A stretch of DNA of 61,505 nucleotides, filler included, from Sluysia triapertura (taxonomy: Eukaryota), in assembly GCA_046118255.1 (NCBI GenBank). It is 5 parts of 5 records of this genome, joined end to end, with 100 filler letters (N's around TTAATTAATTAA, not from the genome) between each part and the next. Parts side by side here need not be neighbours in the genome. Positions count along the whole stretch, not along the records: positions 10,883 to 24,150 come from JBJNIA010048896.1; 4 more parts are not named here. One strand, given 5' to 3'. The position numbers were made by a program, and so were the translations under genes. The notes under the pieces were generated by a model. That model worked only from the letters and a program-made list of their open reading frames with translations, had not been told where the DNA came from and searched no databases. This document shows, one piece after another, positions 1-61,505 of the stretch; position 1 is the stretch's first letter, and every line of letters starts with the position of its first letter.

Positions 1-1225
1 TTAAAAAATCACGTCCAACAAAATGAATATCTAAATAATTAATTATTAACAATTTATTAACTTTATAACCTGCAGAAGAAAACTCTATGTTAGCCAAAAA
101 AATTGATAATTTCATCATATATTTCTTTACACAAAATTATAACTACAAGAATAAAAACATTATTTAATATTTATTTAATGTAAAATGTTTAAATATTTTT
201 GTTATATCTAAATTTATTTAGATTAAATTTCAATAATTTTACGTATAAAATTTGTTTTTCCGTTAAAAGAAATTAAACACCTGAGCAATTAACTTAGAAG
301 TGACCAAGGATGACAGAAATATTCGTCAATAAGGTCCGGTATCCGTTAATAAAAAATGCTCAAAATAATTTGTTGTTTTAGTTATGGTTAACCAAGCAAT
401 CAAACCTTCTCATAACAATCGAGTTTGAATACAACTTCAATTAAGTCTTTTCATTTGAAACTTTGATCATTTTGTCCTTTTCACCATTAGCATTTTTAAT
501 TTTATAGAATTATTCAGCCGTGTTTCTAATTCCTTATTCGCAGAAATGACTTTTTTCATTTATAGAAACATTTTCTATGTTTGAATTACTCTTTTTTCCA
601 AAATATAATTTATGAAAATTCTAAATTACCTTCACTGATTTTATCTTATACCCAAATGTTGCTTTTCAATCTTTAAAACAAATAATAAATTTATCAAAAA
701 ATCCAAACTCAAGGAAGCAGACCTTGGGCCTGTATAGAAGAAAATGTATTAAGACAGAATTAAGAAATAGTTAATAACAGCAAAATTATTTCAATAAAGC
801 ATTAGCTCTATACCAACAAAACAAGAAAGAAATAACTTGTAGTTATGACACTAAACTACATTTGGTTGGATAATTTTAACGTTGCGTAAATAATAATACA
901 TTTATTATAAACATACAATTATAATTTCTCACTTGAGAATAAAGCAACCCTTATGTGACATTTTTCCAATGAACAAAAACATGTTTTATCTTACTATTTT
1001 TAGTAACACATCTCTGGGAAAGAAATGTATGTAAACTAAAATAAATGAAAACTAAGTATGATATATATAATAGGTATAGCGATTTTTGTTTAAGAATACC
1101 TAAATACATTTATTAATTATATTAAATTTGTTTATAAAATTTAACTTCAACTTTATAATTTAATCCAATAAAATCCAATTTATTATAAAAATAAATATTA
1201 AACAAAACTCTATTATACTTTATTT

Positions 1226-1828
1226 ATGTCATTCTTAATTATTTTTGTACAATTATTTGTTTTTGTTTATTCTGCATGTGTTGATCATTATAAAAATATT
1301 AGTGGTATATGTGCTGCTAATTTTGGTTATCATGCATTGCTTCTACCAATAGAAGCAATAAAATTATGTGATGATCATAAAGGTGTATTACCACAATTTA
1401 AGAATATACAAACTTTAACTAATTACTGGCGTTTAGATTCTCAATCTGTTTTTATTGGTATGACAGATGCTATTAATGAAACGTATAATACTGATTCAAA
1501 ATGGCACAATTTTGATGGTACGTCAATTAATAGTTCTTTTCCTTGGGCACTTAATGAACCTACCGGTAAAGGATTATACAGCGGAGATTGCATTAGATAC
1601 AATAATTATGTATTATACGATGCTCATTGTAATAATCGCCGGTACAAAAATATAATATTGTTTTGTGAATATAATTTTAAATATGATACAAAAATGAATG
1701 AAGTAAAACTGAACTTATACAATGGTGAATTATTTAATGCTGATGATGGCAGTCCTGAGTTCTTCGAAGTATTTGAAAAGGATGTGTTGTTTATATGTGT
1801 TATGAGGTTATTAAAATTATATATATAA
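1226..1828 (+). CDS. Secreted C-type lectin domain protein, single exon
   Basis: 200-aa ORF with a hydrophobic signal peptide, then CTLD hallmarks: EAIKLCDDHKGVL, VFIGMTD, WALNEP, DCIRY..LYDAHC..FCE. A local duplication of AAATTATATATA near 1815-1840 may truncate the C-terminus. Confidence 0.85.
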   Translation: MSFLIIFVQLFVFVYSACVDHYKNISGICAANFGYHALLLPIEAIKLCDDHKGVLPQFKNIQTLTNYWRLDSQSVFIGMTDAINETYNTDSKWHNFDGTSINSSFPWALNEPTGKGLYSGDCIRYNNYVLYDAHCNNRRYKNIILFCEYNFKYDTKMNEVKLNLYNGELFNADDGSPEFFEVFEKDVLFICVMRLLKLYI

Positions 1829-4800
1829 AATTATATATATGTATAATTTAAGTATGAAAATGAAATCTAAAAAGTAGATTAAAATAATTTAAAATATATT
1901 GTTGGTGTTTAATCTTTTATTTAAATGTAATGTGAAACGTGATTCTAGACTTATACACTTAAAGACTAGTCCGTAGATATTAGCAAATATAATAGTGAAG
2001 GTTTATTTTTGAATTTAACTATTGTAGTAAATCCTTAAATATGTCTTTTAGCTTATTAATGATAATTACGTGCAATTAATTCTTTAATAAGAAAATCAGT
2101 GATAATTAATAATTTAAGTAGGATTTTGCTACCGTGTAATTATAAACAGTATTCCTTACTAAACTTCTTTATTAATCAAATTCTAATAATCCAAAGTATA
2201 TTAACGACAAAAAATGATTTAACAATAAGATATATAAAAATTAGAAATGATCTATTATAACATATTTAGAAAATAAGTTTTTACTAGATTAATATATAAT
2301 CAATAAGGGAATGATGTATTTTACTAAAAATTTTTATTTACAAGACCAATATGGGGTCTTTTAAAAAAATAGATGTTATGAAATAGATTTTTCTACCTAC
2401 TAAAATAGGTACTACGTCTTAACATTAACTAACGAATAAATTATTATTTTCGAAGAAGCCATAAATATATTGAGTATGGTTCACTATTCGAAGAAATCCG
2501 TAGAAATAGTTATTTTTGAATTAATTTGCTAATCGTAGAAACCGTATAAAATTTATTGAGTTATTTAGATCCAAATTTAGTACCAATTGTAGAAGCAATG
2601 AGATTTAACGGTTTTTCCAGATAAGTCGTAAATTGTGTATTGAATTTTAGATATTTATAGCTAGTGCTTTTATATTCTTTGTAATGAGATGGACTTTGTT
2701 ATGCAGTTTAAACAAAATGATTTTAATTGTGCATTTTAAATAGAATATTATAATTATTTTAATATTTTAATTATTAATTATTTTATAAAATAATTGATTC
2801 ACAAACATAGTGTATGTAATTATGTACATTTAAATTACATCTATTAAGGCTGAAATTGGATTTTGACATATTTAATCAATCATGTTTCTATTTGCATAAT
2901 GAAAAATAATACGTATTTACGTTTTCTGAAACTTATGTGGAACATTTTCAGCTTTTTTAAGATCTGGAGGTTATTCGGTAGATGAATGTTCTAAAAATGT
3001 TGAGAAAATAACTTGAATCAAAATTTTTAATCGCATACATTATAAAAGATGAAATAAAAGTGTTTCTTCTTAATTGTTTTAATAAATCATATTGAATATT
3101 GGCTTAGCAGTAAATGGATATAAGAACTTTCAAACAAAAAACCTACACACAATTTGCAATGGTTTCCTTTTTTGAAGTGTGTGTGAGTCTGTGGAAATGG
3201 ATATAAAGAAAACTCAGAGCGAAAAGTGCGTTTGTGAAAATAATATGGGGAATGTGTTACTAAAAATGGAAGAGTTAACAATTTTTGCATGATGCCGAAA
3301 ATAAGTTAATAAGAATAGAAATGGTATATTTACTTTAAATGGACATGAAACATTTTAGAAGAACTTAAAAGAAATTTTAAAGTGAAAAAGTACTTTCATA
3401 AAGGATCAAAATGTGACTACATTTGGAACTGTGCCAAGAACGTATCTAAGAAACACCACAACAAATCAATATACGAAAAGCTGTTATAGAATCGAGCTTA
3501 TGTATGTGGCACCTTTTATAATTTTATGCATTATTATTGTGAGAATTTTAAAAGATACGATAGAATAAAACAGAATTTAGCGTGAGTCCACCAACGTACT
3601 GGGCTTACTAGTTAGGGCCAGCCGTTGAATTTATAAAAAATTCTTTGAAGTAAAGACTGCCTACAATGTAGCTTTTGCTAGAGTCTTCTTTGCTTAATGA
3701 CTAACTGTTGATTTAAACTGTCCAAGATATGCTTAATTTTGTTATGATTTTAGTGAGGTCTGGATGTATACAAATTAAATATTAAAAACAATCAGATCGG
3801 TAATTTAGTAAGTATTTTACTATGATTCTATGAAAAAGGATCTTATGACAAATAATTTACGAAATTAGAAATAAATTCTAATAAGGAAAAACTTCACTTT
3901 GGGATATATTTTATATTTGAAGCTATATAAGTTAATTACAAAAACTGATAACAAATTTTCTAATAAAATCTATTAATAAAATTGATCAATAAAATTTACA
4001 GTCAAAAATTATAAAAATAAAATTTTTTGAAATTAACTGTTATTAAGTTAATTTCGTCGATCAATGAATTTAGACAATAAGTTACGAAGAACCGATAAAT
4101 GGTTCCCAAAATTCTTTACTAAAAATTGAATTTAAGTGTATTGTACGCGTGATATCTTTCAGATGTCAAATCTTAACATAAATAAACTAACTATTATTTT
4201 TGAAAGGAACAAATTTTAATAAGCCGGCCAAGGATAGGTATTTGAGAATGTCGAAAAATGATATCGCAAGAATTATGCCCTTTAAAAATTTCTACCTCTC
4301 AATTATGTTTCAAAAATTGAACTATCAATTTTCTTGTGAGTTGTGATTTATGCACTGTTTATATATTAATTTTTTCCTAACCTTGGACAGATTACTAACA
4401 TTAAATTATTAAAACAAATTTAAAATTTATATCTAATAAATTTATATTTAATTAATAAATTAAAAATTACTTACATAATCCAAATTATAAAAATTGTAAA
4501 ATCCAAAATAAAATAGATGATTATAAATTACAACATGAATAATATATACAGAATCAGTTTATCAATAAAATAAATCATCAATAAATAAAAAACACAATAT
4601 AGTCATTTATAGTTCACTACACATAATATAGTCATTGCATTATTTATGGAACTTTACAAAAAATTAAAATAATACTGAATAACATTTGATCAAATAGTCA
4701 ATTATTAATTATAGTAATAACGCACAATGAAGCCAAAAAGACTCAAACGCAAAAATCCAAAGGTTATATATTATTCATCGCATTAAAGCTCTCATTAAGC

Positions 4801-7432
4801 TCTAACAAAATGAGTATCATTTTTTACTATACAACCAATGCTGTCACAAATTTCAAATTTTTATTATTAAATCTTAAGTGTTTGCGTATTATGCTATATA
4901 CTCATGTAACTTGAGGCGTTTGAAATAATAATTACAGTATTTCGAAAGTAGAAATACAGACAAAATGCCAGTGCTACTTTTTCGATAAAACTTATTAATA
5001 ACTTTCATTCTTACTTTTATTTTCAATTTTACGTTTACCTTTATTTTTTCTATTGCATTCACTTTCATACTTACTATTAAATTTATTTTCAATTTACTGG
5101 CATCGACTTTCATATTTTGATCTTAAAAACAATCCAATTTCAATATCTATAACTATCGATGTTTAATGAATTTATGAAAGAACTAAGAACCTATCACTAT
5201 ATATAAAAATGAAGCAATTAGATCTTATCGATAATTGGACAACACAATCATAGAATTCATTTATTCACCAATGTGAAAGTGATAATTATCAATAAATATA
5301 GTTTTTCATACAACCTTTAATATTTGTGGAATAAGACTTCTTAGTAAATGAAGTTTCTTTAAGTTTTTGTTCATGGATAATCTTTACCACAGATTCAGAA
5401 CCGCCTTCAGACGCTTCGCCAGCTTCTTCTTTATGGTACTGGGATTCATTGAATAATCTAGTTAATCTCGTGATTTTTTTCTGTGGCTTAAATTACATTT
5501 TACCTATCATTGAGCTTAACAATATTATTTGAATTATCTTTTCATATGAATTGTTTCTTTTAAAGTTCTTTGTTAGTTAATTCGATTTGAACAATTTTAT
5601 TTCCTATGTTGTCGAATTGCCTCTGCAGTTGTAACTTTAAAAGGCAATTTTGGATAAATTAATTTATCTAGATTCCACGTATCAGCGATTAACGTTTGAA
5701 AATCATGATGAGGTTTTGAATTATCTTTGCTCATTAATTACGATATAATTTAAAATGTTGAGAATACAAACGTATTCACAGAAAATGTTTATTTCAACAT
5801 TTAAAAATGCTTATTTACAATTTAAATTTTTATATAATGCTTTATATAAATAAAAATTGATATGAGGTACCTAATTTATATTCAAATATTTGAATTAAAA
5901 TTAATCAATTAATTGATTAATTAAAAAAAGCAATTAATTAAACATGACAATAAAAAATGCTTATAATTTAAGTGAGATAAAAATAGAATGACAATATAAA
6001 CAAGAATATAGAAAATGATTGAAATTAAATAGCTGGTGTTTCAGGCACTCGAAAGTAGTTGTACAAGATCATGATAATACATACACAAATGCAATTAGTA
6101 ATATTTGCAAGACTTCGAATTTGTTTAGAATAAAAATTTAAAAAGAATTATTACTAAACATCTCTTAGTAACTATATAATCTATTAATAGTTGCTATCAT
6201 TAATTTTTATTAACTTAATAAGTCTATTGCATACTATTCGGTCAAACATTCCTACATTAATAATTCAAAACTTAGTAGAAAAAATTATCATTTGTTATCT
6301 GATGTCGTACAAAATAGAATCAGATGTTTGTAAATAAGTTTTAATAACACTTTATGTCATGCAATCGTTTTGAAAAAAACCGTAAAAATTTCTACTTTTT
6401 AGTAACCACGTTGAATCTATTCTTAGTAACACTGCTGTTGTGCAGCTATTATTGGCCATCATTGTACATACACGTTTTTGACAAATGCAACTCATTCCAT
6501 ATACATACTAGCACACTTTCATCAGAACAAAAGCATAACACATATTTTCTCTATCCATTTGCTATTCTTATCATAAAATTACTTTAATTTTAATAGAAAT
6601 TTATCGTTCCCAATTTTATTGATCGAAGTCAAATATTTTCTTAAATTTTATAGACAGCATTTTGTTATTTTTCAAATTATTGTTTACGTTTTTGGTTTTC
6701 AGTTCATGAAAATTATTTTTTTATTTTTTATTATGTATAATTTAAATTTCAGTGTAACAAAATAGTTAATATTGATGATACTAACATTTAGAATACTTCT
6801 GACTCAGTTAATTAATCATAACCAATTTTTCTTATTCGAAACAATAATGAATATCAAAAATGTGGTGTTTCATTCCGTAACTTACACTTTTATCACTGAC
6901 AAAAACATCAAAACATTTAATACAAAGTATTTACAAGCTCAATGAGTCACAGTTCTTACAACTTATCACGCTACATATTTAATACTTAAAAATAATTAAA
7001 TTAATTTCAAATTAATCTTATTACAAAACTTATTCTATTAAAATATTCTTAATTAATATTAATATTTTAAAACAAAAATAAAATAAAAAGTTACCAATAG
7101 CATGGATCTTCGCGTTTGTAATCAGCAGCGAATAAATTCAATTTTTTTACGTGTGACTGCCTTCCTAGTGAAATGTGAATTGGCTACAGTAGTTTCAAAT
7201 TCAGATTTCATTGGAGCAACTTAATTAATATCAGTTTAGTCATAGTTTCACTGGAAAAATTATAATTAAAAAATTTTAAAGCGACTCGTTAAAATTTGTT
7301 TTCGAATATTAAGTGTATAATTAGCTTTCTTTTCGAATAATTTCAACTATTTTCAATTAAATTTGGCAGTAATTTACTCTCGTAACCAAGATACAATTAT
7401 GGAAACACATGAATATTATCAAATGAATAATG

Positions 7433-7600
7433 TGTTAGACTTCATAAAATGGACTGACCGAGATTCTAACCCGGGGCTTCACGCTGAGCAGTTCCTATGC
7501 TCTAACCACTGATGTATCAGCCCCGTCTAACAATTTTATTTTATTATAGTCAATATTACTATCGTAATTCTACATGGCACTTTGGGCCTTTATCCCAACA
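7433..7600 (-). mobile_element. tRNA-Ala-like mini-element with TGTT...AACA termini, copy 1 (168 bp)
   Basis: Minus strand reads TGTTGGGATAAAGGCCCAAAGTGCCAT...TGTTAGAC-GGGGCTGA...TCAGTCCA-TTTT...GTCTAACA. Plus-strand flanks are AATG (7429-7432) and AGTG (7601-7604), a 4-bp TSD with one mismatch. Confidence 0.85.
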
Positions 7601-10600
7601 AGTGGATATTTATTTAACTTAAATATTATAATTTTATTAATTCATTATTATGGTGCTTTAGTAATTTCTAGTATATGTCAAGTAATATTACATGTACACG
7701 ATACCTATGAAATAGCACCATTCGGTATTATTCACAATTTCAATTGTTTTGTTAATGCTGTTAATGGAAATAGATTAATGTTAACATTGTTTAATTTGAA
7801 TTTAATAATCTAAACAGAAGACGATGTTTTACATTAACAGATAAGGCAAAATTACATGAATCAGAGAGTGACTTACTTGATGAATATGAAAGAAGCAATT
7901 ATGTTAATGCATTTATACATTTATTGTATGAGTAACATTACTGTTTTATTAGTCAAGATGGAAAGATATCAATTAGAATATTAAAAATCAAATACATAAA
8001 CGATTTTGAGGTACTTGGTATAATCTGTGGTCTTTCGCTGTATGACTTGGACATAAATTTTTTACAGCTTTTAATTTTTATTCATATGTGCAATAAATAT
8101 AATTCATACATCATTAGTTTTAATAATTTTTACTTATATTACTAATTTTTACTTATACCGCTTTAATAACTTATTTTAATTTAAAAGAATTGTGTAGTGA
8201 CTCAATTGTTTTATTGAAACCAGTTGGTATTTATTATTTAATAATTTATCAATCATTTTCACTATCTATTTATCAAGGAATTATACTGACTTTCAAACGT
8301 AATCTTTTAGATATCGTTATGTTTTTTACATTATTTTATTAGTTAATATAAAGTCTTGTATTTTAAATTTACTTATTTTGTTCGAATTACATTTTACGAT
8401 TTTTGTCAAATGCATTAAGCCTAAATTAAACGTTGTTAAAGTTATTTTTAAGTTAATTAATAAGTTAGTTAATCTTTATATCGTTAAAAATATCGTTGAT
8501 AAAACTTTTCATATAATTAAAATAAAAAATTTTATAACGCTCTTCACATGTATATAATTACTTATCAAATAAAATTCCTCGTACTTCAATTAGGATTGGT
8601 TATGGGAATTGAAATAAATTCATACCATGGACGATAAATCGGAAATAAAGTGGAAATCAGACTCAGCCATTGTTTTAAACCATTTAATTTTATAAAATAT
8701 TTTCCCGAACTTATCCATATAGATATAATGAAGGACTAACAACTCATAAGATTTCATTTTACTGCAAGGAAATATCTAAAATTAAATCTTTGTACATTTT
8801 TCAATGAACCATGAGTAAAATGCCTCATCACAAGGTTATCAAATATCATAGTAACTTGTCCACTTATATTGACAAGTATAACTTGAAATCCAACAGCAAT
8901 AAAATTCATATCATGATTCATAAAGTGATAGTCTTCTTTTATGTTTTTCAAGTTACATAAACAAAATTGTCCTATGTACAAGAAAATTTACTAAGTTTAA
9001 TTTAAATTTGTTCGAAATTCTAACATGTTATTCTATTATACGGCTATACTTTCTGAACATTTAGTATCATATTATAATTTCTCTTTCCCTTGGACGTTAT
9101 TCTGAACATATGTCCTAAACATTCTATATTCTATTATATTTCCTATCTTATAGAAACAGAGCAAAGCAAATTTAATGTGTTAATGTATTTTTGAAATCTA
9201 AAATGTATTTTTATTATTCAATATATAATTCATTGTCTTACAAACATTCTCAACAATTACAACATATTAAACACATCATTTAAATATCAGTCATTGTTTG
9301 TTGAAGTGAATAATTCTTCACGATTGTTATTGAAAGGTCTGCTTTTTGAAAAGTGAACTATTGATCAAAATAAGCAATAATTCAAAGGAATAAGATTTTA
9401 ATTCTAAGCTCGATGAGTAATCATATGTAATTTATCCAAATCATTGAATAATTTCTTCGGTTGTTTGTTTCATGTTGATTGGAATTATCTTGCTGAAGTA
9501 AAATTTTATTTCTTTTGACTGATTCTGCTAATGATAATAGCTTCAACTCATTTAAAATGATTTCAATATAAATGAGAGATGATAGACTGATCATCATGAG
9601 TCTTTTCGAATCAACTGTACCTTTAATATATCATCAAACCAATTTGGCCTCTACCTAATCATTCTTTTACATTTTATTTGTTACGAAAATGTATCGCTCG
9701 AGAAATTTGACTTACACAATTTTACCTGGATTTGTTTCAGTGGAAGTCTATAAGGCATTTAAATGTGTGGTGCTTCGGTAACCATGCTCATTAATATAAA
9801 ATTTATTCATTGCTAACATCAAAGCTTTCTACATCCTATATCATTTTATGTGTATACGCTAGCGTAATTCTATTTATCCAATAATACCGCAATAAGCCTG
9901 TAAATAATAAAATAACGTAAATAACGTAGGCGGACCCAGCTTATTAAATTTCTTTTTATAATTGTTTGAGTAGATAGAAACCGAACAAGCCCTTTACTAC
10001 AATTTTTTCAATTTCCAATTCATTTAAATTAAATAAATAAAAATATAAAATGCGTATTTAAAACGACATTTTTAACAGTAATTTGAAGCAGAAAATTTAA
10101 TAAAATTTATAATGTTCAAAGGCATTTTCATAAATTATTGTACAGAAATATCTCTAAATGAAATTCAAAGTTTCTAAAGTTTTCCAATAAAAAATTGTGA
10201 GATGCGATTAAATACTTTAATAATGCTTTCTTCTTCTCACCACCAAATAAGATTCTAAAGTGGTAGAAACATTTATAATACCTTTACTTCCATTTAATTT
10301 CCGCAACTCTCTTATTACTGAATCGTACTTCTTCATGCAAATTAGAATTTATACGTTCAACTATATATTTTAAAAATATATCAAACAAACAAAATACTGA
10401 TTTATCAAATTTCAATAAGTGAACCTTTTGGTTTTTGAAATCTTTTCTTATTACGCTATGTACTGAAAAATATTAAATAAACAATTAAATAAATAAATAT
10501 ATTAAATCACTTTATAATCATCCTATTTCAAACCACTGAAAAAGTTTTCAACAAAATGATAAAATCAGATGATGAAATCTTTGAAAATTCTACCAAAAGA

Positions 10601-10657
10601 GAATGAAACGTTTATATAAAATTATGTTTATATATAATTCAATTATTACATATTGTG

Positions 10658-10710
<53 letters not shown>

Positions 10711-10782
10711 TTGAGTATTTAAATCCTCTAAATTTCAATATATTTACAGAATAAATGAAAATTCTAACTTACATTAAAATCC

Positions 10783-10882
10783 NNNNNNNNNNNNNNNNNN
10801 NNNNNNNNNNNNNNNNNNNNNNNNNNTTAATTAATTAANNNNNNNNNNNNNNNNNNNNNNNNNNNNNNNNNNNNNNNNNNNN
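10783..10882. other. Assembly gap linker (44 N + TTAATTAATTAA + 44 N); identical linkers at 24151-24250, 35201-35300 and 48209-48308
   Basis: The same 100-bp structure occurs four times, and TTAATTAATTAA gives stops in all six frames. Confidence 0.97.
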
Positions 10883-11393
10883 TTATTGATAATAAATTAT
10901 ATTACGATTTTTTGTTTAATAGTACATCATTGTCTTAGTTTTGATTTGATTTTCAAGAACTAAAATTTGCTATAATAGTAATAATATTATAAAAGAAGAT
11001 TACCGCAGAAATATGTTAGACATACTGACTATTTAAATTATTAAGGTTCCTTTAAGCTAATCAAGTTGATATTGAATTGTATTAATAACTAATAAATTTT
11101 AAAGACGCAACATAATACCTTATCTTAAAGAATTACATTGATGCCAATATAATTCAAAATCATGGCAATAATTTATAAATTCTTATATTACGGAAGTCCT
11201 GAAATAATAAAATATTTGGAAACTATGATGAATATTTCATTGAGACATAATAATGTGTACAGAATCTACAATGATAATAAATTAAGTGATATATCGCTTA
11301 TGTTTCAAAAGTATATAACCAGTTACCATAAAATGTCAAATTAATGGAAGATTATGAAATATTTAAGAAAAAGGCAAAGTTCTTTCTGCTTCA

Positions 11394-12432
11394 GTGTAAA
11401 TAAATCATTAATGAACATGTAATCTTTAATCAATATGTAAATAAATCATTAACCAATAAATAAAATTTGATGTATGAGACATGTATGTTAAATAGAATCA
11501 AATATTGTAATGTGTGCATAAAATAATATTGTTGTAAATATAATAAAATCTGAAAATTCTAAATGTGTAAAATTGTATTTATTGATTTATTGATTAGTAC
11601 AATTGTTTATTTTAAATTCATATTTATTTAATTCAAAAATTTTTTAACCGGAGTAATTTGTAATTTAAATTGGAATAATTTGATATTTTAATGATTAAAG
11701 TAAAATTTTTATTAATTTTTAATTTTAATTTTTTAATCTAATTATAATATTGATTATAATACTAATTTTTACATAAAATTTTGCAAAGGAATGTATTTAT
11801 TTTTATAATTTTGTTTTAATAATGACCTCAAGGTAACTTTTGTAATATATAAGAACCCAAAAAACAAACATAAAATCACACAAAATCTTATGAAAATAAT
11901 TCGATCCGTGTTGAACTGCATCAATTTCAAGACATTTAAGAATTCGTGGGTGAAGAGCTAAGCTGCCAATACAATTATCGTTAGTTTTTATTAATAAGTA
12001 CTTTTCAATTTTTAAAATTGCCTACTTAAAATATACGAAATATTCAGTTCAGCTGTTGCTGCTATTTCAAAGTAGCATATTAAATTTCTCATTTAAAATT
12101 TTCTTATTAAAGATCACATATTGATTAATGATTTATTTACACATATTTAAACATTAAAAAATTTTTGAATTAAATAAATAAAAATTTATAATAAACAATT
12201 GTACTAATCAATAAATCAATAAATACAATTTTACACATTTAGATTTTTCAGATTTTATTATATTTACAACAATATTATTTTATACACATATTTCAATATT
12301 TGATTTTATTTAACATACATGTTTCTTACACATCAAATTTTATTTATTGGTTAATGATTTATTTACATATTGATTAATGATTTATTTACATATTGATTAA
12401 TGATTACATAATGATTAATGATTTATTTACAC
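11394..12432. repeat. Long inverted repeat (about 255-bp arms, 11394-11647 and 12154-12432) of an AT-rich dispersed family
   Basis: The arms are near-perfect reverse complements, e.g. ATTTATTGATTTATTGATTAGTACAATTGTTTAT vs ATAAACAATTGTACTAATCAATAAATCAATAAAT. No clear TSD. Confidence 0.85.
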
Positions 12433-12501
12433 ATATTTACATCAGAAATATTATATTGAATGATCTATTTTAAGCGCTTTTGAGTACTTACTTTGTAGTA
12501 G

Positions 12502-12659
12502 AGTTGGGGTAAAAGGCCTAAAAGTGCCATTTGGTAAAATTGAATTTAATAAAAATGAAATTGTTAGACGGGGCTGATAGCTCGGTGGTACAGCATTCGA
12601 ACTGCGCAGCGATGGTCCCGGGTTCGATCCCCGATCAGTTCATTTTACGAAGTCTAACA
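12502..12659 (+). mobile_element. tRNA-Ala-like mini-element, copy 2 (158 bp)
   Basis: AGTTGGGGTAAAAGGCCTAAAAGTGCCAT...TGTTAGAC(12562)-tRNA-like-TTTT...GTCTAACA(12659). Perfect 4-bp TSD GTAG at 12498-12501 and 12660-12663. Confidence 0.9.
12571..12642 (+). ncRNA. tRNA-Ala-derived Pol III unit (pseudo-tRNA) inside the mini-element
   Basis: Acceptor stem GGGCTGA/TCAGTTC, A box TAGCTCGGTGG, B box GGTTCGATCCC, discriminator A, then TTTT at 12643-12646. The anticodon stem does not pair properly, so it is not a canonical tRNA gene. Confidence 0.75.
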
Positions 12660-12699
12660 GTAGATATGAGCGCAATATAAATTAATATATTATTATTAA

Positions 12700-13335
12700 T
12701 AACAACCACATTTTAATAATAGCAACAATGATTTTATTTTTCAAACATTTTAAAAATCGCAACAACTTTATAAATACATATCGAGTTTTCAAAATTAAAT
12801 GAAGGTTAATAAAGTCTTAAATGATCTCAAGGTTAAGAAGTTCATAGGTGGCTTAATTCTTCTAAAGGTTTTGCAAACCAATCTCAAACCTCCACAAAGT
12901 CGCAAGACCCCATAAAGGTCTTTGGAATTCCAAGGTGTTCTTCGGCTTTCAACATTACAACAAATGGTTTCTTCCTCGTTATTCTTACTTCAGCTGGATA
13001 GTCCAAACAGCTGCTAATTTCCTGATACCGAATTGCCTTTGGATGAATAATGTTGAAAATCTCTCAAACGAATATGATACTAAATTATGTCCTTGTTTTC
13101 AGAAAATGTTGTGTTTTATGATTCACTGTAGCCAGTATATATAGCAGTTAACAACCAATCAAAATTAAATAAAATTCTAGAATTTTCTAGAATATTCTTT
13201 TTTCCTTTTTAGAAAATAATATTTTCTTTTTTCAAAAACGTATTATCTTTTTTGGAAATTCATTTTCTTTTTCGAAAATTAACTCTATTTTTGTATTTTT
13301 AAAAATTTTAAAGGGTTGTGGATGACAACCTAATA
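12700..13335 (-). mobile_element. Solo-LTR-like element with HSE array, diverged copy; distal end not resolved
   Basis: Minus strand begins TATTAGGTTGTCATCCACAAC, compare TGTTAGGTTGTCATCACAA at 37177. Five phased nGAAn units at 13175-13197, then ATTGG and TATATA (13137-13160). Start coordinate approximate. Confidence 0.6.
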
Positions 13336-13948
13336 CTTGTAAAATTTTATTGTGTTTAATTTAAAAAAAGTAACCTTTTTATTGATAAATATAAATAATT
13401 TTGTTATATTAACCCTTTGCTGGATTTTAGTTTAGTATTTAATCATGTTATTTTTTGCACTCAGTGTAGCACATTTTTTTTGTTTAGTCGAAAAGGAAAA
13501 TAATTTCTTGAATTTGAAGAAATTTGGCATTTCAGAATTTTAAATTTCTGTTTTCTAGGTGCTAAGTTCAACCCAAATATATAGAAACAAGTATTTTGAT
13601 TTATTGGACAAAATGACACTTTAATGAAATAAATAACAAACTGTATAACTATTTAAATAAATCCATTCAAATAAATTTAATTAAATTTTGTCACTAAATT
13701 TTATTATCTTCCTTTTAAACTAAATATTACTCAGTTCCCATTGTTTAATTTAATGTTACTATAATTAAAATATTTGAATGCCTAAACTAATTAAAATTTT
13801 CCCATAATTATATGTAGTACATTACTAATAATATTCAATATATTATTTGAATAAATTGTGTATGCAACATAATTTCGTTAAACAGCATTTTAATGTAAGC
13901 CATTAAATAATAATTTAATATTTTTACTAATTATATTTTAGTTTTGAG

Positions 13949-14469
13949 ATGAAAAACTGGAGATCTTTTGATAATACCATAAGTGACTTCAAGAGTGATT
14001 CAGTACCAAGTCTTAAAAGCAATCCTTTATTAAGAAATATCGAAAATAAACAATATAAATACAGTATTCCAGTTTCTGTTAAAAGTGATTTTATTAATTA
14101 AATAAATAAAGTGTTTGTCTTGTTTTTTAAAGGTGAACCTGTTTCATTGATTAATGAATTTCAACAAAATTTACGATTAAGTAATTCAGCAATAAATATT
14201 TATTTGAGACAAACATCAGATTCTGATAAGGATGTAAGATCTGCTCTTAAATATGACAATGAAGAGGAAAATGTACAGAATTTTGTTTTAACTGGTCTCG
14301 ATAGTTCCAGCAATGAAGGTTAATGATTAAATTCAATAATAAATTAATGAAAAGTTATATTTTCAAATATATTTAAGAAGAATTTTTTATTAACACTGTT
14401 TTATATATTGTTTAATATTATTTGTAAATAAATTTCTTTTTAGCTAAATACCATGAAAGTGAGTTATGA
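13949..14469 (+). CDS. Hypothetical protein, 3 exons (13949-14084, 14133-14318, 14444-14469), about 115 aa; may have upstream exons
   Basis: Two GT-AG introns with matching phase 1 join MKNWRSFDNT...PVSVK / SEPVSLINEF...SSNE / AKYHESEL*. No recognisable domain. Confidence 0.5.
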
Positions 14470-15527
14470 AATTAAATGTCAGTAAAATTAACAGTCAAGC
14501 TGGAACTTCATTAGATATGATTTGTTCCTAAATTTATCGAAAAAAGATGGTTTTTTTCATTACATTATCTGCACTAGAAACATAATGTTAAATATATACC
14601 ATGTTAATTGAGAGTGAATATACTAGTTACATATTTTAAGTATTCTGCATTGATAATTGATAATATGAAAGAGAAAATTATGGAGCAATTCATTAAAATC
14701 ACAGTTTGGTTTTACGGAATAGAGATTGACTGAGGTACATATACTTATATAGGAAGTACATATAATAATGAAATTTATAGTTATAATCATAAGTGAATAA
14801 TTAATTAAAATTGATAGAAAATCAATTTTATTAGAGTAATTTGATTTCAAATATCTAGAACAAGAAAGAACAGAAATAAATCATATTAATAACCTTAAAA
14901 TTATAACGAATAATATATTAAAGTAAAATGATAACAAAGAAGTTAAATAAACTTTAATACATTTTAAAATGCTCCAAAATAAAAACGGAACACAAGAAGC
15001 ACATATGAACTTACTATTTTTAACTAGCAAGTTAACAAGATTGTGAATGAAATGGTAACATCAGAAGAATGAAAAAACGTTTGATTTTTCTAAAATGGAA
15101 ATTGACAAATGAATGCTCATAACACACTACTCAACATATTACTAGAAAATGAAGTATTACCACGTGAATTATAATGTGCTAAATAAATATTTAGGCACAA
15201 AATATAGATGAAAATAATTTTAAACGTTTTAAATATTATTATATAAAAATGTGTTACACGTATTTTAAAATAACTAAATATTCATGAACGTTCACTTAAA
15301 AACGACTAAAAACGCTCAAAAAGTATTATCATAAATAACAGATAAAAGCTAGAAAGTAGCAAATGAACATGAAGAAAAAGGACAAGATTTCATTAACTCC
15401 CAAACTCAGATGTCAATAAAGCAAAAATAATCAGCCCAAAGTGAATACTAACCGGCTCAAACAAATTTTAACTAGCAAGGCGGATATAAATAAATAAACA
15501 ATTTAAATATGAAAAGTAATATATAGT

Positions 15528-17350
15528 CTATGTTTCCTATAAGCTGTGCGCGTGTGCATACACACAAGGAAAACAGGTGCGCACAAAAGTTTCTTACTGA
15601 GAAAAAAGTACTGACTCACTGTCAAAAACTTTGTTTAAATATCGGTTTTGAGAATGGAATTTTTATTTCTGTAGTAAAGAAAAAATTATCTAAGTATGGT
15701 TTTATGATTATTGAAAACAAGGGCTACTTAAATCCGTGATTATCGTGTATGGTGTGGTAAACTGCCCCTTTGTCGTTCACTGTGTTTGTTCTGTATTGTA
15801 GGCAAAAATTCATGCACATGAATTTTTTAAATTTACTTAAAGTTGCCGATTTGCAGAAAGGTTGAATAATGACTTGCAACTTGCAAAACTAGTTTTATAA
15901 TATTAACATTTAGCTTTTGTGTTTATATGAAAAAAATTCATTGGGACATTGAAAAGTCAAAAATCGTAATAGCTAAGTTCATAAACAAGAAAGATTTTGT
16001 TTTCCGTGTTTTTTCAGAAAGAATATTGGAGATTTAGAGGTTGTTATCTGGAAGTTGTAAGACGAAAAGCAGCATTTGAACGTTTAACTAGTTTTTAACT
16101 GAGTGATTCCAGTTGTCTAGGATTTCTGACGCTTAAAAATCTATGAGGTACTCTATACCGGCCACTGAAGAAATTTGAAAGCTGTGAAACTTCACTTGAA
16201 AATTTGTATTTGAATTTACTGAAGCATATAGACCTAACAAAAGAAGATTTAGAATTAAACTGTGTTGAAAACTCAAGAACAAAATAAATAAATACAGTCG
16301 TTTTGTCCTTCTTGGACGTGTAATCCCGTATAATAGACATATATAATTTTATAATTGTTTAAATAATCTTAATAATAATTTTTCAAGTACGTATTTTATT
16401 TTCTCTATCGGAAGTTCTGACATTTGCCAAGTTAGTTTGTTTAAAGTTATTATTTTCACATTTATTTTTTATAGCCTGCTATGGAAAATCAAAAGCTCAA
16501 TAAGAGAAAGAGAACTTAGACTTTTCAATAGTGAAGATCTATAAGGACAACTGGAAGCTTGATTTACTGAAAAGGCATTTAGGAACCAAGGTTCACTTTG
16601 ACAGTGTTGAAAAGTTGAGAAGTCAAAATCATTCACTGCCACAAAGAGGGTTGTTACATATTATCCAAACAACATTGGATTCGGAGGGTAGAAAAAATAT
16701 ACTCAGAGAAAACGGTCTAAACAAGTAAACAAGTAAAAAAATCTTAATTGACAATGTTCTTTTAGCTATAAAAATGATTAATTCCGTATTGTTTGTGCAA
16801 CAAATCAAGTACTTGATTTTTCCAGATAATTAGCGTAGCAAAAATTACGGATTTGGATTAGTGGAAATTATCAACAGTGTGATAGAGAAAGAGGTAATGT
16901 CATAACTGGCACATGCAAAATTTCACTTTGACACTTGATGAAACTAATGATATTTCTATTAACAAATGACTGATTTTGTACTTTAAATTTCGACCCAATA
17001 AATTTGATGTATATAATGTAGTTTATAAAGCTTGTGATTCCACGACTATCGTGCATAAGATTTAAAAATTCTATACAAAAAACCAGCTCCAGAAGATGGT
17101 ATTGTTTACAAGTGATGCAATAAATACTACGGATTAGCAGCATTTACTGCATCCGAACGAGTTATAAAAGAACAGTACAATAATTTCAAATTGTATGCTC
17201 AAAGAAAATTGAAATCAAAATCTGTGAACTTGCGCAACTTGCTTATCAGATATAGATCTAACATTATACGAACACAATCTTGATAAAAGAAAACTAAGAT
17301 ATGGCATTTCAGGTGGTTCAGGTTCGATAATTTACCCCCAAAATATGACC
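15528..17350 (+). mobile_element. Decayed hAT transposon (ZNF862/KIAA1586-like transposase)
   Basis: Left end CTATGTTTCCTATAAGCTGTGCGCGTGTGCA resembles hAT termini. Disrupted frames give LDETNDISINK*LILYFKF (~16935-16990) and KMVLFTSD (~17094-17117), matching hAT DETTD and FTSDGA motifs. Right boundary approximate. Confidence 0.7.
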
Positions 17351-18609
17351 GCTAAGAAGTTTTAATTATATTTGATTTGATGCGTAAAATGAAAGGTGGT
17401 CAATTCAGTGATACTTCCAATAACACAAGAATATAACCAATATCAATACATTAATATTTACTGAATAACTGAGCAAGTTTATTTAATCTTTCCAATTGTA
17501 CGAGGTTAAGGTAGACGATTTTAAAAAATTATTTTGCAAATTTTTTCGAATAAATTTTCAAATTTTACTTTAGAAAATAAATGCATTTCGTTTTACAAAA
17601 TTATTTCAGGATAAATTACTATTACTAGATGTGTTTTGTTTTATTTCAACATTATTTTCTATTGAAATTATGACGATTCTCTTTATTAAACTCTTGTAAA
17701 TGCCTTCTTCTTAGATTCCATTGTTAAACAATACATTATATTCTTTAATAATAAGTGATAAAAAACATATCTATTGTTATGTGATAACAATTACATGGTA
17801 ATAATTTTTTTCAATTTCAGGCATATGTGACACTTAAAATTCTACTGTACACCTCTAATGATCATCTTGTATATTAAGCATTTGAGAGTTAATTTTAAAT
17901 CAACGATTTTATTGATTTCATTGATATTTTTGTCATTTTCACACAGATTCATTAAATATGTGCTGTAATATGTGACTGAAACTGTTTGTTTGATGATTTC
18001 ACAAATTACAATGAACAAAACACTTCACTCTTGCAGTATTAACATGTTATGATCTGTTGATTCTTATGAAATTACTAATCCGATACCATCTTATAAAATA
18101 GCATCAATTCCGGGAAACAAAAGTTTCTTTATTTTTACAACTGATAATACATATTAGACCATATTTTTATTTTTAAAAATTTTCTTACTTGAACCATAAT
18201 TGGGGTTTCATTTAATACCATTTGATTTTCGAGCAATATGGCCATAAGTAGATTATTAATTAATTTATATTTTTTTCGAAAATTGTTGCCAATTCTTTTA
18301 AATAATTTAATCTAACTTACTTTTTGAAGCAAAAAAAGCTTCCTATTTTGTTACTTTTATACCATCTTTTTAAATTTTTGTTACTATGCCGTTTTCTAAA
18401 TACTTTTTCCAGACTTTTCTTATTCATAGTTAGAATACTTGAAATACTTCGTCTTTTAACCTTTAGTATACGATTTTATAAAGCTGCAAATTGTGCTGGA
18501 AACAGATTTTTTAAACTCAACGCTGCCACTTAAATCCTACTGCATATAGGACAATTTTTTATTTATGAAAAATATATCCTTTTCAAAAATGTAGGACAAC
18601 CCCTATACA

Positions 18610-19991
18610 CAAACACAATTTATATTATAACAAATTAACGATACTATTTCATAAATAAAACAGAATAAACTATTACTTATTTATAGTTTTCAGTTTTAGT
18701 ACACTTTTAATTACTACATTGCATTTAGTTAAATAAATTTCATTTCAAAAGTATAGGACACATTATACAAACTTTTTATTTAAAAGACTTTTCAACGTAT
18801 TGTAGGAAATTAATATTTTATTGATTTTCCTGAGTTTTTCAATACCTCGACACACTTTTTGTCATCGAATTAATCAATGTATTTAAACTTTTATTTCAAT
18901 CTTTTCCCAAGCATCCAATATTGCATTTTTTTAACTCAAAAAAGGGGAAAGTAATGCAAAAATTGCCAAAAAGTTAGACAAATCAAGACATGCAATATCA
19001 AATTATTTGGATAATAATTATAAAAAGCAATGAAAACAAATTGGCAATTCCTAATCGACAGAAAAGGAATTTAATAAGGTATGCGAAAAATACAACATTG
19101 TTTACATCTCGCATAATGTCAGATTTAGAGCTATACTGCAGTAAAGCAACAGTAAGGAGAATATTAAAAATAGTGGTGAGATCAAATTTATTAAAATGCT
19201 TGCTAAACCTCCACTTACTGATGCTCATAAAATAGCAATAATTAATTTTGCCGAAAATCATATTAATAACCACACTGACTAGGCTAAGATAATATTCTCA
19301 AGTAAGAACAAATTTAATTTGGATTCAAAAGAAATATTTTCTAAGAGAATTTGTGGTGGAAGATCACTTATGGTATTGGGTGTCGTAATTTATGGTAAAA
19401 AGCTAGGTTTACATGTGGTTCTATCAACTCTTAATGGTGATAATTAATATGATTAGATAAAAATAGTAGTTCCGTATGTCAAACTTCCAAAAAATATCAA
19501 TGTCATCTTTCAGCAGGCTAAAGCTACTGCTAAAACTACACTTAATAAGTTCAGTGAGGATGGATTAAAAGTGTTAGAATGGCTAGAAAGATCCCCTGAC
19601 CTCAATCCAACAGAAAATTTATGGTCTCAATATAGTCAAGGAAAACAGTATAACATATCTGAGTTAAAAATGCAATTTTGGATGCTTGGGAAAATATTGA
19701 AATAAAGTCTAAATATATTGATTAATTCGATGAGAAAAAAGTGTGTCGAGATATTGAAAAATTCAGGAACATCAATAAAATACTAATTTTGTTCAATACT
19801 TTGTATAGTATCTTAAATAAAAAGTTTGTATAATGTGTCATGTACTTTTGAAACAAAATGCAATATTTAACTAAATGCAATATAGTAATTAAAAGTGTGC
19901 TAAAATTGGAAACAATAAATAAGTAATAGTTTATTCGTGTATTATTTATTAAATAGTATTGATAATTTTGTTATAATATAAATTGCGTTTG
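18610..19991 (+). mobile_element. Full-length but inactivated Tc1/Tc3-like transposon with about 175-bp TIRs
   Basis: TIRs at about 18610-18783 and 19812-19991, followed by TA. Transposase remnants: SKATVRRIL, IFSSKNKFNLD, GGRSLMV, IFQQ, WLERSPDLNPTENLW (~19580-19625). Many stops and frameshifts. Confidence 0.92.
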
Positions 19992-20315
19992 TACTTTTGT
20001 AATTACTTTTTTAAAATATGTATATCATATCTTATCATATCATATTTTAAAGTTAGACGATTAAGAGAATCGCAAAATTCACTTTAAACAATTTAATTAT
20101 TTAAATTAATAATTTAGAATTATTACAGTGGTATTGTTCATAAACCTAATATAGGTGATTATAAAAATAAAAATGGTCGTTTTTTAAAGATTGTGCGATA
20201 TGCTATTTTATAAAAGTATTCTGCCTTACGTAACATTCATTTTATTACTGATACTTATTTCCTGAAATAAGAAATTAACTTGTTGCAATAAATTCGTTTT
20301 ATTTATATTTTAAAG

Positions 20316-23252
20316 ATAATCCTACAACGGACATAATGAAGGAGTATCGTCTCGCATTAGAAGAAATGCAACTTCATATAGATAACATCAAGTCTCGCTA
20401 TCCTAGTTTCACTGTTCCTGCAAAACGTTATGAAAACAATATAAATCGTGGTATCGAATATTATCGGAAGTTTGTTAGAAGAAAACAAAGGCAAGAAAGT
20501 AATGAGTATAATATGCCAGAAAGTAGGTGTGTACCAATTGTAAAATTAGAATCAATAATACCAGCAAATGTTGAAAATACGATAAACCAGTACGTTTGTT
20601 TAATTGTTTCTTATTTTAAAAATAATTTTCATTTTTTTATAAAACCCTTGAAAGTATAAGTAAACAAATAAATAAATAAAAAATAAACAATATATAAAAT
20701 TGATTTTAAATATTAATTATTATATATAATAATATAATCTTTTTATTTAATTAAATTGAATTTTTAAAATTTCATTAAATGGAGATTGAAAAAATTGTAA
20801 TTTGTGGCTTGTACAACATTAGTGAAGAAAATTAATCAATCCGCAAATTCTTGTAGATTAGTGTTATTGGTTTTTTCTTTTTCTCTTTATTGCAAATTAA
20901 AGCTTTTATCTATGGATCTTTCTACAGTCTACGATTTATAAATTCTCTTCACTTTATTTAGAAGTTCTGGTTCTCAATCGTCTCACTATTTATTAATTTC
21001 CTTTTAATGCTTCTAAGATATGCAGAAAAATTTATTCTCAAAATATATACAAGATATATTAAAACTTTGTAAGAATAAGAATTATTTATCAAAATATTTA
21101 TAAAATACACAAATTCGACTAAAATTCTTGCAAACAAAAGAATCAATAAGAATTTAATATATTAGAGTTTAGGTTCTAGTATCAAAATGTATTTTAATGG
21201 CGATTTTGAAATTGTGATCACACCACTTTTTTAAAAATATGAAAAAGTTAAGTCTATTATAAGTCTCAATTACTTGTGACATTTACAACTACAAAACTTA
21301 CGATCATGGATACAAAGAATGGATAAGAGTGGTTTTCTTCAAAGAAAGTCCTTTATCTGAATTTGATCGTAGAATGAATAACTTCTCAATAGACCAGACA
21401 AATACTTTCTCTTCAAAAATAACTGATAATGATTGTTAAAATTTTATTATTTTACATATTGAAATAAAACTGCTATAAATTTCTAAATAAAATAAAAATA
21501 AAAATTTATTGGTTCTAAAATTTTATCTAAAAAAATTATAATTTTAAGTAGATTTCATAAAATAAATAATTACAAGTTTTTATACATTCTTTACAACCTT
21601 TTAAATTTTTTAATTTTCATTTTTTCGAGAGTAGGACTTTAAGTTATCAATGTAAAAGTGGTCCAATGATAGTGTAGAAGATTTAATGACGCCTGTTTGG
21701 CGATTAAAGACAAAGACATGACTATTCACTCGAATATCACATATTCCGATGTCACAGAATCCAGTTCCAAATATTCGAACGATGCAACTGAGCTTTGGAT
21801 TTCTCGATCGAATGCATTTCGGAGTTTTTGATAGTGCTAAGAATGATTAATCAGTGTAGCGAGTAAATGCCATTTGAAAATTAAAGAAAAAGATAATAGA
21901 TTCACAAACATTTGACAGAATATTTCAATGATATAAAAATTTTTTAAAAGGATTGTTACTCATGACAAAAGTAATAATATTAACAGAAAGTAAAAAAGTG
22001 AATGATTAAGTGAAGGAGAGATTGGTCGACTGGTCGTTTTGAAGTCTTGATTTGGACAAATCTTAAAATATATATTACTTTGAATTGATTTCTGATTGTC
22101 AATCTATCAACCCTGGACTGTATCATAATCAAGTTAAAAGACTGGAAGCTACCATGACTGACAGTTATTCAGAATTAGTTAATGTAAATAAAGTTGTATT
22201 TCAGCAAGACAACGCCAAACCTTACACGTCGGAAGAAAGAAATTGTTAGATATTGACGTACTTGACTTAATTCCACATCTAACTTAGGGCCAGATTTTGC
22301 TCATTCTGACTATTATTTGTTAAATCAACGGTTTATTTTTTAAAGGACCTTCAATAGCAATGACTACATATATTTTTAGAGGTCGAAAATTTCGAAAATT
22401 CCTATTCATATTATTGAAGTTTATTGTTATGATTAAATATGATGCAAGTATCTTATTTAGCGAAATTTTGTATTTGTAAAAATATATCTGAAAATATTTC
22501 TCTTCTTTATACTATTGATTTTTAAGATTGCCATTGCTTATAAAATGATAGTTTAATAAAATTATTTAGATTTAGTTAACTTCGTGTTAGAATTTAACGA
22601 ATTTTTTAATCAAAAATTGTGAAAATTCTGTTTTAACATCCAGTAATTATTAGGAATTTTTGGAATTCATGAAATGAATTTTATTTTTAATATTTTGTTA
22701 AGAAATGTGTAGTTATAATTGATAAATTTAATACAATTTTTCAGTTCAAATGAAAAATGTCCAGATGCATTTATTGGCAATCTTGAAGCCGGTTTTAAAA
22801 AACTAATTAATCAATTTAAGCAAGAATATAATCAAGTGTTAGAGTTAAAAGTTGATGCTAAAACTATTAAATTACAAGAAGAAAACAAAACTTTATTGGA
22901 AAAAATTAATAAACCAACTGTAGATACTTCAACTCAAGTAGAATTCAATTCTCGGCCAAGTACTTCGGAGTTTACGAATAACACTACTACATCATCGTCA
23001 GAATTAATACCGGTCATAACTAATAATAATTCTGGCTTAATAAACCAACTAGTGAATTATATTAAATATTTGGAAGACAAATTGACCATTGCTGATTCAG
23101 AAATCAAACGTCAGGAGGTACTCAGTTCTATACGTTATGAAGAATTGACATTGGAATCGATGAAACAACAAAAAGAATTGAAAATTATTATGGAAAATGA
23201 TGTTAAATCTATGTTAATACAAGCAGCACATAAATTCAAAAAGAATGAATGG
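20316..23252 (+). CDS. ZMYND8/ZMYND11-like chromatin reader, partial (exons 20316-20589 and 22745-23252; possible divergent PWWP exon ~20118-20216; MYND exon not seen)
   Basis: The exons join in phase 2. YRLALEEMQLHIDNIKSRY resembles the post-PWWP helix of ZMYND8. The second exon is a coiled coil ending HKFKKNEW|gt, matching the KKKQW motif that immediately precedes the MYND finger. Confidence 0.6.
21620..22340 (+). mobile_element. Decayed mariner (DD34D) transposase in an intron
   Basis: FLKRIVTHDK (~21941), VVFQQDNAKPYTS (~22193) and GPDFAHSDYYL (~22287) match mariner VTGDEKW, HDNARPH and YSPDLAPSDYYLF. Boundaries approximate. Confidence 0.85.
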
Positions 23253-24250
23253 GTTTGTATTTTAATTTTTTAACAAATCCATTGTCGATATAAATGTTCA
23301 TTAAAGTTTTCTTAAATTTTAAAAATTAAAAAAATATTTAATTGTTCCACAAATCAGATTCGAGTAAAGATCATAAATGTTACATCAATGTATCAACTAT
23401 AAACAGTTTTTGTAAACCGTTAATATTATTTTCATTATAAAAAAGCTAGAAGGTATAAATTAATCAAAAAATTAATTATTTGTGAATTATTCTATTAAGA
23501 AATTAATTATGGAATTATTTATTAAATATGGACAATCAATTTAATTGATATTCTGCATTGCTTTACTTGTGTCAAGATTAAAAAATTAATTTATTAACCC
23601 TTATTATTCCAATCGGCAGTAATGCTGCCAATTAAAGTATTAATCTTTTGTACTCCTTCGTTATGTTTACTCATTCTTTGAGTGATACGGACTAAAATTT
23701 ATAGATACAATTCAACACTAATTATAAACGGCTTTCTATGTTCACCTAATGTGTACTAAAACATTAATTTATGAAAATAAGTTATTTATTTTATATACGA
23801 ATTAAAAAGTTGCACACGAATTTTAAGAAAAGGATTTTAAAAATAAGTTTAATAATAATAATGATAATGTGATAATGTGATAATGTGATAATGTGATAAT
23901 ATTTATATTGCTTTTATTGTATATTTCACAACGTTTGAAAATTATGAATGATAAGTTGCTTGGATTTTATGAATATTAATAACTTATTTGCTCTACAAAC
24001 ATTATGAATTTCTACATGCTTACATTTTATCTAATATTAAAACTACCGAGGCAGTCAAAATGACGGCTTTTAGTTTTCTTGCTAGAAAATTATATAATTA
24101 CAAATAATAATTTATTGAAACAATTGCATGACTTTTCTACATATTTGGTGNNNNNNNNNNNNNNNNNNNNNNNNNNNNNNNNNNNNNNNNNNNNTTAATT
24201 AATTAANNNNNNNNNNNNNNNNNNNNNNNNNNNNNNNNNNNNNNNNNNNN

Positions 24251-27200
24251 TAGTAGCAGTAGCAGTAGAGGATGATAATGATGAAACTGTTCTTACCTGA
24301 GTTGCAGATGTTGATAATAAAGTACCTTTACATATATCAATACATTTTGAAGAAATAATAACATTTCCACACAAAGGTTTCATTTTTGAACAAAAAGTCG
24401 GCTCTAGTGATGTTGATAGGGCTGGAGTACGACAAGTTTTATAACATTTTTCATTATTTAATTCCTTTTTCAAATTACCAATACTATCTTCTAAATTATC
24501 TCTCTCTTTATTTTTCTGTTTCATTTTCAGTTTTAATTCTTCGATTTCTTCGTTTTTTTGAAGTAATTTCAGATTTTAAACAATTGTTCTCTTTTTCTCT
24601 TTTTGTTTTATTATTTATCATTAATTCATAGTCAAGTTCGATTGGTCATATTGATTTTTTATTTCATCTTGTTGGTGTTTGGTTTGTTGAAGTTTATTAT
24701 TTAATTCATTTCGAATTGTTTGAAGATGTTGTATTTGCTGTTGACTTTTAAAAGCATTTTGTTCAAGTTCAGTATTTAGTTTTTTGAAATTTTTCTAAGC
24801 TCTTATTCATTTCATTGGAAGATTGTTCATTTTGAATATTTTCAGAATTCTTACTAATATAATAATTTGAATTATTTTTATTAATGCCAACTTCACGCAG
24901 TCTTTGTACAAGATCTTTATGTAAATGGTCAACCTCAGCTTCTAATCGGATGCATCGTTTTTGAGCCACTGATAATTGTTCAATTGTTATGTCGTATAAA
25001 CGTTTTGCTTCCTGAAAATCACTTTGACAGAGAAGAAGTTGCTTCTACAAGTAAACATGAAAATAATTAAATCTTAATAATAATAATAATTCGAAGAACA
25101 AGGAACTTGTTTATAGACAAATGAATTTTAACCCTTATAAAACATAATTAAAGATAACTTAAAAAACCCACATAAAAAATTTGTTCGGTATTCATTTTTC
25201 TTATTACTTATTATTCATTATTAATTAGTAGGTAAATTATTACTAAATTTGTTTAATTTCTATTAAAACTTTTTAATAAAATTTCCTCACCCAGATTATC
25301 TGCTGTTTGGTTTATTTTCTTTTATGAACAAAAGATTTAATAAAAATCATTTTAAAATTGTAACCTCATAAACATTCAAATGTATCTACAAAATTTTTGA
25401 GATATTACTTTTAAATATTTATAAATTAAGACAAGCAGTATCGTGAAAAGTTTGTTATCAAATATATCAAACCTATAAATCCTGAAAATTATAGAAAAAT
25501 ATTAAATTATATAAGTATAATATAAAAATAATTCTGCGATAAAAACAATGTGCTTATCTAGCCCTAGACAAAGATCCAAAAGCTAGTAAGATGGTTTGCA
25601 TTAATAAATCTCTTACTGCGTATATCAGAGAATTGTTGCTGTAATTAACATTATCTTAATCAATAGACTACTCCATTTTGATATTATATGTTTTAAATGT
25701 CTGGAAAATAATATATTTGTGAAAAAGCATCTTAAAATGTAGGAAAGACTTATTTACAAACAAAATAAATCGAATTTGAATAATCAATAAATATTGAGTG
25801 ACATACTTGAGAAGATATTATTTTTTAATTCTATATTTCACAAAACATTAAAATTATAAAATACTATACAATAATAATGATAATAATAAACATGAAAATG
25901 TGTTTCTTGTCTTCTAGATTCGTTCAAAAGTGATTTCAATTGTAATTCTCGACTTCTAGTTTCAGAAATATCAGTTTCCATGGATTTAATTAACACTTGT
26001 TGATCACTGATAATTGTTTGATCTTTGGAATTCGCTATTTTTAATGAATCATTTTCCATCTAAAATAAACTAAATATAAAAACAGAAAATGAACACTTTT
26101 ATTTTAACTGTTTAAGCATGAGAAACATGAAATCTGTGTTTATCTATTTACATTGCGCATGAATGAGTTAAAATATTGGGAATTAACGAGAACATTTTAT
26201 CAATTAAAAAGGTTTCTGATGCATAAGTGCACAAATTCTATATGAACAATTCTTATATCGAACAATGATAAAAATGATAGTATTTGATCATTAGTAGCAA
26301 TTTGTAAAAATAATATATATACGTATTTGCATGCAATCAATAATAAATGAATAATACTACTACAATGATGATTTACAAATACACACACACACACACACAT
26401 TAACCAACCTCAGGTTTTATCGTAATTTGATCAATTTCAAGGTAATTGTATTAATAATTTTCATATTAATATGTAATTAAATATTTCACTTATTTAAATG
26501 TCAGATGAAAATGTAAAAGTTAACGGAAAATAATCAATGATATTTTTCTATAAATTATTAAAATCTAATATACGATAAGTATGCATGCTTTGTTATGTTT
26601 AGTGATTATTTTTAGGTACTTCTGTTTCACAATAAATGGAGTCATTTAGGAGTTTTAGTTTAATTAATTAATTGTTTCTAATATAAAACAATTATTTTCT
26701 ATTTTATTGTTATTAAAATAAGAATCATTGCCCGTTAGAATTAATTGTAATGAAAATAGTGAGAATTCAAAAAAGTTAGTGCTTCTAAATAAATCGTAGC
26801 TTTAATGTTTTGTCATTTAAGTGTTTTTCGTGATTTAAGAATTGTTTAATTAATGTTTGGTGTTAATGCTTTCTTTCCAACACTTCCTCTAATAGCTCAT
26901 TTAATTGGAATACAGGTAGTATTTTAATAAAAATAATTATCTAGAAAACAATTACTAAAATTAAAGAGTTAATTATAATTATAATGTATGAAGATACGAT
27001 ACCACTTTTTCAGCAAATACATGAAATTGCAAATTTGACAGTAATATGTTTTTCAATCTCAAAAATTCTTACATTCAATAAATGATGAACTTAAAAAATT
27101 AGTGCAAAAATGGAAAGTATATAAGATTGTTAATGAAATATATACTTTTTAGCCTTAGTAGATATACAGATATTCCTCTTATAACATAGTTATACAACAT

Positions 27201-29106
27201 TAACAACCAATACAAAATTCAAAAAATATTACGTCTTTTTAAATAACAAGTTACATACATGTATAAAAATTATTAAACAATTTTTTAATATTGATGTAAA
27301 GTCAAACTTTCTTGACTATATAAAAATTAAAAACCTTTAACTCATCTCGCTCACCGCAACATTTCATATATTTCTTAACTGCATTACTAGCTTCTTCTTT
27401 AACCAGATCAAGTTCTCTTCGTAAACTTTTGTTTTCACCATCTATTCTTTCTTTTTGATAGTCATTTGAAACATCATTTTGCTTTATATTTTTCCTTGAT
27501 TCATATTTTACTTCATCCAAATGATTACATAGCTAAAAATGCAAAAAATCTCGTACATTATTCATTAAATAATTAATTTATTGATTAATTAAAATATTTT
27601 AGTAAACCTTTATGTTAATTTACAATTCTGATTATTAATATCGATATAATTATGAGTGGTATGTTATCGTGAGTTCTTTTGACATTTAAAGTCTTAAAAA
27701 GTATTTAAAAGCTTCCAAATAACTATAAAACAATTATTTTCCAAAAAAGAAAATAAAAATTACAACAAAAGAAAATAAGCTTCTAAAAATAGAATTATAT
27801 TTATATTCTATTGGCTGATGACTAGTATATAAACTAGCATAGGTTCAATTTTCAACACAATAATTATTCATTCAATTCATTTTCATCACAAATTAAAATT
27901 TATCAAGATATTTTTGCTGACGCCATATTGATACAAGAAAATTATTTAGTTTTTACAATATTTGTTGGATTCAATCTGTGATAAGTTTATTTCTGATATT
28001 TCAATTAGTATTTGGTAAGCTTTGGTAAACTAAAAATTTGAAATATAAAATCCAAATAAATTCGATTAAGACTCTATCAAAACCTCTATCTAATGAGGGG
28101 AACATTTTTAAATTAATATTAATTGTAACAGAAAATCAAAGATTCATAGAATTCTGTTTATAAATTTATCGATATTTTTTTATAACTGAATTTCATAATT
28201 ATTTCCTTCTCTGTTAAATAGTTAATTTAATTAATACATCTTCTTTAGTTTATTTATTTTAATTATATTAGTTGAATAGGTTGATAATTAAATAATTAAA
28301 GAAACACTTCAATTTAATTAATAAATTAAGTTTTCATTAGAATTAACTTGTGTTAGTTACAGAAATATCTTTACGACATAAGACGTTTACCCTAACGGGA
28401 CCATGCTCAATTTTATTTTAAGACTTAAGAAAATATTAATGAATTTAAAATTATATCTACTATAAATAAACAAACTTTTGAATCGCATACTTTTGTTTCA
28501 TTAGTATTATTAAATTGGTTGAATAGTTTTGGTGCTTAGGTAGGTTCTGAAGGTGTTGCGATTAAATGGTCCATATGGCTTATAAGATGCAGTTTATAAA
28601 TTTTAAATATATTATTATCATTATATAATTATAATTATTATTTGTTGTTATTAAGCAAAACAACAGAAACACAAAAAATTTATAGCTCTTTAGATTTATT
28701 TCATAATTTCAATCTGGATCCAAATTAAACATGAAATCGGAAGAAATCGCCAAAAGAAATTGATTCGTATAAGAGACAATAAATTTAATCCAAATAATCG
28801 AATAATTATGCAATATTAGAAGTACTCGAATCTCGTTAATTTCGTTAATTTCGCACTGGAGTCATGTGCTCCCGCCGAAAATTTTCCCCACAAAGAACAG
28901 TGCATTTTATGACATCAAGTATCGAATCTAAACGACTAATTAAATTTACTCGCTTATTAAAGCACAAAGGCTGCCTAACCGATTTAAGTATGCTAACGAT
29001 ATTCTTATATTCGTTTTCTAATCTATGAATTTGCTCTATGGTTTTTAATTTTATATGTATACTTTTTTGAACGTGCATGCTGCTCGTTACAAATATAATT
29101 GTTGTG

Positions 29107-29138
<32 letters not shown>

Positions 29139-30226
29139 TTTGGTGCTATAGGGGACCTGAATTTAATATCTTGCACATGACCTTTTGTAAGTGTTGAAAT
29201 TATTTGTTTTTAAAAGTTTTATGCCTAAAATATTTTTAATAATTAGAGATTTTATTATTATTTTAATATTATTGATCATACATCATATTCATCACACACC
29301 AGCAGACAGTTGTCTTTGTTGCCTGCAATGATAATTAATATTTCATGTCTACGTATAACTACACTATGTAATTCATATCTAAAATATTTTTAATAATTAG
29401 AGATTTTATTATTATTTTAATATTATTGATCATACATCATATTCATCATAGGCCAGCAGACAGTTATCTTTGTTGCCTGCAATGTCTACGTATAACTACA
29501 CTATATAATTCATATCTAAATAAAATAATATATTTCCGAATTCTGTTTATTATTATTATTATTATTGTTATTGTTATCGAAATTAAACTAATTTATTATG
29601 TAAATCTTGATTGCTGTTAATTTTGCATTTAGTAAAATATTATTGACTTTGATTTAGACATAGTTGGATTATTATTTATTCAAATAAAATGGATCTTTTT
29701 ATAGCCTGGAATTATCCAATATTATATTAATGTTTAAAATAATATTGTTTTTATTGAACATTTATAATTATTGTGTATTTAATCTATGAATGTCGGATAT
29801 TATTATTGTTTTTACATAAAATTCATCTCAACCAATCACATTTTAATAGGAATTTATTTATAAAAAGTACAAATTATGTTTTTATTTGAAAAAGATAATT
29901 ATGTAATGTATAACAAAGATGCAGCCTTATTTATTTCTCGAATATGGAATACTAGTTGATAAATAAATACTTACTTTTGATATTTCTTTTTGATATAATT
30001 GTTCTTTTAATTGAAAATTATTTCCAGTCATTCGTAGTTTTTCTTCGAAATAATTTGATCGATCTAATAATTGTCTATTAACAAGATATAATTTGGTCAA
30101 CTGTGATTGGATATTATTGATTTCGTTTTCTTTTTCTTGAATATCCACTTTTAAGCTATCATTAGCTACTTCAAATTTCACTACTTTTTGTTGTAGAATA
30201 TCATTGTTTCGTTTTAATTTTTCATT
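24251..30226 (-). CDS. Long coiled-coil protein, partial (exons 30226-29975, 27532-27335, 26059-25892, 25044 to the gap)
   Basis: Four GT-AG exons all in phase 0 (252, 198, 168 nt and a long last exon) with heptad-rich E/K/Q/L sequence. The last exon needs frameshift corrections at A-runs. The 5' end was not found. Confidence 0.75.
27662..28397 (+). mobile_element. Solo-LTR-like element copy lacking the HSE array, intronic
   Basis: Starts TGTTAT. Shares GCTTCTAAAAATAGA, ATTGGCTGATGACTAGTATAT (27810-27830) and subterminal GACGTTTAC (28382) with the 37.2 and 43.2 kb copies. TSD poorly conserved. Confidence 0.6.
29227..29520. repeat. Tandem duplication of a 140-155 bp unit
   Basis: AAAATATTTTTAATAATTAGAGATTTT...CCAGCAGACAGTT...GTCTACGTATAACTACACTAT occurs twice back to back. 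Confidence 0.9.
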
Positions 30227-30502
30227 CTAATAAAAGTTAAAATTGTATTTTAATTAAATAAACTAAAATATATTTTTACACGAAAATAAAATATTATTTA
30301 ACATTTTACTCTACTACTAATAGTGACGTTACTTTGAAGAAAATTATTTTTTGTGTGTGCAAGGAAACAAGGTGTATGCAATATAAAATAAAATGATTTT
30401 TCTTTGCAATGGCATTTATTTCATGCTCTTACATCAAATTATTAGCAACTTAAGTCATTTTTAATTCAATATAATTTTGACATTTTTAGTGAAATTAATT
30501 CC

Positions 30503-30608
30503 TGTTGGGGTACAGGCCTACAATAATCGACAATTGTTAGACGGGTTGATAGCTCAGTGATAGAGCATCGAACTGCTCAATGAGAGGTCCATTTTGCGAA
30601 ATCTAACA
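30503..30608 (+). mobile_element. tRNA-Ala-like mini-element, copy 3 (106 bp, internally deleted)
   Basis: TGTTGGGGTACAGGCCTA...TGTTAGACGGGTTGATAGCTCAGTG...GGTCC[T arm deleted]ATTTTGCGAAATCTAACA. Perfect TSD TTCC at 30499-30502 and 30609-30612. Confidence 0.9.
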
Positions 30609-30619
30609 TTCCTGCCAAC

Positions 30620-31546
30620 TCAGGTTATCTGATATTTCACAATTCCATACGATAAAGTTTAAAAGGATAGGAAAATAAAATAGTGTATTCTTTTGATTTT
30701 TGTACAGAATCGAAACGACGAAATACAAAGATTCATTTTACCGTGCTTCCACGAAGATAAGACCTAACCCTAAAATAAGTATTCTTTAGCATACACATCT
30801 GTATTTCAAGCAAAATTAGCTTTAAATTACAATAGATTCTGAGATACTTTATTTATCATGACAAATGAATCAACATCTACTAATTTGTGAGCCGTTGGAA
30901 ATATATTAATAGGTGTTTGTATAACTTGATCATCAACTGTTATAATTAATCTATCAATACTTTTGTCTTCCTTTATCATTTTGTAATTCAATGAATAGGC
31001 TTGATTTAAATATGAAATTATGACTTTTTTGTTGCTTTTACAAATCATAATAAATTCTTTCGATTGCACAAATCTAATATAAATTTCATTAATTTCACAA
31101 TTCCGTGAAACATACTAGTTAAAATTAATTTTATAATTGTAGTTAACTTTGGCTTAACAAGTTTGACATTTGCTGGATAATTATTCTGGTCTTTAAAATA
31201 TTGCAATACATCACATCCGTCTTCAAATCTACTATCTTTTATTTGCATGGCGTTAACATAATAAGAAACAAAAAACATTTTTAAATTATCTTTTTCACAA
31301 AAATCGAGTACTATATTTCTATTAACATATTTGAAATGACATATACGATGGAAAACTAAATGTTCTTTCTATATCTATTGTTGAAATACAATGATCATAA
31401 TGATATAGTAAACCACCCAATTCACTAATAATTATAATACTATAAATGTACATTACAGAGTAAACATTAATATAAGGATCAAAAATTGTTTTATGATTGA
31501 GTTCAAATAAGAATTTTTTAAAACCTTTTTGTAATAACAATTTCAC
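30620..31546 (-). pseudogene. Chain of decayed, apparently intronless ORFs of unknown origin
   Basis: Three consecutive minus-strand ORFs (31546-31322, 31278-31045, 31069-30827) separated by single stops or frameshifts. No motif recognised. Confidence 0.4.
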
Positions 31547-33963
31547 GTAAAATTATAATTATGCTTATTTTAATTTCATGATGTCAATGTTGATTGGACG
31601 TCCAATCCAGATGGGTAAAATTAAAATGCAAAAATAGACTTGATTGTGTAAAAATAATTAAAGTTGTCAGCATGCATAAATCTTTGTTTGGCAATGACAG
31701 TTTCGTTCAATCCACCTGGCAGCAACCAAACTTGACGATTAATAACAATGACTATGAGAATAAAATGGTGATAAATAATAATAATAATAAAAATAAAAGA
31801 TAGCTGCAGTTAATAATAATAATTATAATAAAGTAAATAAATTAAGAATAATAATAATATTAAAATTAAATAAAATAATATAATAGAAATAAACGCATAA
31901 GTCTTTGTCTTGAAATAAAATTAACCACAATTACAAAGTAAAACTATTGTACTTTTGTACAATTACATTCTACCAGTGAAGTTCGGACTTACGTCATACC
32001 AAGCTATTCAAACCTCATTGACTCAGACAGACACATTATGTCTGAATGTTATCGGATTTGATATTGATAATGCTATTGTCAACAACACACATTTACATTT
32101 TATATTTGTATGAGCATTTTATGCTATTTTTAACTTGGTTTATATACATTTAACACACATTTTATGCTATTTATAAATTTTTATTTTGGTAATCAATAAT
32201 GTAATTTAAATTAACAATTTGGAACTATTTTGATAATAATGTAAGTTTTAATGTAATTTTATATTTTATAAATATTTTCATGATAAATTTTAATCTTAAA
32301 TAAAATTCACTAAAAATTGACTAATATTTCAATTTTTAAAATAAAAAAAAATTACAAACTTAAAAAATTAAACAAATATTTCAATTTAGCTTTAATTGAC
32401 ATACGCTGTCAAAAAAAATAATATGAATAGATCAACAAAGAATCATAACATTCATTCTTTTTACACACGTTTTACATTCGTTGTATGCAACATCAAATTT
32501 GCTATTATTGGACAGCCAATAATTTCTGTCAGTTTAAGTACTTGTACACTAAGCAACTGTCATTGGTCGACAGTTTACCAAGTGGTGTGAATTAAATTTA
32601 ATTAAAACTGTAGGCCAATGACAGATTATGTAACTAGATTCTATAGTGCAAATAATAATAATGATAATGTCGGTAATGGCTATAATAATAAAATAAAATT
32701 AATAATAATAAAGTAGAGATAATAATAATAATAAAAAATTTAATAAAGTAAATTAATAATAATAATAATAATAATAATATATAAAAGAAAATGCATAAAC
32801 TTCATAAAATTCCTCTTTATCTTACGCAATCTTTTGAATACACGAGAAATAAAAATGGTAATCATAATAAGTGACAATTGAATAATAGAAATAATTATAC
32901 AAAAACTCATAAATTTCTTTAATTTCTTTTCTTTTCTTTAAGAGCTTTTTAAAATATTTGTTCTAATTCTTATTTTCTTTGAAAAAGGTTTTATTCGGTG
33001 ATGACGAAGAGATGAAATGTGAAAAGATTGATATTAATGATTGAGTGTTGAAGAATTGTGAACTTGAAATGTTTTGGATTAATTTTGAAATGTACGTGTG
33101 AAAATTTTAGATGTAAATTATGATTTTATCATTATAAAACCGTGAATTTAAAATGATCTAAAGTATTTAAAATTTAAATAAGTCTGAAAAAGTAATATGC
33201 GAAATGTTAGGAAATGTGATATTTCGTGTGTAATAATGATTTGAATTTTGAATGAAAAGGTTTTAAATAAACGTCTTGATTCTTGACATAGAGTCGAGTT
33301 AACCTATCATTTTGTTGTCTGTGACAAATATTATTTTCTGGATAAACCGTGTATTTAGTTGAACTACAACTTTCAAAACCATAAAAATATCTAAAATTAT
33401 ACTTATAAATTATTAAATAATATATTCAGTGTAAATGTACGGTTTTTTCTTTACTGAAGTTTGTTTTTTCAAATACCAGCATTTGTGTATTTATAATTAA
33501 TTCTGTTATTTTATAAGATCTTTCGGCAATTCAGATTTTGGACATAAAGAGCAATGATGAAGCTTAAGATTTTTATATAGAAAAAAATTAATAAGATGTT
33601 TCTATAAATTTTAATATTTCTGTTTGATATTATTATAACTGTAACATAAATCAATATCAGAGATCAAGTAAAATATGTAAAGATAAAATTTTAATGCATT
33701 TTATTGCTAAAAAGTAATTAAATACAAAGGCAAATGTGAAAATTTAGCTAAGTAAATCTAAAAATTCAATGAGAATTTCATATTTAATTTTGGTTTTTAA
33801 CGGTATACATTTTGCAATGAGAAATTTCTCAGACATGTGATACGCCCAATCAGTAATTTTTTAAAGTTTGTTTTATTTTTCTCATTTGGTTTAAACATAA
33901 TAACGAATTTTTTAAAATTTATATAAATTGACTAACAACAAATAAACAATGAGTTATTTAAAG

Positions 33964-34569
33964 CAGGCGTGCGCAAACATTCAGAGTTGCACCCCAATTT
34001 CAACATATTTATTTATGGCGCCCCAAACTTAACAAAAATCATAACACCACCATAAAAAAAACTTCATAAATAAAATAAACACCTTTTTAATAACAAAATG
34101 TATTTTTCTGTTTCGTGTAAATTAAATAAATTAAATATTATGAAAATAACAGTTCTAATTCTTTAGTAAAAAAGAAGAAATACTAACAAAATTAAATTTT
34201 AATTCTTTATATCAAAAATGCAATATTATGTCTGTAAATATTTCACTTCTGTTATTTAATAGCTGCTATTTTGTGATTGTGATAACAGTCTGATAACATT
34301 ATTTTTAATTAACAGCTAAAAAAATAGCAGAATACCAAATAGCATAACATCTCTAGTGCGCATCTAGAATTGCTTTGGAATTTTATTCTTGATGATTGTT
34401 CTATATCAAGAACGTAAATTATAGAATTAAATGATGGAATTACTTGAATTGGTAAAAAACAACAAAAAATATTCAAATAAAAACCTAACAATTTTTAAAT
34501 CTTTAGCGAACCCAAATTATTATCATGCGCCCCCACCCCGGGGCTCGTCCCCTAGTTAGCGTACCATTG
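33964..34569 (-). mobile_element. Non-autonomous hAT element (606 bp) with 8-bp TSD
   Basis: ATTTAAAG flanks both ends (33956-33963 and 34570-34577). Termini are CAGGCGTGCGC.../...GCGTACCATTG, with GC-rich subterminal GCGCCCC motifs. Confidence 0.85.
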
Positions 34570-37176
34570 ATTTAAAGAAAACCGATGACAACAATTTATT
34601 AATTTCACCTACATAGACAGATATTTGCTACGAAAAAAATGCATAAGATATTAATTGTTGCAAAAAGCATTCTCTGAAATAATGTGCAGCTCTTTACAGA
34701 AATTAATTTAGGTAATTCGTTCTGTTAAATAAAAATTGCTTTATACTTTGGAAGTATAAATACTTTTACGAAATTGTTTAAAGCTTCTAATGGTTTTAAC
34801 TTCGATAAATCATATTACTTCTGCGTTTTCCGAATTATATTCTCTTTTAACAATATATTCTCTTATATACCTTCTATTGGAAATGCCCCATTTTTCCTAG
34901 GAATATTATAAATAAGCTAGTAAACAATGCTCGTAATTTATATTCTAATAATATTAGCTACTATTACTATTATACCACCATTAAATTGAATTTAGCACTT
35001 TATTCGTATTTATTTATTAATCTTGGATATCTTAAACTTATAAACGAAGAAGAATATTTATTTTGGTCATTTGCATATTTCATTTTTCTTCACTAAATGA
35101 ATAATATTGTTAATTATCACTGTTAATTACTTAAAATGAAATAATTTCAAAAATTACAAATATTGCCATTTGCTTTATTTATCTGAATTTTAAAATATAT
35201 NNNNNNNNNNNNNNNNNNNNNNNNNNNNNNNNNNNNNNNNNNNNTTAATTAATTAANNNNNNNNNNNNNNNNNNNNNNNNNNNNNNNNNNNNNNNNNNNN
35301 TGATTAAAATTTTATAAGTATTTATAGTTGTTTTAGTCTGACCTTGGTCAGACTAAAACAAAACAAATATTTAATTTTAAAAATATAATTTGAATTTTAG
35401 TCGATAATATTAATTAAAAATTTTAAATTAAAAGAATTACAATCGATAATTTTAATATTAGTTTTGTTAAATTTAAATTAAAAGAATTAAAAGAATTACC
35501 TTAAAACTATTTCCAAAATGATCCAGAAATCATTAAGATATAAATTACAAATATAAAATCAATATAAAATCAATAAAGTTGTAGAACAATAATGCACAAA
35601 GTTGTAGTTACATATAAAGTTTATTCAATAAAATTATCATTATTTTTAACAGTTGAATCGTATCAATGTTCAATGTAGTTAGTCACATCACAACACTATT
35701 AATAGTCTGTGCATTATTTTGCAACTGTTTTATACATTGTACTGATCATAAAATGTTTAAAGAATTTTCATTATATCCACTAGCAACCCAAAAGAAACAC
35801 ATTCTTTTACTATATTGATGTTTTTCAAGATATCTTGTATTTCTATTATTTTTATCAATACAAAGCATCCTGATTTCAAATTGAATATGTTTTGTAAAGT
35901 TCATCTGACATATTTTTTGATGTATTGACTATTAAACTACTAAAAGAGAATTATTTAATACATTAATTTTACTAAATATATACAGAAATTTTTTTAAACT
36001 TTATTTTTCATAATAACATAAATAAATAAACGAAAAAAAGAGATAAATTACCATGAATTTTAGTATCACATTGTATTATGTAATTTTATACGAAAATTTT
36101 AATAAATGTATGCAAATTTATTTACTCTATAATTACAATATTACAAAATATTAAATTTTCTTTCAATAATATAAATATGTGTTTTAATTAATTACAATAA
36201 AATATTCTTATTAATTTATTATTGAATAATTCATCTGGGATTATATTTACATTATTAAATGATAAAAAATATAATACTAATAATGGATTTTATTTAAGTA
36301 AAATAGTATTTAATTTTAAATGTGCTTGGTTTAAGTTAAATGCTTTTAATTACATTTTTAATAGATTATTATTATCATTAGTTGTAGTAGCAACAATGTT
36401 TTTACTATTACAATATTTTCCGGATTATAAGGCCTTCTAGTTAAATTTTAAAAAAAGAGTTCTTGTTCAATTTTAATTCATGTTGTAGGATACCCATTAT
36501 ACTGCGGAAAATATTGTATTAGAAGTAAATTACTAATTATTCACTAAAAGTGGTTATGATATAATTTAAATAATATTTATTTATTTATTTATTGTTAAAT
36601 TGAGTCAAAATTTTGTCTGGTCACTTTTTACTGGCTGAAAATTATTATGACTAAATAAAAGCTACGATTTGAGTATTCTGTATAAAACAAGAGAAATCGG
36701 TTTCATTTTTTAAGAAGCAATACATTACTATGACAATGCAGAATTAAAGTCTTTATTGAGAATTATATGTCCCGTTTCAAGGTCACGTGTGATGTCAACA
36801 TAAAAATTTAAATTAAAATTAGACTTACGGTCTTTATTCGTAAATTTTAATTCCTAAAATTATTCTGATTGGTCACATAATTATGTAAACTGTCATAAAA
36901 CTTTAACTAATGTCGAATAATTTTAATAACCTAATTTAAGCAGTCTTTATCCGTGAAAAGATTGTGACATTGCAAATGAAAATACGACTAAAATTTGCTT
37001 TCTAATTCTCAATAAAATAAAATCTATTTCAATTTATGAGTCCAGTTTTTTCTATAGATTTTTTGGCTATATTATATTTCTGGTTATTTATTATTCTACA
37101 TTATAACTATATTCTCTATATAACTATTCTCTTATAACTATATATTATAAGAATAACTATAACTTGTTCTTATTTT

Positions 37177-37921
37177 TGTTAGGTTGTCATCACAATCCTA
37201 TAGAATAATGTAAAATATCATAATAACAATTTAAAATTATTTAAAACTATTTAAAAATCAATTAAAATCATATAAAATCATTTAAAACTATTTATTAATC
37301 TTTAAAATCACTTTAAAAATAATTATTTTCCGAAAAAGAAATTATTTTTGAAAAAATAAAATAAAATTTCGAAAAAAGAAAATTCGCTTCTAAAAATAGA
37401 ATAGAAGCTTATAGAATGTTCTAGAACATTCCACAGATTTTCATTGACTGATGACTGATTTATTTTACAGCGCCTTTGTTCGAGGAATTGTGAAATTTTG
37501 TAAAGTTTCACAGTCTTTGAACAATTTGGATAAAATCTATCGGACATTATCGGAAAAAAGGTATCCATTCATTGGTAATTTATATATTTATATGGTCAAT
37601 TTCAACTATAGAATATTTTTCTAAGTTGCCCAAATATTGAGGAGTAATATCAACTTAAAATATTTGAGTATTACATTAAACGCTCTCGGAGCTTGTATCT
37701 ATAAAATAATAATCGATTTATATTTATTATTTTGTCCTACTAATATTATTGTAAATAAAATACACGTTTTTTGTATTATTTAATTATTAAAGAATTTTTA
37801 AGCATAAATTATTAAAGTTCCTTGATACTTTTGAGCACTCGTTAAAACCCTATCCACGTAACATTTAGATAAACTACTTAGTTACTAGACGTTTACTAGA
37901 GCTGAACCCTGCTAAAAAATA
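37177..37921 (+). mobile_element. Solo-LTR-like element (about 745 bp) with HSE array
   Basis: Starts TGTTAGGTTGTCATCACAA. Carries GAAGCTTATAGAATGTTCTAGAACATTC at 37404-37431 and GACGTTTAC at 37888. TTTT flanks both sides (low-complexity TSD, right end inferred). Confidence 0.7.
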
Positions 37922-39699
37922 TTTTGCCGTTGGTTAAGAGTTAGAAAAACCACAGCATTTTTCTCTTATTATCTTTTGAATATATTTTTTGAAATATTTA
38001 TTTCTAATTTAAAAATTTTAAAGTTTATCAAAGTTCATAAGCAATTTATTTTACGAATTATGTTTATGTACAAAGGTATTATGGAAAGTTTGAGTATTAA
38101 TATTAATAATAATAATATTATTATTATTATTAATATTTGAGTTTTATCAAAGAATCAAATCAATAATTTGCCTCATATTTAGATGTTCATGGCAGATTAA
38201 TTAAAATAAATAAATAAAATATTTTTACAGAGGTGCAGTTTCAATCTTTGATATAGATTTTACTTTATTTCAATATTCTTTTGATCATAGCTATATATTT
38301 TTGCAAAGGAAAAAATTATATATTATAAATTATAAAATCACATTTTATTATAAAATTATAAAAAGCAAAATTCTTAAAATATTTATTAATATAAATTTTG
38401 AATTAAGTACTAAAAATAATCAAATTTATATGAACATTCTTACCTAATTTGAATATTTATTAATTATTATCAGAATTTCTACTCTATTAATCAAAATAAT
38501 ATAAAAAATAATAATTTTGTTCACTTAATATTTCAATAATAATTTAGAAATACTTTGTGTATTCTTTGCAATTAAAGCATTCAAAATAAGAACTCGATGA
38601 TCTATGAATAAAAGTATGAATTAAAATATGTGTTTGTTGCTTTTTCATTGTTTTATAAATTTCGAAGACAACGTAAAAAGTCAATACTCTTTCTGTAATA
38701 ATCCGGACTTATTAATTCTATTATTATACAGAATTAGTTTCATGTATTATAATAAGAAAAATAAAAACAAAAAACCAGATAGAAAAAGCAGTACAAAAAA
38801 TATAAATAAAATCACAGTAGGTAGAACTAAAAGAAAGTGACGATTTTTTTAATCATAATCCGTAAAGAAAATAATTCCTAAAATCTTTATAAGAAAACTT
38901 CTAAGTCGATAGTTGAAAAATGTTAACAATGCAAAATAAGGAAATAAATTATTTTGATTTGTGCTTGTTGTTGATTAAATTAAGCGGGGATGGCGGCTAA
39001 AAAGTAGTTAGACTTTGTATTGAAAACAATGGTATATCGATTGTAAATGTAAAATTTTGTTTTAATTAATCATGCAGTTTATACGCCATTTTGTTTATTT
39101 TCACATTTTAATTTTACTTTTTAATTTCAAGATCAAGAAACATGCTATAATATAGTGTTTAATGTTAGTTTTTTTTGATAAGGGATTAATTCCCATTCAT
39201 TATAAAATAAGTAGAGATAAAATGTTTAATCTTTGTCTATTATTTATCTATTTATTTCTATTTCTAATTGATAATTAAATTCTATTTATATTTTATTTTT
39301 CAATGAATTTAAATAAATAATAATATTAAAAATAAACTAAAACCTATACAGATTTTAAAAAATGTTTACAGAAATTTTCGCTTGAAGAAAAACATCAATT
39401 AAAATAATCAAAAAAATGAAAATACATTGTCATAAAACAAATAAAACATGTTCAGTTTTCTGTGTTTTTTTTATTTTTTATCAAAACACATTACTTATGA
39501 TTTCAAATTTCAATTTGTATTCATATTATATTTGTATTATATTACTTAATAGTCTGCGAATTACGATATAAATGGATATTAACAAATTTATCATATTTAA
39601 AAGAAAGGTTTAAAAAAGCTATTAAGTTACAATTCAATGGTTGACAGCAATTATTATATCAATTTTAATATTTGTCAGTTAAATTCATTATTATTATTA

Positions 39700-40463
39700 T
39701 AATTATTATTATTATTATTTTCATTAAATAGTTATTCTAAACGAAAAGCATTTTATACCGCTACAAAAATAAATGTTTATATCATAACTGTATGGAAGCA
39801 CACATTTTCACATAAAAATTACAAACACACCTCATCACATACGAGCATTTCTTACATAAACAAAACACTAAATAAATTACTTTAGTCATTTAGAAAACAA
39901 GCATAGTCATTGTATATAATTATCATTAGTTATATTTATTGTTATCATAACCTCTATTATAATAATAACTCATAATAATTTCTATTAGCATTGTTACATT
40001 AAACCATTAATAATTCTATTTTTATTTTAATTTCACAATTGTTATCATTATACTTTTATTATTATTACAACTATGTTATTTTTCACTTCCTTTTTATTTG
40101 TGTAATTATGTATACTTGTTTGCGCTTCTGTATGCGTGTTCATTCTGTTTCACTATTCTTTTTATATTTTATTACTTGATGTACTTTCAAAACATGAATG
40201 ATCAAACTCATATTTATGAAGAGATATTGTATGCATATCTGGTTTGTGGAATGACGTTTGTTTTTACAACAATACGAAGTGTACACATTATTGATTTTTT
40301 TGAAATCTTACCAGCTTTAGATTGTTGGAATATGACACTAATATTTTATCTTGTGTATTTAATATTTGATTTAAAATTCGAATATCAAATAACACCTAAT
40401 TATATAAATTTTGGTTTATTTATATCAACATTGTATGCTCACTATGATATTACGTGGTTTTAA
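39700..40463 (+). repeat. Dispersed repeat with a hydrophobic ORF; homologous to about 56560-57320 on the minus strand
   Basis: ACAAACACACC...TCTTACATAAACAAA..ACTAAATAAATTACT (39821-39880) aligns with the reverse complement of 57060-57120. Both continue into ATT-rich hydrophobic-coding sequence. Confidence 0.55.
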
Positions 40464-40699
40464 TTATTATCAGCTTCGTATTCTTGTTTTTTGCTTAAAT
40501 CAGATCTCATATCATATTATTCATATTATTAGCTAACTCAATCTAAGTAAGAATATTATTTCTTAGAAGTAGTCCATTAAACACAAAAATTTTAAAGAAT
40601 AATACAATTGATCGTTTATGGTTATAATCGTTTAAGTGATTCGGGCAGCTGCTACTGAAATATACTAAAATATACTAAGTGACAAAAGTAAAATGCATG

Positions 40700-42060
40700 G
40701 GAAACGAACAAGTTGGAGAAATTAATGATGATGTCAAAGTAAACCTATCTCAAAGCTGTGTTATAGTAGGAGATTTGTCAAGAAATTCTAATCAGTTGAA
40801 AATTTTCGAGTAAAAAGTTAATTACGACAATGAACACACTATAGATTATGTAGATCGTGTTATTAAATCAACAAATAAAGAACTGGTTAATGATAGTACG
40901 TATTCAAGATTTCGTCAAATCCACATTAAACCTTCAGCAATACCAATATTAAAAAAATGGGAAATTTTCTATCATCGTGGAGCATGTTATCAGAAGTAAT
41001 ATCCTCTGGACTATTACAAAACTAGCAATAAATGAAATGAAACAACAGGACGTAATGTTTGAAGTTGCTTATTATCATAATTTGACAGCATTAAAAAAGC
41101 ATTTCGACGAATCGGAACTTTTCTATATGAAGTAAAAATGATCGGACATAGTTTCTGAAATGGAAAAGCATCACATATTTTCTAATATCGTATTTATTGT
41201 AGCTGCCAGTCAACAACTTCTAAATGATGTAGTAAAACGCTGGAATTAACAAAAATCGTTACTTGAAGACGTTTGTGATATTTTATTAGATCATTCAAAA
41301 GGAGATGGATTTCAACATTGCGTTAATTATTTACGCGATCAACAATATCAATTAGGAACTTTAAATCGCTTATCAGAAAAGGAACGCTTTCAAAAACAAT
41401 TAGGAAGTTTTCCAACTTGTGACAAATTATCATTACGAAGTTTTTACAAGATTAACTGAACTACATTTAGTGGTAAAAAATATAATTCATATTATGCAAA
41501 AGGTGAAACAGTGACAATTAAAAGAAAACAGTTTCTTGAAATTGCTAATTTGGCGAATTAAAACAAAAGCAAAAAACCATTATGGACGTTAAAACTACTG
41601 CTATTTAATTAACGAAGTCGCTGATATTTCCTGATAATATTAAAAGAATTGCATTTAGTAATATTGAATTGTTGAAGCAGGATTTATCTCAAGTTCATCG
41701 AGCTTATAAAAAAATGAAGCCAATTACTAAAAAGAAAATTATGTATCTGAAAGTTTATTTTACCACCATTACTTGCAAATAAAATAAAAATTATAGAAAA
41801 TTAATATTAATTAATCTCCTGAAGTAATTATTAAAAAAATCAATAATTCAACTACAAAATATTGTTAATCTTCATTTACGACAATTTAATAAATTTATGT
41901 TTAATCGACAACGTTCAAAAAAATCACGGCCACCAATTAAATAACCTCATTCTAATTGTACTCCTGAACCTAAAGCAAACAGGTCTCGTTCTCATGATGC
42001 TAAAATAGAACATGAAGGAATGTTAAAAAAGAAATTAAATCATGATACTTGTTTCTATTG
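40700..42060 (+). pseudogene. Intronless RhoGEF (DH domain; Ephexin/SGEF-like) pseudogene
   Basis: Frames give EMKQQDVMFEV, EKHHIFSNI, SQQLLNDV..RW, EDVCDILLDH, YLRDQQYQLGTLNRL, PTCDKLSLRSF and RLTELHLVVKNI. Multiple stops and frameshifts; no introns evident. Confidence 0.8.
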
Positions 42061-43199
42061 AATGTCTAGTTTGAGGTATGGACGTTTTATATTTTTTTTC
42101 CTGTTATTAATACCTCCACATGTTTAATATTTGTGTCAACAATTTTAGAATTGAGCTTAAAGTAAACATGTTTTTTCAATTAAAATCTTTTATATCTATT
42201 TAAAAAAAACTAAAAAGTAAAATTTCATTAATGTTTCACCATAATTTTTGTTTAATTTTATGATAAAAATAAAGAAACTTCTATTCTTAGATAAAATGAT
42301 AAATTTAAGAAAAAAAGGCATACATATTTGTAGAATATGATGTGTTTAATAAAACATTTCACCTGATAACATTGTATGTTATAAAATTTGAAGTTTTTCA
42401 TTCGTAATTTTTGATATATATATTTTTCATAAACGTTATAAATAAGTAAATGTTTAATGTCGAGACAGATAGTACTATTTTCTTGATAATGGAAAGTTTG
42501 CATTTAGATAATCACAACAAATGTTTAACTTTATCAAATTTTATAATTTTATTTTTTAAAAATATTACATTAATTTTTTCACTTTTTAATTTACTGATAA
42601 GATATAAGACATATTTATTATGATGTAAAATAAACTTAATATTTTTTAATAGTTAATATTAAACCTTTAATTTTCTATCTTATCAGTTAGTGATTCGTAG
42701 CTAGATCTAAACTAAATGAAACAATTTTGTCTAACACTATTTTTGTGACACTATATTTAACAATAATAAATATTTTATTATTTAAACAAATAACATTTTC
42801 AAATAATTTAAATATTATTTAAGGATTATTATATCTTTATTATTATTATTATTATATTAATATTATAAGTCGTTCAAGTTATTGTACACATTTTTCAACC
42901 ATTTTGATAATACCACGAATATTTGCATAATTATAACATCCTACATTGTATACATTCATTTTTACATCGAATTCACCTATTATATGAATTCTTATTTTTC
43001 TTTTTAAATCTCCATATATTATTCTCAAATCATTTTAATTATTGGTTATTAATTTTACAAAATAACTATTAAATAATAAACTAAGTTTTTTAAAATACAA
43101 CAAATCTGAAAACACAATTTCAACATTATGTATTAATTGTGGATCTCTTTGAGGCAATGGTTTTTCTAACTCTCAACCTACAGCAAAATATTTTAAACA

Positions 43200-43967
43200 T
43201 GTTTCGGTTACTGTAAACGTCATACAACGTATTGTTGGCGTCTCTGCAACTAATAAGTTAATAATTACCTTAAGAGTTACTTAATGATGAAAGGTCTAAT
43301 ACTCAGTAAGTAAGGGTTTAACTTATCGTATAACAAATGAAACCAAAAATTATAAATCCACAATTTCTATTAAAAAATGAAATAATACAAAAATTGGCTA
43401 AAAAATCGAGAAAATGATAGAATTAAGGTCAAAAAATTAAATTTAATAAAAGTTCGTTAAAGTTAAAACTAATAGTTATTATTTAACTTATAAGTAAAAG
43501 ATATTTTTTTCTGTATTTTACCCCTCATTGTATCGGAGAATACCTTACAACTTTATTAAAAATTTGGATTTAAGTAAATTTTATATTAATTTTCTTATGC
43601 AAAATAAAATAAAAATAAAATGCTCTTAACACAGAACTGGTACAGAATTCGTAGATTATCCAAAAGCTGCATCTTTAAAATAATATTAAATCCAAGATGG
43701 CGACAATTAAATTGGCGATTTGCATTATATTGATTCTAGGTCATATACTAGTCATCAGCCAATGAAAATCGATGGAATGTTCTAGAACATTCTAGAAGCT
43801 TCTAATCTATTTTTAGAAGCTAGTTTCCTTTTTAAGAAATTTTTTCTTTTTTTGGAAAATAATTATTTTTAAAGTTATTTTAAAGATTTATAAAGCACTT
43901 TAATTGATTTTTAAATAATTTTAAAGTATCTTTTGTGATTTTAATGAGTTGTAATGACAACCTAGCA
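43200..43967 (-). mobile_element. Solo-LTR-like element (about 768 bp) with a perfect six-unit HSE
   Basis: Minus strand reads TGCTAGGTTGTCATTACAAC...GACGTTTACAGTAACCGAAACA. Flanks are consistent with a 4-bp TSD (ACAT or AACA) allowing a 1-bp indel. Confidence 0.75.
43743..43802 (-). promoter_or_regulatory. Heat-shock element array, CCAAT box and TATA-like motif
   Basis: GAA-TG-TTC-TA-GAA-CA-TTC-TA-GAA-GC-TTC (43775-43802) is six alternating nGAAn pentamers. On the minus strand it is followed by ATTGG and TATAT. Confidence 0.75.
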
Positions 43968-46288
43968 ACATTATTTGTTACAATTTACATCTTGCAGTAT
44001 GTGAATGGCACTGTTTAATATTTGCGTTTGTGTACAATTGACACGAATCTTTATGTTTATTTTCTAACGATTTTATAACATTTTGCATGAGTAATAAAAT
44101 GACTTACTCTGTATGTCAAATACATTCTTTTTTAATATTAAGACTATTTAAAATTTTGTTTATTTTAAGGTTTCTGTTACTTCTCAAGCTATAAGAAGTT
44201 TTAGGATTTTCTTTCTCAATACTATTTTTCTTAGATTCAAATATTGTGCTATTAATTCAGAATTTAAATACTTAAATGCTTATCAGTCAAATCTGGTTGA
44301 GTTCTGGAGATATTTTAATTTATAAACAAACGAGAGTCAATGCACACTGAATAATAACAGTGAAATTTAACATTTAAAAAATAGTTTGTATAAATCCTGT
44401 GAAAAGGATTTGTAATAAATGATTTTGCGGTATCAGTATTAAATTATGATAAGGGAAAACTTTATTGTAGTAAAGATTTTATATTTAAAACTACGTAAAT
44501 TAATTATTAATAAAAATGAACTCTCTAACAATTTATATTGTATATTTAATAGGGTACAAATGAAAATATAAGAATTAATAAGTATATTGCGGAGAAATAT
44601 TGACTAATTCTTCAAATAATAATAATTTATTAATGATTTTTCGGGAAACTATTATAAGTTTCGAAATCAATTACAAAAATGTATTTTAAGTAGATTTTAC
44701 AGGGATATTTTTTATATCCAAAACTTAATATAATAAACTAATATAGTATTTTTTGAAAAGGAAAATTCGGTAAGTTTTATATTCAATTTTCCAAAATTTG
44801 TAAACTCTTTAAAGATTATGACACTCTTGTCCACTCTTCGTCCGAATAAAATATTTATAAAAATTGGTTGAAGTTGTCAAAAATATATTGTGTGAAATTT
44901 GTAAATTTTATGTGTATTTATACCGTATTTAACTAGCCTTGGCCAGATTAAAACAAAATATTTATTTTAACAAAAATAATTCGATTTTAAATTTTAATTT
45001 TAATTAATTTTAAAAATATTAAAGTTTATATTTAATTAATAAAATTACTCACGTTATTTTATGGCCTTTAGATCCAATTATAATAAAGCAAGAATTAATA
45101 ATTTAGGTTCAAAATTAATAATAAAAATCCAAAAATATACAATAAATCAATTAAAAATCAATAATTTTGTTACTAAAATAGTCATTATTATAATATATAA
45201 CACGCTTTAATACACAAATTAATCTTAATCATTGTACTTTGTACGTCTTCAAAAACATCAACAACTATTCAGAATAACCTACACTTAATATAACGCGTAC
45301 CTACCAATAACCAATTATCGTTTTTGTCTAAAGATTTGTTCCCGAAATTAGTTTAGTTTTTAATAAAGAGTTAATGTTTATTTTGTTATGTTTTCTTGTG
45401 TGTCAATACCCGAATAAAATCAGTAAAAGTTTCGGCAAGCCTTAAGTTCACTTTACATTACAGTTTAAAATTAACTTCAAAAATTTTAATACTATCAAAA
45501 AGTCATAGTTTGTCTAGGAGTATTACTGAATTCATAAAAATAAGTAGTGAACCGGCAAACCATAATCTTCTAGCTTCTAACTCCTAACTCATTTCCATTA
45601 TGTACATGGGCGATTCCTTTATTTTCGTCGCAGCTTTAAGTGGCTAACCAAGCAAACATAAGTAATATTCACAAAAAATGTACTAAATCTTCTAATAATA
45701 CAACTTTAACTCATCATACATTTTTTAAACAAATCCAATAACACATGCAATATGTATCTCAAGAAACATAAAAATATCTAATACCCATTACGTTTCAGCA
45801 AACACAAGCGCAAACAATCAATAAAACTAACAATGTTTAAACAGACATTCTACAAGAAATGCAAAAATGAATCAGTTTCACATCATGAAAACCATTTACA
45901 GGTTCAAGTCACCGTCCTCAGACAAAGAATACACCGTCCTCACCATTGTTACAAAAGATATTCCTACTAAACCAAGTCCACTAAGATATATTCTATGGTC
46001 CGTAAACCTGAACCTATTAAAACCGTCACTTATATATACTTAGGCCTGCAAAACAACATTCCAAGTGACAACCTCTAGAAGATAGATCAGATAATCCACC
46101 AAAAAAAACCAGTAAATTGTCAAATTATGTTTAACATAAGATGCCGCTCATATGTGATTAAAACAGTCAACCAAATCTTAAACCATTCAACAATAAGGTT
46201 ACACTTAAAAAATTCACTTTCTTGACTCAAACAATTTATGTTAAAGCCATACATAACAGAATTCGTTAAATTCATTTCATATTCATAT

Positions 46289-47992
46289 TTATATCAATGG
46301 GTTTAATACATTAAATATCATTTTATCATTACGCCTGTCATGAATTGTAAATAAAAATACATTGCAGGTCGTCAATGTCTCTCTTTTGATTTTAATACAC
46401 TTAGTCTCTTTAACTTTGTGATCTTTTAACGGTTTACTATTCTTCTTATCTTTAACTATTAATTTAAAAGATTGTATTCCTAAATTATTGATAATTTTGT
46501 TTACATTTATTTTCATAACATAATATAAAACTAATTCATTATTTAACATGAACCAAAGAAATTCAGAAGTAATTACACTAAATTCTATTAACAAAACTTT
46601 TAATGCTATAGACTCAAAAGAGAAGTAGACAGTCCTAGTATTAAGAGTTGTATCTTGTACCTTCGTTTCTCTTGTAATCCCATTGCGCTTCATTGATCCA
46701 GATGTTATGCTTGTGAACTGAAACCAATGTTAATACGTATATAAAATTAAAGCTTACATTAACGAACTGGCTATAGTAAAAATTTTTACAGACAAACTTT
46801 GTAAATTCTCTGTAGACTGCTTCATTCCTCAATAACCGACTTAGTAGTAAATTACGGAGGCAGACACATTGTTCGATTCGATGTTGATTTCGATCTTTTT
46901 TGTTATACATATTACATGGATTGGATCCTTCGCTCCTGTTAAATCTTTGATCACGATGTGGTAAATGGAATAATGCATTATTCTCTGATATTACTTGATC
47001 ACAAATATTGTAGGCAAGGTATTGTTTTGATTCGACAATTTTAGTTACTGCCACGTCAACTTCTAAATTTCTAATTATAAATCGAATGTTTTGTATCTTG
47101 AATAGATCGTTATTACTAATAGTGGCATACCATTGATCATTGGTGAGTTCCTCGTTAGAAATTTTGTCGGGTCGTATAACTTGAGAATGTATCATAGAAA
47201 CTTGTTTTAGATCTAATAGAATCTTTAATAATAGATTCACGTAACTATCCACGGTCGAAAATAAGTATGTTATATCGTTATGCCATGAATGTTCTCCGTT
47301 CATCATTTTTATTTCACGTTTAACCTTGTAGAATTATAAAGTTGTTGGAACGGCAATAAATAAGAAACGAATATTAATGACAAGGCAATTCGTTAATTTG
47401 TGAGATCGGATCAAATCTAACAATGTATTAAATAAATACGAATAATCATAAACAAGTTCGTAGTTATGACTATTTGAAATTTCTGACATGGGGTTTATAG
47501 AAGGAAATATATTCTGAATCATTATAGGTTCTTGTATCGAAAATTTTATATCTATAGATGATTCTATATGATTATAACCACTATGCGGGTTAAGGCAAGT
47601 AGGTTGTAGTTCATTATTTAACATATCGGAAGGTACAAACGACATCAAATGATTTTCTACACTATGAAACTAACATTTATTATAGAATTTCTGGAGATCG
47701 TTTCGGAGTTTATTATCATATTTAAATCACTAATAGTTGAATTAGAATGTTCTTTATTGGTGATATTAAGAATGTTATAATCACTGAGATAAGAAAATAA
47801 ATCCTGTAATATTACTTTGTTAAACGCCGAGAAGGTCTCTAGGAAATTAGCACCGATCATCAATTCAATCATTTCGCATTTAAGACGTAATTCGTTTTTC
47901 TTTTTCTTTTTTAATTGCCACGAAAGTTTTTTATTTTTAATAGTAACACAGCTTTCACTACTAATTATGAAAAATTTACATAATATTACCAT
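46289..47992 (-). CDS. Hypothetical multi-exon gene or recent pseudogene of unknown function
   Basis: Four adjacent ORFs. A canonical 40-nt intron GTAAG...TTTCAG (46757-46718) joins the 221-aa and 134-aa ORFs in frame. The other junctions are less clean. Confidence 0.5.
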
Positions 47993-49371
47993 ATTTTCAG
48001 TTCACAATTTTTGCGTGTTGTTATTGGTCATCCAATCGAGGCCTTTAAAAATTGATACATTCTAAATTAGGTCTCGATTGGATGAGATAGGTAATATTTT
48101 GATTACTAATTAATTTGAAGCCCAACTGATAACTGACCATCATCAGCGCTGACAGTCTAATGAAAAATGTGACATAGACTGTCAACACTGGTGATGGCAG
48201 TAACCAGANNNNNNNNNNNNNNNNNNNNNNNNNNNNNNNNNNNNNNNNNNNNTTAATTAATTAANNNNNNNNNNNNNNNNNNNNNNNNNNNNNNNNNNNN
48301 NNNNNNNNTTAAATTCATTTAAAACTTCAATGCTTGACGAAATATCATTTGTACAATGAATATCGCTTCTTTCATAGTTGCTTTCAAATTCGTCAACTGC
48401 AAATTTAATTTCAATATTAAATCAATAAGCATTAGAACATAATCGACTGTACCTTTTCTCAAAATGCTTGTTGAACATCATTTTTGCCTTTGTATTTGCC
48501 ATATTTACATATAGTATATTTTATTATTAGCTTACTTTTTTGAACAAACGCATTTAAGAAAAGAAAAAAAAGACATTTTTATATAAATATATTCAATTTT
48601 TGACAAAATAAATTCTTAGCTTAAAAATTAAATCATTTTCTGTTCTACTTCATTTATTGTGCGGTTTATGCTTCAAGCTAAATTCCATATAACCTAAAGT
48701 AAGTAATACTTGAATCCTAATAGAAAATGTCTCTTAGCTTTCATTATGTGTATTTCAACAAAATCTTAATCTAGATAATATAAGATAAGGATAAAAGTAA
48801 AACTTGTGATGGCAACGGTGAAGAAAAGAACTACGATGTTGTTAAATTAGAATTAGTGTTAACTAAATTGATCATAATGAATTTGATATAAATGAGTTTA
48901 TATTGAAATTTGTAATTTGTTATTTGTGTATTAAGTTATGCGTAAAGAAGTGAATTTTGAGTGTCTTTTTATGTTGGTGCTGCAATAAAGTCATTGTTAA
49001 TAGTTGAAACACCACATACATTAAATTAAATAATCAAATATTCAGTGAAATAAACAGTGATAATAATGTTGTTGATGGTTACTATCTAAGAAGCCTAAAA
49101 GTAATGAAAGCAATAAATTTGCTATGCTGATATTTTGTTGCGTTATATATTTCCAAAAATAAAAGAATGTTTTAACAAGAAAATTATATTTCTGTTTAAA
49201 AATCTATAATTATATTATATGGAAAATTATTTATATATGATAATAAAATAAGGAAGTGATAAAAGTTTTAGTTGGACTTCCTTTTTAATTTGATTCAATA
49301 TCATGGATTATTCAAACGAAAGTAGTCAACGTTTAATTTTATTAATTAAATATTGTTACATTTTATTACAG

Positions 49372-49517
49372 ATAATCCTTTTGATGTCAGCAATATTTGT
49401 TATAATCTTTTAAAAAATGTAATTCAAGATGAAGCTAATTCAATTATTTGTTTTTGCAGTGAAGACTTTCTTGGTGAATTATTTCGCATTATTTCACCAT
49501 TAAATCGACATCAAGTA

Positions 49518-49563
<46 letters not shown>

Positions 49564-52500
49564 GCAGAATAAAGAATTGGCAATCTATATATCTGATAAT
49601 TATAATGGGCTCGATTTATTTCTAGATTTAATCTGTGAATTAATACAATATGACAATTTCAAACAATTGTTCCTTCAAAATCCAAATACAATTCTAATGT
49701 TAGTCAACTTTTTAAAGTATTTATAGATCGATGACTAAAAATTCATAGTACTTTGAAGGCTTCAACTTTAATTAGATGATAATTTTCGCTTGTTCATAAG
49801 TTTTGTCGAATATATCTGAAAAATACTGGAATAATATTCAACATTTACAGTAGATTTAAAAATAAAACATTTAGGATATATTATGGTACATTATTTGACT
49901 CATTTTGACTCATTTCTTTGACTCAGAAGTAAGCGAAGGTAGAATGATTTATGTAGCAGTAATTTTTTTCATGTTTCAAATGAAAAATGGTCTACAACAA
50001 TCGATGTGAGAAGTTTTAGCACATTTTAACATATTGTTTTTATGGACACATCAAATAATAAATATTTTTATTATTTGAGTAACCAGTCTTTTCGATGTTT
50101 CCTAACAAGTACATTTTTAATAAATATATTTTGAAGTTCGTAATTTTTCTGTGTATATATGTCAAATTCGGTCATTTCATGTTAGACAATTTAATGTATT
50201 TTACATGTTTAAATTTCGGTTTTGTGTTGACAATCCTGCATTTTTATGTAAAATTTTATTTATTGAAAATAATAAGTAAATTAATGGGTGTTAAAAATAT
50301 TAATTTTTAAATTGTTTTTCAGGCCTCAATCTGCCATAAATTTATTTCGTGATATCATTAGAACAAATTTGACACAAATTGATGACACTACTGGTTGTAA
50401 TAATGACGCTTTATCAGACGAATTGTTGAATAAATTTCTATATATTTTGTGTCAATTTTATTACGGTTCTGTTGATTTGTGTAATATTGGGTTAGAAGAT
50501 ATGTACTTAGATTTGATTGCAGTGTGGAAGCAGGTTCAATTTATATTTCATTTAGATAAATGTAAAAATAATTCTAGGCTACTGAGTCTACTGAAAGATG
50601 TTCTACGCCTACTCAAAATAATTATAATAAAAATATTTTCGATACGTTTGTTTTATATTTTTTTGAATATTCTTTACTTATTATTAGCTGTTTTGTAATA
50701 ATAAGTAAAATAATTTATGTAAATAATTAAATTTTAGTTTTAAATTCAGAATATCATGGGAAGAAACAGTAGTTAACAATTTATTATTTTTGTTAAAAAC
50801 AAGTCGTACTGCAGCTATATTGGAAAAACACGGTGCATTAGTACCTTGTCTACGAAGGGTACTTGATAAAATGAAAGTCACAAAATTAGAGGTTTTATAT
50901 TAATTAATTTTACTGGAAATTTATCGTACTTATCTTAAAACTTAGCAGCACAGATCATGAGGCACGACTTATAACGTAAACTAGGCGCAATATAATCTAA
51001 ATCGACAAAACAAGTTAAATAATTTAATTATAATGATTAATTTTGATTAATTTTTAATAGAAAATAAACATCACTAAAATTTGCTCAGGCTTTTCTTGAT
51101 AAATGTAGCTGTCACACGAAGTCGATATTCGTTTCATTGAAATGTGAAATAAAAATTAAATGTTATTTTGAGTATAGAATATAAATTAATCAACTACCTA
51201 TTAAGTTTGGTTAACGTTGACTCAGTTGCTTTTTGTTTCCCCAGTTTTAAATATCAATTTACTTTTAAAAGATAGGACAGAATGCCTATCTTTTAATGAT
51301 GATTTGTCAACTGATCGTTATTTTTCAGAGATCTTTATATCAACTTAAAGATAATGACAAGAACATTTCATTTGATACCAAAACAAGTATTTCCAAGAAG
51401 GATAAACTTTTTTGTGCGAAAGATAATTATAAAAACAGTTGAATGGTATCTATCTTTCTCTCTTCAATTCGCTTACTGTAAATTCGGTAAATATGGATTT
51501 CAAGAAAGATCTAATTAGAAACGCTAGCTACCAGAAATAAATATTGAGAGGAAGACCGTTTTAAGTTGATATCAGTCATTAGTGTATCTGACCTTGCCAA
51601 AAACCCTCCATAAGTTTGTAATAGTATACAGTGGAGGTATAAAAGAACAAAGAAGACTGGATATAGGTGCAATGATTGTAATGTTTGCCCGACTGTTTCA
51701 CTTTTGGATGAATAAAAATTGCATTTCGCTCACTTTTTGATATCTTGCCAAGTATTTGATGTTCAGAAAAAGCCTGTCCAGAAAAAGTTAAATTTTGAAC
51801 TTAGAAATCTGTTATACAAAAACTCAGCTTTATTAAAGCAATTATAAACTTTTATAAAGTTTTAAAGTGCAACTTAGTTCTTTGTCATAATTGAATAAAT
51901 CATTCAGTCCTCTTAATTTTTTGTTATTCGATCTACCTTCGATAAATTAATTAATATTCTATCAGTGTAACATAATTGTGTTATTGTTCAAAAATGAATC
52001 CACATAATCTAATCTATTTTCAACACTATTTTCATTGGCCACATTTAATAATTATAAAATTCAAAAGAAATTTTAATTAAAATATTCAATAAAAGTTTAA
52101 AAAAATAGAGAAATGACTATTTTTAAATATTAGTTTTAATAAGTAATAAATTTTAATAATAAAGAAAATAATAAAAATGAGAAATTAATAGTAATTCAAT
52201 AATTTATAAATATATACGAATTTGGTTTTGGTAGTAAAAAAGTACAAAGGTTGTAAAATGTTATGTTGGTATCTTAAGGTTTGTAAAAAGATTTTGTTAG
52301 CTCGAGTGAAAGAAAAGTAGATTTTAATACTAAAACATTAAATAAAATTGAATTAAGAATTATTTAAAGGTTTTAGACAGATGAAAGAGTTGGCTCACCA
52401 AAATCTACTATAATACCTTTTTGAAATTATAAAATTGGGAGCCAATCTTTTTGCGCGGATTAATGCCCTTACAATGTATAACGTGTTTCACATATTTACA

Positions 52501-52920
52501 ATACATCACTGCAAAGTTATATTTCTAAAAATAGAATATTTATATATATCTTTAAATGTATACAGGTATCACAGCCAGTTAGTTATTCAACAGCTTTAGG
52601 TAATTTGGACCTAGTAGTGTGTCTGGCTGCTTCACTGGGTTCTTATTCTGCGATAGACATTTTAGAGGATCGTGGAGGACCTATTCGATCGTGTATTTTG
52701 GATATCTGGGCAGCGACTGAATGCGATCCAGATGATTTACCAAGACACCAAGGTCGAGTATGGCCTGTTCAAGGAATAGATACTGCAGCTTTAAAAGTAT
52801 TCATTTTAATATTAATATGTTTAAGTGTATTATTATTAGTATGTATAATTAACCATCTTTAATTAGCATTAGAATATTTTTTAAAAAATTAGAAAAATTG
52901 GCTTTGCTTTGAAACATATT

Positions 52921-52957
<37 letters not shown>

Positions 52958-55900
52958 GTAAAGTTTTTGACAGGTGATATAAAGCTCCGGTTGGATTTGG
53001 TATCAATTTCGTAAATCGTTAGCCAATGATATTGAAGAAAGGACATGTTAAATAAGTTAAATATTGACGCATAGTTATTCCATAATCCATAAAATTCTTC
53101 TTTTATAGATTATTAAATAACACAGTTAAAAATGACATTTAATAACAAGTTAGAATTACAGACAACATAAATTTCCTTGATTGGTCAGATTAAGCTAAAA
53201 TAACTTTCCATGTCATGTGCTGATATTTTATTTTGTGTTTCTATTAGAAGTAACTTTATTGCTGTCATAAAATAACACAAAATTAAAAGCAATTAATAAA
53301 CAATATTCAATGAATACTTATTTAACGCGAATTAATTAAATTGTAAATTTTTATTTGCAAAATTTTTACTTAGTTGGATATTGGTCAAGCCCCGGAAAGC
53401 CCGATACTACTAAAGTAATCAGTTTTTTTTGAAAGTTTTTTCTTCTGGGCTTTTCTATTAAAAATATTTTCTTAATATTTTTACTTATATATGTACTGTG
53501 TATGTCAAATCTCTTAGATCAGTGGGAAAACCGACAAAGGTTTGTAACAGGGTACAATATTTTTAAAAAATACGGAAAAACTATAATGAAACACAGTGTC
53601 ATTATTTTCATAATACAATATATATACTATTATTTTGATTATTTTAATAACTATTATTATTTTTATTCAATTGGCTTGAACAACCGATTTATCTCAAGAA
53701 ATTTGATTCCTAATAAAAATACATGATACATTTTCAATTTTATTGGATTATGCAGTCTTTAATATTATTATAATATTATAAGGGTTTAGTTAAATTTAAA
53801 GACAGTTAACAAAAAATGTTGTTGATTGCATTTGTTACATAAAAATTACCTATAATATCGAAAAGGAAAGAATTGACTGAAGTAGAACGTGAAAGAATTC
53901 TTGTTTACATTGAAGAAAAATAATGTTTATTTACGTTTTTTAAAAAGTTATATCCGATACTACTTAGTTGTCAGTCCAGTCTAATCACACAGTTTTATCA
54001 GCATATTTTAGGCAATTATCTGAGCATGCTCAATGTTTTAACAGCATGAATTATTGTACATATTAATAAAACAATTACTGGGTCACAGTTTGTGCATCTG
54101 AAAATAATACAAAAGATTGTTTCATTAATCATTAATGAACAAGTGTTTCTTGTGAAAGCAGACTTTGAAAAGCAATATCCTGTTTTCTATTCAACAATTT
54201 TGCAGAAAGTTTTCCACATTGAACCACTAAAAGAGAAACAGCAATTAAATTGATTATGTTTCAAATGGAGTCAGTGCCAGATATCAAAATGAATTGAAGC
54301 TAATTATTATAAGTTTATAGATTTATAAGATATTTTGTTTTTCATTATTTTGTAGCGTGTTACATTAATTTATCATGATATATTAAAATTGATATTTTTC
54401 AATTCAGCCATTAGTTCGTTTACTATCTTTTCATTCGTTATTTTCAACGTTTTATGGTTTATTACAAGGAAAGAAGTTACCGAATGAAAAATCATATTCT
54501 TTTAGAACTATTCCGAATACTCTAGTGGTAGGTATATTAACAATAATAATAATTATTAACAATTTAATTATTTATTACCTTTATTAAATTGAAAACTTCA
54601 TCTTCATTCACTTTTTCGACTTCTAACTTTTTATTCAATATTATCTTTGGCAAATTATCTTACGCATATCAAAATTAAGTCATTTTACAATTTCAAACTG
54701 AAATGATATCGAAAAACTTTTTCCCATCACAATTAATATTATGTTGTATTGTTAGGTTATTCGAAAAGTTATTAATTTAAATTTTATTATATCTCAATGA
54801 AACAATTGCAATTTAGCGAATTCAGAAATGAATTAAAAGATAATATTCGCAATAATTATGTTTGTCGTCAGGGATGAAATTTGTAGAAAAAAGGCAAAGT
54901 TGATTGATAACTTACAAGTATATGGAATTGTTTTATTCATCAAAGTATGGCGGATGAAGGCAATGAATTCCTGGAAGGCCAATTTTACAGATAATAGTTA
55001 ATAGTTTTTGGCATGCATTTTTATTCATTTACATTCGTCTTGTTAGCTAATATTTGGTTGTTTTTTTTTGTGCCAGTTTTTTTAATGTTTTCTTAGTCCT
55101 TATGTTTTTATAGGCTAATTTAGTGAAACATGTTTTATCTATTTTATTTCTTTTAAAAGTTTCAAAGGAAATGTTTTACATTATCACGTTATTTAGTTAT
55201 TATTATTTATTATTATTATTATTATTTTAGAGTTTTATTGATCGACTTGTAATAGTGGATAGTCCTGGTAAAATACATGCTCTGTTCAACTTTGAATCCA
55301 GTCATTTGTTAGGATTACAGTTTAGTTTTCTTGCTATTACAACATTATTAAGTTATAGTTTTGGCAGATAACACTGTATTATACATAGTATTATGATATA
55401 TATATATATATAATGAATCTAAGTACTTTACAAAATTTAATTTTTTTCTTGAAAATTAAGGAAAATTTTTATTATTCTTTTTTATAATGATTAACAAAGA
55501 TCTTTAATAATAAATGCAAAATTTAATCTGAACAATATAAATAAGTAAAACAACGAACATCTATTGAACAACAAACCAATTAAATAAAACAATATTATAC
55601 ATACATGCAATATTTATACAGAAATGCTTCAGTGGTATCAATGGATTTATTGTGAAATAACAGGAATAAATGTATGAGTCAAAATATACGCGAAAACGGA
55701 TGAAACAGCTATATATAGGAATAAATTTAACTGTTCCATAAATCTGCCACATGCGACTGATACACCAACGTAGATAAAATAAAATTAATAATGTAATAGA
55801 TAATCTAATGTAATTTTCAATCGGATAAGGTTTAACACTATTTTTCAGGGTTAACAAATTTAATCTTATAGATGCTATTTATATTTCTATTTATATTTCT

Positions 55901-56628
55901 CGTAGCTAATGAAGTCAGTACCTTGAACTTTATTTGATTTAATTGCTCGTTTAGGAAATACAATATAGAACTTTATATTAAGTTGAAGTATTAATAACAA
56001 TATTTGACATTTAACAAAAATAAAATCATTTTCACGACGATTTCTTTTATATTTACCTAATGATGTTAGATCATTCATAAATAATATTGTTTTTAGTGAT
56101 AAATCAGATTTTGCACATTAAACAAAAATCATCTGTAAAATTCTTTAGATTATCAGATAACGAATTTTTATTTTGATTAATCCAACCTAACTCAAAAGTT
56201 TTTCCACTATCTAAATTAGAATTAAATTTTAATAATATTTCATACGATTTTGAATTAGACTTTCTAATAACAGAAAATCGTGGATATTTTAGTGCTTCTG
56301 TTTGAGCTAACATTCTATATTTATAAATACTTAGAACATCCACTGGAACAATAACGAAAAATTTTTGGCTTTCAAGTCTTGTTTCTCAGTAATTAATAAA
56401 GTAATATTATTGAAAGAAAGTATGGACGTGTTCTTGTACAACCACGATAATCGGATAATTGACTTTCTACGAGACATTCAGTTGAAAACAATATAGAACA
56501 AATTTTATAACAGATGCTAAATTCATATTTAATCGATTAACAATATTTTATTTGATATCACTGATAGTAATAATTATAATATTGATGCATAAAATAATAA
56601 TAAATAATGTATAATAATAATAAATATA

Positions 56629-56664
<36 letters not shown>

Positions 56665-57684
56665 GAAATAACAAGTATAAGTAATAATAAAATATATGAA
56701 TGATAATATTAATAATAATGATAATACAAAAAATTAGAAGATAGAGTTTTTGAAGTTTCAGAAATATTATAGTGAATGCTTTATTTTAAAAGATTTTGAG
56801 CAATAAAATGAAGTAGAAGTAAGAGTAAGAATAGTGGCAAAATTGTAAGAAACAATGAAAAATATATACACAAGGAAAAAGAGAAGATCAAACACTGTAG
56901 CAACAAGAATAGTTATAACAGTAACAATCACAAAATCAGAACAATTTAGTAATATTATGACAATAGTTTTTATTATTGTGATAATAATTATGATATTAAT
57001 AATAATTGTAAAATTATGGTAATTATAAATTATGAATGTGGTTATGTTTTATATGTATTGAGTAACTTGTTTAATAATTTGTTTATGTAAGATGAGTCAA
57101 TTTGTGTGGGTGTTTGTTTGTGATTATTATGAGTTGATTTTGTATCAAGAAGTGGATTAAGAATATATAAATAATATTTTTGAAAATTTATATGTAGATC
57201 TTTAATTGATAATATTAATAAATATATAAATGAATATAAAATGTTATATTTACGATTAATAATGATTTTAAAGAAATTGTTATGAATTAAATGCAATAAT
57301 AATAATAATAATAAACCAATTTTACAAAATGGTATATATAAGTGGAACCGTTCGAAATGGTACAAGTCTAACTAAAGTTTCCAGATCATAATATTAAAAA
57401 CATTTGATTTATTTAAAACAAAAAATATCCACGAAACCATGTCGATATTTCATATAGAATTTCTAATTAATTTTTATTCTTAGTTTAGCCAATGTACATG
57501 TTATTTGAATTGTTTAAACTTACAGATAAAATTATATGGATTTATTATATTATTAACTATAATACTTATTTTAGTTGGTTATCTACTACCATAACAAATC
57601 TGAATTGTCTTCTTTTGTTACAATCCCAGTATCATTATATTGAACTTCTTATTAAGTCGCAACAAGAAAATGTTTCTGATAGGT

Positions 57685-57731
<47 letters not shown>

Positions 57732-60400
57732 TTATTATCTTTAATATTAATTTTAATATTATGGTTTCTATATAAATTTTCATTTTTAAGGAACCAGATT
57801 TTATTAAAATATAAGTACTTTTTCTGACATTTTCAAATACATCTGACATTTCCATATTACGATCGACGGTCACACACGTCTCATTGGATTATTTTATCAA
57901 ATTTGTAACTTTTCAATAATATTTGATGAAGATTAATATAGATGCATTTATTCTAACAGACAGAAAGACTTGACGAAATACTTCCTTAAGATAACGAACC
58001 TGGATAATTGGATGACATAATCAATGAAAATTACGCTAGTATTTGAAATGTCGTTTGTTCAATCAAAAGATGATTACCATCCAAGAAGGATAGAAAGAAG
58101 AACTGCACAGTGAAATGTATTCTACGATTTCAAAAGTTATTAAAGTTATGAATTCAGGACAAACTCGGTAATTTTGTGAACATGGTTATTCAATAAACAA
58201 ATAAATCTATGACTACTGAAAAAGCTAGCATTTTGATGATAAATTTAGGAAAAATACATTTTTTCTTATTGTAATGAAAGGTAAAAATGAAAACTTCCAT
58301 GAATTTTGGACAGAAAAGTATGGATTATTATCTATTATGAATAAATATTATGTATCGCTTCGATATTAAAAATTAGAGATATCGCACTGATAATTCTACA
58401 CTAATATATATTTGGAGCAAATCATAATAAACACTAAATGGCATCATCTAACTGATGATGAACATTCAAAGGAATAGGTCCATTCAAAATGTTCATTTTA
58501 TCTAAATTTGGGTACTATGAGATGCAACAAGCACTTTTCTCCGGAACGTTAAAATAAATGTAAAGAAAATTGTGCTGTTGAAACAAAATCAATCAGAAAA
58601 TGTTGCAGAAAGTATGATACAACCTTACTTGAACAAAGAAATAAATATCATACTTTGCTTTCCAATAAGACATCTGCTTTAAGAAGAAAACTAAATTCAT
58701 ATTTTAAAAAACACAATTACAAAAATGAACTTCAACCATAAGAAAAACAAGTTAGTAGTACTATTCGATAAATGAATGGAGGAACCCGAAAACCAGAAAT
58801 AATTATGCTGCACAATTCCTATTCGTGTTGTTCTACAACATGATTGATACAGCCGTAGATAGTTTATTTCTGCTTTATATTGAAAGAAATCCTCACTTAT
58901 ATAAAAGTGCCAAAAAACAATCAATAAGTAAAAATCTGAGTTATTTAAAAGAGAACGAAATAAGCTCACAGAAGAGAAAATGCAATAATATATATGTATG
59001 TGATTGTCACGAAACAGAAACAGTTGCATGTAATGAATACAGTGATGTATAAATTTAAATAATTTATTGTTAATATTTTGACATAAATTTTAGTGTAACA
59101 ATCATCCTCACTCTTAGGTATTTGTGTAACATTTTTCTTCTGATATGCGATCTAAATTTGATCTTATAATTGGACCATTACAACTTAATTAATCAACTTA
59201 ATCAAAGTTAATATAAAGGCAAAGTTTTTCTGTTTCAGAATCACTATGAAGAATGATGTATTTTAAGTGATTGTGAGTTTTTATTTCTTTTTTTTGAAAT
59301 AATGATTAATATTTATGTTTTAAAAGCAACAATATAACTTTTTAAAACAATGTTATATAAAATGATTTATACTAAAAAAGCAGCAAAAACTATAGTAGAA
59401 AGTTTAATGATGCTTCTTTTAATTAAAAGAAACTTTATTATTCACATGTTTCGAAAATGCAGAATGGCGTTCAATAACATACGTTCATTGGTTATGTTAG
59501 TTATGTAAATTATGTAATAGCATTATGTAATAACCTTTAAGAAACGTTTATTTAAACCCTTCGTTTGTAATAGGCTTGATGTGTCCCATTAGATTTCAAA
59601 AAATAATGAAATAAGGAAAGGTTACCAGGATGTCGCACAAGTCTGTTATAAATGATGCATTTGTGTAATGGAAATTTGTAAAATAATTGCAAAAATATGT
59701 TGGCGTAAAAGAATTAAGATAAATAAAATGAATTCTAATAACTAAGAACTATATGTTTTTATACATTTCTCTATTTCTATTTCGACACCAAATTGATGAT
59801 TTAGAGACGAGCAATATGATGTCTATCTTCGACATATTCCTTATATTTAAATAATCTTCATGTAAACAAATGTCATCGATTTAAAAAGTAGCAAATCTGA
59901 AGGTATAATGGTTTTGAGCTGTACGTTGGTTGAAATAATAACTAAAATTTTCTTTCATTTGTCTAAAGTTTACCATTTGGAGTTTTACCATGCATGAAAG
60001 AAAATCTTAATTAAATTGACTTTACAAATAATATCTGAATTTTATCGAATAAAAATTTTGTTCATTATTCATTTATTGGTTAAAAATAGGTTAAAATTAT
60101 TACCTTTAAATAATAATGATAAAACTTTTATTGTTTAAATTTACACTAATTTGATTTTAAGACGTAATAATGAAACGCTGAATAACTTTAGAAACATCTT
60201 AATAGTATGAGCCTTGCGTTCAGAAAAATACGGCACTTATGATATAATAGCAAAAAATAAAAATTATTAATTACAGTGGTCACGTCATAATTGATTGGTT
60301 GTCAATTACAAGAAATTATTTAATTTGTCGATCTCTCCAATTGGCTGGGCCGAATGAAAGAGATAGTTGTATCAAAAAACCAGATGATTATTCTGAACAG
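49372..60400 (+). CDS. TBC1D32: TBC1D32 / Broad-minded (BROMI) orthologue, partial; exons 49372-49514, 49568-49698, 50323-50533, 50578-50645, 50750-50891, 52566-52796, (one or two unresolved), 55231-55319, 57575-57682, 60277-60400
   Basis: Phase-consistent exons give, in the expected order: ISWEETVVNNLLFL, IWAATECDPDD..WPVQGID, FIDRLVIVDSPGKIHALFNFESSHLLGL, LNCLLLLQSQYHYIELLIKSQQEN, VIIDWLSITRNYLICRSLQLAGPNER. These match BROMI motifs as I recall them ([52 protein letters not shown]). Confidence 0.88.
49517..49563. repeat. (TAT)n microsatellite filling a 53-nt intron; similar tracts at ~10657-10709, 32755-32778 and (ATTT)n at 57684-57730
   Basis: Directly visible simple repeats. This one explains the poly-Tyr run in ORF 49353-49625. 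Confidence 0.95.
51330..51720 (+). mobile_element. piggyBac-like transposase C-terminal remnant, intronic
   Basis: VCNSIQWRYKRTKKTGYRCNDCNVC resembles the piggyBac cysteine-rich domain. Confidence 0.55.
55561..56480 (-). pseudogene. Chain of decayed ORFs of unknown origin in a TBC1D32 intron
   Basis: Three consecutive minus-strand ORFs (79, 63 and 98 aa) directly downstream of the 56.6-57.3 kb dispersed repeat. No motif recognised. Confidence 0.35.
57900..59052 (+). mobile_element. Decayed piggyBac transposase, intronic
   Basis: Remnants EFWTEKYG, TDNS (cf. TDNFYTS), GTLK, KPEII, LFYNMIDTAV..FLLY and a Cys-rich tail. Boundaries approximate. Confidence 0.75.
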
Positions 60401-60649
60401 GTTATTATTATTATTATTATTATTTAAAATTGTTATTAGTTCTAGATTTATCATTATTTATAATTCTGAAGGCTGATTCTAATTTTCGCCACATTTTCCT
60501 CCTTTATTTAATTAATTTCTTATAATAAATCATAAACGATATTTAAATAAAATTAAACTAATAAATATCAAATATAAAATACATTACATATGTACTCTAT
60601 TCTCAGACTAAGTGACACCTCGTAATTTGTATTAATCTGTTTGTAAACG

Positions 60650-61350
60650 CCCTTGGAACTTTAAGTTTGTTCCATCTTACTGGATGTTTTCATTCGATCT
60701 CATTAAGCATTTAATAAATTACCCAGGTTTTATGGAAAGTAATCTAAAATAAGATAATTAACTTCACAACTTATTCGTAGTATTAATTTCTTTTAAATTT
60801 AGAGTACGATGATTACCATCCTTATGAAATATATTTTGATTTATAAAAATTACAATCACTTCTCTATGTCTAGCTATTTTAGTGAATAAATTATTAAAAT
60901 ATTCCTGTTTATTAGCTTCGTGGTATAATTCATCAATAACGATTACATCATGTTTTTGTGGTCTGCTTGACCAATATTTGTCAAAACCACACTCATTTTG
61001 ATGTCAATATATTTTATTAAAATTATTTTTTAAACTTATTACTTTACAGTAATTTACATAATGGGGTTAAAATTTGATACTTAACTTTTAGCAAATTGTT
61101 TATTATAAATCAAATGAAATACATACATGAACTACAATTATTGATTAATTATTTACATCTTTTCTTTAAATTTTTCTATAACTTCTTCATTTCCTTGTGG
61201 TCCAAATACTCGTACCACAAAATTAATTCAGAGGCAGTATTCAATGATTAAATAAAAATTAAGAAAATCTTACCTCCCTTTCAAGTAATTGACAGTATGG
61301 TAGTTGCAATTTTTTTTAATATGGTCTCCATTTTCTACTTGACACAGAAC
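60650..61350 (-). mobile_element. Polinton/Maverick (adintovirus-like) A32-type packaging ATPase remnant
   Basis: Minus frame reads DVIVIDELYHEANKQEYFNNLFTKIARHREVIVIFINQNIFHKDGNHRTLNL (~60950-60795): Walker B, LFTK..RH and IF..QN.F...RT motifs. Upstream ILWY is present; Walker A is degraded. Confidence 0.8.
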
Positions 61351-61505
61351 ATTTTTATTTTTATCAGTAATTAGTAATTAATATAAAGCATTAAAATCTT
61401 GATAATGATTTTAATTTTATTTCGAAATAATTTTATCTTTGAATAAATTTAAATTAAATAAATTTTAGATTTAATTTAAAAATTTGAAAATTAAAATAAT
61501 TTAAA

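What the first reader, a model, noticed from the sequence alone, without database searches (positions are those of the whole stretch)
12498..12663. Integrase-type mini-element (TGTT...AACA, 4-bp TSD) whose only cargo is a tRNA-Ala-like Pol III gene; three independent insertions
Seen: copies at 7433-7600 (-), 12502-12659 (+) and 30503-30608 (+) share one layout. It runs: conserved head TGTTGGGGTAAAGGCC(YAAAGTGCCAT), variable AT-rich spacer, TGTTAGAC, tRNA-like unit (G3:U70 pair, discriminator A, A and B boxes), TTTT, then GTCTAACA. Each copy has a different 4-bp TSD (AATG/AGTG, GTAG, TTCC). Established: tRNA SINEs start at the tRNA, end in A-rich or simple-repeat tails and make variable, usually longer TSDs. 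TG...CA ends with a fixed 4-bp TSD are typical of Gypsy-type integrases (LTR retrotransposons, Ginger DNA transposons). Plant Cassandra TRIMs embed 5S rRNA in their LTRs. Inference: this is a tRNA-driven analogue, either a solo LTR of a Pol III-transcribed TRIM or a Ginger-type MITE carrying a tRNA. I do not recall this architecture being described, but I cannot search.
Basis: partly seen in the sequence, partly recalled or inferred. Interest (0 to 1): 0.9.

Follow-up and report, generated by a model that had tools for sequence, protein, structure and literature searches.

The report
tRNA-carrying solo LTR (Helenus-type TRIM)
A 158-base unit carrying a decayed tRNA-like Pol III gene and flanked by a 4-base duplication looks like a leftover single LTR of a "Helenus" miniature retrotransposon, a class described in 2024, so it is probably a new family of a known kind.

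Summary
It has a GC-rich head, an AT-rich spacer and TGTTAGAC. Then come a 72-nt tRNA-like unit (Rfam tRNA 31.1 bits, A and B boxes, G3:U70, A73), TTTT and GTCTAACA. GTAG flanks it on both sides. Two details differ. This copy starts AGTT, not TGTT. The tRNA-like unit is a pseudo-tRNA: ARAGORN rejects it at default settings and 3 of 5 anticodon-stem pairs are broken. The other two copies lie outside my piece and could not be checked. No further copy was found in any collection I could reach.

Kojima 2024 (PMC10886601) defined Helenus, a group of TRIMs with a tRNA-like Pol III promoter in their LTRs. Animal Helenus has LTRs of 104-323 bp and 4-bp TSDs, appears to be mobilised by Gypsy elements, and often survives as solo LTRs. 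Published LTRs share this layout: TGT..., tRNA-like unit in the 3' part, T-run, short tail ending ACA.

My best reading (about 0.5) is a solo LTR of a Helenus-type family not in the published set. A Ginger-type MITE is disfavoured, because the terminal inverted repeat is only 3-4 bp and the TSD is not CCGG or TATA-like. Paired LTRs with a PBS and PPT, and the copy number, remain untested.

The parts
12498..12501 (+). Left copy of the 4-bp flanking direct repeat GTAG (putative target site duplication)
   Evidence: Read directly. At the exact boundaries only length 4 matches, out of lengths 2-10.
12502..12659 (+). 158-bp LTR-like unit, AG(TT)...(AA)CA; putative solo LTR of a Helenus-type TRIM
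   Evidence: The layout matches published Helenus LTRs. There is no second copy in the piece.
12502..12530 (+). GC-rich head (45% GC in flanks of about 20% GC). Inferred to be the 5' end of U3, either an integrase end or an upstream promoter element, 41-69 bp upstream of the tRNA-like start
   Evidence: The function is inferred.
12531..12561 (+). AT-rich spacer (13% GC) with the TATA-like TTTAATAAAAAT at -26 to -15 from the tRNA-like start
   Evidence: Weak evidence in an AT-rich genome.
12562..12569 (+). TGTTAGAC, the perfect inverted partner of the 3' terminal 8 nt
   Evidence: the partner sits at 12562, and this arises in 0.24% of shuffles.
12571..12642 (+). tRNA-like pseudo-tRNA unit with Ala-like acceptor features and intact A and B boxes. 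Inferred to be the Pol III promoter and the start of R
   Evidence: Rfam RF00005 at 31.1 bits. ARAGORN finds nothing at default settings and a distorted Ser(cga) at relaxed settings.
12643..12646 (+). TTTT, a minimal Pol III terminator directly after discriminator A. Inferred end of R
   Evidence: The hymenopteran and fungal Helenus LTRs read have T-runs at the same place.
12647..12659 (+). 13-nt tail ACGAAGTCTAACA ending in CA (inferred U5); the last 8 nt form the inverted-repeat arm
12660..12663 (+). Right copy of GTAG

Best explanation
The unit at 12502-12659 is a solo LTR of a Helenus-type TRIM (TRIMp3). That is a miniature non-autonomous LTR retrotransposon whose LTR carries a tRNA-derived Pol III promoter.

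Inferred mechanism, following the published class:
- In a full-length element, Pol III starts at the tRNA-like unit of the 5' LTR, so R begins near 12571.
- It reads through the weak T4 run, crosses the short U5, the PBS, the internal region and the PPT, and terminates at the T4 run of the 3' LTR.
- A cellular tRNA primes reverse transcription.
- A Gypsy-type reverse transcriptase and integrase supplied in trans make and insert the DNA, producing a 4-bp duplication (GTAG here).
- Later LTR-LTR recombination removed the internal part and left one LTR between the duplicated GTAGs.

Shown here: the anatomy of this one copy, its flanking 4-bp repeat, the intact A and B boxes and the decayed cloverleaf.

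Inferred: the U3/R/U5 assignment, mobility, and the Gypsy partner.

At this locus the relic could still give a 72-76-nt tRNA-like Pol III transcript. It is very unlikely to be a working tRNA.
For: (1) The layout matches published Helenus LTRs point for point: TGT-type start, 70-120 bp upstream part, about 72-nt tRNA-like unit in the 3' part, a T-run directly after it, and a short tail ending ACA.
(2) At 158 bp it lies inside the published LTR range of 104-323 bp. Animal Helenus makes 4-bp TSDs and often survives as solo LTRs with TSDs.
(3) A perfect GTAG/GTAG repeat sits at the exact ends. The background rate is 1.1% for any 4-mer and 0.2% for GTAG.
(4) The A and B boxes are kept while the cloverleaf has decayed and the isotype calls disagree. 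Kojima reports the same for most Helenus LTRs.
(5) The head (45% GC) and the tRNA-like unit (60% GC) stand out from flanks of 19-23% GC. This fits an inserted, fairly young sequence.
(6) The terminal inverted repeat is only 3-4 bp, which is like an LTR and unlike a MITE.
(7) There is no poly-A or simple-repeat tail, and 69 bp lie upstream of the Pol III start but inside the duplication. Both argue against a SINE.
Against:
- This copy starts AG, not TG.
- No paired LTRs, PBS or PPT were seen. No Gypsy remnant was recognised in the ORFs of the piece that I scanned against Pfam.
- No motif of 8-11 nt from this unit occurs in the intended context in the published Helenus consensus file. It would therefore be an unrelated, independently arisen family.
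- The perfect 8-bp inverted repeat joins the 3' end to an internal site (12562), not to the 5' end. A simple LTR does not need this.
- A T4 run inside the LTR requires Pol III read-through in the 5' LTR.
- The host is unidentified, so applying the rule that animal Helenus makes 4-bp TSDs is an assumption.
Confidence: 0.5

Rival explanations
1. It belongs to the same class but with different boundaries. The true LTR would be the inner 98-bp unit TGTTAGAC...GTCTAACA (12562-12659), which has perfect 8-bp TG...CA inverted ends. The head plus spacer (12502-12561) would be the internal region of a very small TRIM, or a second alternative 5' end (TGTT-GGGG mimics TGTT-AGAC). The locus would then be an 'internal + 3' LTR' unit.
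For: The 8-bp perfect inverted repeat with the 3' end arises in 0.24% of shuffles, and the inner unit starts with a proper TG. After 3 nt the head reads TGGGGTAAAAGGCC, whose complement ends in CCA as a PBS target would (read). An A-rich stretch lies directly upstream of 12562.
Against: The GTAG duplication brackets the 158-bp unit, not the 98-bp unit, and nothing repeats around 12562. The implied primer acceptor stem would be too AT-rich for a nuclear tRNA. The purine tract is poor. There is no upstream LTR.
Confidence: 0.12
2. It is a non-autonomous cut-and-paste DNA transposon (MITE-like) that carries a Pol III tRNA-like gene. A transposase that makes 4-bp TSDs would move it, either a Ginger-type integrase relative or another superfamily.
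For: A 4-bp flanking repeat and TGTNR/YNACA-like ends are shared by Ginger and Gypsy. An 8-bp inverted repeat is present in the unit. The region holds decayed DNA transposons.
Against: Ginger1 and Ginger2 have TIRs of 40-270 bp and 50-180 bp. Their targets are CCGG/CCGT or AT-rich RTATAY. Here the terminal inverted repeat is 3-4 bp and the TSD is GTAG. The 8-bp inverted repeat is not at both termini. No transposase with such ends is in the piece.
Confidence: 0.13
3. It is a decayed tRNA gene or pseudogene with its own upstream promoter region, possibly spread by segmental duplication. It would not be a mobile unit, and the GTAG repeat and the inverted repeat would be coincidences.
For: The Rfam tRNA hit, the A and B boxes, the TTTT terminator, and the head and TATA-like stretch at distances typical of upstream Pol III elements. 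Only one copy could be verified. The boundaries were chosen after the repeat was seen.
Against: The combined chance of the 4-bp repeat at the exact ends (about 1%) and the 8-bp inverted repeat ending exactly at the same 3' boundary (0.24%) is low. The cloverleaf is broken yet GC-rich, which is odd for an old pseudogene in a genome of about 20% GC.
Confidence: 0.15
4. It is an ordinary tRNA-derived SINE (SINE2) retroposed by a LINE.
For: A tRNA-like Pol III promoter is the hallmark of SINE2. Kojima proposes that Helenus arises when a SINE2 inserts into a TRIM LTR.
Against: The tRNA-like unit sits at the 3' end and is followed by TTTT. There is no body and no A-rich or simple-repeat tail. 69 bp inside the duplication lie upstream of the Pol III start and could not be copied from a Pol III transcript. 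The TSD is 4 bp.
Confidence: 0.05

Closest known systems
Helenus (TRIMp3), TRIMs with tRNA-derived sequence in their LTRs; Kojima 2024, Biology 13:119, PMC10886601
   Same: An LTR-sized unit of 158 bp against the published 104-323 bp. The tRNA-like unit keeps its A and B boxes but is not a credible tRNA. It sits in the 3' part, followed by a T-run and a short tail ending ACA. The TSD is 4 bp, as in all animal families. Solo LTRs are common in the class.
   Different: No motif is shared with any published consensus. U5 is very short at 13 nt. This copy begins AG. A perfect 8-bp inverted repeat links the 3' end to an internal site. The unit is AT-rich outside the head and the tRNA-like part, whereas the wasp LTRs read are GC-rich. 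Full-length copies with a PBS and PPT were not seen. The host is unknown. Among arthropods only chalcidoid and cynipid wasps are published hosts.
Cassandra (plant TRIM with 5S rRNA in its LTRs) and Ajax (nemertean TRIM with a 5S promoter)
   Same: A Pol III small-RNA gene fragment embedded in the LTR of a miniature LTR retrotransposon.
   Different: Those carry 5S-derived, not tRNA-derived, sequence and make 5-bp TSDs (Ajax). Rfam finds only a tRNA hit here.
tRNA-derived SINEs (SINE2)
   Same: A tRNA-like internal Pol III promoter. They are a possible evolutionary source of the tRNA-like part.
   Different: SINEs start at the tRNA-like head and have a body and an A-rich or repeat tail, with longer and variable TSDs. 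Here the tRNA-like part is 3'-terminal, is preceded by 69 bp inside a 4-bp duplication, and has no tail.
Ginger1 / Ginger2 DNA transposons and their MITEs; Bao et al. 2010, PMC2836005
   Same: TGTNR-type termini and 4-bp TSDs made by a Gypsy-integrase-like transposase.
   Different: Ginger TIRs are 40-270 bp and its targets are CCGG/CCGT or RTATAY. Here the TIR is 3-4 bp and the TSD is GTAG.

Membership tests
Helenus / TRIMp3 | tRNA-derived sequence with A and B boxes inside the repeat unit (LTR) | tested here: met
   Rfam tRNA at 31.1 bits against a gathering score of 29. A box at 12578-12588 and B box at 12621-12631, read.
Helenus / TRIMp3 | Two direct LTRs enclosing a PBS and a PPT in full-length copies | not testable with these tools
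   There is only one copy in the piece.
Helenus / TRIMp3 | LTR termini TG...CA | tested here: inconclusive
The 3' end is CA. The 5' end is AG in this copy.
Helenus / TRIMp3 | 4-bp TSD (animal families) | tested here: met
   GTAG at 12498-12501 and 12660-12663. Background rate is 1.1%. This is one copy only.
Helenus / TRIMp3 | LTR length and internal layout (tRNA-like unit in the 3' part, T-run, short tail ending ACA) | tested here: met
   158 bp against the published 104-323 bp. Layout compared by eye with consensus LTRs.
Helenus / TRIMp3 | Dispersed multi-copy family | not testable with these tools
   The source genome is not in any searchable collection.
Helenus / TRIMp3 | Sequence relationship to a published Helenus family | tested here: not met
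   18 motifs of 8-11 nt from the unit were looked up in the consensus file. There were no hits in the intended context. This was string look-up only, not an alignment.
tRNA-derived SINE (SINE2) | Element starts at the tRNA-like Pol III start and ends in an A-rich or simple-repeat tail | tested here: not met
   69 bp precede the tRNA-like unit inside the duplication. The 3' end is TTTTACGAAGTCTAACA.
Ginger1/Ginger2 non-autonomous element | TIRs of 40-270 bp; TSD CCGG/CCGT (Ginger1) or AT-rich RTATAY target (Ginger2) | tested here: not met
   The terminal inverted repeat is 3-4 bp and the TSD is GTAG. Criteria are from PMC2836005.
Functional tRNA-Ala gene | Canonical cloverleaf with an intact anticodon arm and U33 | tested here: not met
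   ARAGORN finds none at default settings and a distorted Ser(cga) when relaxed. 3 of 5 anticodon-stem pairs are mismatched and position 33 is C (read). The MFE fold is not a cloverleaf. G3:U70 and A73 are present.

The most novel reading that the evidence does not exclude
The unit never occurs as paired LTRs. It would be a free-standing, integrase-mobilised 'mini-cassette': a complete Pol III tRNA-like transcription unit with LTR-type TG...CA ends and 4-bp TSDs, moved as DNA or through an unusual one-LTR intermediate. Its nested TGTT ends (12502 and 12562) would serve as alternative 5' integrase substrates. That would be a mobile-element design outside both SINEs and the published Helenus/TRIMp3 class.
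Probability: 0.12. Interest if true: 0.6.

Novelty: new member of a known kind. Interest (0 to 1): 0.3.

Why it matters
If confirmed genome-wide, this would add a Helenus-type family unrelated in sequence to the published ones, in a very AT-rich host. That would support the idea that tRNA-promoter TRIMs arise repeatedly. Such elements also inflate tRNA gene predictions and scatter Pol III promoters through a genome, which matters for annotation. It does not open a new class, because the architecture, the TSD length and the likely Gypsy dependence were published in 2024.

Tried and rejected
- Pattern scans for other copies, using the head, the tRNA-like core, and the inverted-repeat/GGGG/TTTT frame, gave:
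  - metagenome contigs: 0 and 0 matches;
  - GTDB genomes: 0 matches, then one chance palindrome in a Lewinellaceae MAG that is not tRNA-like;
  - viral contigs: 0, 0 and 0 matches.
- The protein-word route used the open 46-aa reading frame across the unit. No candidates were found.
- Exact look-up of 10 window ORFs found none in the collection.
- ORF 22719-23270 had no homologue in the word search. The exhaustive search found one distant relative, P0001, on a 1.2-kb soil-metagenome contig with 38% GC. This did not identify the host.
- Atlas look-ups were uninformative.
- I looked for a paralogous empty site among the flanks and found none.
- I rejected a functional tRNA-Ala gene, an ordinary SINE and a Ginger MITE. 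The membership tests give the reasons.

Full report
**What is there**

GTAG at 12498-12501 is followed by a 158-bp unit at 12502-12659, and GTAG occurs again at 12660-12663. The unit reads, in order:
- a GC-rich head, AGTTGGGGTAAAAGGCCTAAAAGTGCCAT (12502-12530, 45% GC);
- an AT-rich spacer (12531-12561, 13% GC);
- TGTTAGAC (12562-12569) and one G;
- a 72-nt tRNA-like unit (12571-12642, 60% GC);
- TTTT (12643-12646), then ACGAA;
- GTCTAACA (12652-12659).

The flanks are 19-23% GC.

Rfam's tRNA model matches 12571-12642 at 31.1 bits, just above its gathering score of 29. The A box (TAGCTCGGTGG) and B box (GGTTCGATCCC) are intact. The acceptor stem pairs fully, with G3:U70 and discriminator A.

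It is nevertheless not a credible tRNA.
- ARAGORN finds nothing at default settings. When relaxed it gives only a distorted 'Ser(cga)'.
- In canonical numbering the anticodon would be TGC, but three of five anticodon-stem pairs are mismatched and position 33 is C.
- The thermodynamic fold is neither a cloverleaf nor better than shuffles.

**Is it more than chance?**

At the exact boundaries only a 4-bp repeat fits, out of lengths 2-10. Such a 4-mer identity occurs at 1.1% of positions in this piece, and GTAG itself has a frequency of 0.2%. The last 8 nt, GTCTAACA, have a perfect inverted partner that directly abuts the tRNA-like unit. This arises in 0.24% of shuffles. The 3' boundary is therefore marked twice, independently.

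Within it there is no second copy or fragment.

**Attempts to reach other copies**

All attempts failed.
- Only one public run holds the locus.
- Pattern scans of metagenome, GTDB and viral contigs found nothing except one chance palindrome in a bacterial MAG.
- A protein-word search with the open frame across the unit found no candidate.
- None of ten window ORFs is in the protein collection.

**What it most likely is**

The literature search settled the comparison. Kojima 2024 (PMC10886601) described Helenus. These are TRIMs, that is miniature non-autonomous LTR retrotransposons, whose LTRs contain a tRNA-derived sequence with conserved A and B boxes. Together with Cassandra and Ajax they are termed TRIMp3. 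The published properties are:
- animal Helenus families have LTRs of 104-323 bp and make 4-bp TSDs, whereas fungal and plant ones make 5-bp TSDs;
- their PBSs match Gypsy elements;
- solo LTRs flanked by TSDs are common;
- the tRNA-like parts mostly show isotype disagreement and are not thought to encode tRNAs.

The published consensus LTRs share one layout. They start TGT, have roughly 70-120 bp of upstream sequence, then the tRNA-like unit. A T-run follows directly after it in the hymenopteran and fungal LTRs I read, and then a short tail ending ACA.

The unit here has that layout, with 69 bp upstream, a 72-nt tRNA-like unit, T4 and a 13-nt tail ending ACA. Its length is within range, it has a 4-bp flanking repeat, and it has the same kind of decayed pseudo-tRNA.

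I therefore read it as a solo LTR. By inference, U3 is 12502-12570, R is 12571 to about 12646, and U5 is 12647-12659.

The inferred life cycle is that of the class.
- Pol III starts at the tRNA-like unit in the 5' LTR.
- It reads through the weak T4 run.
- It terminates at the same T4 run in the 3' LTR.
- Reverse transcription is tRNA-primed.
- A Gypsy-type integrase supplied in trans inserts the DNA with a 4-bp duplication.
- LTR-LTR recombination then leaves the solo LTR.

**What does not fit, and the rivals**

The defining feature of the class is two LTRs around a PBS and a PPT. I could not test this.

No motif of 8-11 nt from the unit occurs in the intended context in the published consensus file. 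If it is Helenus, it is a new family that probably arose independently. Kojima argues for multiple origins.

The 8-bp inverted repeat pairs the 3' end with an internal site rather than with the 5' end. This allows a variant in which the true LTR is the inner 98-bp TGTTAGAC...GTCTAACA unit. However, the GTAG duplication brackets the 158-bp unit.

A Ginger-type MITE fails Ginger's criteria. Ginger TIRs are 40-270 bp and its targets are CCGG/CCGT or RTATAY. Here the terminal inverted repeat is 3-4 bp and the TSD is GTAG.

An ordinary tRNA SINE fails for three reasons. The tRNA-like part is 3'-terminal, it is followed by a terminator with no tail, and 69 bp within the duplication lie upstream of the Pol III start.

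A non-mobile tRNA pseudogene with coincidental repeats cannot be excluded from one copy. I give it 0.15.

**Host and surroundings**

The piece is 18-31% GC and is poor in recognisable genes. It holds decayed Tc1-like and mariner-like transposase remnants.

One long ORF (22719-23270) has a single distant relative, on a soil-metagenome contig. The apparent mariner relic lies between two long same-strand ORFs, which suggests a genome with large introns, probably an invertebrate. The host is not identified.

Among arthropods, Helenus is published only from chalcidoid and cynipid wasps. I cannot say whether this is a new host lineage.

**Verdict**

The architecture has been described since 2024, so this is at most a new member of a known kind. 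Interest 0.3.

Noticed in passing
window 11403-11611 and 12190-12405: Two arms of a large inverted repeat, 92% identical over 216 bp, about 580 bp apart. 23-bp tandem repeats sit at the outer ends (12345-12431, 4 copies; 11421-11464). It looks like a foldback- or MITE-like element of about 1 kb, ending about 70-95 bp left of the tRNA-like unit. The arms may extend into 12152-12188, which I did not examine.
   Followed up: partly
window 18935-19702 (+): A decayed Tc1-like transposase broken by stops and frameshifts. It has an HTH_Tnp_Tc3_2_like match (E=7e-6) and a DDE_3 match (E=4e-4), with '...SPDLNPTENLW...'.
   Followed up: partly
window 22067-22290 (+): A short mariner-like transposase remnant ('VVFQQDNAKPYTS'). 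It lies between two long same-strand ORFs (20279-20656 and 22719-23270), possibly inside an intron.
   Followed up: no
window 22719-23270 (+); L002 608-1156: A 184-aa ORF, remarkable in DNA of about 25% GC, predicted to be coiled-coil-like. Its only relative among 1.8 billion representatives is a 182-aa protein (49% identity over 67 aa, E=4e-8) on a 1.2-kb forest-soil-type JGI metagenome contig with 38% GC. Function unknown.
   Followed up: partly
window 12798-13141: A GC bump (about 29%) just right of the element, with overlapping ORFs of 59-92 aa on both strands and no Pfam match. It may be another repeat or an exon.
   Followed up: partly
They were left out of all later searches and masked in scripts.
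   Followed up: no

What the first reader, a model, noticed from the sequence alone, without database searches (positions are those of the whole stretch)
43200..43967. Solo-LTR-like family carrying phased heat-shock element arrays
Seen: four related elements at ~12.7-13.3 kb (-), 27662-28397, 37177-37921 and 43200-43967 (-). The three with resolvable ends are 736-768 bp and share subterminal GACGTTTAC; three start T(G/A)(T/C)TAGGTTGTCAT. Three carry 5-6 alternating nGAAn units just upstream of an ATTGG-like box; the 27.7 kb copy lacks the array. Established: three or more alternating nGAAn units bind HSF, and plant ONSEN LTRs use HSEs for heat activation. Inference: a stress-inducible retroelement that has spread HSF-responsive promoters, about four per 60 kb here.
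Basis: partly seen in the sequence, partly recalled or inferred. Interest (0 to 1): 0.72.

Follow-up and report, generated by a model that had tools for sequence, protein, structure and literature searches.

The report
Dispersed repeat carrying heat-shock elements
Two inverted copies of a roughly 800-base non-coding repeat in a very AT-rich eukaryotic genome share a near-perfect heat-shock-factor binding array next to a CCAAT box. This looks like one more transposon-type repeat carrying a heat-shock promoter, but neither the claim that it is a solo LTR nor that it responds to heat could be shown.

Summary
The sequence observation holds. The piece has two copies: A at 37177-37952 (+) and B at 43158-43967 (-). 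Both start with TG(T/C)TAGGTTGTCAT.

Each then has:
- a 10-bp phased A/T-tract array
- an HSE array: six perfect alternating nGAAn units in B, five of six in A
- an ATTGG box in B, ATTGA in A
- a 3' block running from GACGTTTAC to ...GAAAAACCA

Arrays of four or more units are expected 0.006 times in this piece by chance.

The copies are homologous only in a 5' module of about 225-290 nt (about 88-90% identity in its conserved core) and a 3' module of about 65 nt (81%). The 424 and 521 nt between them are at noise level.

The solo-LTR reading is not established. The ends are TG...CA, but there is no target-site duplication, terminal inverted repeat, primer-binding site or polypurine tract. No retroelement protein domain occurs anywhere in the 12.9 kb. 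The copies flank a RhoGEF-like exon.

My best reading is a mobile-element-derived repeat of unresolved class whose conserved part is a heat-shock-type promoter or enhancer. Transposons carrying HSEs are already known (ONSEN, Macrostomum LTR elements, Caenorhabditis Helitrons, DIRS-1).

The parts
37177..37952 (+). Copy A of the repeat (776 nt), whole unit
   Evidence: Aligned to copy B; BLAST; ends fixed.
43158..43967 (-). Copy B of the repeat (810 nt), whole unit, inverted relative to A
   Evidence: (inverted pairs I1-I4).
37177..37463 (+). Copy A 5' module, homologous to B 43967-43743: end motif, A/T-tract array, HSE array and ATTGA box
   Evidence: Global alignment score 111 against 24 +/- 3.9 for shuffles, z = 22. 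About 88-90% identity over 37240-37457.
43743..43967 (-). Copy B 5' module
   Evidence: (I1: 111 nt, 86%).
37229..37318 (+). Copy A: 10-bp periodic A/T-tract array (unit ATTTAAAATC, 8.8 copies) upstream of the HSE
   Evidence: Tandem Repeats Finder.
43865..43926 (-). Copy B: the same 10/21-bp periodic A/T-tract array (5.7 copies of the 10-mer)
   Evidence: Tandem Repeats Finder.
37403..37432 (.). Copy A HSE array: six 5-bp positions, five perfect (one reads TTA instead of TTC); four contiguous perfect units at 37413-37432
43774..43803 (.). Copy B HSE array: six perfect alternating nGAAn/nTTCn units
   Evidence: No run of 5 or more units in 1000 shuffles.
37436..37456 (+). Copy A conserved block GATTTTCATTGACTGATGACT; the CCAAT-type box is degenerate here (ATTGA at 37443-37447)
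   Evidence: 0 chance matches in 100 shuffles.
43750..43770 (-). Copy B conserved block with an intact inverted CCAAT box (CCAAT on the + strand at 43759-43763), 10 nt from the HSE array
37464..37887 (+). Copy A middle, 424 nt, not detectably homologous to B's middle or to anything else in the piece
   Evidence: z = 1.5; z = 0.2-1.25.
43222..43742 (-). Copy B middle, 521 nt, not detectably homologous to A's middle
37888..37952 (+). Copy A 3' module, from GACGTTTAC to AGAGTTAGAAAAACCA
   Evidence: 81% identity to B, z = 18; identical terminal 16-mer.
43158..43221 (-). Copy B 3' module
   Evidence: (I4: 37 nt, 92%).

Best explanation
A and B are two old copies, probably from different subfamilies, of an interspersed non-coding repeat derived from a mobile element. 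Its class is unresolved; a solo LTR is the leading candidate but is unproven.

The part conserved between the copies is a heat-shock-type promoter or enhancer module with three components:
- a 10-bp phased A/T-tract array, likely bent and nucleosome-poor DNA
- 5-6 contiguous alternating nGAAn units, enough for two cooperating HSF trimers
- a CCAAT (Y-box) site for NF-Y 10 nt further on

A 65-nt 3' terminal block is also conserved.

Proposed mechanism: on heat or proteotoxic stress, HSF trimers bind the array. With NF-Y and the open A/T-tract DNA, they recruit Pol II to start transcription in or next to the element. This would give the parent element stress-timed expression. Dispersed copies could also act as heat-responsive enhancers for neighbouring genes, here a RhoGEF-like gene lying between the two copies.

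Shown: the sequence, the homology pattern and the non-randomness of the HSE. Inferred: mobility, HSF and NF-Y binding, the direction of transcription, and any effect on neighbouring genes.
For: - HSE arrays of 4 perfect contiguous units (A) and 6 (B) against 0.006 expected per piece, found only inside the two copies.
- Both copies have the same sharp outer ends. The flanks align at 47-57%, which is noise. The terminal motifs are found only at the two copies.
- Homology is confined to the 5' module (z = 22; about 88-90% over 37240-37457) and the 3' module (z = 18; 81%). The middle is at noise. Uniform neutral decay of one insertion would not give that pattern. Descent from diverged subfamilies that kept only their cis-acting parts would.
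- No conserved ORF: the 57-aa ORF that begins at the conserved ATG in A stops after 4 codons in B.
- No known RNA family and no tRNA.
- Precedents in which a transposon-borne HSE confers heat activation: Macrostomum LTR elements and ONSEN (PMC12801592), Caenorhabditis Helitrons (PMC6927752).
Against: - I could examine only two copies, and they sit 5.2 kb apart in inverted orientation, so mobility is inferred rather than shown.
- There is no target-site duplication, terminal inverted repeat, PBS, PPT or poly(A) tail.
- There is no transposon protein domain in the piece.
- The family was not found in any searchable collection.
- Within the 5' module the HSE block (89.5%) is no better conserved than the adjacent A/T-tract region (88%). 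Selection on the HSE itself is therefore not demonstrated.
- The CCAAT box is mutated in A.
- There are no expression or binding data.
Confidence: 0.55

Rival explanations
1. One reading: both copies are solo LTRs of a heat-activated LTR retrotransposon like ONSEN, with the HSE in U3. This is a special case of the best explanation.
For: - TG...CA termini in both copies.
- A size of 776-810 nt is typical of an LTR.
- In the reverse orientation the layout would be a variable region, then CCAAT, HSE and a TATA-like site, then the conserved end. This resembles a variable U3 followed by a conserved promoter and R-U5.
- HSE-bearing LTRs are validated in plants and in a flatworm (PMC12801592).
Against: - No 4-6 bp target-site duplication in either copy, and no terminal inverted repeat beyond TG/CA.
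- No PBS or PPT next to either copy.
- The copies are inverted, and the interval between them holds a RhoGEF-like exon and no RT, IN or gag.
- No retroelement domain anywhere in the 12.9 kb.
- The ORF cluster upstream of B in the right orientation (46.3-48.0 kb, -) has no Pfam match. Its 230-aa member has no relative among 1.84 billion proteins.
- LTR copies of one family normally align along their whole length. These do not.
Confidence: 0.3
2. A non-autonomous DNA element, rolling-circle (Helitron-like) or of another class without TIRs or TSDs, whose conserved ends flank unrelated cargo. The HSE would lie in a terminal region, as in Caenorhabditis Helitrons. This is also a special case of the best explanation.
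For: - Conserved ends with an unrelated middle, no TSD and no TIR.
- Read on the opposite strand, the element ends in a small hairpin followed directly by CTAA (A) or CTAG (B), which fits CTRR.
- Helitron-borne HSEs are documented (PMC6927752).
Against: - On that strand the 5' end is TGG, not TC.
- Both copies share two more bases (CA) after the CTRR, and neither junction shows an A/T target.
- The hairpin has only 4-8 weak pairs: -3.2 to -3.8 kcal/mol, z = -1.7 to -2.3.
Confidence: 0.15
3. Not mobile. It would be a small host family of heat-inducible transcription units, for example non-coding RNA genes, or a locally duplicated promoter. The promoter and 3'-end signals would be conserved while the transcribed body evolves freely.
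For: - The conserved part looks like an hsp70-type promoter: an HSE next to CCAAT, with TATA-like sites on either side.
- No transposon hallmark was found.
- The two copies are close together and inverted, as a local duplication could be.
Against: - No conserved ORF or RNA family.
- No HSP-type domain nearby.
- About 200 nt upstream of the HSE, including a sharply bounded 14-nt end motif, is conserved as well. That is unusual for a promoter duplicate but expected for an element terminus.
Confidence: 0.2
4. A chance resemblance in AT-rich, low-complexity DNA.
For: The piece is about 76% A+T, and many weak AT-rich matches appear in BLAST.
Against: - Module alignments score z = 22 and z = 18 against shuffles.
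- 16- to 21-nt motifs have 0-0.01 chance matches.
- The HSE runs were never reached in shuffles.
Confidence: 0.01

Closest known systems
ONSEN (ATCOPIA78) LTRs of Arabidopsis and other Brassicaceae
   Same: A repeat with TG...CA ends carrying canonical HSEs, which in ONSEN give HSF-dependent heat activation (as summarised in PMC12801592).
   Different: - ONSEN is a defined Ty1/copia element with paired LTRs, TSDs and gag-pol. None of these could be shown here.
- The array here is longer (5-6 contiguous units) and is paired with a CCAAT box and a phased A/T-tract array.
- The host is an unidentified AT-rich eukaryote whose RhoGEF-like exon best matches animal ARHGEF16.
HSE-containing Ty3/Mdg4 and Ty1/Copia LTR retrotransposons of the flatworm Macrostomum lignano (PMC12801592)
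   Same: Those elements carry one to four canonical HSEs in the LTR upstream of the start site, and the HSEs are needed for heat induction in reporters. The mechanism I propose here is the same.
   Different: Those families were defined from full-length elements with RT phylogeny. Here there is only a non-coding unit with no internal domain, no TSD, and homology limited to its two ends.
HSE-bearing Helitrons of Caenorhabditis (PMC6927752)
   Same: A dispersed repeat supplies HSF sites near host genes. Non-autonomous copies have conserved ends, no TSD and no TIR.
   Different: - Canonical Helitron ends (5' TC, an A^T target, a strong 3' hairpin) are not met here.
- Helitron HSEs occur as large tandem clusters of tens to hundreds. 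Here there is one compact array per copy.
DIRS-1 of Dictyostelium: inverted terminal repeats with promoter activity (PMC3950715 and PMC4482531, listed). That the repeats contain a heat-shock promoter is from my own knowledge of the 1980s literature and was not read here.
   Same: Two inverted copies of an HSE-bearing repeat about 5 kb apart in a genome of about 22% GC, with no TSD.
   Different: - The interval holds a RhoGEF-like exon and no RT, RNase H, methyltransferase or tyrosine recombinase.
- The two repeats are not homologous through their middles.
Cellular hsp70-type promoters: an HSE next to a CCAAT box bound by NF-Y (own knowledge of vertebrate hsp70 promoters)
   Same: A contiguous HSE array with a CCAAT box about one helical turn away and TATA-like sequences nearby.
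   Different: - No heat-shock protein gene or any conserved ORF follows.
- The module sits inside a repeat with defined ends.

Membership tests
Heat-shock element (HSF binding site) | At least three contiguous, alternating, 5-bp-phased nGAAn/nTTCn units | tested here: met
   B has 6 perfect units (43774-43803). A has 4 perfect contiguous units within 5 of 6 (37403-37432). Runs of 4 or more units are expected 0.006 times per piece.
Heat-shock element (HSF binding site) | HSF binding and heat-dependent transcription | not testable with these tools
No ChIP data are available.
Solo LTR of an LTR retrotransposon | 5'-TG...CA-3' termini | tested here: met
   Both copies run from TG(T/C)TAGG to AAACCA.
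Solo LTR of an LTR retrotransposon | 4-6 bp target-site duplication flanking the LTR | tested here: not met
   No 4-10 bp direct repeat sits at the junctions. Scanning within 5 nt of each junction gave nothing for A and one offset, likely chance 4-mer (TTGC) for B. Decay of old copies could hide a TSD, so this is weak negative evidence.
Solo LTR of an LTR retrotransposon | A family with full-length members: two direct LTRs around gag-pol, with PBS and PPT | tested here: not met
   Within the piece the two copies are inverted, no PBS or PPT is at the flanks, and there is no RT, IN, gag, PR or RNase H domain.
Solo LTR of an LTR retrotransposon | Copies of one family align along the whole LTR | tested here: not met
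   The middle 424 and 521 nt are at noise level.
Helitron (non-autonomous) | 5'-TC and 3'-CTRR ends, insertion between A and T | tested here: not met
   On the opposite strand the 3' end reads CTAA or CTAG, but two further shared bases (CA) follow. The 5' end is TGG, and no A^T junction is present.
Helitron (non-autonomous) | Stable hairpin shortly before the 3' end | tested here: inconclusive
   A 4-8 bp hairpin is conserved in both copies but is weak: -3.8 and -3.2 kcal/mol, z = -2.3 and -1.7.
Helitron (non-autonomous) | No TIR and no TSD; conserved ends with variable interior | tested here: met
DIRS-like retroelement with inverted terminal repeats | An inverted repeat pair enclosing RT/RNase H and tyrosine recombinase genes | tested here: not met
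   The inverted pair exists. The 5.2-kb interval, however, shows only a RhoGEF/DH-like exon (Pfam E = 2.6e-4; ARHGEF16 E = 0.02) and no RT or YR.
TIR DNA transposon / MITE | Terminal inverted repeats and a TSD | tested here: not met
   The local alignment of each 5' end against the reverse complement of its 3' end scores within about 1.5 SD of the shuffle mean. No TSD.
SINE | Pol III (tRNA, 7SL or 5S) head and an A-rich or simple-repeat tail | tested here: not met
   ARAGORN found no tRNA. Rfam gave no match, even at E up to 1. The 3' end is ...GAAAAACCA with no tail.
Penelope-like element pLTR | Hammerhead ribozyme motif in the repeat (own knowledge of the family) | tested here: not met
   No hammerhead or any other Rfam family at E up to 1 in either copy.

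The most novel reading that the evidence does not exclude
The unit is neither a decayed LTR nor a plain promoter copy. It is a bipartite mobile 'heat-shock cassette': a conserved HSE/CCAAT promoter end and a conserved 65-nt 3' end that together frame unrelated, exchangeable cargo. In effect it would be a family of heat-inducible transcription units, or a new class of TSD-less and TIR-less element, that places arbitrary sequence under HSF control and spreads it through the genome.
Probability: 0.1. Interest if true: 0.7.

Novelty: new member of a known kind. Interest (0 to 1): 0.38.

Why it matters
If the repeat is abundant and its arrays are bound by HSF, it would be another independent case of a mobile element taking over the heat-shock pathway. 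The validated cases so far are few: ONSEN in crucifers, LTR elements in one flatworm, and Helitrons in Caenorhabditis. It would also be a ready-made source of heat-responsive enhancers near host genes in this genome.

The bipartite conservation is useful in practice. It marks which roughly 290 + 65 nt the element lineage has kept, and so which segment to test in a reporter. As it stands, this is a well-supported sequence motif with an ordinary, already described interpretation and no functional evidence.

Tried and rejected

Searches for more copies or for the organism:
- The exact look-up of ten ORFs in the protein collection found none.
- The 33-nt HSE-plus-CCAAT pattern gave 0 hits in metagenomes.
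- The 20-nt HSE core gave 32 metagenome and 2 prokaryotic-MAG loci, but only the HSE itself matches.
- Three viral-contig scans gave 0 hits.
- The organism stays unidentified. The 221-aa ORF had no word-search hit. The 230-aa reading frame had no HMMER hit among 1.84 billion representatives. An ESM Atlas query with the RhoGEF exon gave only noise.

Readings rejected:
- Ciliate genetic code: no coherent long ORFs appear with TGA as the only stop.
- A and B as the inverted terminal repeats of one DIRS-like or foldback element: the interior has no RT or YR, and the repeats are not homologous through their middles.
- A nested insertion explaining the unrelated middles: neither middle matches anything else in the piece.
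- A conserved small ORF: none.
- A known RNA family or SINE: none.
- A bacterial-type promoter and terminator scan was run but is not meaningful for a eukaryote.

Its exons were searched separately, by reference.

Full report
**Setting.** Only positions 35301-48208 of the window are real sequence. The piece is about 24% G+C and has no CpG depletion (CpG observed/expected 1.08). It has no long ORF apart from a cluster at 46.3-48.0 kb. It is eukaryotic and does not use a ciliate genetic code. The organism could not be identified with the tools that were open.

**The observation.** The repeat finder reports inverted pairs joining 37218-37463 with 43743-43947, and 37916-37952 with 43158-43194. Aligning 37100-38000 (+) with 43120-44040 (-) shows two copies of one unit. 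Copy A is 37177-37952 (+) and copy B is 43158-43967 (-).

Homology starts sharply at TG(T/C)TAGGTTGTCAT and ends sharply at an identical 16-mer, AGAGTTAGAAAAACCA. The flanks outside align at 47-57%, which is the noise level for this composition. The end motifs and the 21-nt block after the HSE occur only at these two places, with 0-0.25 chance matches expected.

They stop 31 nt (A) and 42 nt (B) short of the 3' ends. The subterminal GACGTTTAC is present in both copies, at 37888-37896 (+) and 43213-43221 (-).

**The HSE arrays.**
- Copy B has six perfect alternating nGAAn/nTTCn units in strict 5-bp phase at 43774-43803.
- Copy A has six positions at 37403-37432. Five are perfect and one reads TTA; four of the perfect units are contiguous.
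- These are the only runs of three or more units in the 12.9 kb.
- First-order Markov shuffles of the piece give 0.16 runs of 3 or more units, 0.006 runs of 4 or more, and none of 5 or more in 1000 trials.
- Ten nucleotides beyond the array lies a conserved block, GATTTTCATTG(G/A)CTGATGACT. It holds an inverted CCAAT box, intact in B and ATTGA in A.
- Between the array and the 5' end lies a 10-bp periodic A/T-tract array, with 8.8 units in A and 5.7 in B.

The two copies are related only at their ends.
- The 5' module (A 37177-37463, B 43967-43743) aligns with z = 22 against shuffles. It is about 88-90% identical over 37240-37457.
- The 3' module (65 nt in A, 64 in B) aligns with z = 18 and 81% identity.
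- The 424 nt (A) and 521 nt (B) between them score z = 1.5 with simple scoring. With a composition-corrected matrix they score z = 0.2-1.25, and no better in reverse orientation.
- Neither middle matches anything else in the piece.

If both copies were insertions of one master sequence decaying neutrally, the middle should be about as similar as the ends. It is not. Two readings remain. The copies may descend from long-separated subfamilies that kept only their cis-acting parts. Alternatively, the element may be the kind whose ends frame unrelated cargo. Either way the HSE/CCAAT block lies in the retained part. It is no better conserved than the neighbouring A/T-tract region (89.5% against 88%), so selection on the HSE itself is not demonstrated.

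**Class of element.** TG...CA ends fit an LTR. Everything else I could test is negative or silent:
- No 4-10 bp target-site duplication lies at either junction. The scan within 5 nt of each junction found only one offset 4-mer (TTGC) in B, most likely chance.
- There is no terminal inverted repeat.
- There is no TGG-type primer-binding site after the 3' end of either copy and no polypurine tract shared before the 5' ends. There is no poly(A) or simple-repeat tail.
- There is no tRNA-like head, hammerhead or other Rfam family, even at E up to 1.
- No stop-free segment of 55 aa or more in the piece hits RT, integrase, gag, protease, RNase H, tyrosine recombinase, Rep/helicase or any heat-shock protein.

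The two copies are inverted and 5.2 kb apart, which resembles the inverted terminal repeats of a DIRS-like element. The interval, however, contains an exon with a Dbl-homology (RhoGEF) match at 41250-41456 (+): Pfam E = 2.6e-4, and the best PDB match is human ARHGEF16 at E = 0.02. It contains no retroelement gene. The copies therefore sit around or inside a host gene.

Read on the opposite strand, the unit ends in a small conserved hairpin followed by CTAA or CTAG. This recalls the Helitron CTRR end, and the absence of both TSD and TIR would fit too. Against that, the other end is TGG rather than TC, two further bases are shared after the CTRR, no A^T target is visible, and the hairpin is weak (-3.2 to -3.8 kcal/mol).

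I conclude that the class is unresolved. My estimates are solo LTR about 0.3, a Helitron-like or other non-autonomous DNA element about 0.15, and a host promoter or non-coding-gene family about 0.2. The remainder is a mobile-element origin of unknown type.

**Mechanism (inferred).** Six contiguous nGAAn units can hold two HSF trimers. This is established knowledge of HSF-HSE recognition. The same definition is used in PMC12801592 and PMC6927752.

A CCAAT box one helical turn away is the arrangement of vertebrate hsp70 promoters, where NF-Y helps keep the promoter accessible (my own knowledge). Phased A/T tracts are expected to disfavour nucleosomes. The module should therefore act as a heat- or proteotoxic-stress-inducible promoter or enhancer.

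The direction of transcription cannot be read from the sequence, because TATA-like strings exist on both sides of the array. Copy B, with its perfect array and intact CCAAT box, is the better candidate for activity. Copy A has one damaged unit and a mutated box.

**Comparison with what is known.** HSEs carried by transposons are documented in several cases:
- ONSEN in Brassicaceae, and four LTR-retrotransposon families in Macrostomum lignano. In the latter, mutating the HSEs abolished heat induction of an LTR reporter (PMC12801592).
- Helitrons that supply most of the HSEs in Caenorhabditis elegans and recruit genes into the heat-shock response (PMC6927752).
- DIRS-1 of Dictyostelium, whose inverted repeats are promoters (papers listed).

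This finding would be a further member of that kind, not a new kind. The unusual point is the bipartite conservation.

**Limits.**
- The family was not found in the metagenome, viral or prokaryotic collections. Only the 20-nt HSE core recurs there.
- Copy number, full-length partners, insertion polymorphism and heat-induced transcription are therefore all untested.

**Verdict.** The motif and the repeat are real and not due to chance. The LTR label and the heat activation are plausible but unproven. The concept is already known. Interest is moderate to low (0.38).

Noticed in passing
window 40814-41779 (+), best exon 41250-41456: Stop-free segments on the + strand, in a slightly GC-richer stretch between the two repeat copies. 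One matches the Dbl-homology (RhoGEF) domain (Pfam E = 2.6e-4; PDB ARHGEF16 E = 0.02). Neighbouring segments overlap in different frames, so this is either a gene with short introns or a decayed copy.
   Followed up: partly
window 46292-48001 (-): Four adjoining stop-free segments on the minus strand (114, 111, 230 and 146 aa) at about 30% GC. A 230-codon open frame is very unlikely by chance at this composition. Yet none of the four has a Pfam match, and the 230-aa one has no word-search hit and no HMMER hit among 1.84 billion representative proteins. It looks like an orphan or lineage-specific gene, or one broken by frameshifts.
   Followed up: partly
window 45301-46300: A strongly strand-asymmetric stretch: GC skew down to -0.35 and AT skew up to +0.21, with GC up to 32%. 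That makes it C- and A-rich on the + strand, unlike the rest of the piece. No explanation was sought.
   Followed up: no
loci L002, L004, L005, L007, L008, L013, L016, L020, L021, L024, L025, L032 (e.g. L016:793-2195): Twelve contigs from a few related JGI metagenome projects share a repeat of about 1-1.4 kb at 75-94% identity. It carries a five-unit HSE about 40-75 nt from the edge of homology. The repeat is unrelated to the window's family apart from the HSE core. It looks like an independent HSE-bearing interspersed repeat, presumably in a host eukaryote's genome. L016 has no long ORF.
   Followed up: partly
loci L010, L011, L014, L026, L030 (e.g. L026:4089-4407): Five contigs from another set of JGI metagenomes share a palindromic HSE-centred segment at 89-96% identity over 120-340 nt. 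L026 holds a perfect 66-nt palindrome around the HSE.
   Followed up: partly
window 38095-38147, 39687-39729, 42819-42866: Imperfect (ATT)n/(AAT)n microsatellites recur in the interval between the two copies and account for several of the weak repeat pairs.
   Followed up: no
window 35301-48208: CpG observed/expected is 1.08 at about 24% G+C, so there is no sign of CpG depletion by germline methylation in this stretch.
   Followed up: no
window 43700-43735 (copy B middle): Just inside B's non-conserved middle lie a second CCAAT box and an AAGATGGCGAC motif (+ strand 43696-43706). A has no counterpart of either. Their significance is unknown.
   Followed up: no
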